A stretch of DNA of 63,056 nucleotides, the filler included, from Sluysia triapertura (lineage: Eukaryota), in assembly GCA_046118255.1 (NCBI GenBank). It is 4 parts of 4 records of this genome, joined end to end, with 100 filler letters (N's around TTAATTAATTAA, not from the genome) between each part and the next. Parts side by side here need not be neighbours in the genome. Positions count along the whole stretch, not along the records: positions 36,734 to 47,901 come from JBJNIA010187967.1; 3 more parts are not named here. One strand, 5' to 3'. The notes beneath the pieces are model-generated. The model was not told the origin of the DNA. It saw only the letters and a list, made by a program, of their open reading frames with translations, and ran no database searches. Below, piece by piece: positions 1 to 63,056 of the stretch. The translations under genes and the position numbers were made by a program. How positions within the stretch are numbered: the first letter of the stretch is position 1; each line of letters begins with the position of its first letter.

Positions 1-3000
1 CTGCACAGAACTGTAAATTTGTAAAATGTGTAAAAATTTTTGTAATATAAAATTAATTAAATTTGTAAATTAAAAAATTAAAAATCTAACTGAAATTAGT
101 AAAAATCAAATTTATTTTGTACTTTTATGAAATTAATAATTAGTCATTCAAATAACCATTGTTTAAGTGAACTTATTATTTATCTATATAAATTTATAAA
201 TATTAAACAATTATTCACATAGATTTATAAGTATTATTTATTCTATAAATCCATTGTTTATCAAAAAACTATTAAAATATCTAAAGATCTGCGTAGTTTT
301 ATAAATCTGTCATTCATTATTCATTCGCCTTTCGTAATCGTATAAATATCAGAAAATAACGAATCAAAAACATAATAACAAGAGTGTTTATAAATCTGGT
401 AATCGTTAGCGAATTTATTAAAAAGATAATTTTGAAATTCACCATGGAAACCAATTTTAAGGATTTGTTCATCACACCTAACTTTGTTCGACATTTCAAA
501 CCATCTTTAAAGAGGAATTCACGAAATCAAGCTTTTATTTTAACAAAACTTTGGATCATTTATTTACTGGAAATTTTTATTATGATGAATGAAAACCATA
601 AGTAAGCTTATTCCTAGTAAGAATTTTACATAAATAACTTTGCATCACAATAGTACTTAATTTTATTTTCAAGTTAAAATCCAATCATTCGACTGGATCA
701 AAATCCTTATTAAAATTTATATTATATATTTAGTTATTGGTTACAAAGTTCGTTAAAGAAGGTATTTTAGACAAATAAATTCAGAGAATTACATATTTAC
801 TAAAAGAAAAAATAATTCTAGTTTTGCAAACTATTAAGTTTTGAATAAAGCGGAAGATTAACCGATTTAAAAAATAAAGAGAACAATTTTGTAAACTATT
901 AAATTTTTGAATAAAGTAGAAATTTAATTTATAAAGAGAAGTAAAACTGATAAATAATTGCTATAAATAGTTACATATATATGTTACTTTTTAAAAAAAA
1001 TTATTGCGGTTCATTCATACGCATGACGTAAGCACTCATTAGGTATATTGAGCATCGAATATGAGGCACTAATTATTACTAATATAAATATCTATTGTGA
1101 CAAACTTAGATTTGAAAATAAAACTTCTTTTTTCGTTGATGCGTTAATCTAAATATGGTTTAACACGCTTTTATACATTGAGTGATATTATTATTAACTT
1201 ATTTGAAATTCTACTATAATAAAATGTCTTCAAACATTTTAATATTATACATTTTTCAATAATTTTTAAAATAAATATGGGTTAAGAAACAAAGTCTAAT
1301 TTTATTTTTGAAATGAAACGTGTTCTATATAAGAAAGCTTTTCGAAAATATGTTCGATTATTATGAAAAACGTACTATTTATGTCAGTAGCAGAAGTATT
1401 ATAAATACTTTTTTTAGCACAAACTGCAGTTTATATAATTATAATAAGTTCAAAGTAGTTATGCATTTTTGAATTTAAATTATAAGTAAATTATAAAAAT
1501 AGACCTAAAATTAAATTGAAAACGAATATTGTTAAAAAGCTGTTGTATTAAAATATAATTAAAATCTCTCTTGTAAAGCTTTTGAAAAGGAATTTTTATT
1601 GAAATTGAATTAAAAGTTATTGTTGAATTAAAAACCGTTGTTAGAAGTAATGAAAGAGAAAAGACATTATAAGTAAAAAATTATCATTCCATCCATTTAA
1701 CAATGAAAGAATAATAAAAGGTAGTTATTATTTTAGGCATTTAACATAGAAAAAATAATAAATTCACCTATAATAATATTATTTGTAAAATAGCTATTGT
1801 TGTACTAAAAAAATAATAATTAATAAAGTATTTGTTACTCCTTAATGTAAGAGTATAAAAAGGCGGTTTCCTTTTGGCAAAAATATAATTTGATGCAATT
1901 TAGCCACTCGCAGGGGTACTTGATTATCGATTATTATCCGCAAAAGGGTATAGTTTGGTTATATTATTATTGAGACGACATTACTGTAATAAATATTTGA
2001 TATTTTATCTAAGTCTCTTGTATAAAATATCAAAACTATTATGTGTAGTATTCATTAATATTTAGCAAGTCATTATTTTTCGTTTGTTTTACGATTTGAA
2101 GAAAAATTTTGTATTTAACATTTTGTGTTTAATAAAAATTTTTATATATTTCCAGTTCTAGATAACTGCATCTGTTTAACTCTTTAACAATTTTAACAAT
2201 ACTTATTGTTTTGTGTTTAATAAATACATTTTAAAATAGTTCACCTCGGTTAATTTTTAAATAAAATTTGTCTACATAGCATTACACTTCCATCTCTTCC
2301 ACCAGAGATGAGAGAACTAAATCTCCAGTTTATTGTAAGTGTTAGAATTAATAGAATTAATAGAATTAATCACAATCGGAAAAAGAATTTAAGTTTTAAA
2401 AGTAAACCTATTGTAATTTTAAAATAAAATAAATCTAATACTTTATAAGCCATCACATAATGTTTCTTAAGGTTAATTGGCAGTAATCATTTCTTAAAAA
2501 TATACTATCACTGAAATTTGATTGTAATAAACAAACAATAGTATTAAATTTAATTAATTATTATTTATAAGAAATATTTTTAAACCATTGATATTAATTT
2601 AATTTTGATACAATATATTTAAACAATATGTTATTCTACAAATCATTTATGAACAATATTGATTAAACTGAATGTATCAAATCGTAATATATTTTAAATA
2701 TACATTCATTGACAAATATATTGTTACATTAATGTATTTAAAATAATTTTGTTTGTTTGTTTGTATTGATTTTTTGACATTTCGTGATGAAATTTTAAGT
2801 TTGATGTCTTGCAAAACATATTAATTTAGAAGACTGTTTCAAATAACTCTTATTTAAACTTCGTAGCACATCATTGTCAGTAGAACACGACAGATTTCTA
2901 ATTTGAACTTTTGACAACGAAAACTAATAAAAATATTTTTAGAAGTTGTTATGCGGCTTAAAATGACTTTATATTTTAGTCATTTCGTAGAATTAAAATC

Positions 3001-3184
3001 CTTTTATTAAATCTTGTTAAACTATTATGTCGTTATTATTCTTTTATTTTTTATATTTTTATTCTTTTATTTTTTACATTTCGTCCATAATTACAAGTCT
3101 GTCAGTTAGCTCTTTATCATTTACATTTGTCATATTCCTCTTAAATTCATTTATCCATCCATAAATTGTTGATTCATGCGAGTA

Positions 3185-3463
3185 CTTAAAGGTGGTGTTT
3201 AATTTATTCTGTTTATATTTTTCGTAATACTTAAGATAATTAATAATTTTAAGTATACATTTTTATAAATATTTTTCGTTTAATCGCTATAATTGTTTAT
3301 TCCGATATCTTGAAGTTTATGCTTAAATGTGGTGTTTAATTTATTCGATTTATATTTTTCGTAATACTGTAAGATAATTTATAATTTTAAGTATACAGTT
3401 TTATAAAGATTTTTCGTTTAATCGCTATAATGGTTTATTCCGATATCTTGAAGTTTATGCTTA
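3185..3463. repeat. Tandem duplication, 2 x ~137-138 bp
   Basis: The unit cttaaa(g/t)gtggtgtttaatttattc...ccgatatcttgaagtttatg occurs twice head-to-tail with few differences. Confidence 0.9.
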
Positions 3464-4389
3464 TTATAATGGTAATATAATATCGTGAGTACATTTGATA
3501 AATAAACGAGGAAAATATGAGTGTAGTCTGAAATATGGAGCAAGTTTTAGCAAATAATTTGTTTGTCAAAACAAAAATAATTAGCAAACAGATAATAAAT
3601 AGACGTTTCAATTTTTTTAATAAAACCGCACCTATTAACTAAGCAAAGATTTAAAATTATTTTTGCGATTTAATAATTTTTAATTAAAATAGTACCCGTA
3701 TTTCAGCAGTCGTTATTTGTCGGCTTTTACGTTATTCATTACTTTCCACAAACTACTTTTTGCTGAATGTAGTTTTCTGAATTTTTCACGTGTCGAATAA
3801 TGAGTTTACAGAATGTAATTTGTAGTTTACCTCATTGTCTATTATTTTAAAACATTTATTAAAAATTATATAAAATGCATTATTACTTAAAATATTTCAT
3901 TTAAATTTGAAATTATTATTATAAAGTTTATTTATTACACAAAAAGAGGACTTAAGGGCAATTGTTAACGAAATCAAAATATCAAAATACAATAAACTAG
4001 GATCTATTGCACAGTTTCTAAAAACTTTAGAAGATTTTATCCAAAAATAATACCAACTTTATAGATCTATCGACGACTGTCTCATTGTGTGAGTCATTGT
4101 TTTTAATAGTAAGATCACGTCTTTGCCAGCTGATGAATTTGCTGCAGCTCTCATGTAAAACAATATCTTGCTATGGTTCTCAGCGCTCGCTTTGGTATAT
4201 CGTTAATGTTTTATTATCAAATATGACAATGAAGTTAGATAATTTCGAAACATTACATTTAGAAAGTGATACAAATATATAAAAAGGAATCAACGTAGAA
4301 TTTCCTTTAATTTTCATTTTAAAAATAAATTTAAAATTCAAAATGTAAATTTTTCAACACAAATAAATCAAAAGACGGTTTAACCCTAT

Positions 4390-4928
4390 TTACACTTACA
4401 CTTGAGACACTCCTTCACGTTTAGCGTTTTCAATCCGATAGTTTAGGATTTAATCATTAAAAGTGCATGATTGTTCATGTTCACGTCGTAATAAATCTTG
4501 CCGCGTAGTTGATAACTTGGCTAAGGATGCTTCAATATCGTCTAATATTTTCTAATGAAACTTAATAAATTAAATCTAACCAAGCAGGTATAACCGTGGA
4601 TTTTTCTTCAACAGATATGATGTTTTCCTCTTGAACACTGAAGAATGTGGAAAATCTAAATTCAAATAGTCCTATCAACACGAAATAGCCAAATAAGAAA
4701 ATGAATATTTCTCAAATAATTTGTAGAACATTTGGATATGACGTCACGATGTAGGCTTTGACTTGAGTTTAATTCATCTTTTTAAAAATAAGTAGCTTCA
4801 TTAATAACATGATGTGTTACCAAATATATTCCATTGATGTCAAAATTTTCGAAATGTGGAGTTTGTAATTGACCTTTTGTAACGCCTGGTTTAAATTATT
4901 CTGTTGTTTTCCATAATAATAATGTCAT
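4390..4928 (-). pseudogene. Degenerate member of the cassette-associated gene family (homologue of the N-terminal half of the 28482 gene)
   Basis: The minus strand reads KPGVTKGQLQ..HVINE..LLKKNPRLYLLG*I*FIKFH*KILDDIEASL, versus KPGKTMFQMK..LVIND..LYNTKPRLYNEHIYF..KRLDDKESNL at 28482+. It has several stops and a frameshift. Confidence 0.6.
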
Positions 4929-5049
4929 CGAATTATTTTTAAAATTACGTATTATATAGATTTTAAATTTTTCTTTTTTTAAAAGAACGAATTCATATTA
5001 TATAGCAGAATTAACAAAATCGTGTATAAAATTTAATTTGTTTAATGTT

Positions 5050-5692
5050 AGCCAGTAATAAAAAACTGCGTACAATAAACTAGATAAAAGAAATAGATGT
5101 TGCTTTATGTCCTATAACAACTGACTTAATTTGTAATTTAATATTAAAGTAATCTATAATAATTCGAATTTTACGTAAATTCCCCATAACAATACTTTAC
5201 GTATTAACAATATTTTACGTATAACAATACTTTAGGTAATTATTAAATTACAAAATAACTGTAAAGTTAGATAATAACAATAACAATAATAATAATAATG
5301 ATGTAATTTGTAATGGTGGTCGTTAGGACAAGAGCGACACAGTGCAAAAAAGAAAATCTTAATATTAACATATTTGGTCACTATGATATAGTTAATTTTT
5401 TGATTTTATCGTAAAATTTTATAGTTTGTAATTTTATGATTTGTAAATTGTATTGGATGTAGTGAATTGGTAATGCGTAAGGTGAGTTTGACGTAAAACA
5501 AATGTCTTTATTGGTGAATGATAATAAAAATTGTTACTGGTACTTGCATGTAATTTATTGTAAGTTTTGAAATATATCTTGGCTACATCAAGATGACAGT
5601 GCATTGAAATGTTTTGTATGTAAATTGTGTATGGGCTTAGGTATGAACTTATGTGTGAGTGTAAAGATATTGTGTGTGGCTGTGTCACTACA
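5050..5692 (-). mobile_element. Divergent TG-starting cassette (copy E) upstream of the 4390-4928 pseudogene
   Basis: The minus strand begins TGTAGTGACACAG at 5692, followed by a C/A-rich tract (5420-5690) and a (TAT)n tract near 5270-5300. The layout matches the other cassettes, but the hairpin was not recognised and the left boundary is approximate. Confidence 0.4.
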
Positions 5693-7054
5693 CAGAAAAT
5701 ATTTCACTCGAAAGATATTTTCATAATTTGTTTCGATGTAAAGTAGTAAATCAGTAATTATTTGATAATTTCGTAATACAGAAATTATATAAATTTAGAA
5801 ATTAAAAGAAATAACCCAAAGTTCTAGTAATCTCAGTAATTTCAAAGACAAAGCTTAAAATATTCAAAACTAAGGAAGAAATAATTTGAAAAATGCTTCT
5901 AACTTAAGAAAATAAAAATAGCATAAGAATATGAAATGGAACTTATCATACTTAATTAGCAGATAGAAAAAGTTTAGATTGCACAGAAAGACAAAAATCA
6001 AAATTTTAATGAAATTGAAATGAAAAAACGAAAACAAATGCAAGCCACCATAATTACTACGAAATGTAGCAAAAAATTAACTTATCTATAGAATACATTG
6101 ACTGTATAATTAAAATAAATTATAGAATAAATTTAGAAAATTATTACATGGTTAAATGCGACAAAAAGTACTACCTTCGTTCAAAACTGATTGTACATTT
6201 TAGTGAAAATTTTTGTTCAAAAAAATTTCGCTTTTGACAACTTTTTTATTTAATAAAATATTTTATTACAAATTGTATTATTACATATCTCGTAATTCAC
6301 TTGTTAATGTTTCTGGAAGTTTATCCTTTCTTCGCAATGCTTCCTTTCCCAATATGTGCTAGTAGATAATTATTGTCTTCTCCAGCTAACATTGAACTTT
6401 CGAAAGCTTTTTGATTTCAGTGATTTGAAGTTATTTGGACTGAAAAGAAAATAGCAGCGGTTTATTTGGTATTCAGGCAAAAATTACAAATTTCAGAAAT
6501 TGCTAGTTATTTATAAACTCCAAAAATTATTTTATGATTTTATGATTCTATTGTTCATAAACAAATGTCATCTTATATTGTTAGGTCAGCAACAAATGTC
6601 GAATGAGACAATCATTTTTGAACAGAGCTAGTACTTTATAAAGTAAGCAACACATTTTTACAACACAAAATACAAAAGAAAAATATTTCAGTCAATTTTT
6701 ACAGTTTAAAGCACATAATCACAATTGCTAAAGAGACAGCAACTACAATATAAATGTTTGTAGAAGAATATTTGACTATATATTTGTGGATAAATATTAT
6801 ACAATTATTTGTTTTTCATTCCCAGATAATCGTTAACTATTTCTAAATAAAGTAAATAGTGTTTGAGTCAACTTTAAGCACAATATTTAATAATAATAAA
6901 GCAGCAAATTTTTTAAAATAATTATTCATACTTTATATTATATGTATATATGTAATTGTATTTGTTCTCTGTTTGATTGCTATCAATTATATGTAATTTC
7001 TTGTTGAATTATACATTACTATAGAATTTGACTTCGATATCTGTTACCAGAAAT

Positions 7055-7345
7055 AACTTAGGGTTCATACGTACAATCGCCGTGAAAATTTGGGAAATTA
7101 TTAGGTGTATATCTCCGGGAAGTTTTTTGAAAATTTTTTTGTAAATCAGAGTTGAAGTTATAGATGCAACCATGGTAACTACGAATATCTATATTCAAAT
7201 GACATATATGTAGGGATAATTTTATTGTTAATTTTCATTTTGATGTATTATATATATTTGATCATTAATAAATTATGTGCAATGTATCAAAATTGTCTTT
7301 TTGTTCAGATTTTTAACACAGTAACGCGTGAACGGGTACAGCTAG
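7055..7345 (+). mobile_element. Non-autonomous Helitron-like fragment
   Basis: It ends in a GC-richer subterminal motif followed by CTAG|T (gtaacgcgtgaacgggtacagCTAGt), which resembles Helitron 3' ends. The 5' limit is uncertain. Confidence 0.4.
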
Positions 7346-8959
7346 TTTCCTATACATGAAGAGAAATTTAATAGAAATTTACGAGCACCCAAAATATAAC
7401 TATTGTAAATTTATATTGAGAATATTATTCGAATTATTTCGTTTTATCGATTTCGCAGAAGTTTTATTAAATTTAATACCTACATTTCATAAATAAAATT
7501 TTAGTCAATTTAGCTTATATTATTTGATTTTAAGGAGAGCTTGAATTTTAGCATTAATCAAACAAAACTGCACCTTCATATCTTACACCAGAGACGAGTG
7601 AACAGTAACCTCTAGTTTATTATCTTAAATTCACATAATTATCTTTAGCACACGTGAGTCAAACAAAAAGCTATTAAAACAACAATATATTTTCTAACAA
7701 TTGCATAGCTAGTAGTTGTCTTTAAACGATTATTGATTATAGTTCAAATTGTTTTATTGAAACTTGATGTTTTTTATCTCTACTCTTTATTTCAATATAC
7801 AACAGGGTTCTAAATCAATCTTTAATTAATTAATATTTACAATTAATTTAGCTTAAATGTGTGAACTTTGTAGCTCTTCATGATTTCTACTATTTTAAAT
7901 CTTGCTTTCACATTTATTACTTTAAGAAAAAAAGATATATCCTTTGGTATTCAACAATGTGTATTTTTATAATTTAATGCATGTTTAGTTGGTATATTCA
8001 AATATTCACAATTAATATTTAATCAATTCAAACAATTAATTATAACTAATGATACACTAAAATGTAAAATATGATGCTGCGGCTTCTTAACATGTAACAT
8101 GCAACAAAATAAAATCAAGCAGGGTCCGGTTACAGTAAACGACTATAACAATAAGTTGACAAATCTTTAACTTAGTATAATCTCTATACACTTATAAAAT
8201 TTTATGTACGTATGTAATTTCAATATTTATTCTTTTGAGAGTCTAAAACTAAGTGCTCCTTCTAAATTTAATCAATTTCAACTACCTAAATATATTTAAT
8301 ATGATTTCACTTACGTATTTTATCCTAATACACCAATACAAGATTTTATATCTATCTTTTTAAATAAAACAACAATGTTACTTAGTTAAATTCTACAAAA
8401 ATGTCTATACTACATCGAAAATGTTCTAATTAATAAGTTAGAAAAAACAGATATAATAGTAAAACAACAAATTTAACTTTAAAATTAAAACCAATGAGGG
8501 TCTTTAATTTTATGATACAAATACAACTTCAAGTGGATTTTATTCCTCAATAAATCAGGGATATTAATCTCAAAAAATTAAAGTAACTTACAAAATTCAT
8601 GGAATTGAGAAACTTCACTAAATTAAGTGAATTCCGACCAGAGGATGCTGAATGATGAGATTAGTTGATACCATTGATAGTCTTGTACTAAATTTGTCGA
8701 ATAATTGATAATGTTTTACTGTTGAGCTCTCAAATTTACCCAAAATGGCTTTTGATTATTGTATTGAAATAATGGCGGCTTTGTAACTCACCTATAACTA
8801 TTTAAATAGGCTAACAGCCAATCAAAAGCGAATTTTCGTTTTTGGAAAATAGGATTTATAAATGATTTTAGAGGATTATGATGGCAACATTAATTTTGAC
8901 TTATTTATTTGCAACTTTTATACATTTTATGAAAATTATAATAAAAATAATATTTTTAG

Positions 8960-9082
8960 TGTGCCAGAACAATTGTTCTAGTCACGGTCGATGCAATTCT
9001 GTCACAAAATTCTGTGAATGTGATACTTTCTGGATGAGTAGTTTGTACAGAGAACGGTTTGGAGATGGACGGCCAAATTGTG
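8960..9082 (+). CDS. KIAA0319L: Internal exon of KIAA0319/KIAA0319L (AAVR)-like membrane protein, juxtamembrane EGF-like region
   Basis: The acceptor is tttttag and the donor G|GTTAGT. The exon encodes CQNNCSSHGRCNSVTKFCECDTFWMSSLYRERFGDGRPNC, matching the family motif CSGHGxCxxxTKxCxCxxxWM...DGESNC. Confidence 0.8.
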
Positions 9083-9623
9083 GTTAGTATTTTTGTGATT
9101 TTTTAAAGTAAATTTAGCTATCATATTCATATCAATATATTATTTTATATGCAAATTATATCATTTGCTCTTATTTTGAAAAAAATGGTATTTTAATTTT
9201 TTAAAGGAAATCGTTTTTGATTGATCTAATTTTTATAAAATTTTCAATACTTTTTGTTATTAATCTTTAGAGTAATTTTGTCCTTAGCTTATGCAAATTC
9301 TCATAATTTTTTTGCAGACAATATTTAAAAAACAATGCGATTCTAAAATATCAAATACAAAACATAATACATTATAAAACAATTAACAATATCATATTAT
9401 CGCCAATATTAAACTTGCAAGCAGTTTAAATAGCGGCAGATCTTAATCATAGTTTTATAAGGGATTTTATCAGAAAACTACTGAGTGATGTGATTATTTC
9501 TCGATGCTTAGAAATGAAACACTGCCAATTTGTTACTTTCCAGGTATTTAAAAACATCATTAAATTTTATCTAAATACGTAAGTATACAATACTTCCTGT
9601 TTTTTGAATTCTTTTTTCTATTC

Positions 9624-10226
9624 CAGGGATGGCGAACCAATGGCACGCGTGCCACAAGTAGCACGTTTGAAAGTTTTGATGGTAGCACAAAAAGAAAATT
9701 ATTTTTTTTATAAGTTATCTTTTTTGAATTAAAAATTATTAATCTACACTTAATTTATAATTTATGATATAAATTTGGAGTACTGAATACCTATTTTAGT
9801 ATGTTAATTATACATTTTATTATTAAAATATTGCATGAATTCTCTCGAAGTATATAAAGATACGCATTATATAAAATTTTTAGCGTATCCAGTTTCGCCT
9901 ATTAATGTTATTGCATGTTGTCGAATCAGACGACAGACTGCATTAGTCATTTTTAGTGAACAGTCGTCTTTGACGGATTAGTCGAGCTCTGCATGCGTAT
10001 TGTTGAAATTAACTAAATATGAATCAGATATTAAATCTTTATCATCTGTGTACAGCAACAATAATCACATTAAAACATTGATTAATAAAAAAATGTTTAA
10101 CGAAGAATTGCTATTATTTGTTTATTTAATTAGTTTCACTAGGCTAACATTTCGAATGAAATTTAATTGTGGCACGTTACCTATTTAAAAAAGAATTTTT
10201 TTGACTTTGTTGCACAACCATCCCTG
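9624..10226 (+). mobile_element. Internally deleted hAT (Buster/Charlie, OposCharlie1-like) DNA transposon
   Basis: Termini are CAGGGATGG...CCATCCCTG and the left end reads CAGGGATGGCGAACCAATGGCACGCGTGCC. A transposase C-terminal remnant (RLTD..SSACVLLKLTKYESDIKSLSS..QQQ*SH*) lies at ~9965-10073. Both 8-bp flanks have TA at positions 4-5 but are not identical. Confidence 0.85.
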
Positions 10227-11199
10227 TGATAGAATAATAATAAAATCTAGGCATTTGTGAATTATAAATTTAGTACTGTGTTCCGGGACAGGAACAAAAC
10301 AAAGAAACTATGTAACACATTGATAATCAAATGAAATGTTTCACCATTGGCTGTAATAAATGTTTCATAAATTTCGACTCATCACTTCAAATAAATGTAT
10401 TAATCATAAACAACTGATTATGAAAAACACGAATCATTGTCTATCTTGATTGTTGCGAAAACTTATATTTGTACTTTAATTTGATAATTTTAATCTAATA
10501 ATTTAAATTTCGCGCCATTTAAATAATGATACAAATAAACAAAAGTTTTGCAAATAAATAATGTTTAAGAATATTAATAAAAAATATAATTATCAAAATA
10601 TAATAACAATTATAAAAATAATTATAAAAATATAATTTAATATAGATCTGATTATATAAGTAAGATTATTTAATCAATTTAAAGTTTATATTTTTTTAAT
10701 TTATTTTAATTTTACGTACAGTTTTTTCGTATTAATTAGATGTTCAGTTAAAATTACGCTTGTTATAAATATTATTATGCCTTTTGATCATCGTAAACGA
10801 AACGCAACAAAATCGCAAATCAAAAACTATGTTTACAATTCAAATAAGCAAATATGAGCATTTTGAAAAGAAAACGAAACAATCAAAAATAAAAACGAAG
10901 CAAAAAAAGAGAGAGAAGAAACAGTGATAGAAGATGACGCTTATATAAAGAATCAATGTTGAAGTAAATAAATCAACAAATAATCATTCATTTTGAAAAG
11001 TAAACAATTTTATTTTGTTTACCTTAATTTTTTGAATTTTATAAATAAAACATGCTATAACAACAATTGTTGTTTTACTTTTCTTTTGTATGAAGTCATC
11101 TTGAGAATCGATTAAGAAATTACTTTAACGATGTCAAAAATTGAATCTTAATTCAATAAATAATATTAGTAAACAAGTAAACAGAGAGTTGCATCGTTA

Positions 11200-11200
<1 letters not shown>

Positions 11201-11266
<66 letters not shown>
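11201..11266. repeat. (AAT)n microsatellite
   Basis: About 22 perfect TAA repeats. Confidence 0.95.
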
Positions 11267-11267
<1 letters not shown>

Positions 11268-11360
11268 TTTGTTAAATAAATAATAAATATTACTCTCTCT
11301 TGAATATTTGCATTTGTAGTTTGTTAATAAATTTTAATTACTTATAATTTATATTAATTC

Positions 11361-12110
11361 TCATTTAAGATAATTTTTGTCAATTATCACATCATTCTCT
11401 CTATTCTCTCTATCCACACTTTTTCCATTGTTCCTTGTTCTGTCAATTACCAACGTAGTTTCTCTTAGATACATTAAATAAAATGGTAATTCTTGTGTCG
11501 CTTCATAAATAAATATTTTTGTAACAAATAAACAAAATGATATAAATTCATCCCAATCAGTTTGATGATCATTAGTACAACTTGACATCTGCATGAATAC
11601 ATCACGTTCTGGGTGATAGGTGACCTTGTACATTTATTTATTTTGAAAAATTTACAAATTTCTACTCTCTTAATTCGCTTGTAAAATTAGTAATTAGAAG
11701 AAATTATTTATTCCGCAAGTATCACTGCTACTGTTGCAGCTCTTTCATCTCTCATCAATTTTTTTCTAGTCATTTTGTAAAATAATCTGAAAATACTGTC
11801 CCAATAATATCGTTCTTTCTAGTAGATAAAGTTTTCTTGGAGAATAAATTATATTCAAAAAATAGTTTGTTGTACGAAATTTTTTCGTAGTCATATTAAT
11901 GTCTTTCTATATTTATAACTTACTACATAATATGGTTTCTCAGTAGATTTTTCAAATAATTCATTGCTTTGAATTATTTTAGAGATATTTTCAAGAAATA
12001 GTATTATATTAGAAATAGTGTTACAAGACTTAACCACGATGTCGGTACATTCGAGTAGATTTTGTGCTGCTTCTGTGTAGTCTTTAGATGTAAAACATAT
12101 TTATTCTTAT
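11361..12110 (-). pseudogene. Degenerate ORF of unknown function, weakly similar to the 56382 ORF N-terminus
   Basis: SKDYTEAAQNLLECTD...NIILFLENISKII versus SKDLFLEFSNEMEVMD...NKLCLLQIIISSI. The region has stops and frameshifts and includes the 90-aa ORF 11361-11633. Confidence 0.35.
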
Positions 12111-12559
12111 ATAAATATGAAACATTGCTTTTATAATTTGAAAAACAAATCTCAATAAAATAAACTTTAAATATACTTCTTATTTTAAGTTTCAAGCGAA
12201 AAAAAAACAAAATCTACGGACTAAAAAACATTGTAAAGTTGAAAAAAGTGATGAGGTTTTATTAAAATGGAAATGATTCTTTTTTTGATAAGTAGCATTT
12301 AGATTACCTTTTAGATATGTCCTTATTATTAGACGTATTAAGTTGTTTAAAATTGGATGTTAATCCTTTGGTCTGAGATGGCCATATAGTGGCACATTTA
12401 GATTGCGGACCTTCTTTACAAATTTGTGCGAAGGATTTGTTAAGATTTACTTTATATTGCGCAAATTGCGATTTAATGTTATGTCCGATTCATTATACCA
12501 TTTTATTGTTTTAGTTTTACCCTGATTTTTATTCGTGGCGTAATTCAAAGGCGAGGCTA

Positions 12560-13498
12560 GAGTGGTAGCAAACCCATAACTCAAAATTTTATAAGGTTTA
12601 TGAACAGGAGTTGTCCAGATGAAAGGTATTGTGTTGTAATTCGATTGTGAAGATTTTTGTGTAAAAGGTTTTTTCCATTTTATTCTTGTGAGAAAATCTG
12701 TTATTTGCTTGGGATTGTAAGAATTGTGTTGCGTTATTTGTTGACTGTACGATGATGTTATTGTGTGAATATGTATCGGTGTTTTTGTTATTCTTTAGGT
12801 TTTGAGATGATTCAATGTTATTACGTGAGTTTGGTTTATGTTTAGTGCATAATTCACTACGTGGAGGTATAAAGTTTACTAGATTATTCTGTAACTGCAG
12901 AGTAACGTGTTTATTTCTTTTATCTTTGTTGTCACCTGTTTGCAGCAAAATGTATCTGGATATTTTGTGGTTTTATGGATGTAGTGGTCGTGTTTTGTTG
13001 AACATTATCGAAATGAAAACTGTTGTTATGATTTATGAAATTGATAGATGGAAGTGAATGTGGTTATTTTGTTGTGTTTAAGAACTTTATGTTTAATGTT
13101 ATATACATTTGGTATTTTCTGTGTGATTGATAACATTATTATTGTTGAAAAATAATCTTTAAGTACTGTTTTAATAATATTTTTACAGATATTTACATTT
13201 TTACATATAATTTTATTCGTATTTATATAATTATCGACAAAAATGAATTTATTATATACAAATTTAATATTTTCGTGATTATTTTTATAAACAATGTTAT
13301 GATTATTTACATTTTTTGTTAGATTTATATATATTTTCAGAAGTATTTTTATAGTTTATCAAATTTATATTTTTCAATTTCAAAATGGGATTTCTAAGAA
13401 AAATGGTAACGTCAAACTTCTCAACATGTTCAGGATGTAAATAGGTTCCTTTGAACTCCCGACACCATTTATTTTGTGTATAGATGTTGGCCACCACA
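12560..13498 (-). mobile_element. Cassette copy F (TGTGGTGGCCAAC start and C/A-rich tract)
   Basis: The exact start motif TGTGGTGGCCAAC is at 13498 on the minus strand, and a strongly strand-asymmetric tract spans 12560-13130. Confidence 0.4.
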
Positions 13499-13744
13499 CA
13501 CAGAAATATAACTTCACTATCGTGTGTATTTAAAATGAGTATCATTCTCTAGTTAAAATGAGAGTTACAAAAGCGCTGTTCGTTAAAGAGTGATACTGAT
13601 AAGGAAATAATTAATGTGCGATTATTAATCGAATTTTTAACAAATTAATAATAGTTTTAACTTTTGAAAACTAGTTTTTTTATATGCGCACTTGAATTTA
13701 CTTTAATTATGAATTGTAAATTATTGTTGTTGCCGCCGTTATAT

Positions 13745-14176
13745 GAAACTATTTGTACTACAAAGACTTTTTGATGTTTGGCGAATGATATATACCATTA
13801 GAAAGCCCGTGCTATGCTCTACAAGATTAAAGTAATCGTTTTTGCCTATATTATAATTTATCTTCGTTAGAATCGTCCCATTCATCGACAAAAAATCGCA
13901 TTTCGACACTTCCTTTAATCGAGGTCAAAAAGCGAGAGATATTTATGCCATGTATGGAGAGGACACTATGGATGTAGAACTGCTCGGGATTGGTTTTCCA
14001 GGCTCAAACACAATAATTTCTACCTCAACAAAGCTCCTCGTTCCAGAAGACCAATCGAGATGGAAGATGGCCGCCACACATGCAGAGAATTGTGGTTTTG
14101 CCATAATTTAACACCACCTTTAATTTCTTTCAAAATCAATGTTTAAAAAACAGCGAGAACTTATGCAACAACCCAA
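13745..14176 (+). mobile_element. Mariner remnant with degenerate transposase N-terminus and right TIR
   Basis: It reads HFRH..FNRGQK..RDIYAMYGEDT..RTARDWFSRLKHNNFYLNKAPRSRRPIE, a mariner HTH region. It ends gaacttatgcaacaacccaa|TA, a mariner-type TIR with TA. Confidence 0.8.
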
Positions 14177-16189
14177 TATTTAAAAATTTGCATTGAGCTG
14201 CACTATTTACAGTGCTTCACTAATCACTCATGCGTGCACTTTTATTTCTGTTTTAAATCTTAAATTAAACACTATTAAGACCTGGAGACCTTTAAATAGG
14301 ATGTTACTATTATTATTAATTAGAGAAATAAATATTTTGTTTCAATATTCGAATTTCCAAATTTGTATTCGCTGCATCATTGTTCGAATACAGTGAAATC
14401 TGAAATCCACTAACAACAGAAATAATTAATTCATCTTTTATTTATTTAATAAAAATTATAAAATATAACGAATCAAATCAATTCGACTTATATAATTAAT
14501 TTTAAAATCGAATTTATATCGAATGATTTTAAGCAGTAAAAGTTATTATATGATTTATATCGCAAATTTCATAAATTATTTATCAAAAAAAATTAATTTA
14601 GACGAAATTAACCACATTATCAAGTGTTATCTGTATGCTAATTAGAACAATGCGATTGAGAGTATAACTTATTAGATTGTTTGTAATTTTTAATATCAAG
14701 TTTTGTTGTCATTATTCTTATTATTAAATATTGCTATTATTATTTAACATTTTTCATGGATAATATTAAACTAATAATCAAAAGTGTATAAAACCATGTC
14801 ACGGAAAATATAAGGTGTTGGAAAATAACTACTTTCCAACTACTTAATAAATAACTATTATTATTTATTATTATTATTATACAAAGTATTATCACATTTT
14901 TGTTATGATGTAAAAGGTAAATTCAAATGAGCTACATTTCAAATATAAATAGATGAATAAATAGTAGATGGAATTAGAAGTTAAAATTTAATTTTAAGAA
15001 TTATTCTGAAGCCATTAAGCATCATTCGTTCGGCGAAATTATTTTTATTGTTTGAGAATTTTGAAGAAATAACTTTACAATTTATAGACGTATCATTGTT
15101 ACAAAGTTTTTGGCAGTTTGTAAAATAAAGAAACAAAGACTGCGTTAGTTTATAAAGTTATTTATTATAAAGAAATTTTATAAAATCAAGTTAAAATATG
15201 GCAATTTTTAGTTGCCTACATAAATTATAAATAAAGTATTATTATTAAAAATATTAACAATTATTAAACTGATTATGAGGTATTATAATTGCTTTTAATA
15301 GAGTATTCGATTTAATATTTATTGAATTAATTGTAGAGTTTACTAAAGTTATAAACTTTTTGATAATTGGACTTCTGTTTATCTTTTAACTAAATTGTTA
15401 TATTAAACAAATTTATTGTGTATTGTGTATAAATATAAATATAGATAGATTAAAAATTATTAATCTTCACATATCTTAAGAAAGTAACATACGCTGTATT
15501 CCTATAATATTCAACATTCCAAAGCAATTAAATTTGTGGCGTAGAACCAGAATTGAATAGAAACCAGAGGAAGTGACGGAGGAAGACTTATTCTATTTAT
15601 TCGCGAACCAGAATCGAAAAAAAGAAACGAAATTTGCTTACGAATTTCGATCTTTTTGGTTAACAGCTTATTTCAAGAAAAACATGTTAAATCAAATTCT
15701 CACATCATTATCAAGATTGTGTGCATGCATTGACAGTTTCTTAATAATTTATTTTAATAATTTATTTATTTATTGTTTTAAATACTCAACGACTCATCAT
15801 GGTAAGAACTGAACTTATTAAAATCTCAAAAACAAATAAACATATATCTTATTAAACCGTTATAACTAAGACTAATAAATAAAGTTAATTAATACAATGT
15901 AAGATAAACAAATGAGACAATACTATGCGGCAAGTTTTCCATATTGTGTGATTAGAAAAGATTATACATTATCGAACAACCTAATCGACATTTAGTAACA
16001 ATGTGGCCAATAACGAGAATTATCATGTTTTCTATTCTAGAGCTTGTGGCCAATAACTAGAATTGTCGTTTTCTCATTATAGTCATTTAGGATGAAGTAG
16101 TTGAGCTAAGATTATAAGTTTCTTATGGAATTTAAAAAATTACCTGGCAATAAAATGTCTTGTTCGAAATGTTACCATTTATTGGTGTT

Positions 16190-16560
16190 ATTAACGATTT
16201 ACATTGGTTACCAATAAAAGCAAGAATAGAATTCAAAATCATGATAATAATGACAAATGCTTACATTACGGAAGTCCTGAATATCTTTTAGAAATAATAA
16301 ACAATTTGGAAACCAAGATGAATACAGAATTCACAGTGATAAAAAGAGCTAGGTGATAGGTTGTATACCGTTTGTTTCAAAAATATACAACCAGTACTAC
16401 CAGAGAATATCAAATTACTGGAAAATTATGAAATATTTAAGAAAAAAACAAAGTTGTTTCTGTTTCAGAAATCTTATAGTGAATGATTTATTTTAAGCAA
16501 TTTTGAATACTTACTTTGAGGTAGATATGAGCGCAATATAAATTAATATATTATTATTAT
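16190..16560 (+). mobile_element. L2-clade LINE 3' fragment
   Basis: It carries the LHWLPIKARIEFKI motif and a 3' end gagcgcaatataaatt plus a (TAT) tail. A close second copy lies at 20639-21110. Confidence 0.85.
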
Positions 16561-17475
16561 TTATACATTAAAATATTTTGGGTTCAAGTTGAGAATCCAT
16601 AATTTCATGAATGGAGGAACAAGTTTAATAACTACCAATAGTAAAACCTTTATAAAAGGTTAATTGTGTGTAACTAAAATGATAATTGAATCGATTATCA
16701 ATTTGAAAGTAAAAAAGATCCACATTTGTATGAAAAATTTGACATTACAAATTAAGCTTCTTGATATCTCTATAAATGATGTAGTAACCAATTAAAATGA
16801 CCAATTGTATTGATAAAATTTATCCAGATTTTATAAAGTAATTTGTATACTGACATTCTATATATTATTAAATATTACACATTTAAAAAATCATTAATTT
16901 ATTCAGTTAGGATCATTTACAGAACTATCTATTAAGGTGATCATGATCAGACGACTGAAATTGTATGGGATTTGCTTATACAGAAGACAATTTGAAACAG
17001 CTACGTGATATGATTCAATAAGTGATTCGACATATGTTGTCTTATGACTCTGGAAGGAGAAAAGAAACGAAGAAATAAATGAGATACTTTTCAACAGAGA
17101 TACTTTTCATTCAACTCTTAAATGTGAAATATCTAAAAAAATCGAAAATTTGAAAGGTGAAAGCATCGATATATCAATAAGAAGGTCCAGTGGAATCGAA
17201 CAATTCACGCGTTATCAACGAATTTTGATTAAAAAATAAGATGTATGATTAATGATTAGTACAAGAAGACATCATTCGAAATAATTTAAGAGAGAAATTG
17301 ATTTACATTTATATTCCCGTTTATATTAATCAATATTTATATCAGATAACAATTTGCATGAGAATAACAACGAAACCCAAGAATCGAATTTCTAAAAAGT
17401 AACAATAAGCAGGCTAGCAATATTCAAAATTATTAAATATAAATATTATTTTGCTTTTTAAGAAATAAATATATA

Positions 17476-18222
17476 CAAGGTGTCCCAAAAGTAACCGAAC
17501 CGCAAACTTAAATTAAAAATTAGATATCAAGAACGACAAATGCAATTTCTTCTTTTATTCATTTCCTTCTAGAATGACTTTTGTTGTGTGATCTTATTGA
17601 TCTTGTTCGTCATTGCTTGATTTTTGTTTGGTGTGCGCTTCTGGATCCTCATTCTTAAAAAAGTAGCGAAGGACTGAATGAGCATCTTAGCAGACACAAC
17701 TGTGTTTATTGAGACAGTGAGAATTTCCATCGTATTATTGAAACAGAAGTCAATGATCCTGAAGTCACAGTGTGGGCTGAAATCGGCAGCACTGGCGTAG
17801 TTGGCCTATTCTTCTTTGAAGGAACGTTACCTTGATATACTGAAGACTAAAGTGTTTCCTATTGTTAATGAGTTCCTCCATTTCGCGATCTTCATTTTCA
17901 ACAAAATGGAGCACCTGCGCACTACACCAAAGATAATTATTTCCTGGACGTTGGATTGGGCATCGAGGAGTTCTAAAGAACTCAGTTTATGCTAAAAAAA
18001 CTTAGGACAATTGACCAACTAAAACAAATTATTCAGCACAAATAGAACAAATTTCAGAGGAAACTTGCCAGAAAGTATGTCGCAGTGTTGTCAAAAGATG
18101 TATTGAAGTTAAAGGTGGACATTTTGAACATTTGTAAATACAAAATAAACCTCTTAAATTTGCCTTTTTTGATATTTAATTTTTATTTAAGTTTGCGGTT
18201 CGGTTACTTTTGGGCCACCTTG
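17476..18222 (+). mobile_element. Tc1/mariner-superfamily element, internally deleted, with ~65-bp TIRs and TA TSD
   Basis: The left end TA|CAAGGTGTCCCAAAAGTAACCGAACCGCAAACTTAAAT has an inverted copy ending CACCTTG|TA. Transposase remnants include VTVWAEIGSTGVVG, HFQQNGAPAHY, FPGRWIGHRG and CIEVKGGHFEHL*. Confidence 0.92.
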
Positions 18223-18295
18223 TATTTTAATATACTGCATTTTAATTGACAAAGTCACGGAAGCATCTTGGAATAATGCAATTCAATAAACTAAC

Positions 18296-18549
18296 ATTTA
18301 ATTCTTTGGCAAGTGCTTCAATCTCACCGCACTGCACTTCTCGTTGAGACTCCAAATCGATTTTATTGGCAACCATCAGTATGGGAAAGTTTTCAGTGTC
18401 TTTGATCATCACAACTTGGTTACGGAATTGACGGACTAAATTGAAACTCTCGCGGGAAGTAATCGAAAAAACAATGAGAACTCCGTCGCAGCGACGATAG
18501 TACGATTCGCGCATTGATACGAAGTCTTCCTGACCAGCTGTGTCTTGGA
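18296..18549 (-). CDS. Internal exon of a Ras-family GTPase (M-Ras/R-Ras-like, divergent)
   Basis: The acceptor is tttcag| and the donor |GTTAGT. It encodes (V)QDTAGQEDFVSMRESYYRRCDGVLIVFSIT...MVANKIDL...AKELN, with G3 DTAGQ and G4 NKxD. The exon edges fit the positions recalled for the M-Ras/R-Ras group. Confidence 0.9.
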
Positions 18550-20538
18550 CTGAAACGAAGAATTCGTCGAGTATTAAATATAATTTCATAAAATAATATA
18601 TTACGTTAAATTAAAATATTATAATTTCATTAATAATCTTATGTTAACCTTTTACCTACAAGTATATATTTAATAGGCAAGCGCTCATAAGCAAAAAAAG
18701 AAAAAAATAAAAAATATTTATGTTAGCAAGAATAAAATTTAAACACATTCTTCTTGTAATTTGAAACTGTCCCTATGTCTATTTTTGTCGTAAAATGAAA
18801 ATTTCGCTTACCAAATTTAAAATTTCAATTGGAGTTTTAAACTCGTAGTAGAAATTGAACAGTAAAACAACTTCCATAAAATGTAATATTTTCTCTAACT
18901 TTATTATTATCTTTGGTACTTATGTCTAGATGTGCATATTTCTATAACTCATACTTTTGCCTCTAAAATGAAATAGTCTACCTTCTCCATTTGAAATTTT
19001 CTCAATACACTTATTTTAGATATAAAATGGAATTCTTTATAATTAGACCAAATAATAATAAATCATGTGAATTTCTATATCATGTGCGTCTAAATTAAAT
19101 CAGATATGTTCATAACATAGATAAGCGACAGCCCTTCCCGGAGCAATTCATCAGATCGCAGTTACGTTTACTCTAAAATTCAGTATCAAATATCACATCT
19201 CAGTTAATGAGTTATAATTACTTTTATCTGTTACTAGACGCACCGATACAACCTACATTAGTAGAAAATATAAAATTACAAATTCAATTACATCTAGAAA
19301 CATCACACTAAAATGAATTATAAAGTGCAAATGATAAAGGTTAAGTTTTATAATTGCCTTTATCTGACAGCGCAAAATGAACAATTACTTAGTAATCGTG
19401 ATATCAAAAAATGTTGTCATTTCATCTGTTAAACTCGAATGATATCAAATAAATCTTATTTCATCAAGTCAAGACCAGTTAAAGACAATCTCTGTAAACA
19501 CGTCTCCATGACAAAGACGGAAGTACACAGAAACAATTGTAACACAAAAATGATCAAAGATATTTTCTAACATTCAATTATACATATATAAATCACATAA
19601 TCAATTAAATTAATAATCAATAATATTAAAATCGTGATTTGTTATTTGCGATGATAAAACTGATACAAATAAACAATTGAATTTTAACATGAAACAAAAA
19701 CTGCTTATTGATGTAAGTAGATATAATTATAATAAAAATAAGAGTTTCAGTAATTGTAAAATAAATTTATAACGAAAAATCCAAAAGTATATATTAGTAA
19801 TCTCAAAATCAAAATCAATGAATGCAAGAAATTAGATGTCAATTTGCCACCTTTAATTGGCAAATCAAATGGCAAATTAAAATGAAAATAGAGAATAAAT
19901 GAGAACAATAACAATGAACTAAAAATAAAAGTTTAACAGAATATACTGGAATCATAAGCAAGTAAAATTGTACTCACAACATTTACTCAACAAATCGATT
20001 ATGGATTGAAAAAACGAAAACGAATGCACATGGCCACATCAATATTATGGAAGAAAATTAATTAATCTGAACGTATGGTCACAATAAAACATATATTAAT
20101 CATATTTGTCCTAAAATAAAATTTAACTGTAATTAATTAGAGAAAGAATAGTAGACCATAAAACAAGTTTAATCTGTATTCGTTTCTGTATTATTATCTA
20201 TGATTTAATGTTATTTAATTCCCTTCAATACATATGAAGATTCTGAATTATCCATTTATCGAGTATTTAAAGATAAAGTTTAAAAAGACTTTCTACCGAA
20301 ACATCAAAATTAATTCTTCCGTTGTACTGAGCGAGTTTCGAATCGTTTTGAAGTAATCATTTAGCTGGATTAATGGTGCACATGATATTTGTTAGCATTA
20401 ATGGAGGATCAGCAGATTCTGAATCGATGATAGAGGATGTGTAATATTTTCATGATAAAGATAAATAATCTTTAATCCTTATTTTTAGACGATATCCAGT
20501 CAAAGTAGCCGATAGAAGTTTTACTAGCATAAAGAAGA

Positions 20539-20638
20539 NNNNNNNNNNNNNNNNNNNNNNNNNNNNNNNNNNNNNNNNNNNNTTAATTAATTAANNNNNN
20601 NNNNNNNNNNNNNNNNNNNNNNNNNNNNNNNNNNNNNN
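20539..20638. other. Artificial scaffold spacer (44 N + TTAATTAATTAA + 44 N)
   Basis: A 12-mer with stops in all six frames is centred in a 100-bp gap. The identical design recurs at 36634 and 47902. Confidence 0.97.
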
Positions 20639-21110
20639 AACATAGATTTTAACAATGGTTTGTTGTACTCAATTTCATATAGAAAAGTGAAAAAATTACA
20701 ATTAATAATTAATCACACAGCAAGACTAATTCTTAATGAATTGCATTGTTTGCCAATAAAAGCAAGAATAGAATTCAAAATCATGACAATAATTCACAAA
20801 TGCTTATATTACGGAAGTCATGAATAACTCTTAGAAATAATAAAAATTTGGAAACCAAGATGAATATTTCAATGAGACATAATAATAATCAATACAGAAT
20901 CCACAGTGATAATAAGAGTTAGATGATAGATTGTATACCGTTTATGTTTCAAAAATATACAACCAGTTACCAGAAGATTATGAAATATTTAAAAAAAGAC
21001 AAAATTCCTTCTGTTTCAGAAATATTATGGTGAATGATTTACTTTAAGCGCTTCTGAGTACTTACTTCGTAGTTTGTATGAGCGCAATATAAATTAACAT
21101 ATTACTATTA
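20639..21110 (+). mobile_element. L2-clade LINE 3' fragment
   Basis: It reads NGLLYSISYRKVKKLQLIINHTARLI..LNELHCLPIKARIEFKIMTIIHKCLYYGS and shares its 3' tail with the 16190 copy. Confidence 0.85.
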
Positions 21111-22487
21111 AAAAGTAGTTCAATAAAAATGGTGGTAATACATTTTCAAATAGATATTATCGTTGTGTGATTGTTTAGAATTACATTTTCTTAATTTCTT
21201 TGTCCCACTGTGCTGATCTTAATCGAATATAAGCAAAAATATTAACCATAACTAATTCACTTTTTATTATAAGTAGTACAAATTTGAATAAAAATTCATT
21301 AACTATTATTAATAACATATACACAAACATTTATATATATACAGAGATTATTTTTTTCTCCTATTTTTTTGTTTGGTTAGATCTATCTCTATCTATTTTA
21401 TATAGTACAGTCGTTTAGAAAAATATGATTAAAAACAGTGCCTCTGGTATCAACATATTGCTACTTTTTTAAAAAAAAATAAAATTACTTTGATCATCAT
21501 TTTTGGTATAATCCAATATCGTGTACAATATGGTGTATTTATTTTATTAGTTTTTATATGAATTTGTGTGTGTATGTGCATATAAACAATTTTCACTACG
21601 CTAATCTGGTAATGTATTTCTAAAACGTTTTTCGCTAAATTTAATAATTATACTTATAATTATTATTCTCATAATAATAAACTTCATAAAACGGACTGAT
21701 CGAGAATCAAATTCGGGACCTCTATCAATTATTATACTAAATGGCACTTTAGGTCTGTATCCCAACCAAATGTAAGGTTTTGAGTGCTCCGGGGAAAACA
21801 AAATAGCAAAGAAAAGGCGAAAAATCAAAATTACCCAATAAAAGATGTATTAATTTAAAAAATAATACAATAGTTATTTACTTACAAGCGATACAACATA
21901 TGGAATAATATAACGACGAAGGAGCTATTTCTGTTGCATAAAAGACTTTTTGTAATGCTATTGGTCAAAACTTCAATAACACAGTTAATTAAATTAATGT
22001 TTTTTTGAAAATCAGTTTGTAAACAGTTTACAATATTAATATAATTTTTATATGGTATTATCAAAGAATAAAAATTTTATTGCTTGGTATAAAAATCGAT
22101 GACTCATGAAATAAATGATCGATTTTAATTTATACAATCTAAAAAAATATTTTATTTTTATAGTTTTTTGCTCGGCTCACCTGCCCCTTTATTCGGCTTT
22201 GATCGCAATATATATCTCATCCAATTCAATTATGCTTGACCTCAAACATCTTGTGGGCTCACCAAATGTTAGACTTGAATGTTAACCAATGATTGCCCAT
22301 AATTAATTTTGCAATTATTCGCTAGCAGTTTCTCGAAGACACAGTACTAGTGTCAAGCACGGACTTAATCTACAAAAATACGTCATCATTTTCAAGTCTC
22401 TTCGCTTAAACTCTATCATCATATGCCACAAAATAATGTCTTTCAAATGATATTAGCTATCTGGAACAATTATTTTAATTATAAACA

Positions 22488-23349
22488 TATGGTGGCCAAC
22501 TTTATCACTTAAAATATTAACTCATTTCATCACAATAAAAAAATCACATTTTTGTAACATTTAAGCTATTATTTCTTCAAAAATCATTAAAATTGTAAAT
22601 CCAAATTTAAATGCAAAGGTAATTAACTAAATGGAATTACTTTTAACACCTTTAGCTATTGCAATACTTTTTATCATTTTCCTTATAATTTTATTTTCTT
22701 CCTTCCTTTTTTAATAACGAATTCTAAGTTCATTAATCACATATTGTGTATTCATTAGCCACATTTCTACTCGTCCAAATAGTCGCAATTACTTAAATTA
22801 TTCACATCATTCAAGCATTACTTAACCAATGATTTACTACGCTTTTCTTACTCAGATTTTAGAACAATGTAATCACACAGATTTAGATAGTAATTCAGAG
22901 TTTAATTATAAATCACTTAAATCTATATCTTTAAGACGAGTTAATTTTAAAATCTTCAAGCATTCATTCTATTCATTTTCATTGCATCACTACTCTTTAT
23001 ATTGTTATGAATATGATCTTTTTAATGCTACTCAAGAACAAAATTAGGTTTAAGAATAAAGAAAGAAATTAATATTAATTAAAATTATTTAAGGAAAAGT
23101 TGTATTTCAATCAGTTATGTCTTTTATATGTTTATTTTTATTTCATTTTATTATTATTATTATTATCATTAGTACACCTTTATTATTGTTAATTTTGATA
23201 TCATTAATTTTATAGTTGTTGCCAGATGATATAATCTGTCAATATTGACAAATTTTTAATCTGGTTTGATTTATAACTGCCAATTATTGACAGATCTCGA
23301 TAAATTAAAACCCATCATTGTTACTCTCTAATTTGCCAGAAAGTATACA
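22488..23349 (+). mobile_element. Cassette copy A (LTR-like or promoter cassette with hairpin)
   Basis: It starts TATGGTGGCCAAC, and the first ~200 bp align with 27320+ and with the reverse complement of 39900-40131. A (TAT)n tract lies at ~23140-23190 and a hairpin at 23234-23295. It ends ...GTATACA followed by TTGG. Confidence 0.65.
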
Positions 23350-23512
23350 TTGGTTTTAAAACAATTAATTTAATAATTTTTTAAATCATTAAATCGGCAA
23401 ATTTAATCTACTGACTCAGTTACTTCGATTTATCAAAGTTTATATTTACAGATTTTAAATTTAAAGTACAAAACAACCTTTTATATTCTAAGTGTTTTAC
23501 GTGAAATATAAA

Positions 23513-24312
23513 ATGCTAAACAGTCTTTACGACGATTATAATAATGATGATCATGATTATAAAGATTATTACGACGGTCATACGTACTCAAGTTCTAAAA
23601 CGTGTTGGGAATTGTCAGATGATATTAGATTGAGAAAGAAATTCTTCAATCAATTAAATACAAAGCGAAGTGCTGGTATTAAAGATAGTTATACAGACTT
23701 ACGTGACTCTATTCCAACGATGCATCGTCTTCAATTATGTTACTAAAAGCTGTTGAATATCTAGATGAGTTAAGTAAAAGAAGTAAAAGTATTAATTTAG
23801 AAAATAAATTCCGCTTAATGGAACAACAACTACAATATGTGGCATGTCAAGGCGGTTCGTTATCAACAACTAATAGTGATATTAGCAAAGCAGCAGTTTT
23901 ACCAGATGTTTCTAGTTCAAATAATATTCACGGCCATTCAGTTTCAACTGTAATGCAAACGCCTAATTTTTCTACTGAACCAATTAGTAACAAACAAGTT
24001 TATCGGCTACTAATACTCATTCCAGATCAGGTAGTGCGGCAAGTGATCATAAACACGCAAGTTATTTTTTGTACCTAAACAGTCATAATTATTCAATGAT
24101 AGATCAAGCCTTTTTAAATCAGCACTATGTATGTACGAAATTACAATAATAGGCCAATGCATAAAGTATGAAAAATCTTGTCCTTTTGACGCGGATTATA
24201 TGAATTAGTACCAATTCCTAAGGTCAATGCAGTCAATCCTTTTTGTTCACAAATTGATGAATCTGAACTTAACGTAACAATATACAAAGATTTTGTCAAA
24301 ACCTTTTCCAAA
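23513..24312 (+). pseudogene. Frameshifted gene: Max-like bHLH-ZIP fused to a C-x9-C-x6-C-x3-H zinc finger
   Basis: RKKFFNQLNTKRSAGIKDSYTDLRDSIPTM/..MLLKAVEYLDEL..LMEQQLQ resembles Max ([39 protein letters not shown]). Downstream it reads YLNSHNYSMIDQAF/KSALCMYEITIIGQCIKYEKSCPF/(A)RGLYEL. About 4 frameshifts are needed, and a GT-AG intron lies at 24313-24385. Confidence 0.72.
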
Positions 24313-26229
24313 GTAAATTTTAATTTTATTAAACATTTATTAGTTTTTAATTATGATGTTTACATTTTCACATTTTTATTTATAGGTTCAAATGTAGTTA
24401 TGGCAGTAGCTTATACAAGCAATTTTGGACAAAATTTTAATACATATTCCGGAGGGCTTTTTATTTTTTATTATTAATAAATTAATTAACTCATTAAATT
24501 CTTTAATTAAATTATTAAACAAATTTACAACAATGTTTAAAATTTTAATTATTTGAAAACAGACTAACAAAACTGCCTTAAGGTATTTAAACAAATAACA
24601 AAATACTAAAACAAAACCAATAAAATTTAAATCAAGTTTATTAAAACAATAAAACGTTTGTGTAAAAATATATGCAACCGTAGTTAATAGCAAAGGAATT
24701 GTTGAAGCATGAGAGCAACTGTTATTACTTATGGTATTATAATTTAGCGAAAAGTATAATAATCTTTTTAAATTACATTTACGACAACTTGATTCCCATA
24801 ATTCATTGAATGTTGTTGATAGTTTAAATAATTACAAATTTGTTCTGATTCATAATAACGTCTTAAAAATACTAAACATGCAGCTACTATTGTAACAAAT
24901 AATAATATGAACACATTATTGATTATACTGTACCATAATGGTGACGTTACTGTATAATATATTCATTTATTAATATATTTATTAATGTCGTACCAAATTC
25001 TAATTTATTTAGTTTATCGATTTTTTAATTAATCTTAATTTTTATAATTAATTTATTATATTTTCAGATTGCGATAGATATTTGAAGGATTTGCAATTAA
25101 TTTTATTTTATATATATTTGAATTCAGAACATATTTCAGACTCAACTTTATAGAATTATTATTCCAAAATATCGTTGCAAATTGGCCGAAAATAAGTGAA
25201 ATACTGTTAAGATTTTCATATGACTTACATTGCCGTAACATCACGACTTACTGTAGCTTTCTGATTGACTTTGTTCATTTTGAATTATTTCACATCTAAT
25301 TCTAGAAAGATTCATTCCATAACTTTCAAATTTTATTATTAAACAAATTCTTTAATATTAATTTTGGCTTTGTTTTACTAATATCGGTTTCTTAACATTT
25401 AAAAATGAAAATGTGACGTAAAACTAAAAATGACATTTCTCCAATTCAAATGTTTTTAAATGTCACATATGACGTATTAAATTATTAAAATTAGAATTAT
25501 TATTGATCTTGGTGTATAATTCCGATGAAAATTTTAGTAACAGATGAATATTTTTTGTTTTAATTTTAGTAATATATAAATATTTATTATTAATGTTTTT
25601 GTTGAATTATTATAAAATTTAGCAGATTTAGCAAACATACGTAATAATAGTTAATTATTAATATAATTAACAGGTATCTCAGTTATTCCAAGAGCAAGTG
25701 GCACTGTTTCAATTTGCTTTGAGGATACTTTCATAACCTATTTTTGCCTGTTCTTCTATTAAACATTTCAAATTACTTTTGCTATTGTGATGAAACTGAA
25801 TTAACGAGTACATTTCCAATTAATAAAGAACACAATAAAATGTTTCCGCATTTTCAAAATGGGTATATCTTTTAGCTTATTAGCAACATTAATTCCTTGC
25901 AATTCATAACAATAAATATTAGTTATAAAATATATAATATTGAACTGTCACTGACTTTTTGTTAATTAGATCGAATAATAAATCTTCCACTTGATTTCGA
26001 GAATCACAACTATCAATATTATTTCAACTTTATCATCGTATGATTCCCAACTGTTTCCACAAAATTTACATTTCTCTAAGTAAATTTTCAGCATCTCGTT
26101 ACTACTAAGTATAATGTGATTTTTGTTTCTTTGATTGATGGAGCTGTTTTTCTACTCGGTAAATCTGTATCATTATCAGATTGTCTATCATGACTATCAG
26201 AAACACACATACAAAAATATATAAAGAAG

Positions 26230-26433
26230 CAAAAGAATAAGAGTGATAACATGTAAGAATAATATAGTTATTATATATTTTAATATGATGATGTTAATGA
26301 ATTTATAATAACAATAACCATGATCGTGATAATTATTTACACTGAGTCAAGTAGTTTATTTAGTGTTCCGTGTATGTAAGAAATGTTCTTATGTGATGAA
26401 GTGTGTTTGTAATTTTTATATGATTTCCCTACC
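26230..26433 (-). repeat. Dispersed repeat beginning GTAGGGAAATCA (LTR-like 5' end); second copy ~59000-59208
   Basis: The blocks tgagtcaagtagttt, ttatgtgatgaag and atatgatttccctac are shared by both places. Confidence 0.75.
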
Positions 26434-27319
26434 TATGTGTATTTAAGAAAATTAATAAATGTATTAAGCATTATTTTAATAAATTTGTGACTTTGGAAAT
26501 AATTATAAAATTTTCATTTAATTATAATGCCCCATAAAACACATTAAAAAGATTTAATAATGCATTTCATTATAAAACATTTCGTCATAAAACATTGAAA
26601 TTTTTTGATATTTTGTTTACATACTGTCTTTAGTAGTTAAATAAATATTATTTTCTATCGGACAAGACTGTCGTTCTAATCATATATTAAACATTAAATC
26701 AAATTTCCAAACGTTCAAATAGTTTAACATCCAAAATTATACAACTTTCGAAGTATGAAATATGATAACGAAATTCCTACTTCATTTTTATTCATAATAC
26801 CTTTTATAATTTAGCAACTAATAAATTATCGAATAAAGCAATCTTTTAAAAATAAGCCATTGAAAGAGTGGACAGGCAGTTGGGACGAGCTATGATTCGG
26901 AATAAGTCAGTGACCTTCAAGAAAAAGTAAATATTAGGGAGGTCACAACTTGCAGACATTATTGACATAGTATCTTCTCTTTTCGATATGGATTAATTGG
27001 GAATAGTAACCATGGATACAGATTTTATTACTGTCCATCTCGATCTGTGGTCCAGTAAGCCTTATATTATGTTTTTAGGATTTATCTGTATTTTCAAAGT
27101 TGACGTGAGTATTAAGTTTAAGTTTGATTCAGGATTAACCAACTTTACGTCAAGGCTATTTACATGTAATTCATCGAGAATTCTCTAATTTCACATTAAA
27201 TTTTATTTTGTGATTATTTTTACATCCAATTGGGCATTATCTAAATTGATTTCATTGATATTTATTTTAAGCTGAACATCATCTAAATTATCTTTATGAA
27301 TATTTGCGTTAAAATGAGC

Positions 27320-28029
27320 CGTGGTGGCCAACCTTACTACTTAAAACTTTAATTTAATCAATCATAATAAAAAAATCACATTGCTGTAATATTTCATCTT
27401 TCATTTCTTCAAAAATGATTAAAATTGTAAATCTATCAAAACATTTTTAAGTTCACAATTCGACAACATTAAAATCATTAATACCATCAAAAATCATTAA
27501 AATTAGATTTTAAATTTATTTTAAAACATTAAACTAAATGGAACATCTTTAACTACGTTGTTACCATCTTTAGATATTCTTTCATAAATTTTCTTCACAT
27601 TTTTAATTTATATTTAAAGAAATGTAAAAGAATTTAAAGATGTAAAGAAAAAGAATTTTAATTTTAAAGAAAGAGAAATCTATGAAGGAAAAGAATGNNN
27701 NNNNNNNNNNNNNNNNNNNNNNNNNNNNNNNNNNNNNNNNNNNNNNNNNNNNNNNNNNNNNNNNNNNNNNNNNNNNNNNNNNNNNNNNNNNNNNNNNNNN
27801 NNNNNNNNNNNNNNNNNNNNNNNNNNNNNNAAAGTATTATTATTACTATTATCATTTTATCATCATTAATTATTATTATTTACATTACTATTACCATTAT
27901 TATTACTTCAATCAATTACTGCATACTATCAAGCTCGACAGTTGCTACACAAAATCAATTTCAATACTGTCATCATTGACAGTCACTTTTGTCAAAATAG
28001 ATTAACTGTGTAGTAACAATACTACCACA
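27320..28029 (+). mobile_element. Cassette copy B (contains an N gap at 27698-27830)
   Basis: It has a CGTGGTGGCCAACC start, C/A-rich then A/G-rich tracts, a (TAT)n tract and a hairpin at 27926-27982. The end CTACCACA is an inverted match to the start. Confidence 0.65.
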
Positions 28030-28481
28030 AAAATCCTGATAATTATTGGCCAACTAATAAGATTTCATTTATTTGATGCAAAAATTATTGTTGGTACAGT
28101 AGAGGTACACAATAAATTCAGAATTAATTTTGTTTGACTTAAAAAATAATACACTTCAGTAATTGTTATTGATTTTAAAAATTTCGGGAATAAAGTGTTG
28201 AAAATGTTATCCTGCTTATTGTAAATTTCAAGATTCAAACAAACATTAACTGAATTTTATTAAAAGTTTCAGTCAATTTTTATAATTATTTTGATATCAA
28301 AAATTTTAGTAAAGAAAAGATAGTTGTCATCCTCAATTAATTTTGTTAGATTCTTTTTACCTTATTTTCTTTTAGCTCAACATCTTAAAAGGTTAAAAAG
28401 ATATTTAATATTCGTGTAAATATTGAGATTCAACATATTTATTCTATAATTAATATACCTGACTATAAAGATACATCTTAA

Positions 28482-29271
28482 ATGAGTAATCATGATTTTA
28501 AAACAGAACTGGAACTTCTAATTAAACCAGGCAAAACTATGTTCCAAATGAAAGGATTGAATTAGTTATTAATGATAGTCATGTACACGATCGTAAAAAA
28601 GTGAAAGAAATATTACATCATTTGGATTCAGACAAAGATAAAATGATTAATTTATCAGCTATAGAAGTACTATATAATACTAAACCTCGTCTTTATAATG
28701 AACATATTTATTTTACTAATTTAATGGATATAATTATGATTAAACGACTTGATGATAAAGAAAGCAATCTTAAAGAATTTAAGAAGAGTTACATCAAAAA
28801 TGATGAACGTCTTAAAGAAGTAAATGCTGTAATCGAACATATTGATGTTTCACCCAACATAATATCAAATAAATATCTGAAATACGATTTTGATCAAGAT
28901 CACTACAAAACCGCACTATGTTTGTTTGGTACAACTAATTTAGGTATATGCCTCATATATGGCCGACTATGCCCATATGCCCACAACGTACCATAATTAT
29001 GTTATCAATCTTTCAATAACGTCAATTCTAATATCGACTTAGATCGCACTGACAAGCTACTAACTTCATTGGAAACTAATTCAAGCAATTCAAATCATCC
29101 AATTGATAACGGCATGAGTTGTGGTAATCATAATGATCATTTAACTATGATAAATAACGAATCAAAATTAGAAGTAAATTTTTCTTATATTGAATTTTTA
29201 GTCTAACGATATTTCTGTATTTTTATTAGGATTATTTGGCACTATGCGACCTGTGGTATGCCAAAATGTAA
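28482..29271 (+). pseudogene. Cassette-associated CCCH zinc-finger gene (one frameshift, one in-frame TAA, intron 29174-29229)
   Basis: It reads MSNHDFKTELELLIKPGKT.../..DQDHYKTALCLFGTTNLGICLIYGRLCPYAHNVP*LCYQ.., and the frame stays open to gaa|GTAAAT. The YKTxLC lead-in is typical of TIS11-type CCCH fingers. Confidence 0.7.
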
Positions 29272-30959
29272 GCCATCCACCAATTTTTTTGATAAACTGA
29301 CATTTAGTAATGATTTGATAACTTTAATTCATTTTATAACTAATAAAAATCTCAGTCTTATTTAGTATATTTTCATTTTAAAAGGATTGTAATAAATAAA
29401 TTGTATTTAATAAATAAATAAATTTTATCTTATGCAATTAATAAAAGAAAGTAATAAAATTTTAATCTTGGTATTTATACAAATAATTAAATTAATTAAC
29501 AATTTAATTAAATATAAAATAATCAATCATTTTACATTTAAAATAATAACATCCTATATTTTTCCAAATTAACTTGATTTTACCTAGAAAGCATTCTTAT
29601 TCTTATGATAGTACTTAAAGTCTTTGAATATAATTATGAACTTAAAATCTCAGTGCAATAAAATTTATATTTATGCAACTTAAAGCCGACAAACTTTATT
29701 GATAAATTTTATATAATAATTTTGGGTTGCCAAAGCACAAAAAGAATAAAATAACAAGCATTTATTGTAAAAATTGTACGTTGAAGAAAAAAAATAAAAA
29801 TTTTATGTTGAAATTTAAAATAAGCTTTATTAACGTCTTTAAATTTAGCGTGCCACAAACCTCTTTAATAGCAGAATCAGAATGTTGACCCTTCCTAATT
29901 TTCGAAAACTCGAATACTTCATTTAAAATCCGATGATTCTCGGTTAATATAGTTAAACAGTTTCTTATGCATAAAAAAATCTTGACATTGTCATGAAGAG
30001 TAGTACTAAATCGTTTTCATAATTATTCATCTTTGACTCTTTAACAGCACAAATCTTAATCCAAAAATGCCACCTTTTAATGTTTAAAATTCATTCAATA
30101 ACCGTATTTTAAAATAACTATCTTTTTATTAAAAGTTTCTGATTGTAAATAAATGAATCTTCATAATTTGAAGTTTCTAATATGTAATTATTATGAATGA
30201 ATGCTGATGAATTACAAATATTTTCTAAGTTATTTGTCAATGCATCTTCAATATTAAGTTCCCAGACTAATGCACATAATTGGTGGTATTACACATCTAT
30301 TTCTAATACTTCAGTTAGCATATATTAAGTAAAATGATTTAATGTCGAGCCTTTATACCGATTATTACATCTGATTTAAAAATTCCACAAAATCTGCCGA
30401 ACACATTTCCTATAATATTGAGAAATCACTTTTATTCATAGAATCAATGTCATTAAATTTTATTCCTAATTACATAATTTCTCAACTTTTAACAAAAAAT
30501 ATAAAAATTAATATAATAATATTAATAAAAACATTATTAAAACTTATAAATAAATATTAATTTGCTTTAAAATGTATTAAAAATTTCTCTTTTTATTAAT
30601 ACGTGATTATGTTTTTTTAATTTACTATTTTTTAAATTTCTAATAAACAAAATAATGACTTGAAAAAAAACAAATAAAATAATTATAATTACAATACAAA
30701 TTTTAAATCATTAAATTAATAAATAAAATTAATTATTTAAAATCTTTTAAAAAATAATTTAATTTTATTAAATTTGTTATAAATTAATTTAATTTAATAT
30801 TATATAATTAATATAGATGTCGAATGTAAAGTGTAAAAGTGTAAAAGAGAGAGTAAAATGATAAATAATTATTGTTTAATAGATTTGTGTTCATAATGGT
30901 GTAAGAAGGTATTGAATTAATATAGATTATTTATTTCATTAAGAGTGTTTTGTATAGAA

Positions 30960-31600
30960 TCTGCTGATATAGCGGTACAATCATGATATAAACATCATAA
31001 GCTAAGCAGGCGAAGAAATAATTCAAGTAAACGAAGTGTTCAATATTATGGATAGAAAATCGAATCAAGGGTTGAGTGGGTAAGCAAAATAGTGTCATGC
31101 ATGAGGGCAGCTTTGTTTCACACCAACTTTGACTGGACCAGCCAGAAGTATGAGGCTCCACTGAGAACATTTTGAGAAACCGAGATAGGTTCGGATTCAG
31201 ATTTTTGGAGAAGAAAGTGAGTGGATAGGTTTGGGTTCTTTGGCTCAGCAAGTTATTTCTTGCCTTTGGAGTTTCTATACACCAAAGAAGAATTTCGTAG
31301 CAATTTGAATTTTTACATTAACGATACATTATGTGTTAGATAAATATGATAAAAAGCCTCAATGGCGTAATAGCAAACATAGTAGAATTCAGGAGGAAAT
31401 TGAAAATTTAAACGGTGTTTATGTCATCAGAAAAATAAATAAGTGGGTTTGGAAATATCATCTGAAGAAGCCGTACCAAGTTTGAGATTACATCTGGTCA
31501 CAAGATTTCTGACTTTATGAAGAGATTTAAGTTCATACCTCAGTTAAGAGGTAGATTTCGAAGAATCAGAGTCTTAAGAGTGCGGAGTAGGTATACAAAA
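30960..31600 (-). mobile_element. Highly degenerate non-LTR retrotransposon (CR1/L2-type RT C-terminal region)
   Basis: Frameshifted pieces LLQKS*IRTYL..SGASYFWL..NKAA resemble the YKSLIRPxLEY..WSGA..QNKAA pattern of these LINEs. Confidence 0.4.
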
Positions 31601-34600
31601 TATAAGATCAGAAGACATTTAAGACATTAATGTTTAATTCCATTTTTTTATATGCTAAACATTTTTGAATTATTGTATAATTTAACTTTATTAAAAGCAA
31701 GACTGTATAATTTATAAAAATTTTTTCTTTCTCAGATTATTGAAACTGATACAATTTCTTTTCTGTTTGTATAACAATCAACTATAGAAATTTTTGGATT
31801 TGTAGAATTTTTATCTTGAAACTGTTTGTTTATTTAATTATCATTTTCTATTATCGTTATAAAATGTTTAAAATTGGACTTCTCCACTATATATAAAATA
31901 TTTCACCATTATATTCAAATTTATTAATCAATTAATCAAATTAATTAGCTAAATTTATTTGTTATTCCTGTATTTTAGGAATATTTTAAATTAGTCTTAA
32001 AATTTTCATATAATTTTTTGAATTTAAATTATTGAAATCAAATCAAAACAATATTTTAATTATGAAAATAATTATAATAATAATAAGATCGAATATTATG
32101 TTTAGCAACATTTACAGGTTTTTTGTTTTCTCCCCATTTTATTTAAATTATGTGCAACTTGCTCTCCTAAAATTATAAACTAGGAAAATGCCTGGTTAAT
32201 CAATTTATTAAACTTTAATTAATTTCGTCTCATTTATTTTAAGAAAACAAAATTTTTATCACAACTATTAAATAACTAAAATGTTTATCTATTTATTTTG
32301 TTTTATTATTAAAACACCTCTCCATTTGATCTTTTTTGACATACAACTTATACCTTTTTAATTTCCTAATATCTTTTATCATCTCACGTGACGTTTTGTA
32401 TTTGTAAAGAAAATATATAATGTCATATGTGTGCTCTCTTACTCGTGCATACTTTTGTTTATGCACAATTTCATTGGATAATTATTATGTAATTATTTAG
32501 ATTGCACTATGTTCCTTTCATTAAATTGAATTTGTTGCCAAAAGTGATATTTCTATTAATTACATTTATGTTATTTTCTCTAAATACATGTATTATCAAT
32601 TTATTTAAATGCGTCGTTTATTTTTACAAATGCTTAATGTGTATCTAAAATTAAAAACTAGCGAAGTTGACTAATACTTCTATATTTCAATAAAATGGGT
32701 TTGATTAATAACACGGCATTTCAAAATAGCGGTTTAATCGAAGAAAACCACTGAAAATAAAGAAGTGGTTATAGATATCTTTTCTACTAATCTACCATCT
32801 TTTTGCAACTGGTATTTACTGTTCTTACAGTATATAACCAAAGTAATAGTAGATCCAATGTATAAATAGAGCTTTCAGTTTCCCTGTAACATTTGCACTT
32901 ATATTTATAAGAGCTATATGATATTGTTTATAGATTTATTAACTGGATGCTCAGAATTGGTAATATCGGTAATTAATTTTAGTTTTTGATTTTACTTAAA
33001 AATAAGTGTTTCCAATACGGTATTTTTGATTTTATCTCGAATTTCATGAATTATTTAAAAATTTAACTTAGAATATGTAAATCAAGATTTAGTTATAACA
33101 GAACGAAATCATGTATAACAGGAAAGTATTTTGAGATGATTTTGAATTTTATATTAACATTAAAAAAGAATTTAATAAGAATTTTACACTTTCAAAGTTT
33201 ATATAAGTCACTTCATTTTTATATGAAATTCATATCATTTGTCATGTTTTCTTTGTGGTGATATTAAGCAAAATAATTTTAATATTAAGTTTGTACATTG
33301 AAAATATATTTTGTAAAAAGTGTTCTAGAGGATTTGTACATTTTCAAAACGGAGTACGAAAGTAATAATGAAAGTTTACATTAAAACGTAAAAATTCAAA
33401 GAATTGGCGAAGTCACCTTCACTGTCACTTTACATTACTGTTACTTTTAATATTAGGTTCAGTTTTATATAGCTATGTTTAAACCTTAAAATCGAAATCT
33501 CAGATTTATTTGTAGTACCTAAAAAGTACTTTATGGATCAAAACACTTTTGAATTATTTGTAATTGTTTGTAATTATTTGTAATTAAATAAAATTTTAAT
33601 TTGATATAGCTTTGGAAGTGAGAATTATGATTATATTGTCAATAATTAAATACTCTGTTGGTATATTTGAAATAATTCGAGATTTTAATTAAACTAATTT
33701 TTGATTTTATAATATTTCTAAAATTTAAATAACAATAAAAATGTTTAAATTATTCTTTTTGATATATGAAATGTATAAGTTATATACGAAATAATATAAT
33801 ATTCGCTTAATGTTAGTACGTACAAGTTAATGTGAATAAAAACATTAATTGAGTAAATAACTCTAGCAAGTAGCTTTTTTCCACTGTATTTTGATACAAA
33901 AGTTTTGTATTACTTTTTTGCAAAAATAGTTTTCAATGCATGAAAATTTATTCGTAAAATTCATTGAAAAGTTGTTAATAAGTACACGAACTAAACCCAG
34001 GACAGAATATAACCTACTTAGTGGAAATTAATAATTATAATAATAATAATTATTATTATTACTATTATTATCAAAATTATAAGTGAATATAAAATTAGTC
34101 ATGTTAGTGTTTTTGCATGTCATGTTTTTATAAATTATATTTTGAGCTTGCAATGTTTGACTTTCATTTTTCTTTTCTTTATTACACAATAATTATATAT
34201 ACTGTGGAAATATCATTAATATCACTAGATTATTTTATATTTTTAATATAAATGTTAATAAAAAATCTCGTATTTTGTCGTAATTACATATATATTATAT
34301 TAAGAATTTGTGTTTAGATAGATTATCACAACAATTTTCAAGAAATATAATAATAATAAAAATAATAATATAATATTTTGTTTTGTAAAATAATTTTAAA
34401 CATAATACTCATTTTTAAAAAATAATAATGTTCAAAAAATTACTCAGATTACAATGCTTTAGTATCAATTTAAAATGAAATTACATACATTTAATTTAAA
34501 TTCAAAACTTAATAACAAGTAACAATCAAATTTAAATTAGATTTGTATAAATAATCATTTTAAAGTAAGGTTCAATAAAGACAATATGAAATTAAAATTT

Positions 34601-34899
34601 ATAAACACCAAACCTTACTATTATAGTTAAAAAATTATCTTAAAATAGGAATTAATATTAAGAATATGAAATCAAACTTTAACAGCATAAAACTCGATCA
34701 AAATGTATAAAATATAAACAGCGTTCAAACATATTCAAATTTTGTAAAGAACAACATAAATTAATTTTAAATTGTTACAATAATAATTATTATTATAATC
34801 ATAATAATAATTTATATCGCTCTAATATCTACTCAAAAGCGTTTAAAATAAATTATACACTATAATATTTCTGAAGCAGTAATATTTTATAATCTTCCA

Positions 34900-36110
34900 G
34901 TAATTTAACTTTTTCTTGTAAATTTTGAAACGTAAACGATATATTACTTATCATCTAGCTTATTATCAATGTGGATTCTGTATAAATGATTAAATCTTAA
35001 TAATATATTCATTTTGGTTTCAGATTTTTATTATTTTCAAGAAATATTTAGGACTTACATATTATAAGCATTTATAAATTAAAGTCAAAATTTTGAATTA
35101 TATTGGTTACTTCTGAAAAATAACTTTAACGAAATCATAAACAATTAATTTAAAAACAATATTTTTAGTCTAAGGGCCATTAATAAAACAATATACGTGA
35201 GTTAACAAAATTAGACGGTAATTCATATAAATTATACTTCGATATTATTAAGGCTAATAAGTTAGGATTATTTGTAAAATGTTGTTAATATTCGACAATA
35301 TTACGAGTAGACAAATTTAATTCAGTAACTCTTTGCATACTTATAAAATTTTTTGGAATTTCTTTAACAAAATTATATTATACGTATAGTATTTTTATAT
35401 ACATATAAATTAATTCAGATGGTATTTTTAAAACACTTGTAAATTTAATAATTTTAGCAACTGTGATGGAAAATTCATTAATTTATAATGTGATAAATCA
35501 AAATTAACCATCCTGCAATTTTCGTAAATCGTACTTTCTATGAATCCTAATTTATTATTAAAGAGTTCACAGGTAAACGAGTCGAAATGTTACTAATATA
35601 ATTTAACATTTAAAATGTTATTTATGTAATGTCAAAATTGTGTGAATTATTCGGAAAAATATTGAAATGTACAGCACTGCAATGAAATTGTATTGATTTA
35701 TTACATTACTTAAAATTTCATCAAAAAATTTCACTTTATAAGAACTAATATATAAATAATCTATTGCAGCTAAATTAAATAAACTTGGATTAATTTCTTT
35801 GAAGTTATTATTAAACATGTTTAGATAATTTAGCTTAAATAAACTGTACATTTCAGATGGTATTAATTCTAATTTATTGCGAGATAAATTTAATATTATC
35901 AAAAAGTGAATAAAATAAAGATCTAACAAGTGTTATTAAATAAATTTTACATAAAATAGCTTCTTAAAGTCAGTTAAAATAATTAAATAACTTGGAATAT
36001 TTTCCAATTTGAAATTAAAAAGATCCAACATTTCTAAATCACATTGTGGGAATAAGCAATCCAGAATACTTTTTGGGTTCTGTTTAGATAACATTATTCT
36101 ATTTTCGTAA
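34900..36110 (-). pseudogene. Leucine-rich repeat protein pseudogene
   Basis: LRR units include LIILNLSRNKLELIPSEMYSLFKLNYLNMFNNNFKEINPSLFNL and LEMLDLFNFKLENIPSYL, with many stops in the flanking repeats. Confidence 0.7.
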
Positions 36111-36411
36111 TATATAAGAGGGATTAATCACTTAACCAGTAAATTCATTTATTTATTTTTTAATCGATACTTTTGTTAAGCATTAATATTATTTAATATT
36201 TTGATAATTATAACATAATAATCATAAATATAAATAATAATAGTAATAGAAAATAATAATAACAATAATAATAGGAATAATAAAATAATAATATTAATAA
36301 CAATAACAATAATATAATCAACATAAAAATAATAAGAATAAATATTACAATAGTATTAAATATAAATGATAATAATAATAATACAAATAATAAAATCTGA
36401 AGTTTTATATA

Positions 36412-36633
36412 CAGTAGACTCCCGTATAACGCGAGTTTATAAAGTGCGACGACTTTATTCATATAACGCGATTCCTGTATAACGCGGTATAGAATAAAAT
36501 ACGGGAATTTCCCTTTTAAACACTGTATAGATACATTTAATTTTTATGCACTCGTGTTTTTATATCTTTTTGTGTTTCAACGAAGTAGTTTATATTGCTT
36601 TGTCATTCTTTGCATTTCTATATTTAGACTTTT
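36412..36633 (+). mobile_element. Terminus of a pogo/Tigger-type DNA transposon, cut by the spacer
   Basis: TA|CAGTAGACTCCCGTATAACGCG is followed by repeated subterminal TATAACGCG motifs. Confidence 0.7.
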
Positions 36634-36733
36634 NNNNNNNNNNNNNNNNNNNNNNNNNNNNNNNNNNNNNNNNNNNNTTAATTAATTAANNNNNNNNNNN
36701 NNNNNNNNNNNNNNNNNNNNNNNNNNNNNNNNN
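36634..36733. other. Artificial scaffold spacer
   Basis: 44 N + TTAATTAATTAA + 44 N. Confidence 0.97.
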
Positions 36734-37046
36734 TATATATGCATCATTTCTGAAATAATATAATTAGAAATTACAATTATCTGAAATTACTAATTATTTT
36801 TTAAAATTATGTTAATAAATTTTAATAATGGCAAATTATTAATTTATAGAAAATTATTAAGTAAATTATTGTTGGTTATTTTTGATATAATGATATTTAA
36901 ATCATTGAAAAATATCAAGAGATTATAAAAAATCAAATTATTTAATATTACTACAATATTTCGTACTTTGACATTTTATAAGGTTATTATTAAACAAGTA
37001 GTTATGGTTACTGTTATTAATCAATAACAAATTTTATGGCTAATTG

Positions 37047-37503
37047 CTATCGCATATCCATGCTAGCAATAATGGAAGAAAATTCTGACAATTGCTGATA
37101 CTGTTGTTGATAATGCTGGGGATCTGAACTTGTCTGATTGTTGGAACTAGATGATGATGATTCGGTATTTTCCAGAGTCAGTAAAAGAGGACATGGCAAT
37201 AGTTCCGGGATGACGGAAAGATGAGTAATAAGACTATTTAGATTAGGCCAAGCTTTATCTAATCCTACAATACGGTAACCAGGTGAATGACGACAACGTG
37301 CAATAATGTAATGATTTACTGTATTAGGAGCAACTTTTACACTTAAAGCCAAGCAGTGCGGTTGACTAGCACTGTCACGAAGTACAAAATCACCAATTTC
37401 TCGAGTTAATAGAAACTCACGAGCATTTTCTTTCGATAAACGTGGAAAATAGTAATGATTAAAGTCGATACTAAGAGGAATCCCATTAGCAGTGACAGGG
37501 CAT
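37047..37503 (-). CDS. EGFRAP: Last coding exon of an SH2-domain adaptor (EGFR adapter protein / tensin-like SH2)
   Basis: It encodes YYFPRLSKENAREFLLTREIGDFVLRDSASQPHCLALSVKV..VNHYII..GYRIVG..LITHLSVIPELLPCPL..YQQLSEFSSIIASMDMR*. The FVLRDS SH2 motif is present and the LITHxSVxPELLPxPL tail is typical of EGFRAP-like proteins. Confidence 0.8.
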
Positions 37504-37537
37504 CTATTAATAATTATAATAAATACATATAACTTAC

Positions 37538-37813
37538 GTTATATTAGTATTGCTATTAATATTGTAGTTTGTGTTGGTATTATAATTAGGTGGCCCTTGT
37601 GTATTTTTTTGAAGATTTCTAGCACCATACTGACGATGATTGTCATCAATATCATCATCTACGTCAGATGAAGATGATGGAGTTGTGATTGGTGACAAAT
37701 CTAACTCACTGTTGTTAGTGATATTATTGTTTAAGTTATTACTGATTGTAACAGTAGAACCAGATGAAGTTGATAATACCGAATTAGCACCAATTTGTCG
37801 TAAGGAATGAATT
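37538..37813 (-). CDS. Penultimate exon (S/N/D-rich, low complexity) of the SH2 adaptor gene
   Basis: The acceptor is aacag| and the donor |GTAAGT. The 276-nt phase 2-2 exon is open and joins the SH2 exon in frame across a 34-nt intron. Confidence 0.75.
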
Positions 37814-39416
37814 CTGTTATAATTTGAATAATAATAATAATGATGATAATAATATTAGTAATAGTAATAATAATGATATACAGTAATATAATATTAAAAA
37901 ACTTTTAAAATGATCTGAAATCAAAAGAAAATTAAACAGAATGTAAGACATATAAGGTGAAACTTGATATACTTAACCACCAATTAGAGAAGGTTACATA
38001 TAGAACGAAAAAACCTATAATTTTATTAAAATAGAAATGAAAAAACGAATACCAACAAACACAAGTCAAAACAAAACTACCAAATAATTATATGCAAATG
38101 CATAAAGGAATGAGAATGGTCAAACCAATATTGTAAAAAATTAAATAATTAACTGAAACTCGCTACATTATTATTATTAGTTCATTCTTTTATAAAAACG
38201 AATTTAATCAAGTCATATTTTTTATATTAAAGTATTCAATCAGAATAGTTCAGTGGCAGATAAAATACTTTCAAGAAATATGACACATTGCTTAACACCT
38301 CAAAACCACATTTCTTGTTTTTAACAAATCTATTTGAAACCTAACAATAAATCCACTTAAATTTAACTATTCTACTCATTTTTTTTGATTTGTGAGACTA
38401 ATTTAAAATCTAAAGGTAAAATTAAAATAAATAAGGATATAGCTTGAAGAATCTGATATAAGGGATAAAATATCTCCAAAGGTACATTTAACTTAAGAAG
38501 TGTAGAAACTCAGAATTAATTACCAAATAGAGAAAGCTACAAATTAAACAGAACAGCATGAACAAATACAAACTAGCATATAACTCTGTGATCAGGAAAC
38601 TTTTACCTTCACACTAGTCCAATACGATTTTAGTAATTTTATCATTACCCTCCAAAATTTTACTTTTACCCCATCATTTAGAATAATAATATGACAAATC
38701 AGAACAAAATCAGAAAAACGACATAGAACAAGATAATAATCAGAAATCGGCGAAAAATAATGTTGAAGTTTGTGATGGATTATGTAAAATAAGTGTGAAT
38801 TCTGAGCAGAGTGAAATAAATACCAATGGGGGTGCTAATATGGACTGTTCGAGCATTATACAAAACAACGAGTCTGATAATTCAAAAAGCCATTCAGAAG
38901 AAAATAATTGAATACCTAAAAATTATAAAATATATAAAAATTTATTAATAATATAAGATTCAATAATTGCTACGCGACATAAAAATTATAATACGTTTTT
39001 TAAGAGTAATTTTTAATAAGTTAAAAAATAAAATAAATAAAAAACTTTTTAAAGTAAAAATAATAGTGCCCTCCACACTTCAACTATTATAATGGATATT
39101 CCAAAGAGTAAAGACTAAACACAATGCACATTAATTTCTACATAAAAGTATTCTCATTAGACTTATATTATAATATACCTCGACATTACAATTAAAATAA
39201 ATTAATATTGAAATTATTAATAGATTAATATATAACAAATTAAATGTTTACAGAAATATTACTAGTATTATAATATTAAATTAAATTTCTCCAAATAATG
39301 TCCAAGTTGAATCATCTTTGACATGTCAAATTTCAGTAGTATTTCAGTATTAATAATTATTTAGTATGTATTTTTACATAAAGTTTGATATGTGCTCTTT
39401 TAACAACATCAAAAAT

Positions 39417-40131
39417 TGTACGTCGTTCTAATTGGTTGTTCAATCAGAGTGATAAAAATAATGAAAATAGCTACTCTGGTTGGACAACCAAAATAATACC
39501 AGAAATCTTTTACATTGGAAGGCCAACCGCTATCAATGATGACAATAATTTATACATGGAAACCAACAATGTCAGCGTTGGTAGTGGTAAAATAATGAAA
39601 AACAAAAATGATGATAGTAATAATAATATTCAAAAATACATAAATCTTTTAAATGTTCTGATGATAAAAACACAATCTTCCTAATATTTAGATTTCTTTT
39701 TCTCGACATATTTGAATTGTCTTTATTACTGAAATGATAGTTCTTAACATCTTTGAAGTGCTTTTTTTATTACTATATTTTAAATTTTATAATGTAATTT
39801 TAATATTTTTCGATGATCTAAAAGATTGAATATTGAAAAATTATGAACTTGAAATTTTTTGGATTAGTTTTGAATATATATTTGATAGTTTAAGATGTAA
39901 ATTGTGGTTCTCATGTTGTGAGATTATGAGTTAAAATGTCCTAATGAAATTTAAATGTGCATTAATGATTTTGGATCTAAGTATGGTTTTGATGTGAGAT
40001 TGTGAATTTAAAATGTTTTGAAATGTAAAAAGGTTTTAATATGTCTGAGAAACTGAAATGTAAGGTGTAAGAAAATGTGATATTTTGTATGAATTAAAGT
40101 TTGAATTCCAAGAGAAAGGTTGGCCACCACA
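39417..40131 (-). mobile_element. Cassette copy C with two hairpins
   Basis: The minus strand starts TGTGGTGGCCAACC and ends CGTACA. It is colinear with copies B and D, with hairpins at 39432-39491 and 39526-39588. Confidence 0.7.
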
Positions 40132-40759
40132 TTCCGTTTCGGGTAATTTGTAGTAGTTACATTTTAGAATTTACTAAACGTTTCGATGTATAAACTTTAC
40201 TTAACCACTTATACAATATTTTGATAAAATATGATTTTTTCATAGTAACCTAAAATACAAAGATCTACTACTTTACGTATTTGAAACCAGTGATTAACAT
40301 TTGGTAAGAGATAAGGACTCCTGATAGTAAATTAAAAAATTAATTAATTGAAGATATAATAATTGAAAATAATTAAAGATCCTCGCTTACGTTATCAGAT
40401 TTACTTGAATTCTTTTGGCATTGGAAGTTTTATTTTATAATTAAGTTAAAGGATAAAATCATATGCAAAAATATTTTACTTTTTATGCTAGATTAAGTAA
40501 AATCATTTTTGAAATAATAAATTCTAATAGTATAATTTACTACAATAAAAGTAACAATTGATGATACTGTAGATTACTTTTAACTACAGTATATATAATA
40601 AATTGTTACTTTTATTAATAGATTTTGGTCTTTAGAAGCTCTTGTTAATAGAATCATTTTTTAAATATATTTTACTATATTCCTTTTGCATTAGTAAGGA
40701 ATCAAATATAAGGAATAGTTAGTAAACATATGATTCAAACAAGTTATAACTTAAATGTA

Positions 40760-41584
40760 TGTTAGGTTGCAATCACAACCCCCTAAAATTATGAGAAATA
40801 TTATTAAAATTTCTTTTAAATCACTCAAAAAATATTTTAGAGTTTCCGAATATCCAAAAAACATTTATTTTCCAAAAAGAAAATAGAATCTAAAAAGGAA
40901 TATTTGCTTCTATAAATAGAATAGAAGCTTCTAGAATGTTCTAGAACATTCCATCGATTTTCATTGGCTGATGACTAGTATATAAACTAACATCAGTTTA
41001 ATGAAAATCACCTTTTTTGTAAAACACTATATTGCAATTTCAATTTGGAAAAGTAGTCATTGTTATATTGTATTTCTGAGGACAGTTGTTTCAAAATTAG
41101 TACAAGGAGATTATCAATCGTGCATTCAGGGATCTTTAAAGGAGAATTCTGTTCAATTCCATGTCATTATTAAGTTATTTTTTATAAGGAGATATTAATC
41201 TTGATCAATAAGACTAATATCATAAAAATTTTAAACTTCTAAAGAAAAAATAAGGTTCCCCAGATATATTGAGAGGAAAAATACACGTAAATTCATTTTT
41301 ATCATAAATTACAGACTGAAAAGACAGTTTTAACTTTAGTAATTATAATTTCATTGAATTTTATTTGTTTTTCATAATCTTTGTAATTTTATCTTTTGTT
41401 GTTAGTTGAATTTATTAATTAATAAAGTTTTTAATTGTTAAATTGACGTTGTGTTTACATTATAGACCCTTAAGTATTAAATTGATTGTAAGATCCAAGA
41501 TTGTAAGATTAGATTTAAGATAGTCGCTAATTTATCAAGTTACAGAAACGCCGTTACGCCTTGTAAGACGTTTACTGTAACTCA
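40760..41584 (+). mobile_element. LTR of an LTR retrotransposon (second family)
   Basis: It starts TGTTAGGTTG, has ATTGG/TATATAA promoter motifs at ~40962-40986 and AATAAA at ~41421, and ends GTAACTCA followed by aaaTGG. Related copies lie at 51523+, 49620-49827 (-) and 47735-47789 (3' end). Confidence 0.65.
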
Positions 41585-42728
41585 AAATGGATGGGAAACC
41601 ATCATAGAGAGTCATTTACACAATACTTAATATTTTAATATCACATATGACCAAACCATCGCATATAGTCAGATATGTAATATGTATCTTATATTTTAAT
41701 GAAAAAATGAGCCTTAGGTCTAATAAACAGATAAAAAGTTGGGATAATTAAGTTTAACTAACAAAACTACCATTAAAATATAGTTCCCAATTACGATGAA
41801 ATTACTCTTGGATTCGATTAACGACGGACACTTACTATATGATTTACCTAAACTTATATTTGAATTTGTAGCGTGAGATATATTCATAGAATTTTTATAG
41901 TGCTTAAGTTTCCTTGTAGGTCTATTATCTGAATCGTTTTCGTATCTATTATAACAAGTATTCTGGCAATCGGCCAAAATTCGTATATCATGTAATTCAA
42001 TTTTACGTATTATCCAAATTGCAAGATATAAACCAGTAAAAGACATGTTTGTTCGCCTCTGTTTCAACTCGACACCAGTTCATTATGCATCATATTATTT
42101 GAATGTAAATCAGATTAATTTTATTTATTAGTATAATGGCATAAATGTTGTTTTGATTTGATGCTAAAGATATTTGAGGCCTGATATTTCTTAGTACGTA
42201 ATCTATTGCAGTACTTTTCGCATTCGACACACAAGATAAGTAAATGAATATCAAAATTGTTGACTTTAATTGTTCCATTTACCACTTTCCATAAATAAAC
42301 GGTGTTTGATTATTTCTAGCGTATTCATAAATCGGAGGTGGAAATATTGGCAGACTCAGTGGAGAAGCATAATCATTTCGGTATAGAATTGTATATGGAT
42401 CATGGTCATCGTTATTATTATGAGGTAGACATAGATATTTGAGACAAACATAATAATAGTTAGTACTATTATAGCAACAGCAATTACAAACAATTTATTT
42501 CATATAGTTGTTCTTTTTGCCTTTTAGATAAATTTTTATTAGTGATTTGAATTTCTCCACAATCTTCTTCTTGTAAATCACGTTGTAATTTTATTAAATT
42601 ATTACTTGCTTTGTCCATTATTGTGTTAATATATGTTGATGTTTCACAATAATCTGTAAATAACCATTTATTGTCATTCGCATAGTTTATAATTCAAACA
42701 GATATTTTCCTTCGCAATTATTACAAAT

Positions 42729-45700
42729 TCAACTTTCTATACCTATATCTAGTTTTTCTTGGTTGATTTCCGAAACTATGAACATAATTCGGCCAATTAA
42801 TGAACTATTTGTTCTTGCTAGCATTATATACTCCGTCCTACTTAATAACCATAATGGTTCATCTACATAAACGTCTTCATCATCAATAGCTCTTTTCGAA
42901 TTACTATCCATCAATTTAACTCTATCAAAATCCAGTTTAAGTCCTTTTATCTGAGATAATATATCCATTCCTAGTATCATGTTTTTAGGGCATTTTTTCA
43001 TTACTCTTAATTTTAATTCAATTTTATTTTGTCCTATTTCACACATAGCTTTCATCACACTAACTATATGTATAGCATCTCCAGTGACACCTGAAATGAA
43101 AGTAATGATCCGCGAGATTTTTCAGTTCTCCTTCTGTTAATTTAGTTTCGTTAATTAATGAAGCCACTTGTTCTGTATTTATTTTGATGTTTACCATCGG
43201 TCTCTTGGAATTATTGTAATTGTTATTTGCACATATTATCATATATATTACATTCGGTATCGGTGATGTCGGTGCAATATGATAAATTTGTTCCCTTTGC
43301 GTTCTTTTTAGACTTTCTTTTAATTTTTCAATTTCTTCATTTTCATTGTTATGTATTGTTTGTAACAATACTTTTTCGGTTTCACTTCGTCTTATTTCTT
43401 TCCTTAATTCGTTCATTTGTGAATTCGCATGGTGGTGCAAAAGATATTTTGCCGAAATTTCCATGTAAATCCTGAAATTTTGTAAATTACTACAACAGAG
43501 AAGATTTGAGATATAATTAGTGCGATTACCTTAATTATTATATAAATACCAATTAATCCAGAAAAAGCTTGACTTAATATTAAAAAACTACCCCAAATTT
43601 GTTTTAATGTGTTTTGGGCAGCTTTTTTAAAGTGATTTGGCCCTAATAACAATTCGAAATTTATTCTTCCATCTTTTTCAACTGTTGCTTTATCCACTAT
43701 ATCTGTTAACACTTTATTGGAAATAGTATTTCTTGACAGGTTGCTTATATAAATTCCTTTTTATAAATACCAGAATGCGGTATTTTCTTTGTAGGTAAAA
43801 TTTTTAGTTTCCATTTCTGCTCGGTTAATCCTATAAATTCAGGTACTTTGACTTGAGTCCTATGTAAAACGAAATAAATAAGTTTTTGTTATTTCTATAT
43901 TATCACAAAAAGCATATTATTTGTTGAATTGCCTTTTCTTGGTATCGCCGTATTTAATATATTAAAATTACCAAATAAGTTTAAGAATAAATTGAGTGGC
44001 TATTCAAAATTCTGACTTTATTTTCCTTTCATTATGTTTCTCCATCCTCCTTTTTCTTCGATCCACAATTTGGTTTTCTTATTTACGAAATCCACAATTT
44101 TATCTATCTTAGTGGTTGTTATTGACTTTGATTTGTTACATTGAAATATAGTATGCGCTATAATTATTTTGAATCTTTTTTTATTTATACCTTTATTAAG
44201 TTGTTCGTTAATTATTAATTTGTAATGTCAATTTCCTATAAAAATACTAACGCCATTATCTTTATGCTTTTGCTCTAGTTATTTTATTAATCTTTTAATT
44301 TAGGTAACAATTTTTTACACTTCTTAAAATTAGTAAACGTATTAGGTAGTAACGCATAAATTACATTTTTTGTATCTAACTCTATCTTTTCTTCTTCATT
44401 CTCATCTATTATAATAGTTAAATCTATAATGTTTTTACGAACGGGATTACGTGTTATTAATATATCTTCGTTTTTTCTTAGGCTAACAGGCCGTCTTTTA
44501 ATAGAATTATTTTTCCTGTCACTAGTTTCAATGTGTGGATTTCTATTTAGATCCACTATATAATCAGGATCCTCTATTGTATCATTATTTTTCATAACTT
44601 CATTATCATTTTTATCCATTAATTGTCTCAAAAATGATTGTGGGTTAACATTAACTTCATCATCAGATAGATTTTCTAACAAATTATTATCAAAGTCAGC
44701 AGTTTTGTAAGTAGTAATGTCCTTTACCATTTTTTTCATGGCTTCCCAATGGATAACCGTAATCATTAAAAAATCCGTAGGTATTAAATATCTATTATTA
44801 CAATATAGTTCCACATTCAATATTGATGGGTCATTAATTTTTATTATTTCAATAATATCTTGAAATTAATCTTTTAATCTTTTCTATTTCAGATCAGCCA
44901 TTTGCTTCTGCAGTGCTGTCGAATTCGAATAGAAAATCACATAATTCTTCATTTCCATTGAATTTGCGAGTCTCCGGGAGAATAACTGCGGGTTTTATAC
45001 TAAAAGAAAGTTGCCTTAAGCAATCTCTTAAATCATCAACTGTTTCTGCCTTATTTTTCTTACTTTTCTTAGTCTTAATCTTAATATTTTCTAATGAATT
45101 AATTCTAAGTAATCTGCTTCTATTTTTTATCAATTCTTAAAAGAATGTGTCAAATCTAGCAACGAAATGCAAAGATTATGTCAAATCTAAAAAAACCAGC
45201 AGAAAAATTCACTTAAACACTTTAAAACTTGGATAGTTTCAGCAATACTTAAATTCTGTTACTTATTCCTAACTTAGCTTAAACTTTTATTTATTTAATG
45301 TCAGTGCACATGCCAATTCGGGCACCAAATTATTGTTAGAAAAATCCTACTTAACAATTATGAAATTTATTATTATCAACAGGGTTCGTCTGTATATTGC
45401 AGTTTATGTCTTAGAGAGGACAAAATTACAGATACTGACTTTTAAAATATTTTCTCTGTAGTAATTGAAGCTTCCCTACACCAATAAGGCTAAGAATTTT
45501 ATCAAAGAATCGCAAATACTTTTTGTAATACAATCAATTATTCATTTAACTCGATATCGTAACTGATGATGTTTTGATTATGATTATTTTATATTATCCT
45601 AAAAATCTCGATTTATCTTTATTTTTAGAAATATCTTTAAAACGTTTGAACCTTTTAAACTTATGCTTTTCTATTAACGTTAATATTAGTTTAAACTCGT

Positions 45701-45801
45701 TGATTTCTCTTTATTCTTTAATGTTTTATTAAAAATACTTATTAGATCTGATAGTTTAAATTTATCTTTTGAATTCTTAAAACTATAAACAATTTACAAC
45801 A
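42729..45801 (-). mobile_element. Rearranged, degenerate Gypsy-like LTR retroelement with gag, protease and env-like remnants
   Basis: A putative 5' LTR spans 45801-45334 (TGTTG...TAACA), followed by the PBS-like TGGTGCCCGAA at 45327 (compare tRNA-Lys PBS TGGCGCCCGAA). Gag-like KFNGNEELCDFLFEFDSTAEANG, protease-like RPMVNIKINTEQVASLI and NMILGMDIL, and an env-like TM segment at 43413-43712 follow. Confidence 0.75.
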
Positions 45802-47901
45802 ATTAATTCTATTGTTATGTAATTTTTGTCGTACCAGTTTTTATTATTCATTATGTAATGTATATTTTAGCTAAAATTTACGATAAGAAAATGATATTTA
45901 TTGGTTTTATATGGATTTTTAATTTTGTCTATTATTTAGACGAAGACTTTTAAATTATTGCACCTCATCCACCATATACTGTACAATGGAGTTATTTAGG
46001 TATGATACATTTAGGAGTAAAATCACAATATGGATTTTTTGAATAATGCACAAGTAACTTTTTTCCTACCGGATTTATGTTGCGGATTTGTAAAACTATA
46101 ATTTATTTTAATCATTCAATACTCAAGAAAAACGGAATCTGTAGAATCTTTGCTAAAACAACATAATGTTAATATTGTTAATATTCTTATGTAAATATTA
46201 GAAGATAGTATTCTTAGGTATAATTGGTTTACTTATAATCCAGTATTAGCCGAAGAGATGATAAAGAATTTATCTAGTAGTGGTGTTATGAAATCATTGC
46301 AATTGTTTTTTTCTTTGGTTTATTACAACTGTCCACTATTATCCACGTGATCAAATACCTTTACCAGATTTAGAAACTGTACTTGATATTATGCGTGCTA
46401 CTTACATTATTTTAATTTATGACAATTTACGAGAAATGGGTCAAAATATCCTATATGTCCTGATGCATGTGAAAAAGGGCTTGGCTTATGTTCCATATGT
46501 GTCTGCTGAACTGTGTTTTCGAGATAAATTGAGATTATGTGATAGAAATTATTATTGTCGTAAAGAAAGTCTTAAGTAGAATATTTATNNNNNNNNNNNN
46601 NNNNNNNNNNNNNNNNNNNNNNNNNNNNNNNNNNNNNNNNNNNNNNNNNNNNNNNNNNNNNNNNNNNNNNNNNNNNNNNNNNNNNNNNNNNNNNNNNNNN
46701 NNNNNNNNNNNNNNNNAATTTGTAATACTTAAAAGTGTAATGAGTTCACCTACGATCCTAGGCTTATGCACTTAGTCCATAGGATTACAATAAAAGTGAG
46801 TAAATCGGAGGTCAAATAGTAAATTAGATTAAGTATTTATTATTAAAAAAGGATAGGTTGTAGAATGCTAGCTACTTAATATTCTTGAAAATCAATGATA
46901 CTGCGGACTGACCAAAATAACACCTTACAAGTATTAATTATGTGCTAATGGATATGTGGAAAATAAATGTTGCAGAGATATTTAATTTCCGCTTCCTTTC
47001 AAGCGATATTATTAAAAAATGATTTTATGTAAGATTGCAATTTAAAGGAGATCTTGATAAATTGAAATTTATGCTGAATATTATACTCGATCTTTTAATA
47101 AATCAAACGACATAGAAGAAACGAAAGGTTTCTTCTCTTATTCACTTTCAAAGATTTTGTCTGTCTAACTAATGACGAATTATCAACAAACTATTTAGAT
47201 ATATTAGGCAGATAATATTACTAATATGAATACAAAGGTTTATTAATATATTAACTTATTAATAATAATTAACGTTGAAAAAATAATTTAATTATTATTT
47301 ACTAAATTATCGACTCTAATTGTGAAAATTTACCTTTCCAAAAATTAAATAATTTATTTTGATCTCAACCAATTTAAACAGTTGAAGAATTATAAATAAA
47401 ATTTAAGTGGAATTTATTGTATTTTTAAAGTGTGAAGAAAACTTATAAATTTTTTAAACTAACGATCACTTCACTTAAAGAAAATTCTTTGTTATGTCCA
47501 AGATTATTTTTGAATGATCAGCAGATTATCCATTTTATTGTAATTTTGTTTTAGAACTTTTTAAATAATAGTAATTTTAAGAATTTTTTATAGTATTTAT
47601 AATATTTATAATTTTTTAATAAATACACAAATTATAAAAATACATAAAATGTAAAATAATAAAATAGAAATAATTTTATATAAAAATATCAATATAAATT
47701 CTTATATACAACCTTTACAGAATTAAGGTAGTTTTTAACTTATCAAGTTGCAGAAACGCCAACTATACGTTGTAAGACGTTTAGTGTCAAAAAATATTTT
47801 GTCATAGGTTAGGTATTAGAAAAACTACAGCACATTAAAATATGCTTAATATTACTATTATTTTTATATTAAATTTTAAAGGCAAATAAAACTTAATTAA
47901 T

Positions 47902-48001
47902 NNNNNNNNNNNNNNNNNNNNNNNNNNNNNNNNNNNNNNNNNNNNTTAATTAATTAANNNNNNNNNNNNNNNNNNNNNNNNNNNNNNNNNNNNNNNNNNN
48001 N
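47902..48001. other. Artificial scaffold spacer
   Basis: 44 N + TTAATTAATTAA + 44 N. Confidence 0.97.
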
Positions 48002-49124
48002 TGATTCTTGTTTCAACGATATTCATAATACTTCATCTATTACTTCTCATCACTTCTTTCTTTTATTTATAATTCTATATGTCTTCTAGTCGTCTCCTAA
48101 TTCAGAGTTGGGCAATCCCAACATTTATAATATTATATGATATATTCAAGTTTATATTGCAAGATTTGTTTGCGTAGAATAAAAACTTAAAAACTTATGT
48201 GAGTCCACCAACCTATTGGACTTACGAACCTAATGGCCAACCGTTGGATTTTTATCACTGAAAATTGATTTTAATAGTTTAATTTAATAATTTAATAATT
48301 TAATGAAAGAGATTTTAAGGGGCTGATTTAGATTTTATGGATTTTAAGATTTTAAAAATAATAGAATTGATTTTGCTGAGGTTTGATTATACAAACCTTT
48401 TCTAAAATAAATAGTTTAATAAGGTTCAGAGAAAATGAACCTGTCAGTTAATTTTACTAGGATTCGCCAAGGAACCCGATTAAATTATTATAATAAATGT
48501 TTAAACTCACAAAAAATTTTTATTAATATACAAATTTAATATGACACATTTAAAAATAATATAATACAATGAATATAATAAAAATGATATATTAAAATAG
48601 ATTATTCTGCGAATAATCCCAAAGATAAATTTTTTCTTAAAAAGTTATTTTACTCTGCTATCGATAAATGATAGCGATTCAATTTAAAATGTAGTTTACG
48701 TAGAAGTTTAGAAAAGCAATGTGAAAAGTTGCAATAATCCTATACTAAAAAACTAACGATATATATCCTGATACAGAAATTCAGAGTAAAATGAAATTGT
48801 TCCCACGAATACGAATAGTAGTTCTTCCAAGTAAATAATCGTAAAATTACACGAATCGAGATGAATTCTTCAAAAAACGCTTTGAATGAAAAATATAAAA
48901 ATTAAGCTTGTCAAATTGTGAGAGTGTTGTTAAAATAATGCTACCTTATATAGATTTTCTGAAAGCGACCTTCAAAGGTTAAAACAAAGGATTTTAACAG
49001 AGAATTATTATTTCTATAAATTTAATATTAACCTCTTATAAAATTAGTATTAATTTTTTAATTTTAATAATATTTTTAATAAATAAATAAAATAATAAAA
49101 CTAACTTGGGTGACAAAGTTAAAT

Positions 49125-49270
49125 TAGTATTTCCAATATTATTAAAGTTTCCAATAATTTAATTATTTAAATTAATATTTCCAATGATATTAAAGTTTTC
49201 AATTATTTAAATTAATATTTCCAATGATATTAAAGTTTCCAATAATTTAATTATTTAAAATTTCCGATAA
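49125..49270. repeat. Imperfect minisatellite (~41-49 bp units)
   Basis: The unit tatttccaatgatattaaagtttccaataatttaattatttaaattaa is repeated about three times. Confidence 0.75.
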
Positions 49271-49619
49271 TTATAAAACTAAAACTTTAAAATCTGAAAC
49301 TAAAATTTCAATATTACAATATTATTTGAATTTTTAAAATCTGACCTTTGTGTATATTTACAAATTTGAATTTATTTACATTTAACAAATTTGACTTTAT
49401 TGTGTATTTACAATTTTATTAAAATACAAAATGTTTAAAGAACAAGATGGATAACTAAAAAATTCAACAGAATATTTAATTTATTAATATATCTTAGTTT
49501 CAAATATTAAACAATAATTTAAACAATTTAAGTTAATATTATTATTTTTACCTACTCGAGGAAGATAAAAACATGTAAGATGGCGAATTGAAATACAAAA
49601 TTACAAGTGTAAAAGTGGC

Positions 49620-49827
49620 GAATTAGTGAAATTGATGCTAGTTTATATACTAGTCATCAACCAATAGCAATTGATAGAATGTCTTTTCTAATTTAGTAAG
49701 TAATTTTCTTTTTTAGAAATTAAGTTTCTTTTTTAAGTTATTTTATAGAAAAATGAGGTTAATTTAGTGCAGTAAATTGTTTTTAAGTGTTTTGAAATTT
49801 TAAAAGGGTTGTGATGACAACGTAACA
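49620..49827 (-). mobile_element. Partial LTR, same family as 40760-41584
   Basis: The minus strand starts TGTTACGTTGTCATCACAACCC and contains attggttgatgactagtatataaactagcatca. Confidence 0.65.
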
Positions 49828-51258
49828 TATTTAAAAAATATTTAATTTATAACTATACATTATATACAAATTTGAAACGTCACTTACAATTTTAAAAATA
49901 TTTCTAAATTCTTAACTTTTTCAGCTGTTTGTAACGGCATTTAAAATTAATATTAACAATAATTTTAAAAATAATATATTATAAAAATTAAAAAAAATAT
50001 TTAATAATAATAATAATAACTACATTTTTTTCTTTAAATAAAGAAAACTTCTGTATCATAATGTCATTCTGATGATTTATCACCAATGCTGGCTGTTGAT
50101 AAAGTTGTATACATAAACATATAATAAAAGTTATAAACATTAATGACTATTTTAATTTTAACTGTTTTTGTATTAATGAATCAGATCATCATCCAATAAG
50201 ACAAAGTTTGAAATTAAAGAACCGTTTCATAAATGTTAAATTTGAAATCAATGCATTTAAGTTCACAAGCCCTCTTTAAAAACCACGAATATAATTTTAA
50301 TGTGTCTTAACGATGGGCATTAAAATATATTCCAAGGAATTAAAATAAATTCCTGAGTTATTGCTCTTAAGGTTGAAATAAACCTTAGGCATTCTTCCAA
50401 ACAGCGTAATGTTATTAAAACTCAATTGCATTAACGTAAAAATGCAAACAATTAAAATTTTGATTTAAATGAACTTCCATAAGAAAGTTGCAAATATTTA
50501 CAGTAATATCATAAAGCTAAACCTCAAATGTATATCGATATTAGAATTCAATTAAGGATTTATCGTGTTCTAGGTAAATCCTTTGTATATCATTCTGTAA
50601 CAACTTCCTTTATATACAGATCTTTTTATGCACATACTTATTAAACTTGTAGTGCAAAAAATAAACACCTCTCATTTATATAAGAGGATGACGTATTCTT
50701 TACAATCATAAAATTAAAAAATAACTAGGTAAATAATGTCTTTTAAGTTTGTAAGAGTGTTACTACAAGTGCCACAAAGTCATTTACTTAGACTGAAGCT
50801 GGATGTTTTAACCACAAAAATAAAATACCTTCGGTTTTTGTTTTCGCAACGTTTTGAGATTTTTCGTTACGTTAAATTCGTTATTTATATACACTGACTT
50901 AAATCGTCGCAAAATTTATAAAGTTTAACTTCTAATGATCGGTAGATTGTATGCAAGTCATACATAATGCACACTGTATGTAATATGAATAATAATGAAT
51001 AAATACTAGTGAATAATGGTTTAATTTCTGTTTAAGCTGAATTCGTCATTGCATATTAAAAGTAGTTTTTTGATTTAAAATTGATAATCGATGAAAATGT
51101 AAACTTCATGAAATGCAATGAAACAATTTACAGAACAGGATGAAAATGCAATAGAACTATTTTATCTAATTTATTTAAATGGTATAAACAAATTATTAAC
51201 TTCTATGTCTAAATCATGATATTGACAATAATTGTAACTAAAATAAAATTGTTTGTAG

Positions 51259-51435
51259 GCGGTCAAAACTATTCAACCAACAGTTCTTATTGGAGCATCT
51301 GCACAAACAGGAGCATTTAGTGATGATGTACTAAAAGCATTAGATAATAAATCTGATCCACCTCTAGTAATGGCTCTTAGCAATCCAACAACAAAAACAG
51401 AATGTACTGCTGAACAAGCATATAATGCTACAAAT
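51259..51435 (+). CDS. Internal exon of NAD(P)-dependent malic enzyme
   Basis: The acceptor is tttgtag| and the donor |GTTAGT. It encodes AVKTIQPTVLIGASAQTGAFSDDVLKAL..PLVMALSNPTTKTECTAEQAY, with the ALSNPT..ECTAE signature. Confidence 0.92.
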
Positions 51436-51522
51436 GTTAGTTTAATTTTTTTTATAAAAATCACATTGCAAATGTCTAAGACACATTATCAAATCATTAG
51501 TTATGGGTTTATTGACAGCTTT

Positions 51523-52020
51523 TGTTAGGTCGACATCACAATCCTTTAAACTCTTAAAAGTTAAAATTGTTTTCGAATAAAGAAATTAATTTTCCAAAAA
51601 GTAAAATAACATTTTCTAAGAGAGAAATCGAAAATTCTATAATTTTCGTGAAATTTCATTGATTTTGATTAGCTGATGATTATTATATATACTGGCATCA
51701 GTTTAGTTTAAATCAAAATTTAATAAAACAAGTTGATAACATGATTCAATTTAGCTATTAGAATTTTGTTTGATCAGCAAGGATTTACAATCGTTTTTAT
51801 ACTTTAGTAAGTTATTTTTTTGTAAGGTAATTTTTTTAATATTCGAGTGCGAATTGTAAAATCTAAATTGTAATTGTTCCCGATATAATGGGGGTAAAAT
51901 CTAATTTAAAATACTAAAGATTGCAAATTAAATGTCCAAAAGCAACTTTAATTTTAAAATTAAAAAAGTTATTTGTCTGTTACTGTTATAATTATGGACC
52001 TTTGTACTTAGTATTTTTTT
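51523..52020 (+). mobile_element. Partial LTR, same family as 40760-41584
   Basis: It starts TGTTAGGTCGACATCACAATCC and contains the block gctgatgattattatatatactggcatcagttta. Confidence 0.65.
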
Positions 52021-52664
52021 TGATCAAATAAATATATCATTAGCGTGCTTTTTATTGACTGGGTGTGGTAGATAAAAACAGTAGTAAGAAAAATCATCTA
52101 CTTGAAGTAAATAAGTATTATGTCGAGGTTAGTTTTTAAAACTTTCGTTATTAGTTTATTTAAATTCAATGAAATTATTTCTTTATAAATTATCAATTCA
52201 TTAAAATTTGATAAAACTATTTTTTTATTAGGTTGAAGAAACTTGTTATTAACTGATATTGTTTACAATCTATTAATTTATTATTATGATATTAGTGCTT
52301 AAGGCACTTGAGATGCTTTGTATTAAACTCTTGAGAGCAAAAAATATAGTAAAAAGCTACAATGATTTTATTGACATAAAACTTCAGTACATCTACAAAT
52401 GTTTTATTAAAATATAAAATTTTGTCAAAAGGAAGAACCTTACATGGACAATAATCTCCGTGCCGGTAAAATCCGTCATGCTGCTCCTCACACATGCCAC
52501 CATAATCCGGCCGTAGCACCACACGATGGGCCACTGTGGCTACGTACTTTCCAACTTCGCATAGATCTTTATCATAGTATCCTTCAAACCTGTGTTGCCT
52601 GCCCAGCATCAAAACGAGAAATGAACAAGGATTGAATCGTTTGCCATCGTGGCGTTTGTTTAAC

Positions 52665-52915
52665 AGTAAAAAGGTAAATAAACAACAACTAAATCGTTTA
52701 CTGCTAGATCTTTTAAAATCATGACGTTTATATAGTAAAAAGATAATTAAACATTGATTAGATAGTTTATTGTTCGTTGAAGCATGTAAAGGATTTAAAT
52801 CATAACGTTTATTTAGTAAAAAGATAATCAAACATTGATTAGATAGTTTATCGTTCGTTAAAACATATAAAGGATCTAGATCATAATGTTTATATAGTAA
52901 AAAGGTAATTAAACT
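52665..52915. repeat. ~75-bp tandem repeats (2 clear units plus degenerate partial ones)
   Basis: The unit tagtaaaaagataatYaaacattgattagatagtttatYgttcgtt repeats, and is also visible as KLSNQCLIIFLL twice in the ORF track. Confidence 0.85.
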
Positions 52916-54995
52916 TTGTGTTATAAATATCAATATGTTTAAAATATCTAGTTACAAAACATTAATTGCGTAGGGAAATGCACCATACTGAGGAATAACA
53001 AGTACCTTTATGGAAATTATTGAGGGTTGTTACTATTTGTTTCTCTTGCTATAACTTGTTGTGCATGTAACATTTATTTAGTCATGCTTCAAACTATTAA
53101 AGATTTGAGTCATTATTTTATTTTCCACGCAATGATTTGTTGCACATATGATATTTTACTCAATCATACTTTAAATTATTAGAGATAAGCCATTACTTTA
53201 TTTTCTGGCACTAATTTGTTCCAAATGTAATGTTACGTTCTTAATTAACACATTTTACTTACGAGATTTTTTTATATAATATGGATTGAGCCATACGTTC
53301 AATTCGAGATTTAGTTAAGCCGTCAGGTATCAAAATTGATTGTATTAAATCCTCATAGAATTTCGATATGCAAAACTTTAAGATTTACAATAATAAATAC
53401 AAATAAAAGAGTAGTGTTGTAGTGATGATGAGGTGGCAATAGGCGTTACGTATAAGAAAATGTTAATAAAGGATTTTGATAAAAAAAATTTAATAAAAAA
53501 GATTTTATTAGGCGTTTGTGATTTGTGGGAGATAAAGATGTGATACTGGAGATGTAAATGTATTTTATTTCGATATGATTTGTGTTTGTGATGTAATTGA
53601 TGTAATTGATGGTGATGATGGATGAGGTGTATGATATATGTTGAAGCGTGACACCACAATCCCAATATGATGTACATGCATTGCTAATTTTACTTTATTT
53701 TGTCATGAAATCTAATTTAATAAATAAATAATAATAATATAAATAAATAATAAATAAAATAGTAATTTTATTAGTTCATTTTTTTGATTTTTGGGAAAAT
53801 CCCTGCCCAAGTTAATAGAATTTTATAACTATTAATTTTTATTAAGATCTTTATGAATTTAGCACTAGAAGGGCCGGAACTTTTAATACTTTTAATTGGC
53901 TGGTACTTTCAGAAGTGTGTTGGAATTAAGGTTATGACATCATCGTCATTTTTTTCATAATTTTCCCATGTAAACTCCGGTGATGACATTATTCAAATAT
54001 GTCATTTGCGTCAATTGACGCATGTGGTCCTTATGATGTTAAATTAGTCCATTTGTGATAGGCTAAATTATTAAACTGAGTTTTTTGAGGTATTAAAATT
54101 TTAAATTTATCTGTAGTGATTTCCTTATAGTGTAAAGTTTTATTTATTCATTTTGAAAATTATCAGCCTCGGTTGTAGATGTAACGATAAAATATTAGCG
54201 TCCATTCACTTGATTTCTGAAATATAATTTTTGAATTTATAATTCAATATAATAAGTTACTGTTAATACTGAATTTCAGTTTTTTTGTGATTTCTTGGTA
54301 ATTGATTTGGTAAGTGTTACATTGTAATTACAGATAATTACAAATACAAAATAAGTTTATCAATATTGGAAGATTAATACAGTAAGAATTTTAGATTTAA
54401 TTTAACTAAAGGTGCAACAATATTTAAAATCTTTTCATTAATTATCTAATGTTATATTTTATATAACAACTTAAACTTTTCATTAATTAAACTTTTAATT
54501 TAATTAAACTTTTAGTTAATTTTTAATACCTCTTGACTTTAAAAGTATAACTTTATTCTCGTTATAAACTTGTAAAATTTTTACTATTTGATAAAAGATG
54601 CATTATTTACCGTGATACTACTAGATTATCACCTTATTCCATTACTGGAGAATTTTCGAACAGCTATTCATATTCGTCATCGAATTTCATTTATCTGTCA
54701 AAAAGTTTTTGTACATTTTTATTATATAAGTCTTTTACCTTATTTAAGTAAGGTACAAAATTATTTGGTAATTATTTTGGCGCTGGTATATCCAGTCAAA
54801 TTCATTTTTCAAAATCATCTTTAGAATTAATTAGATTTAAAAACTTTAATGAAGTAAAATATTATTTTTAAATTTAATTTGTAAACGTTTTAACTCATTG
54901 ATTTATTTATGCAATGGTTTTAATTGAAAACTTGATTTGTTTCCAAGCTGTGCAAATGTTTTGCCTTTTAGAGTTCACCTACGATCTACAATTTA

Positions 54996-56210
54996 TGTAG
55001 TGGGCAACACTCATAATCAAAACCCATTAAAATACTACAGCTAGCATTTACAAACCAAATTTCACTAAAATGCAGATTTTAAAACAACCATATTTTCTAC
55101 TTTAGAATTGCACCAACCCAAACATCATAAAACAACATTCGATAATCACAACTCATTAACTCATATACACCAACAAATCAACTAATATCTCAACCATCTA
55201 TAGTACAACAAACTTCGACATTCAGCTCAAACAATTCATAACATTCATTCACTAAATATTTCGACAAACGAATTACAATCATAAGAGAAACTTCACAAAC
55301 CCTATATATAATAGTTTTACCAAATAACCCTAACAAATACCTTAGAAACATAGACCATTTCCATCCAAAACTTGAACCTTAATTAACAACACCGACTTAA
55401 ATTCACTTCATATAACTATATCCATCATTCATAATTTATCGTAATGGCATTATGATATATTAAGGTCTATTTTGTAATCATCATCTAAAATTAAAATAAC
55501 TTCAATCTTTCAACAAGCATTTTAAACCATTAAATCTAATCCATAAATCTTGTTTTCAAACTGTAAATCTTTTAATAAGTTTCAACAAATTATTTTAACA
55601 TCTTTCATTTCACTTACAACCTATACCATCGCACCTTTCAAACAAATTTTAAACAATTTTAAAGATTTCATTATCATACTGCGAAGAAACAACCACCAAC
55701 GATACATTATACACTTAGTAATTGTTGTTCCTTCGCAGTACAACATTTGTCTTATTCCTTTTTATTTCATATATGTGAGAAAGGACAAGCATATAAAGAA
55801 AAGATCATGTTTACGTTCTTCTAAAGGTATTTATGCGTTTTAAATTACATAATAATAATAATAATAACAATAATTTCACCATTTTTATTATTATTAATAT
55901 TGTTATTATTATTTTCATCATTATTGCTGTTGTTTTTATTATTATTACTACTGTTATTTTCAGTATTATTATCATTAGCGTAAATGTACCTAAAAATAAA
56001 ATAAAAATTTAATGCTTTAACTGGTTGCTGCCATCACCAACGATGACAGCCTATGTATATATTTCATTTGACTGTCAACGTTGATGACGGTCAGTAATCA
56101 GTCATCAACATTTTTCTAATTTTAATTTTGATCAATACACCCAATCAGAGTCATCACTGTTTGTTTCATTAATTACTAATCTGATTGGGTGTAGTAATTT
56201 TAGCATTACA
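54996..56210 (+). mobile_element. Cassette copy D with two hairpins
   Basis: It has a TGTAGTGGGCAAC start, a C/A-rich tract, an A/G-rich block alignable to copy C, a (TAT)n tract and hairpins at 56021-56101 and 56136-56193. It ends CATTACA. Confidence 0.65.
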
Positions 56211-56381
56211 GACAATCTCAATTAAAAAATTTTTAACAAGAAAAATTTAGTACTCAAAGTAGACAATCCATAAAATTCCAGACAATTAAAATTCTTAACA
56301 AGAAAAATTCAGACAGAATAAATCGTTTCAGTGTGACTTCATTTCTAAACATTTTATTAATTTACATTTTGACAAGTAATA

Positions 56382-57161
56382 ATGCAAGATCATAAAGATT
56401 CGATGATGAGATCGTCTAAAGATTTATTTTTAGAATTTTCAAATGAAATGGAAGTCATGGATGATTACCTAAGTAATGGTATAACCGAACATCCTAATTC
56501 AGCTAATAAATTGTGCTTACTTCAAATTATAATTTCATCTATATCTAACGTAAATAGTAATTTTTATGCATTATCCAGTAGTGAAATCTATCTTCAATCG
56601 AATCACAGTAATATTTTGAGAAACAAGAATATAAATGGAATTAAAGACAATAAAAAACATTTCATCGTATACGATTTAGACGATTCCAGTTTTTCCAGTC
56701 ATAGTACAGATAGTTCAGTCAAAAGTTTTGAAGAAATTAATATTAACGATTTGTGTATAAATGATATTAAAGAATTAAATTCAATTTTGATAGATAATAT
56801 TGATAAATCGAAAAAGAAAATAATTGTCAAGCAAGAAATATTATATAAATTACATGTATATGTTGGAGATAAATCATCTCATAGTTCTGAAAATCTCAAA
56901 AGGATTCCAAAATTAAATAAGTTTGATGAAACCCGAAAAGAAGAGATACTACTAATAATGTCAAATCGAGCTGTACGCAACTCTGATAGTTCTAAATTTA
57001 ACTTGAATGATGTACATAAAATGATTTTATTTGAAAACAAAGATTTATTAGAGCCAAATACTAGTATTAAGAATTTAGATATTAAAAGGACTAATTTATC
57101 TGACATCCTTTTGACTGATAACAGTATTTCATCTGGTGTAGAATTACATAGTTATTCTTGA
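56382..57161 (+). CDS. 259-aa ORF of unknown function downstream of cassette D
   Basis: This is the longest uninterrupted ORF in the window, with an ATG start 172 bp after the cassette end. An ORF this long is unlikely by chance at this AT content. No domain was recognised. Confidence 0.6.
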   Translation: MQDHKDSMMRSSKDLFLEFSNEMEVMDDYLSNGITEHPNSANKLCLLQIIISSISNVNSNFYALSSSEIYLQSNHSNILRNKNINGIKDNKKHFIVYDLDDSSFSSHSTDSSVKSFEEININDLCINDIKELNSILIDNIDKSKKKIIVKQEILYKLHVYVGDKSSHSSENLKRIPKLNKFDETRKEEILLIMSNRAVRNSDSSKFNLNDVHKMILFENKDLLEPNTSIKNLDIKRTNLSDILLTDNSISSGVELHSYS

Positions 57162-57990
57162 AAACAATTATGGGTTGGACAATGAAACGTTGGGGAACTA
57201 GATCGGAAAACTTGTGTAATTTTTTAGTATCATCAAAAGATTGTTAAATATAAATCAAATATATTTCTACGTTTTTTATTTAACAAAATCTTGTATAAAC
57301 ATTCAAGTGCTAGTAGATAATTTTTACATTAATAATGAAATTTTAAGTATCAAATATGTTATGATCATCAAATTGAAAGATCTAACTATCACGAACTATT
57401 ATGTCAATGACTATGTCTATCACTATGAATTCAATAAGGAAGTTAAAATAGTCACAATAAATATATTAAATAAGAAGAACAATATATCAAATGTTAAAAC
57501 ATTAGACTAAATAACTATGAGTCCAATTCTTCGCGCACATTTTTATTCTTTCAATTAATGTCCAATGCTGTCTACTATATCGAAATTAATAATACGCCCT
57601 CAACTTTATCGTACACCATGAACACAAGCATATATCGTAGACTTCCACCTGTAAAAGCTATGTATAAACCTTCAATTATAAAATCAATTAATAAATTAAT
57701 TTATATAATATTATCATTCATAAATTGGTGTAACAAGTTATCACCCATAGTGTTAAATTAATATTTTTTGTTCTTCAGTTGTTATTGCATTGATGAGTTA
57801 ATTGTTCGTTTAAACTTTGTTAATTTCATTTCGCCAGGCCTTAAGCCGGCTTTGAAATTCTCAAAGTTAAAAATATATATAAACAAAATTCAAAAACAGT
57901 TGAATATAAACACAGAGAAGACCAAAAATTTATAAAAATAACATTTTAGCAAATACGTTAAGTTAGGTTTTACGTTCACAAAATCTTATT

Positions 57991-57992
<2 letters not shown>

Positions 57993-58032
<40 letters not shown>
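57993..58032. repeat. (AAT)n microsatellite
   Basis: About 13 TAA repeats. Confidence 0.9.
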
Positions 58033-58999
58033 GTAATATTATAAGGTCACAACTTAATTTTAGAAAAATGAATCGGATCTACGCCCATAGAAAAATTACT
58101 GTATATACTATATTAAAGTTAATTAAAATACAGTAAATAAACATGATATTCAAAATTAGTTACAAAAAATTTTGAGGACTTTAATATTAATTTCGTGACT
58201 TCGAATGATTAAACATTAAAACATAATTACTGAAAGAATTTTTTTGTGATCGACTAATATAATTAGTTAAATATTGCTTTTCAGAACAATAATCACTCAA
58301 AAGCATTATTAGTTTTAACTAATTTAAACGTATTTATCATTAATTTTTGTGTTCCATTAATATATAGTTTTCTAGTTAAGAACTATGGCTTATTAGAGTC
58401 CAATAAACAATCGGGGTTCATAATTTTGTTTGTAATTAACTTATATTTCTACTTACATAAATTATTGATGGCCAAATCAATATATAATATTTATTAAATT
58501 TATTAAAATTTTGGTTGAAATTTTTATTTTAAATTTAACCATTTTTTCTTAATATATGTATAATTGTTAAATTTATTTAAAGGTATAATTATCTATTAGC
58601 TCATACTAGATCTAAATATACAATTTTTGGGTACAAATAGGTAATAGAAATAGTGTTAAATTATATGCTGGTTTGAACTTGGTGATGTATGGGCATTTTT
58701 CTCTTGATTGAAATGCAGGTGGAGAATTGGTTGGAGTTTTATTGGATAGAAAATATTGATTTCGAATTGCTTGAAAGTGCGGGTATCTGAGAGAATGGTA
58801 CTTTAATAGGTTACTTTTTTTGATGTGGGGTTTCATTTTTAATATCTCCTAATTTTACATTAGAAACAGAAGAATAAAAAATAAGAAAAGTTGCAGGTAT
58901 AGATAAGAGAAATAATAATGATAACAATAATATATTTATTACATATTTTTTAAAATAATTCTGTAATAATATTATAAAAGTTATTATATGACAATCAAA

Positions 59000-59208
59000 G
59001 TAATCATATCATATGACAATAATCATAATAATGATTATATATTTTAATACGATTTGATTCATAATAACAATAACTATAATTCATGACAATTATATACAAT
59101 GATTGTGTTTGTTTTTTGAATGAGTCAAGTAGTTTGTTTAATGTTCTATGCATGTATGAGATGTTTTTATGTGATGAAGCATTGATATTTTGATATGATT
59201 TCCCTACA
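59000..59208 (-). repeat. Second copy of the TGTAGGGAAATCA-starting dispersed repeat
   Basis: Aligns with 26230-26433. Confidence 0.75.
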
Positions 59209-60243
59209 GTAATAAAATCCAAATAGTAAACTTTATAAAACAGTATGTAGAAATTCATACTAAAAAGTACAGAAAGAGAAATCATGAGAATACATGAATT
59301 TGAAAATTTCCCATTCATTGTAGGATTTATTAATATCCATTACCGATTTAACTGATTGATTAATTCATTATCAAATTTATTTACATACTTTGGCATTACT
59401 TTGAATTAATTACTAAATTATGCAATATTTGATTCATTCATTATCAAATTTTTTGGAATTCGTGCACATCTAATAAAAGTATTTAATCTTTTAACATATC
59501 TTAATTCGTGACATATGAAACTTGATTTCTAGTAAGGATTGCATGAATTATAAATTTAGTATTATTTAAAACTAAATTACATTTAAATTTATCTATAAAG
59601 ACAAATTAATAAAGTTTTTAAGATAATTAAATACCGAAATTATACCAACCTTAACTTAAGATTAATAATTATAGGTCAAAGAAAAACCTTTAAAAAAATT
59701 GAGATAATTAATGTAAAAGATAAGTAATATTCAAACCACAACAGAAACATCTAGACTGAAGCTTATTAGTTTAGTTTTTCCAATGAAATTATTAATTTCG
59801 TAAGTGCAGGAAAATACAATACTCCTTTCATTGTAGAGTGAAGTAAAGCCTAAATCAAATTCATTAATTTGTTATAAAATTTAAATAACGATAAGGGGTA
59901 TTGTAACTTAGTACAATAACAGTCGATGCTGAATTATAGAATTCAGAAATAGAATTATAGAATTATAGAATACAATCGATGATACATTCATGGATCATAA
60001 GCCAATTGTTTCTAATTTAACGAATTTACATTAAGCCTCTTTATTACTTGTTTAAAAGCGCTCTAAGCTCCATCCTCTCCTAGTTAGACTTAACAGAATA
60101 ATAACTTCAATTTAAAATATAAATATTTCGCATTGAAATAATGAAATACAAAATGAAATATCTCATCCGAAGCACAAGATTGAGCACACACAAGAGGAAT
60201 TGTCTCTTACTTCAGAAACAAATTAAAATTAATTCTAACTAAC

Positions 60244-60420
60244 CCCATTAATGAATATTGAGGAAATGTTAATAAGCCAATCTTTAAAGCTACAATATCG
60301 GATAACATTATTTTACGACTGTCATAAACAGCTTTATTGACAAAATCGTAACGAATTTCTTTCAGTATTTTATCTGTTAATAATACCACCTTTTCAATAT
60401 TATTGTTCCAATGATCAACC
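60244..60420 (-). CDS. TPRG1L: Internal exon of TPRG1/TPRG1L-like (hSac2 domain) protein
   Basis: The acceptor is tttttag| and the donor |GTTAGT, phase 2-2. It encodes VDHWNNNIEKVVLLTDKILKEIRYDFV...IGLLTFPQYSL, versus the family pattern VDHWNNEKERLVLVT...CKYDFI...GEFQFPPKSL. Confidence 0.8.
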
Positions 60421-60497
60421 CTAAAAATAAAAATATTAGAATAAAATGTTTATGTAACAACTAAGATACAATATATTACGAATAACAAAAAGTATAA

Positions 60498-60988
60498 AAG
60501 TATCTATTTTTACCTGACATTACCATTGAAAGGAACAATAATATCATACAAGAATCAGCAAGCTGTGCAAATGCTCGTCAAATGACTTCACAGCACTATG
60601 ATATTTTAAAATTTAAAGAAAATGTTAAGAAACAACCAAGAAAATATACAAGTCATTTAAGCAGACACGATTCAAGTCAAATCAATAAGAATGCATTCTG
60701 CCTGTTCAATAGTGACCACAGCGATTTGTGCATAAAGTACGTGATTGACTGCATCTATGCCCATACAGTCGATCAATTGGCTTATATCAAAGAAAAAGAT
60801 ACTAACTATGATGATCATCTTATTAGAATAGCGGAACTTCTCAGGAATCTCAGTTCACCGATGCGAAATTCGTCGTGGACAATCAAGAAGTAAACAATTT
60901 TTTTATTTACATTGATATTACAATTTTTTATTGTTTTTGAGATAGTGAAACGTGGAAATGCAACATTACACGCAGGAGCCGATATTTA
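60498..60988 (+). pseudogene. 5'-truncated third copy of the CCCH finger gene, antisense within the TPRG1L-like intron
   Basis: HLSRHDSSQINKNAFCLFNSDHSDLCIKYVIDCIYAHTVDQL has C-x9-C-x6-C-x3-H spacing. It is followed by a short gaa|GTAAAC...ttttgAG intron (~60890-60940), as in the other copies. Confidence 0.65.
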
Positions 60989-61831
60989 AAATTCAAAACT
61001 ATGATAAATAAGTTTTTGTGTGTTTTTGTTTCTTTTTGATTGAGCAACACTGTAAAAGTTATTTTTATTTCATAATTTAAAAAATAAATTTTAATAGTTT
61101 AATCCGTAAATATAATGTAAATTATAAATTAAGCGTAATTTCTAATTCAAACCATTAATTTATAAAAAACAACAACACTCAAATCATAATCCAGCGCAGT
61201 CTGGCCAACAGCAATGTAACTCGTAATATTATTAAAATGTTATAACAATTAGAACTTTGCTAATAACTTAAAACTTTCGACTCAGTTTATGTGCAACTTG
61301 AGTTAAAGATAATTATTGTTTAACACTTATAATAATAACCGGATGTTACTGTTCGATCGTCTCTGATGGCAGAGATGGAAGTGCTATATTAGATATGTGA
61401 TTTTAGGATTCGAGTGTCCTTCCTCTCGTCTAGCTATTAACTAAAACTAGTTTAAAATTTGTATTAACACCAATCAAAATATGCAAAATCATTTATTCGA
61501 ATTGTCAACTGAATAGTTATAGAATAGATGATTATAAAACTAAATATTTACAATATTGACAAACACTGGGAAGAGAATGGTTATATGATATCAAACACAG
61601 ATTAACGAATATAAAAAACTGTAAAAAGGTTTAATTTTAGATAAAATGCTTTTAAAGTCTAATAAATAATATAGTTACAAATACCACATGTAATCGAAAC
61701 GTTTTTAAATTTAGAAAATTTTAGTAATGTTATAATTATTCAAATACTATCCCAATAGATTAACAAATATGTTAAAATCAAAATTGTTACAAAGAAAATA
61801 ATCAAACTATACTTTACGATCAGCGTCTTAA

Positions 61832-61903
61832 CTCATTATGAGCGGGTATCCTTAAGTGACAGTCCATAAAACGGGTACTAATACCCGCCCCGCTCATAAT
61901 GTG
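61832..61903. mobile_element. Tiny piggyBac-type MITE (72 bp)
   Basis: TTAA|CTCATTATGAGCGGG...CCCGCTCATAATGTG|TTAA: 15-bp TIRs with 1 mismatch and a TTAA TSD. Confidence 0.75.
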
Positions 61904-63056
61904 TTAATATGGTCTAATAACTTTACCTCTGTGTCCAAATGTCAAATGTATTTCACGGTCTTCTTCACAACCAAATATTGATGTACCAAATGTTAATGTA
62001 TTTTCACAATCGAATAAACAATACCAAATATTAATGCACCTTCACAATCTATCGTCTCTTTATATACACTTTTTAAAGTAATAATCATTGTAATAAAATA
62101 ATAAGCTTTATATTATTTATTCGTTTTTCTTATTCTAATTTATTTATTTCATAATTATTATTTTTCTATTATATACATTAATTCTTGTTTTTCTAATAAA
62201 ATAATAAACTTTATTAATAGTGTACCTTTATTATTATTATTCTTCTATTCAATATATGTTAATAAAATAATAATCTTTGATAACAATAAACTTTTTTTAT
62301 TATTTGTTATTATAATTATTACAATCTATTATAATCCACTATTACAACCTACTGGGACCATTAATAATACATTGTTTTCTGAATTGAATAGGTATCTATT
62401 CAACTATTTCACTTGTCGCGTTTTGCATACTTTAATTTTTTACATATTTTAATTTTAATTTTTTATAATTTAGTTTTGTAATTTAATTTTGCTTTAAATT
62501 TGTAATAACATTTAACTAAACATTAACTTAACAAAAGTAATAATTATTGCTTTCAGATCCAAAAAAATTATACACATCCAATTTTATACCACCGTCATAG
62601 ATGAAGGCCCTTTTCTTCAAAAAATGAATCACTAACCGAAACAAGTAATAGTCTAAAGAAATATGATCTAGACTCGTTAAGGAATTAACTCAAACATTAA
62701 ACTTTTTTTTTCCATGTGGGCGACTTGGCATTATTTTACTGACGTGAAACTATTTCTGCTGACTAATTCTGAATAACGATCAATCACAATTTAAACCAGT
62801 GTTTATAAACTGATCATCAGGAATTATACTTTCAGAACCAAATCATGATTTTTATAAATCAACCTTTTTAACGACCGACTGACCAATCTCATCTTATCTT
62901 AACCACTCTTCTTCACTTTCAATGTTATGATAATATAGTCACTTTTCGTCACTAGTAACAATAATTCGGATATTCTGTAGGACATCTGTATGTATGTAAA
63001 AAAATATTTAAAAATAAATAAAAAGAATAAACAAGTTTTAAGACTAAATAAACAAA

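What the first reader, a model, noticed from the sequence alone, without database searches (positions are those of the whole stretch)
22488..29271. Dispersed cassette-plus-cargo-gene units: a possible undescribed gene-carrying mobile or selfish element family
Seen: one non-coding architecture recurs. It has a TG(T)GGTGGCCAAC or TGTAGTG start, a C/A-rich tract, an A/G-rich block, a (TAT)n tract, hairpin(s) and an ...ACA end. Clear copies are at 22488(+), 27320(+), 40131(-) and 54996(+), with looser ones at 5692(-), 13498(-) and 53658(-), so all four scaffold pieces carry it. About 150-450 bp downstream of copies A, B and D, and downstream of E and F, in the same orientation, sits a lineage-specific gene rather than gag/pol or a transposase. 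These genes are interrelated (A-B share the CCCH finger, B-E the N-terminal half, D-F a weak N-terminal match), and A and B keep an intron. No TSDs flank the cassettes, so they do not look like plain solo LTRs. Inference: this is either a non-autonomous LTR-like or DNA element that spreads modular, intron-containing cargo, or a fast birth-and-death gene family with a shared promoter. The LTR-associated wtf drivers of fission yeast are an analogy only.
Basis: partly seen in the sequence, partly recalled or inferred. Interest (0 to 1): 0.85.

Follow-up and report, generated by a model that had tools for sequence, protein, structure and literature searches.

The report
Repeat-headed units carrying decayed CCCH genes
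Two neighbouring stretches of a very AT-rich animal-like genome each start with the same short, high-copy repeat and are followed about 1 kb later by a broken, species-specific zinc-finger gene; this looks like a decaying multi-copy gene family rather than a proven new kind of gene-carrying mobile element.

Summary
Two same-strand copies of a repeat "head" start exactly at TGGTGGCCAAC (22490, 27322). They are 83% identical over 112 nt (E 4e-29), followed by a weaker second block. Beyond the head, only a CTGTCA-N3-TGACA palindrome, a TAT tract and one extra TGGCCAAC recur; alignment there is no better than shuffles.

Each head is followed about 1.0-1.15 kb later, on the same strand, by an orphan gene relic. 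Gene A (23513-24474) has a Max-like bHLH-zipper N-terminus plus a degenerate CCCH finger, and is spread over at least four frame changes. Gene B (28482-29203) has a CCCH finger, one frameshift and one in-frame stop. The two share only the finger.

Contigs of the one public run show that the A unit, from cassette tail through the gene, exists in other diverged, indel-ridden copies. They also show the head is much more abundant than the body.

No LTR, TIR or Helitron hallmarks, TSD, PBS, RT or transposase were found.

Best reading (0.45): a DNA-level amplified, decaying orphan gene family whose 5' flank contains an interspersed repeat. A cargo-carrying non-autonomous element is not excluded (about 0.2-0.25). 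The assembly gap lies in non-coding cassette DNA and remains unbridged.

The parts
22490..22700 (+). Cassette A head. Block 1 (22490-22601) starts at TGGTGGCCAAC. Block 2 (22602-22700) contains AACTAAATGGAA. The + strand is G-poor.
   Evidence: In one search, 20-46 distinct related contigs lie here, and the summed depth falls sharply after about 22700.
22701..23131 (+). Cassette A body. B has no counterpart for it. It ends in a weak A/G-rich patch (about 23040-23100) that shares TAAAGAAAG with B.
   Evidence: In one search, 5-22 related contigs lie here, the same order as over gene A.
23132..23171 (+). (TTA/TAT)n tract of cassette A.
23234..23295 (+). Hairpin region of cassette A. Imperfect inverted arms lie at 23234-23261 and 23268-23295. 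The core palindrome CTGTCAATATTGACA is at 23236-23250, and GCCAAT is at 23279-23284.
   Evidence: (z -1.95).
23513..24474 (+). Gene A relic. It has a Max-like bHLH-zipper N-terminus and a degenerate CCCH finger (24116-24187). The reading switches frame near 23716-23725, 23995-24045, 24110-24130 and at 24188/24189. A possible intron lies at 24314-24385.
   Evidence: In one search, other copies show 87/88-, 125/126- and 41-nt indels, and a 1-nt indel at 24188.
24391..24962 (-). Convergent orphan open frames of 147 and 64 aa with hydrophobic segments. They lie inside the repeated A unit and overlap the 3' end of gene A.
   Evidence: no family, no homologue. In one search, 8-26 related contigs lie here. 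A marginal colinear match to 29761-29857(-) downstream of gene B has E 0.09.
27322..27609 (+). Cassette B head. Block 1 is 27322-27433. A B-specific 80-nt internal duplication is at 27434-27513. Block 2 is 27514-27609.
27610..27697 (+). A/G-rich block of cassette B, with a 22-nt unit repeated 2.3 times. It abuts the assembly gap.
27698..27830 (.). Assembly gap (N). It lies between the A/G block and the TAT tract, was not bridged, and was not filled.
27835..27907 (+). (TAT)n-like tract of cassette B.
27967..28054 (+). Palindrome CTGTCATCATTGACAG (27967-27982), a second hairpin, and a third copy of TGGCCAAC (28047-28054).
   Evidence: z -2.39; expected 0.06.
28482..29300 (+). Gene B relic. It has an ATG at 28482, a frameshift near 28550, and a 156-aa open frame at 28526-28993 that ends in a Cx9Cx6Cx3H finger (28904-28990). 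An in-frame TAA is at 28994-28996, after which the frame stays open to 29203. A possible intron lies at 29175-29229.

Best explanation
These are two members of a lineage-specific, DNA-level amplified and now decaying family of CCCH-finger genes. They are not a demonstrated mobile element.

Each unit has three parts:
- A 5' flank that begins with a fragment of a short, very abundant interspersed repeat (the 'head', about 210-290 nt).
- A gene-proximal region with a TAT tract, a CTGTCA/TGACAG palindrome and a CCAAT-like GCCAA(T/C) motif. This is probably the old promoter (inferred).
- An orphan gene with a Cx9Cx6C-type finger.

Unit A has a Max-derived bHLH-zipper in front of the finger and carries a convergent orphan ORF. 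Units are copied as genomic DNA, with flanks and the intron-like segment kept (shown for A). Copying is by segmental duplication or recombination between dispersed heads (inferred). The copies then drift neutrally into pseudogenes, as both local copies have.

The head is far better conserved between A and B than the genes are (83% against 57% nt in the finger). It is therefore younger than the A/B gene split or has been homogenised. It is best seen as transposable-element-derived sequence at the unit boundary, not as proof that the unit transposes.
For: - Head repeat and its sharp 5' edge.
- Recurring palindrome, TAT tract and TGGCCAAC.
- Both downstream genes carry the same unusual finger spacing and match PF25427.
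- Gene A is Max-like. The ten best PDB matches are all Max (E 0.03-0.07), and helix 2 reads LLKAVEYLDEL in the next frame.
- Both genes are broken.
- Other genomic copies. One contig spans 23181-23512, from cassette tail to the ATG. Another covers 23932-24442, including the intron-like part, with 63 other letters and 35 gap letters. Between 5 and 46 distinct related contigs lie along 22336-24887. These copies differ by indels, including one exactly where the window copy changes frame (24188).
- The ten best-supported substitutions are 8 non-synonymous to 2 synonymous.
- No mobility hallmarks or enzymes.
- Long open frames of 156, 147 and 123 aa are far beyond chance in 23% GC DNA, so these were real genes recently: plus the stop-codon frequency from base composition.
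Against: - The head is 83% identical while the rest of the units is saturated. Simple co-duplication cannot explain both, so an extra process is needed: independent or targeted insertion, conversion, or selection on the head.
- The head sits at almost the same distance and orientation in both units (1023 and about 1160 nt before the ATG). A cis-acting terminus would behave this way.
- Summed contig depth is not a copy number. The single run may be the sample the assembly came from. Contigs were laid at 80% likeness in AT-rich DNA.
- No genome-wide view of what follows other heads was possible.
- There are no expression data.
Confidence: 0.45

Rival explanations
1. The units are non-autonomous mobile elements (LTR-like/LARD-type, Helitron-like or other). 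Their conserved 5' terminus is the head and their interior carries captured, modular host-derived gene pieces (Max-like bHLH-zipper, CCCH finger). Only the cis-acting end is kept by selection for mobility, while the cargo decays.
For: - The pattern is a conserved end with a diverged interior.
- The 5' boundary at TGGTGGCCAAC is sharp.
- The head has much more related-contig depth than the unit body, as with solo ends or many cargo subfamilies.
- The A unit is multi-copy with internal deletions typical of element derivatives.
- The gene make-up is chimeric and modular, and the bHLH region is read with no interruption but a 1-nt frame change.
- TGGCCAAC recurs at the far side of cassette B.
Against: - No conserved 3' terminus.
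- No TIR or foldback.
- No PBS-like TGG after the head, no TSD, and no Helitron 5'-TC. A CTRR end is seen only in A.
- No RT, integrase, transposase or Rep-Hel in the piece.
- Related-contig depth already rises upstream of the head in A (22336 to 22624) and drops at about 22700. This suggests the head is the 3' part of a separate short repeat rather than the unit's terminus.
- The intron-like segment is kept, which argues against an RNA intermediate if it is a real intron.
Confidence: 0.25
2. The head is an ordinary SINE- or LINE-type or other interspersed repeat fragment. It landed independently, or was kept by chance, upstream of two old paralogous pseudogenes. There is no functional or mechanistic link between head and gene.
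For: - The genome is packed with repeats. Most bins of the 5.9 kb laid carry many related contigs, including unrelated families at 25649-25845, 26240-26436 and 26634-26830.
- The depth gradient rises towards about 22700 and then falls sharply, like 5'-truncated retroposon copies.
- LINE tails in this piece end in ATT/TAA microsatellites.
- Similarity outside the head is not above shuffles.
Against: - The only two copies in 16 kb are both on the gene strand and at nearly the same distance from the ATGs of two finger paralogues. A rough estimate of this arising by chance is about 1%.
- The palindrome and TGGCCAAC also recur in order.
- No poly-A or microsatellite tail at about 22700 or 27610, and no TSDs.
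Confidence: 0.17
3. The A head and the B head are the two LTRs of one old non-autonomous LTR element (about 22490-27610), with gene A in its interior. Gene B merely lies beside the 3' LTR.
For: - Two direct repeats lie 4832 nt apart and start with TG.
- A 4-of-5 match, ACATA and ACATT, flanks one possible pair of ends: read.
- The head has more related-contig depth than the interior, as with solo LTRs.
Against: - LTR-like similarity decays towards the 3' end instead of ending in a conserved CA terminus.
- No PBS or convincing PPT, and no gag or pol.
- This does not explain why the palindrome, TAT tract and a CCCH gene follow both heads.
- A 4-of-5 match is trivial in AT-rich DNA.
Confidence: 0.06

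Closest known systems
Gene-fragment-carrying non-autonomous transposons (Pack-MULEs, gene-capturing Helitrons, LARD/TRIM-type LTR derivatives). Comparison from general knowledge.
   Same: It is multi-copy. It has a conserved end with a variable interior built from chimeric, host-derived, mostly decayed gene pieces, and no enzyme of its own.
   Different: None of their defining ends was found here: long TIRs with a 9-10 bp TSD; 5'-TC and 3' hairpin-CTRR; or paired LTRs with PBS and PPT. Mobility is not shown.
Birth-and-death multigene or pseudogene families spread by segmental duplication, with dispersed repeats at the duplication boundaries (as with Alu at primate segmental duplications). Comparison from general knowledge.
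   Same: Copies are made at the DNA level and keep flanks and the intron-like sequence. Many copies are broken. A common interspersed repeat sits at the unit edge. No TSDs.
   Different: The head is much better conserved than the genes between A and B. Whether the copies lie in duplicated blocks is unknown.
Comparison from general knowledge.
   Same: A fast-evolving, lineage-specific gene family is physically associated with a repeat.
   Different: There is no sequence or architectural similarity. The proteins here are soluble bHLH/CCCH types rather than multi-pass membrane proteins. Both local copies are broken, and drive cannot be tested.
Unkempt/TTP-type CCCH zinc fingers (Pfam PF25427 zf-CCCH_UNK) and the Max bHLH-zipper.
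   Same: Gene B scores 30.0 bits on PF25427 (cut-off 31.1) and gene A scores 22.5. Helix 1 of gene A aligns with Max (IKDSYTDLRDSIP against [13 protein letters not shown]). Helix 2 and a heptad-like stretch follow.
   Different: There is a single finger with Cx9Cx6Cx3H spacing, and gene A lacks the final His in frame. The basic-region residues that contact the E-box in Max are replaced. No known protein combines the two domains. No homologue was found in 1.8 billion representatives.

Membership tests
LTR retrotransposon / solo LTR | TG...CA termini with both ends conserved | tested here: inconclusive
   Both heads start with TG (TGGTGGCCAAC). Similarity fades towards the 3' side, and no common CA end is present.
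LTR retrotransposon / solo LTR | PBS after the 5' LTR, PPT before the 3' LTR, and a 4-6 bp TSD | tested here: not met
   No TGG-type PBS follows about 22700 or about 27610. Only a weak purine run precedes 27322. The one flank match, ACATA/ACATT, is 4 of 5 and not significant (read).
LTR retrotransposon / solo LTR | gag-pol interior or an autonomous partner | tested here: not met
   Pfam finds no RT, RNase H, integrase, protease or gag in the open frames of the piece. A partner elsewhere in the genome could not be searched.
TIR DNA transposon / MITE / Pack-MULE | Terminal inverted repeats and a fixed-length TSD | tested here: not met
   No inverted partner of the head exists. Head against reverse-complemented A/G block is no better than shuffles. 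An 18-of-20 inverted pair at 22114/23300 is within chance expectation.
Helitron | 5'-TC, a 3' hairpin followed by CTRR, and insertion between A and T | tested here: not met
   The head starts TGG, not TC. A palindrome is present in both copies. CTGG follows only in A, and B has no CTRR within 30 nt. No Rep-Hel was found.
SINE / 5'-truncated non-LTR retroposon (for the head alone) | Common 3' end with an A-rich or microsatellite tail, variable 5' truncation, and TSDs | tested here: inconclusive
   Related-contig depth rises from 22336 to 22624 and collapses after about 22700, which fits 5' truncation. The 3' end is T/C-rich without a tail. No TSD, tRNA or 7SL/5S-like head was found.
CCCH zinc-finger proteins (zf-CCCH_UNK, PF25427) | C-x-C-x-C-x3-H finger matching the family profile | tested here: inconclusive
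   Gene B: E 4.8e-7, 30.0 bits against a cut-off of 31.1, spacing Cx9Cx6Cx3H. Gene A: E 1.1e-4, 22.5 bits, with the final His not in frame. PDB matches are weak.
Max-type bHLH-zipper | Basic region with His/Glu/Arg E-box contacts, helix-loop-helix, and leucine zipper | tested here: inconclusive
   The ten best PDB hits are all Max, but only at E 0.03-0.07, covering helix 1. Helix 2 lies in another frame. The contact residues are replaced. Pfam HLH does not score on either piece.
wtf-like poison-antidote drivers | Multi-pass membrane protein with two overlapping transcripts, and meiotic drive | not testable with these tools
   No RNA run exists. Genes A and B have no membrane segments and are broken.

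The most novel reading that the evidence does not exclude
The head is the cis-acting end of a so far undescribed non-autonomous element family of an AT-rich animal. The family picks up and spreads modular, intron-containing host-derived regulatory gene pieces (a Max-like bHLH-zipper and CCCH fingers) to dozens of copies. A and B would be two cargo subfamilies.
Probability: 0.2. Interest if true: 0.7.

Novelty: new member of a known kind. Interest (0 to 1): 0.35.

Why it matters
If the units are only a decaying multi-copy orphan family, this is ordinary genome turnover. Its use is in annotation: these are repeats and pseudogenes to mask, and the chimeric Max-like/CCCH open frames should not be called as genes.

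If the head proves to be a transposition end, this would be an animal example of large-scale capture and amplification of transcription-factor-like gene pieces. It would then be a source of new chimeric regulators. Deciding between the two needs only a whole-assembly tabulation.

Tried and rejected
- **Homologue searches.** Four searches found nothing: the 156-aa frame of gene B, the middle of gene A against 1.8 billion representatives, gene B in the ESM Atlas, and the 147-aa minus-strand frame. The genes are orphans and the organism stays unidentified (the run's organism name is coded).
- **Other copies in public collections.** Scans of viral and metagenome contigs for the head found none.
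- **RNA features.** Rfam at gathering and relaxed thresholds and ARAGORN found no ribozyme, small RNA or tRNA feature in the cassette. The heads do not fold better than shuffles.
- **Foldback or TIR idea.** The A/G block as an inverted copy of the head was rejected.
- **Full-length paralogy of A and B.** Rejected, because the N-terminal halves do not align (z -0.5).
- **Joints 22436/22437/22441 to 26546/26575.** These could have meant a 4.1-kb insertion into an older repeat. I rejected them as evidence. The short side is only 20-22 nt at 80% likeness. By my estimate such a match is expected about once in two tries in 5.9 kb of this composition, and contigs of one repeat family would all land on the same chance site.
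- **hAT-like motif in 26997-27185.** A D-L-W-S-S motif seen by eye has no Pfam support.
- No RNA run exists, so splicing, transcription starts and expression could not be tested.

Full report
**Setting.** The piece (20639-36633) has about 23% GC. It looks like an animal genome for three reasons. It carries the C-terminal tail of a CR1/RTE-type LINE open frame at its left edge, with a diverged inverted copy at 34024-35104. It has a leucine-rich-repeat gene relic on the minus strand near 35431-36127. It has a Max-like bHLH sequence. No tRNA or Rfam family is present.

**The repeat itself.** A stringent self-comparison of the piece finds only two repeat pairs: the LINE tails and the cassette head.
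- The head starts at TGGTGGCCAAC at 22490 and 27322. These are the only two occurrences, against 0.04 expected.
- It is 83% identical over 112 ungapped nt (E 4e-29). Upstream of the 11-mer the two copies are unrelated.
- Copy B then has an 80-nt internal duplication (27434-27513).
- After that, a second block (22602-22700 and 27514-27609) aligns at about 65-75% and contains the exact 12-mer AACTAAATGGAA.

**The rest of the architecture is much weaker.**
- The cassette tails align no better than shuffled sequence.
- Shared 9-mers are only marginally enriched (24 against 13.8 +/- 5.5).
- The A/G-rich block comes down to a shared TAAAGAAAG.
- Three things do recur in the same order. One is a TAT/TTA tract. 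Another is a CTGTCA-N3-TGACA palindrome, found only at 23236 and 27967 (expected 0.03; hairpins z about -2). The third is a GCCAA(T/C) motif.
- In B that motif is a third exact TGGCCAAC at 28047 (expected 0.06). In A it is GCCAAT at 23279.

**The gap.** The N run (27698-27830) falls between B's A/G block and its TAT tract. That is the order seen in A, where the two lie about 30-50 nt apart.
- No contig listed bridges it. The tool reports that reads seem cut at the TAT tract just behind it, which is probably why the assembler stopped there.
- The only frames that cross it are TAT-repeat artefacts.
- Continuity is plausible but not shown.

**Gene A (23513-24474).** It is read in at least four successive frames.
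- The first piece aligns with helix 1 of Max. All ten best PDB matches are Max (E 0.03-0.07), but the E-box contact residues are replaced.
- Helix 2 (LLKAVEYLDEL) and a zipper-like stretch follow in the next frame. The shift falls in the loop.
- Further on lies a finger, C-x9-C-x6-C, whose final His is out of frame (Pfam PF25427, E 1e-4).

**Gene B (28482-29203).**
- It has one frameshift near 28550.
- A 156-aa open frame ends in a Cx9Cx6Cx3H finger (PF25427, E 5e-7, 30.0 bits against a cut-off of 31.1).
- An in-frame TAA follows at 28994, after which the frame stays open for another 69 codons.

**Were these real genes?** With about 9% stop codons expected from base composition, open frames of 156, 147 and 123 aa are far beyond chance. 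They were real genes not long ago.

**How A and B relate.**
- They share only the finger and a short stretch before it (tblastx E 6e-4). The semi-global z is 3.0, and the N-terminal halves give z -0.5.
- Nucleotide identity in the finger is 57%, against 83% in the head and a 32% background.
- Both have a similar GTAAATTTT donor-like site after the finger. Without RNA the intron is only an inference, and in A the frame stays open through it.
- Nothing related was found in the large protein libraries.

**Other copies in the genome.** Only one public run holds this DNA, and it is kept as contigs. It may be the sample the assembly came from. Laid at 80% likeness, exact single-copy contigs have depth 13-15, for example 26646-27474. 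The evidence for other copies is as follows.
- A 380-nt contig covers 23181-23339 and 23373-23512 with 25 other letters. Another copy therefore also joins the cassette tail to the start of gene A.
- A 764-nt contig covers 23932-24442 with 63 other letters and 35 gap letters, including the intron-like part.
- Variant letters are carried by 28-46 distinct contigs over 22336-22624 and by 5-22 over 22729-22984. The counts are 33 at 23783, 4-13 over the finger region, and 8-26 over 24398-24887.
- Other copies differ by indels of 87/88, 125/126 and 41 nt. They also differ by one letter at 24188, exactly where the window copy changes frame.
- Summed depth is not a copy number, but its shape is informative. 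It rises from 22336 to 22624, collapses after about 22700, stays moderate through gene A and the minus-strand frames to about 25057, and is at single-copy level at 26831-27224.
- The ten best-supported substitutions in gene A are 8 non-synonymous and 2 synonymous, so there is no sign of constraint.

**Reading.** The A unit (head, body, gene A and a convergent orphan frame; at least 2.7 kb) is a multi-copy stretch copied at the DNA level and now decaying.
- The head is a separate, much more abundant short repeat.
- Its 83% identity between A and B cannot be the same age as the genes. It is therefore younger, homogenised, or selected.
- No feature that defines LTR elements, TIR elements, Helitrons or retroposons was met.
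- The equal position and strand of the head in front of two finger paralogues, together with the ordered palindrome and GCCAA motifs, make pure chance unlikely.
- I therefore favour a birth-and-death orphan family whose units are bounded by a transposable-element-derived repeat, with the palindrome and CCAAT-like region as the old promoter (0.45).
- A cargo-carrying non-autonomous element remains possible (0.25). Chance juxtaposition is at 0.17, and a single old LTR pair at 0.06.
- Which steps are shown: the repeat, the broken genes, the shared finger, and the other DNA-level copies. Which are inferred: the promoter role, the mode of amplification, and the introns.

**Comparison with what is known.** Functionally it resembles gene-fragment-carrying transposons or repeat-bounded segmental duplicates. 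It is not a member of any tested transposon class. The domains are ordinary (a Max-like bHLH-zipper and an Unkempt/TTP-type CCCH finger), but their combination and the rest of the proteins have no known relatives. The wtf analogy has no support here.

Noticed in passing
window 20639-21685 (+) and 34024-35104 (-): Two diverged 3' ends of one LINE family lie in inverted orientation about 13-14 kb apart and bracket both units. They are 72% identical over 302 nt (E 1e-42). Each has a CR1/RTE-type ORF tail (...LHCLPIKARIEFKIM...). Both end in ATT/TAA microsatellite tails (21642-21685, 34024-34082).
   Followed up: partly
window 26343-26432: A very high-copy segment of about 90 nt. 111 distinct contigs carry a variant at 26369. 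This is the highest summed depth in the stretch that was laid. Many contigs have loose ends on both sides, as for a short MITE-, SINE- or satellite-like unit. Other abundant repeats lie at 25649-25845 and 26634-26830.
   Followed up: no
window 24391-24962 (-): Open frames of 147 and 64 aa with hydrophobic segments run convergent to gene A and overlap its 3' end. They have no Pfam family and no homologue. They lie inside the repeated A unit. A marginal colinear match (E 0.09) lies downstream of gene B at 29761-29857 (-).
   Followed up: partly
window 30930-31630: An island of 34% GC with strong positive GC skew (+0.3) sits in about 20% GC surroundings. It has a 128-aa minus-strand open frame (30934-31317) with no Pfam match. 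Its origin is unknown: a transposable-element fragment or an exon.
   Followed up: partly
window 35431-36127 (-): A leucine-rich-repeat gene relic in three open pieces separated by stops (LRR_8, E 9e-5).
   Followed up: partly
window 26997-27185 (+): A single-copy 63-aa frame just upstream of cassette B has a hAT-transposase-like D-L-W-S-S...Y motif by eye. Pfam does not support it.
   Followed up: partly
window 21690-21800 (-): Right after the LINE tail lies a stretch with a tRNA T-arm-like motif (GGTCCCGAATTTGATTCTCGATC). It could be a tRNA-derived SINE head or a tRNA relic. ARAGORN calls nothing.
   Followed up: no

What the first reader, a model, noticed from the sequence alone, without database searches (positions are those of the whole stretch)
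23513..24385. Max-like bHLH-ZIP fused to a CCCH zinc finger
Seen: with ~4 small frameshifts, one reading path runs from an acidic N-terminus through a Max-like bHLH-ZIP and a Ser/Thr linker to KSALC-x9-C-x6-CPF(A)RGLYEL. Established: Max is the obligate dimer partner of Myc/Mxd/Mnt and has no CCCH finger, while CCCH fingers with a YKTxLC lead-in typically bind RNA. The basic region lacks the E-box-reading His and Glu (FNQLNTKR versus HNALERKR). Inference: a captured Max domain was grafted onto the family backbone and, when intact, could have acted as a non-E-box-binding decoy for Myc-network partners. I know of no such domain combination.
Basis: partly seen in the sequence, partly recalled or inferred. 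Interest (0 to 1): 0.75.

Follow-up and report, generated by a model that had tools for sequence, protein, structure and literature searches.

The report
Dead Max-like plus CCCH gene relic
This is a broken, non-functional gene copy in a very AT-rich eukaryotic genome that seems once to have joined a Max-like helix-loop-helix domain to a CCCH zinc finger, so it is a curiosity of gene decay and not a working regulator.

Summary
One stop-free path runs from the ATG at 23513 to 24313 with exactly four frame switches, against about 13 for other windows and shuffles. The basic region plus helix 1 matches only Max among solved structures (E 0.008-0.03). A helix-2-like motif follows 21 nt later in another frame. 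A C-x9-C-x6-C finger lies about 270 nt further on and is homologous to an intact finger 4.8 kb downstream (E 5e-7).

- Pfam HLH hits neither half.
- The helix 2/zipper half has no Max match of its own.
- The zipper heptads are irregular.
- Base-contact residues H28, E32 and R36 are F, N and S.

The gene is dead: four net -1 frameshifts, a shortened loop, and the finger's His replaced by Arg. Codon-position periodicity continues through the Ser/Thr linker, which favours one former ORF over two neighbouring relics. No relative of the N-terminal half was found among 1.84 billion representative proteins, and word searches and exact look-ups were blank.

Best reading: a decayed chimeric, probably retro-derived, pseudogene of a local CCCH family. 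The Myc-network decoy idea is untestable here. Interest is low to moderate.

The parts
23513..23623 (+). ATG and acidic Asp/Tyr/Asn-rich N-terminus (frame 0)
   Evidence: The open frame starts at 23492 and the first ATG is at 23513. Coding periodicity is present.
23624..23671 (+). Degenerate basic region. Max H28, E32 and R36 are replaced by F, N and S; R35 is kept.
   Evidence: Alignment. Residue roles come from PMC11729911.
23672..23716 (+). Helix 1 (IKDSY.DLRDSIP), the most Max-like stretch
   Evidence: only Max chains match, E 0.008-0.03. The generic helix-1 pattern occurs once in the piece, against 0.021 expected.
23717..23736 (+). Loop remnant with frameshift 1 (frame 0 to frame 2, net -1). 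The loop is about 4 codons shorter than in Max and lacks the Lys that starts helix 2.
   Evidence: Helix 1's Pro and the start of the helix-2 motif lie 23 nt apart, which is not a multiple of 3.
23722..23772 (+). Helix 2 (frame 2), ASSS IMLLKAVEYLDEL
   Evidence: The generic helix-2 pattern occurs once in the piece, against 0.014 expected. The PROSITE HLH pattern, recalled from memory, fits with one mismatch. This piece has no PDB Max hit of its own.
23773..23850 (+). Short helical or coiled-coil stretch where a zipper would sit. The heptads are irregular.
   Evidence: PDB hits are generic helical proteins. The heptad reading is by eye.
23851..24112 (+). Ser/Thr-rich linker. Frameshift 2 (frame 2 to 1) lies within 23991-24075 and frameshift 3 (frame 1 to 0) within 24089-24112. 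Both are net -1.
24113..24207 (+). CCCH-type finger relic: FKSALC-x9-C-x6-CPF, then frameshift 4 (net -1, within 24190-24205), then Arg where the zinc-binding His should be, then GLYEL
   Evidence: PF25427 E 1.1e-4. BLASTP against the paralogue gives E 5e-7. Codon-by-codon comparison with 28964-28999 was done by eye on the sequences.
24208..24313 (+). Tail of the first exon (frame 2), with no detectable second finger
   Evidence: Searches show no similarity to the paralogue's tail. Coding periodicity is present.
24314..24385 (+). Candidate 72-nt intron (GTAAAT...TTTATAG). The paralogue has a similar candidate about 57 nt long, from 29176.
   Evidence: Read directly. The sequence downstream of it is not conserved between the copies, so this is unproven.
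28526..29203 (+). Paralogue: unrelated N-terminal region, intact YKTALC-x9-C-x6-C-x3-H finger, then an in-frame TAA at the position of the conserved Glu of HGxxEL
   Evidence: (PF25427 30.4 bits, gathering score 31.1)

Best explanation
23513-24313 is the decayed first exon of a once continuous, lineage-specific chimeric gene in a very AT-rich (23% GC) eukaryote. An intronless, probably retro-derived, Max-like HLH domain stood at the N-terminus. A Ser/Thr-rich linker followed, then a single CCCH finger of a local gene family.

The copy is now dead. It carries four net -1 frameshifts and a shortened HLH loop. The zinc-binding His is changed to Arg, and the Max base-contact residues are gone. It makes no product and has no present function.

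Shown here: the relics, their order, the breaks, the finger homology, and the continuous coding signature.

Inferred:
- that the two domains were translated as one protein;
- that the Max part came from the host's Max by duplication or retroposition;
- that the intact ancestor could dimerise through the HLH but could not read an E-box.
For: - Only 4 frame switches are needed over 801 nt, against a mean of 13. None of 500 shuffles needed 4 or fewer.
- The piece has four open frames of 123 codons or more, against 0.04 expected. One of them is the helix 2 plus linker frame.
- Local GC is 0.32-0.34 against 0.23 for the piece.
Two control stretches show none of this.
- Basic region plus helix 1 hits only Max in PDB, E 0.008-0.03. 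Best E for seven other open-frame queries was 0.025 to 7.2 (0.14 to 7.2 leaving out the paralogue's possible EF hand, E 0.025).
- Helix-1 and helix-2 consensus patterns each occur once in the 16-kb piece. They lie on the same strand, 21 nt apart and in the right order. Expected counts are 0.021 and 0.014 per shuffled piece.
- The finger is homologous to the paralogue, E 5e-7, with the same odd spacing.
- The paralogue's N-terminus is unrelated.
- There is no stop-poor coding relic upstream of 23389 on this strand that could be a separate N-terminus for the finger.
- A 226-codon stretch of the paralogue carries no frameshift. This argues against a high assembly indel rate.
Against: - PF00010 hits neither half.
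- The helix 2/zipper half has no bHLH hit by phmmer, and its language-model neighbours were MIT domains at low score.
- The Max match is only about 18-20 bits. Corrected for the six-frame space of the piece, it is not significant alone.
- My helix patterns were written after seeing the sequence. The independent PROSITE-type pattern, allowed one mismatch, is expected 2.3 times per piece.
- No intact relative exists in 1.84 billion representatives, so co-translation of the two domains has never been observed.
- A frame-2 stop at 24076 would give a Max-sized ORF of about 188 aa ending just before the finger. That fits the two-gene rival.
Confidence: 0.55

Rival explanations
1. These are two separate relics that merely lie next to each other. 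One is a Max-derived (retro)pseudogene whose own ORF ended near 24076. The other is an exon of a dead CCCH-family gene starting about 24089-24113. They were never translated together.
For: - Frame 2 runs from helix 2 to a TAA at 24076. With a single frameshift this gives an ORF of about 188 aa, a typical Max size (Max size is my own knowledge).
- The finger's own frame opens only at 24089.
- The region is littered with dead genes and transposon fragments.
- No fused relative is known.
Against: - In 23991-24100 the codon-position pattern (T3 0.49, C2 0.30) fits frame 1 and continues the Ser/Thr region. In frame 2 the same bases read as a hydrophobic out-of-frame-like tail.
- Only about 13-37 nt would separate the two genes.
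- The paralogue carries at least 87-125 codons upstream of its finger in the same exon. No such N-terminal relic for the target's finger lies upstream of 23389.
Confidence: 0.2
2. The Max resemblance is chance. The locus is simply a dead member of the lineage-specific CCCH family whose N-terminal domain is a fast-evolving helical region.
For: - The score is only 18-20 bits over about 30 residues.
- There is no Pfam HLH hit.
- The second half looks like generic helices.
- The paralogue's N-terminus gave a comparably weak hit to something quite different, an EF hand of a CDPK at E 0.025.
- The same 77-aa piece also gave a summed spurious match to a LysM-like repeat protein.
Against: - All ten PDB hits are Max and nothing else.
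- The helix-2 consensus sits exactly where a bHLH needs it. The joint chance is of the order of 1e-6 with my patterns, or about 1e-2 given the first hit with the remembered PROSITE pattern.
- The domain sits near the N-terminus behind an acidic stretch, as in Max (own knowledge).
Confidence: 0.13
3. The gene is alive and the four frameshifts are assembly indel errors.
For: - All four shifts are net -1, the direction of systematic deletion errors (derived from the coordinates).
- Two of the windows in which a shift must lie contain T5-T6 runs.
Against: - Frameshift 1 is not in a homopolymer, and the loop is also about 4 codons short.
- The finger's His is replaced by Arg through a base substitution, not an indel.
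- The paralogue shows 226 codons and the helix 2 frame 123 codons without any shift. That is unlikely at about 0.5% indel error.
- Neighbouring genes carry in-frame stops as well.
Confidence: 0.05

Closest known systems
Max (bHLH-leucine zipper partner of Myc/Mxd/Mnt)
   Same: Basic region plus helix 1 aligns only to Max among solved structures, with IKDS(F/Y)..LRDS(V/I)P conserved. A helix-2 motif with A..EY(I/L) follows. The domain lies near the N-terminus behind an acidic stretch.
   Different: - H28, E32 and R36 are replaced.
- The loop is about 4 residues shorter and frameshifted.
- The zipper register is not conserved.
- There is no Pfam hit.
- The region is intronless here.
- A CCCH finger follows.
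- The copy is broken, so it is not a member in any functional sense.
TIS11/TTP-type and Unkempt-type CCCH zinc fingers
   Same: It has a (F/Y)K(S/T)ALC lead-in, three Cys in order, and a GxxEL motif after the His position. The best Pfam family is zf-CCCH_UNK.
   Different: - Spacing is C-x9-C-x6-C, not C-x8-C-x5-C.
- There is a single finger, not a tandem pair.
- Scores are below the gathering threshold in both copies.
- The target has Arg for His and a frameshift inside the finger.
HLH proteins without a working basic region (Id/Emc type dominant negatives)
   Same: If the ancestor already lacked the base-contact residues, it would have dimerised without binding an E-box.
   Different: There is no sequence relation to Id. 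Here the loss of contact residues cannot be told apart from neutral decay in a dead gene.
Chimeric retrogenes and their pseudogenes (a retrocopy fused to a resident gene's exons)
   Same: An intronless copy of a normally intron-containing gene sits directly in front of, and in apparent reading continuity with, a domain of a local gene family. That Max genes carry introns is my own knowledge.
   Different: The parent gene, a poly(A) trace and target-site duplications could not be looked for. The host genome is unknown, and the AT-rich flanks hide such marks.

Membership tests
bHLH superfamily (Pfam PF00010) | Significant match to the HLH profile | tested here: inconclusive
   There was no hit at E<=10 on either piece. 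The domain is split between two frames, and the joined read-through has no reference, so it was not run.
bHLH superfamily | Helix-1 and helix-2 consensus in order on one strand, separated by a short loop | tested here: met
   Each pattern occurs once in 16 kb, 21 nt apart. Expected counts are 0.021 and 0.014 per shuffled piece. The remembered PROSITE helix-2 pattern fits with one mismatch at the K/R position.
Max | Closer to Max than to any other bHLH | tested here: met
   All PDB hits of the basic region plus helix 1 are Max chains. No Myc, Mad, USF, MITF or other bHLH chain appears at E<=10.
Max | E-box base-contact residues H28, E32, R35, R36 | tested here: not met
   The target has F, N, R and S at these positions (alignment). 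Residue roles come from PMC11729911.
Max | Leucine zipper continuous with helix 2 | tested here: inconclusive
   The stretch is helical and hydrophobic residues recur, but by eye the heptad register breaks after two turns. It has no Max hit for this part.
Max | Intact open reading frame | tested here: not met
   There is a frameshift inside the loop and three more downstream.
CCCH zinc finger | Three Cys and one His in C-x(n)-C-x(m)-C-x3-H order | tested here: not met
   The target has C-x9-C-x6-C, then a 1-nt loss, then Arg (CGC) where the paralogue has His (CAC). The paralogue at 28919-28984 meets the feature.
zf-CCCH_UNK (PF25427) | Score at or above Pfam's gathering threshold (31.1 bits) | tested here: not met
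   The target scores 22.5 bits and the paralogue 30.4 bits.
TIS11/TTP tandem zinc finger family | Two fingers C-x8-C-x5-C-x3-H, each with a YKTELC lead-in and a fixed spacer | tested here: not met
   There is one finger per copy, with x9 and x6 spacing. No second finger was found in any frame downstream.

The most novel reading that the evidence does not exclude
The relic is a dead member of a still living, lineage-specific family in this genome. In that family a Max-derived HLH dimerisation domain without E-box contacts is translated together with an RNA-binding-type CCCH finger. Such a protein could tie Myc/Max-network partners to RNA, or titrate them.
Probability: 0.1. Interest if true: 0.6.

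Novelty: new variant of a known kind. Interest (0 to 1): 0.28.

Why it matters
I know of no protein that combines a Max-type HLH with a CCCH finger, and none turned up in a search of 1.84 billion representative proteins. If the two parts really were one protein, this would be a small example of domain shuffling, probably by retroposition, creating a new transcription-factor/RNA-binding architecture that then failed.

As it stands the locus is a pseudogene in a gene-poor, transposon-littered stretch with other dead genes. It tells us about gene birth and death in this genome, not about Myc-network biology.

Tried and rejected
- **Pfam on the five stop-free pieces.** No HLH hit; only a sub-threshold CCCH hit.
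- **Word-index protein searches.** The paralogue ORF and the N-terminal piece gave nothing.
- **Exhaustive representative search with the N-terminal piece.** It returned two artefacts. One is a 1605-aa tandem-repeat protein. The other is a threefold LysM-like repeat whose weak matches add up. I rejected a LysM reading because Pfam shows no LysM hit on the piece.
- **Exact look-ups of two ORFs.** Neither is on record.
- **ESM Atlas by features.** Low-score MIT-domain neighbours for the helix 2 part and nothing for helix 1.
- **Splicing instead of frameshifts.** By eye on the sequence, no GT...AG pair of plausible length restores the frame at any of the four breaks. Break 1 leaves no room at all.
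- **Alternative genetic code.** I looked because in-frame TAA codons occur in the paralogue and in the LRR relic. Frames open under TGA-only or other reduced stop sets are no longer than in shuffles.
- **DNA-level similarity between the two CCCH loci.** About 63% over 70 bp at the finger and nothing else.
- **Similarity of tails and putative second exons.** None.
- **Rfam.** No RNA family in the piece.
- **Literature search for a bHLH+CCCH architecture.** Nothing relevant.
- **Host organism.** Not identified. 23% GC matches, among others, the aphid parasitoid wasp genomes of PMC7257214, but that is only a compositional coincidence.
- **Left out.** The read-through joined with X at the breaks was not scored against PF00010 or a Max profile. 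It has no reference, and no bHLH sequences could be obtained.

Full report
**Setting**

The usable piece (20639-36633) is 23.4% GC. It carries no Rfam family. Under the standard code it holds only short open frames, apart from a few stretches that stand out against shuffles. There are four frames of 123 codons or more, where 0.04 are expected. Reduced stop sets give no longer frames than shuffles do, so there is no sign of an alternative genetic code.

The piece looks eukaryotic and gene-poor. It contains:
- a tail resembling a LINE reverse transcriptase at 20639-20824 (resemblance judged from memory; Pfam had no hit), with an inverted second copy of the neighbouring DNA, 20767-21060 against 34830-35104;
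- a decayed leucine-rich-repeat gene on the minus strand;
- two CCCH-finger loci.

I could not identify the organism.

**The observation**

From the ATG at 23513, frame 0 reads an Asp/Tyr/Asn-rich N-terminus. A stretch then aligns to the basic region and helix 1 of Max. Against all PDB chains, the only hits of this piece below E=1 are ten Max entries. They score E 0.03-0.14 for the 77-aa piece and 0.008-0.025 for a 35-aa cut. Seven other open-frame queries from the same piece gave best E-values of 0.025 to 7.2. Leaving out the paralogue's possible EF hand (E 0.025), the range is 0.14 to 7.2.

The score is about 18-20 bits. That would not be significant by itself once the whole six-frame space of the piece is counted.

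What lifts it is the next element. A helix-2-type motif (hydrophobic-L..A.EY-hydrophobic..L) starts in frame 2, 21 nt after the helix-1 pattern ends.
- Generic helix-1 and helix-2 patterns each occur exactly once in the 16-kb piece, here, in the right order. Expected counts are 0.021 and 0.014 per shuffled piece.
- I wrote those patterns after seeing the sequence. A PROSITE HLH pattern that I recalled from memory fits with one mismatch and is expected 2.3 times per piece. Its presence in the roughly 150-nt window after helix 1 has a chance of about 1%.

The following points count against the Max reading:
- Pfam HLH hits neither half.
- The helix 2/zipper half has no bHLH hit by phmmer.
- The heptads after helix 2 break register.

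I put the bHLH reading at roughly 85%, and 'Max-like' as the best label within it.

The decisive profile test would score the read-through, joined with X at the breaks, against PF00010. It has no reference here and was left out.

**The DNA-contact residues**

In the alignment, Max H28, E32 and R36 correspond to F, N and S, while R35 is kept. PMC11729911 names H28, E32, R35 and R36 as the conserved nucleotide-contacting residues, and it measures E32N as disruptive.

**The finger**

Frame 0 at 24113-24187 reads FKSALC-x9-C-x6-CPF. One base is then missing, and frame 2 continues with Arg-Gly-Leu-Tyr-Glu-Leu. The ORF at 28526-28996 carries an intact YKTALC-x9-C-x6-C-x3-H. The two fingers match at E 5e-7 and share the unusual spacing.

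Read codon by codon, the paralogue's GCC CAC (Ala-His) stands against the target's G-A CGC. So the target has lost one base and changed His to Arg. The paralogue in turn has TAA where the target has GAA, the Glu of the HGxxEL motif, so it is probably dead or truncated as well.

Pfam's best family is zf-CCCH_UNK, below threshold in both copies: 22.5 and 30.4 bits against a gathering score of 31.1. Neither copy has a second finger. Nothing outside the finger is shared between the two loci at the protein or DNA level.

**One ORF or two?**

The 801 nt from 23513 to 24313 can be crossed without a stop using four frame switches. Other windows need 13 on average, and none of 500 shuffles of the target needed fewer than 8. 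Local GC is 0.32-0.34 against 0.23.

This includes the roughly 260-nt Ser/Thr linker.
- G is enriched at position 1 and depleted at position 3.
- T3 is near 0.5.
- C2 is high in the Ser/Thr part.
- Two control stretches show none of this.

In 23991-24100 this signature fits frame 1. Frame 2 there reads as a hydrophobic out-of-frame-like tail.

No separate N-terminal coding relic for the finger lies upstream of 23389. The paralogue has at least 87 codons in front of its finger in the same exon.

Together this favours a single former ORF. The alternative is not excluded: a Max-sized ORF ending at the frame-2 stop at 24076, next to an unrelated finger exon.

**State of the gene**

All four shifts are net -1, derived from the coordinates. 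Frameshift 1 is not in a homopolymer. The distance from the helix-1 Pro to the helix-2 motif is about 4 codons shorter than in Max, so a deletion of about 13 nt would explain both the short loop and the shift (inference).

A high assembly indel rate is unlikely. The paralogue runs 226 codons and the helix 2 frame 123 codons without a shift. In addition, the His-to-Arg change is a substitution. The locus is a pseudogene.

**Relatives**

All searches for relatives came back empty:
- The word-index searches with the paralogue ORF and the N-terminal piece found nothing.
- The exhaustive search of 1.84 billion representatives with the N-terminal piece found only two repeat artefacts and no Max-like or fused protein at E<=0.001.
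- Exact look-ups were blank.

So there is no evidence for a living bHLH+CCCH family. There is equally no evidence that this genome's proteins are in those collections at all.

**Verdict**

The 'ZIP' part and the strength of the Max match were overstated.

The graft of a Max-like domain onto a local CCCH family is the best reading, at about 0.55 for a single chimeric ORF that has since died. The Myc-network decoy is a guess about an unseen ancestor. This is a new variant of a known kind of object, a chimeric and probably retro-derived pseudogene, and its interest is low to moderate.

Noticed in passing
window 28526-29232: The second CCCH locus has an intact finger. An in-frame TAA then falls at the conserved Glu position of HGxxEL, the open frame continues for 69 more codons, and a candidate intron of about 57 nt follows. 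Its N-terminal region weakly resembles an EF hand of a calcium-dependent protein kinase (E 0.025, loop DSDKDKMINLSA, imperfect). If that is real, family members carry different N-terminal domains.
   Followed up: partly
window 35431-36127, minus strand: This is a leucine-rich-repeat gene relic. The repeats stay in register across two adjacent in-frame TAA codons, at positions where neighbouring repeats have Leu-Glu, and the frame changes further on. It looks like another pseudogene.
   Followed up: partly
window 20639-21060 and 34830-35104: A tail resembling a LINE reverse transcriptase (motif LHCLPIK.RIEFK, resemblance from memory; Pfam had no hit) lies at the start of the piece. The overlapping and downstream DNA, 20767-21060, recurs in inverted orientation about 14 kb away at 78-81% identity.
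   Followed up: no
window 24391-25333, minus strand: A stop-poor stretch includes a 147-codon hydrophobic open frame directly downstream of the finding and overlapping its putative second exon. There is no Pfam family. The only PDB hits are insect odorant receptor Orco at E 7, which is not significant.
   Followed up: partly
window 22490-22601 and 27322-27433: A direct repeat of 112 nt at 83% identity, probably a dispersed repeat.
   Followed up: no
window 21936-21969, minus strand: FDQ*HYK matches the paralogue's FDQDHYK lead-in in 6 of 7 residues, and TKSLLC follows in another frame. This may be a third, far more decayed finger relic, or chance (E 4.3).
   Followed up: partly
window 30839-31738: A GC-richer island (0.28-0.35) has strong positive GC skew and a 128-codon open frame on the minus strand. 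It has no family assignment. One plus-strand frame has a weak NDUFB6 hit (E 0.008).
   Followed up: partly

Follow-up and report, generated by a model that had tools for sequence, protein, structure and literature searches.

Two neighbouring stem-loops with a common wobble-pair core opposite a Shc-like adaptor gene in Sluysia triapertura as candidate RNA structures

The window, by which we mean the whole stretch of 63,056 nucleotides of DNA from Sluysia triapertura that was analysed (assembly GCA_046118255.1), consists of four parts joined end to end. The analysis covers the one part that was usable, a piece of 11 kb at positions 36734-47901 (record JBJNIA010187967.1), which is animal DNA with a GC content of approximately 26%. 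It contains the last exons of an adaptor gene, two neighbouring hairpins that we call A and B, and a degenerate retroelement, arranged as follows:

37050-37499, minus strand: last coding exon of the adaptor gene, with an SH2 domain and the conserved C-terminal tail ...YQ.LS.FSS...
about 37540-37812, minus strand: preceding exon of the same gene, of low complexity and separated from the last exon by a short intron
39382-39681, plus strand: stop-free frame of 100 codons that spans both hairpins
39432-39491, plus strand: hairpin A, with 20 uninterrupted base pairs and a 20-nt A/U loop
39440-39444, plus strand: core TCAAT in the 5' arm of hairpin A, paired with 39479-39483
39479-39483, plus strand: core GTTGG in the 3' arm of hairpin A, paired with 39440-39444
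39492-39525, plus strand: linker of 34 nt between hairpins A and B
39526-39588, plus strand: hairpin B, with the 5' arm at 39526-39544, the loop at 39545-39569 and the 3' arm at 39570-39588
39533-39537, plus strand: core TCAAT in the 5' arm of hairpin B, paired with 39577-39581
39577-39581, plus strand: core GTTGG in the 3' arm of hairpin B, paired with 39533-39537
about 41400-47900, minus strand: degenerate LTR retroelement, its internal open reading frames broken into pieces
41479-41552 and 47482-47760: repeats that by their look resemble LTR remnants
42729-43058: protease-like open reading frame of the retroelement
43413-43712: transmembrane envelope-like open reading frame of the retroelement (PF24664, viral fusion glycoprotein family, E 1.7e-10)

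A phmmer search with the SH2 exon against 1.84 billion representative proteins gave 271 relatives, all of them distant. The best identity was only 54%, and this genome and its close kin therefore seem to be absent from the protein collections. The homologues that were fetched, which from their accession numbers we take to be placed in helminth- or flatworm-type assemblies, carry either a PID domain (PF00640) together with an SH2 domain (PF00017) or an SH2 domain alone, and the layout with both domains is that of a Shc-type adaptor. Since no PID exon was found by local blast in the 11-kb piece, the sequence to the right of position 37812 probably belongs to a large intron of the Shc-like gene. 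The two hairpins lie on the opposite strand, at a distance of approximately 1.6 kb from this gene's last exons.

The surroundings of the hairpins contain some further features. On the plus strand, approximately 520 nt upstream of hairpin A, there is a 70-codon, stop-free and GC-richer stretch that ends in TGA (38699-38908) and for which no Pfam match was obtained. If this stretch were the last exon of a nested plus-strand gene, the hairpins would be located in or just past its 3' UTR. The sequence at 39009-39051 is A/T-rich and of low complexity. Inside the retroelement, a run of 128 N at positions 46589-46716 marks an assembly gap or a mask.

Hairpin B had been described in an earlier, sequence-only reading of the window, and we recovered it as it was written there, with both arms in place (ACCGCTATCAATGATGACA at 39526-39544 and TGTCAGCGTTGGTAGTGGT at 39570-39588, plus strand). 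Its stem consists of 13 base pairs, an A.G mismatch (39539/39575) and another five base pairs, and is closed by a loop of 25 nt. That reading had also proposed that both strands be folded, and a good fold was obtained on the plus strand only: the plus strand folds at -23.8 kcal/mol with a z-score of -3.56, and none of 200 shuffled sequences was as good, whereas the minus strand has a z-score of +0.20, with 110 of 200 shuffled sequences as good. The strand asymmetry of hairpin B persisted when DNA parameters were used. Folding with the flanks included gave no lower stem beneath its 19 positions, and no further copy of either arm was identified in the piece with up to three mismatches allowed.

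Hairpin A, which is new here and absent from the earlier reading, lies 35 nt upstream of hairpin B on the same strand and is the stronger of the two. Its stem is composed of 19 Watson-Crick or inner wobble pairs and a closing G.U pair. The plus strand folds at -27.9 kcal/mol with a z-score of -6.40, and the z-score on the minus strand is -2.74. No other stem in the piece is as long, and 100 composition-preserving shuffles of the piece gave a maximum of 18 base pairs. Two short motifs follow both hairpins: AAAATAAT is located directly after hairpin A and, at 39589-39596, after hairpin B, and AAATCTTTTA appears 13 nt later after hairpin A (39503-39512) and 53 nt later after hairpin B (39642-39651). 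Runs of TTTT are present at 39507-39510 and 39646-39649. Their repetition behind both hairpins may hint at a duplicated unit, but only weakly so, because the sequence here is A/T-rich and of low complexity.

Taken over both hairpins, the strand asymmetry is observed again in the fold of a 241-nt region that includes the pair, with z-scores of -6.36 on the plus strand and -1.07 on the minus strand. It goes along with the distribution of the wobble pairs. The stems contain three G.U pairs each when read on the plus strand, so that all six wobble pairs are G.U on this strand and none is A.C. Under a model in which transitions fall randomly on the one or the other base of a pair, the two-sided binomial probability of such a one-sided outcome is 0.03 by our own arithmetic, for a sample of six pairs. 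The claim in the earlier reading of a consistent G-U strand thus holds for hairpin B and extends to hairpin A, which that reading did not list. Mutation asymmetry can be coupled to transcription, and if mutation were biased by the host gene being transcribed, wobbles would be expected on the minus strand, not on the plus strand.

The observed common core is a block of five pairs, UCAAU/GUUGG (U.G, C-G, A-U, A-U, U.G), which is identical in hairpins A and B, with both wobbles included. It is located at equal depth in the two stems, and the remaining pairs on both sides differ between the hairpins and are still paired. When the order of the pairs was shuffled 100,000 times, a shared block of at least five pairs was obtained with a frequency of 0.019 at any offset and of 0.003 in the observed register (within 1 bp). 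The alignment made by MAFFT did not follow the structure of the two hairpins. The GC content is 40-53% in the arms and 15-24% in the loops, against a background of 26%, and GC-rich arms in an A+T-rich genome are the usual look of structured RNA.

Other strong palindromes are also present in the piece, at 40544-40616, 40934-41013 and 41524-41603, with folding energies of -24 to -28 kcal/mol per 80 nt; the last of these is located inside one of the putative LTRs. Because they fold about equally well on both strands, the pair of hairpins at 39.4-39.6 kb is set apart from them by its strand bias.

We searched for copies and orthologous hairpins with several approaches. A degenerate pattern of the two arms gave two matches in metagenome contigs, both of them in unrelated sequence of 45-50% GC and forced by the palindromic nature of the pattern, two chance matches in GC-rich MAGs among the bacterial and archaeal genomes, and no match in viral contigs. 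Neither the SH2 exon nor a transposon open reading frame, used as queries in word searches, led to contigs from this genome or a sister genome. A hairpin with the common core was absent from four orthologous loci (L003, L004, L007 and L008), which have a GC content of 37-46% and are too distant. The arm sequences were not found in the literature.

We hypothesize that hairpins A and B are neighbouring stem-loops that have been selected as RNA structure on a plus-strand transcript, and put the probability of this reading at roughly 0.4. To the broader proposal that the two hairpins function in some way as structures at the level of RNA we give the same tentative standing. The idea that the structure is read on the plus strand, antisense to the SH2 gene, is supported because the G.U pattern is consistent in strand across both hairpins. 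Several explanations compete with this reading, and we consider them in turn.

One alternative, which we regard as somewhat unlikely, is that the hairpins are fragments of a dispersed repeat or a transposable element, in which case the palindromes would exist at the level of DNA only and the bias toward G.U pairs would be due to chance. The claim in the sequence-only reading of copies in different, unrelated parts of the genome would suit a repeat family, and the piece does contain a degenerate LTR element as well as further strong palindromes whose folds are equally good on either strand. However, no second copy is found within the 11 kb, neither hairpin has, by eye, a target-site duplication or a recognisable terminal motif, and six wobbles with no A.C pair would not be expected under neutral decay (p 0.03). 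The hairpins do resemble the remnants of foldback elements or MITEs in being short inverted repeats around an A/T-rich spacer that are reportedly present in several copies, but they differ from these in being below the known size of MITEs, in having no visible target-site duplication and in carrying wobbles on one strand only. An identity as a MITE or another element with terminal inverted repeats was rejected on the flanks, which read TCTAA/AATAAT for hairpin A and GGCCA/AAAATA for hairpin B and, by eye, do not form a target-site duplication. The end of a Helitron, where a GC-rich hairpin with a short loop precedes a CTRR terminus by 10-12 nt, was likewise rejected: the loops of 20-25 nt are far longer than those of Helitron hairpins, and inspection by eye of the 20 nt downstream showed no CTRR on either strand.

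We also considered the possibility that the locus is a canonical cluster of microRNAs, with two precursors that would be cut by Drosha and Dicer to products of approximately 22 nt. The size of about 60 nt, the spacing of 35 nt on one strand and the stable, strand-specific folds would all fit such a cluster. A miRNA duplex is expected to have 16 or more paired bases in a hairpin of approximately 55-70 nt; hairpin A has 20 base pairs and hairpin B has 18 base pairs and one mismatch. Clustered precursors in animals, such as mir-71/mir-2 in the flatworms, likewise stand in tandem on one strand, each about 60 nt long and separated from the next by a few tens of bases, and the likeness extends to strand-specific pairing with G.U, an intronic or antisense position and stems that look specific to the lineage. 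What sets the hairpins apart from such precursors is that their helices end after 19-20 base pairs with unpaired flanks, that they match no Rfam 15 family, and that the part they have in common is located in the middle of the stem and not in a seed. A substrate for Drosha has a stem of approximately 33-35 base pairs, with about 11 base pairs below the cut in addition to the 22-bp duplex. No basal helix was observed here: flanks of 25-30 nt add no pair to either stem, and the fold of the 241-nt region adds weak, distant pairs only. Because of this lack of a basal extension, neither hairpin is a canonical miRNA precursor. The description of hairpin B as pre-miRNA-like in the earlier reading is thus correct with regard to size, but not with regard to the lower part of the stem, nor is it backed by any miRNA family above chance.

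The comparison with known RNA families points in the same direction. No match at E<=1 was obtained for the whole piece in Rfam 15. A lax scan of 39380-39700 gave sub-threshold matches only, among them GlsR7 (19 bits, gathering score 75), mir-582 (18.9 bits, gathering score 84, E 0.34 in a search of 321 bases) and mir-1264 (18.2 bits, gathering score 79); the miRNA matches had E values of 0.3-0.4. These weak miRNA alignments coincide with hairpin A, the arms of which match about 12 of 13 bases of each consensus arm of mir-582 (GUUGUUCAAyCAG and CUGGUUGrACAAC). However, since the arms of hairpin A are complementary to each other, this is one short match that is counted twice, and with scores far below the gathering scores we consider an identity as mir-582 or GlsR7 to be at the level of chance. 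A likeness between miR-133 and the 5' arm of hairpin A was considered and rejected, as the seeds differ and the arm is the wrong one. Given these scores, the short helices, the position of the common core and arm sequences that the literature does not contain, a canonical microRNA cluster is improbable.

Other classes of small RNAs were considered and set aside. Hairpin B resembles a C/D box snoRNA in having a terminal stem followed directly by a perfect C box (AUGAUGA, 39536-39542), and weak alignments to SNORD79 and SNORD36 (E 2-5) were obtained. This class was rejected as there is no D box CUGA on the 3' side, which reads UGUCAG, and the terminal stem of 13 base pairs is far longer than usual. 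An H/ACA snoRNA, which would have a pseudouridylation pocket inside each of its two hairpins, an H box and an ACA 3 nt before its end, was rejected on the continuous stems, neither of which has an internal loop, and the best Rfam match to this class had an E value of 7.9. The hairpins are not mirtrons, because their ends are not defined by splice sites and lack the GU...AG pattern. An origin from a tRNA or a SINE was rejected after ARAGORN found none.

Another possibility is that the hairpins are located in a coding exon of an unannotated plus-strand gene, where they would either be incidental or add a secondary feature to the mRNA. The 100-codon frame at 39382-39681 crosses both of them, and every frame of more than 100 codons in the piece is coding sequence of the gene or the transposon. 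A donor-like GGTAAAA is present at the end of hairpin B, and the open stretch at 38699-38908 could represent a second exon on the same strand. A frame of at least 100 codons was obtained in 10 of 2000 shuffles of 39300-39800, which by extrapolation corresponds to approximately 0.1 such frames expected by chance per 11 kb. Against a coding role, the peptide encoded by this frame is of low complexity, a word search found no relative and no Pfam family was above its cut-off, the only match being to NOP19 with an E value of 0.029, which does not reach the cut-off for that family. Nor would a coding exon explain the presence of two perfect palindromes with one-sided wobbles. We think that this explanation has a slim chance of being correct.

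The weakest alternative, and in our view a very improbable one, is that the palindromes represent paired DNA sites for transcription factors, with TGACA/TGTCA or YCAAY half-sites: hairpin B does contain TGACA and TGTCA, the homeodomain-type pair that was put forward in the earlier reading, 24 nt apart, and TCAAT is present in both hairpins with CCAAC on the opposite strand, but hairpin A has no TGACA and the part that the hairpins have in common is UCAAU/GUUGG, while a dimeric site needs neither half-sites 30-40 bp apart nor a complementarity of 19-20 bp, and would not account for wobbles that are confined to one strand.

Returning to the hypothesis of selected RNA structure, several points count against it as well. 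Only six pairs are behind the strand asymmetry, the Rfam scores are at the level of chance, a long frame crosses both hairpins, and the stems are too short for the best-known processing pathway. We nevertheless give this hypothesis the probability stated above and outline here how such a structure might function. The plus-strand transcript would be antisense to the Shc-like gene and would probably run within its large upstream intron. Hairpins A and B have the appearance of a single module that was duplicated in tandem and has since diverged. The module would consist of a helix of 19-20 base pairs with GC-richer arms, an A/U-rich loop of 20-25 nt, and UCAAU/GUUGG with two U.G wobbles in the middle of the stem. 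The feature that is recognised would be the helix and, above all, its double-wobble core, and the reader could be a dsRNA-binding protein or a Dicer-type enzyme that acts on a short, Drosha-independent hairpin. We infer transcription, the plus strand as the functional one and any processing or binding from the features of the sequence itself.

Two options would fit a helix of 20 base pairs, namely binding by a dsRNA-binding protein and direct entry into Dicer independently of Drosha. Drosha-independent short hairpin RNAs, including endogenous shRNAs, TSS miRNAs such as mir-320 and hairpins of the mir-451 type, are similar to hairpins A and B in having a short helix without a basal stem, although the loops of the hairpins described here are much larger than that of mir-451. 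By analogy with these RNAs, a short helix without a basal stem could enter the Dicer or Argonaute pathway only directly.

A more far-reaching hypothesis, which we consider unlikely as it stands, is that hairpins A and B are members of a multi-copy family of structured RNAs, not described before, in an A+T-rich, flatworm-like animal. Such a family would be characterized by a helix of 19-20 base pairs, an invariant UCAAU/GUUGG, compensatory change and a position antisense to host genes. Its members could form a new class of precursors from which small RNAs are made without Drosha, or an element for recognition by proteins.

If the copies are palindromes in decay that belong to a repeat, the finding is an ordinary one. 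The biogenesis of small RNAs outside the model animals is thinly mapped, and hairpins as short as these, lacking a basal stem, would suggest that small RNAs can arise by a non-canonical route. Should the pairing be kept across diverged copies, as the earlier reading claims, the hairpins would represent a lineage-specific family of structured RNAs in a poorly studied, A+T-rich animal genome, with two wobble pairs at a distance of three base pairs as a clear recognition feature.
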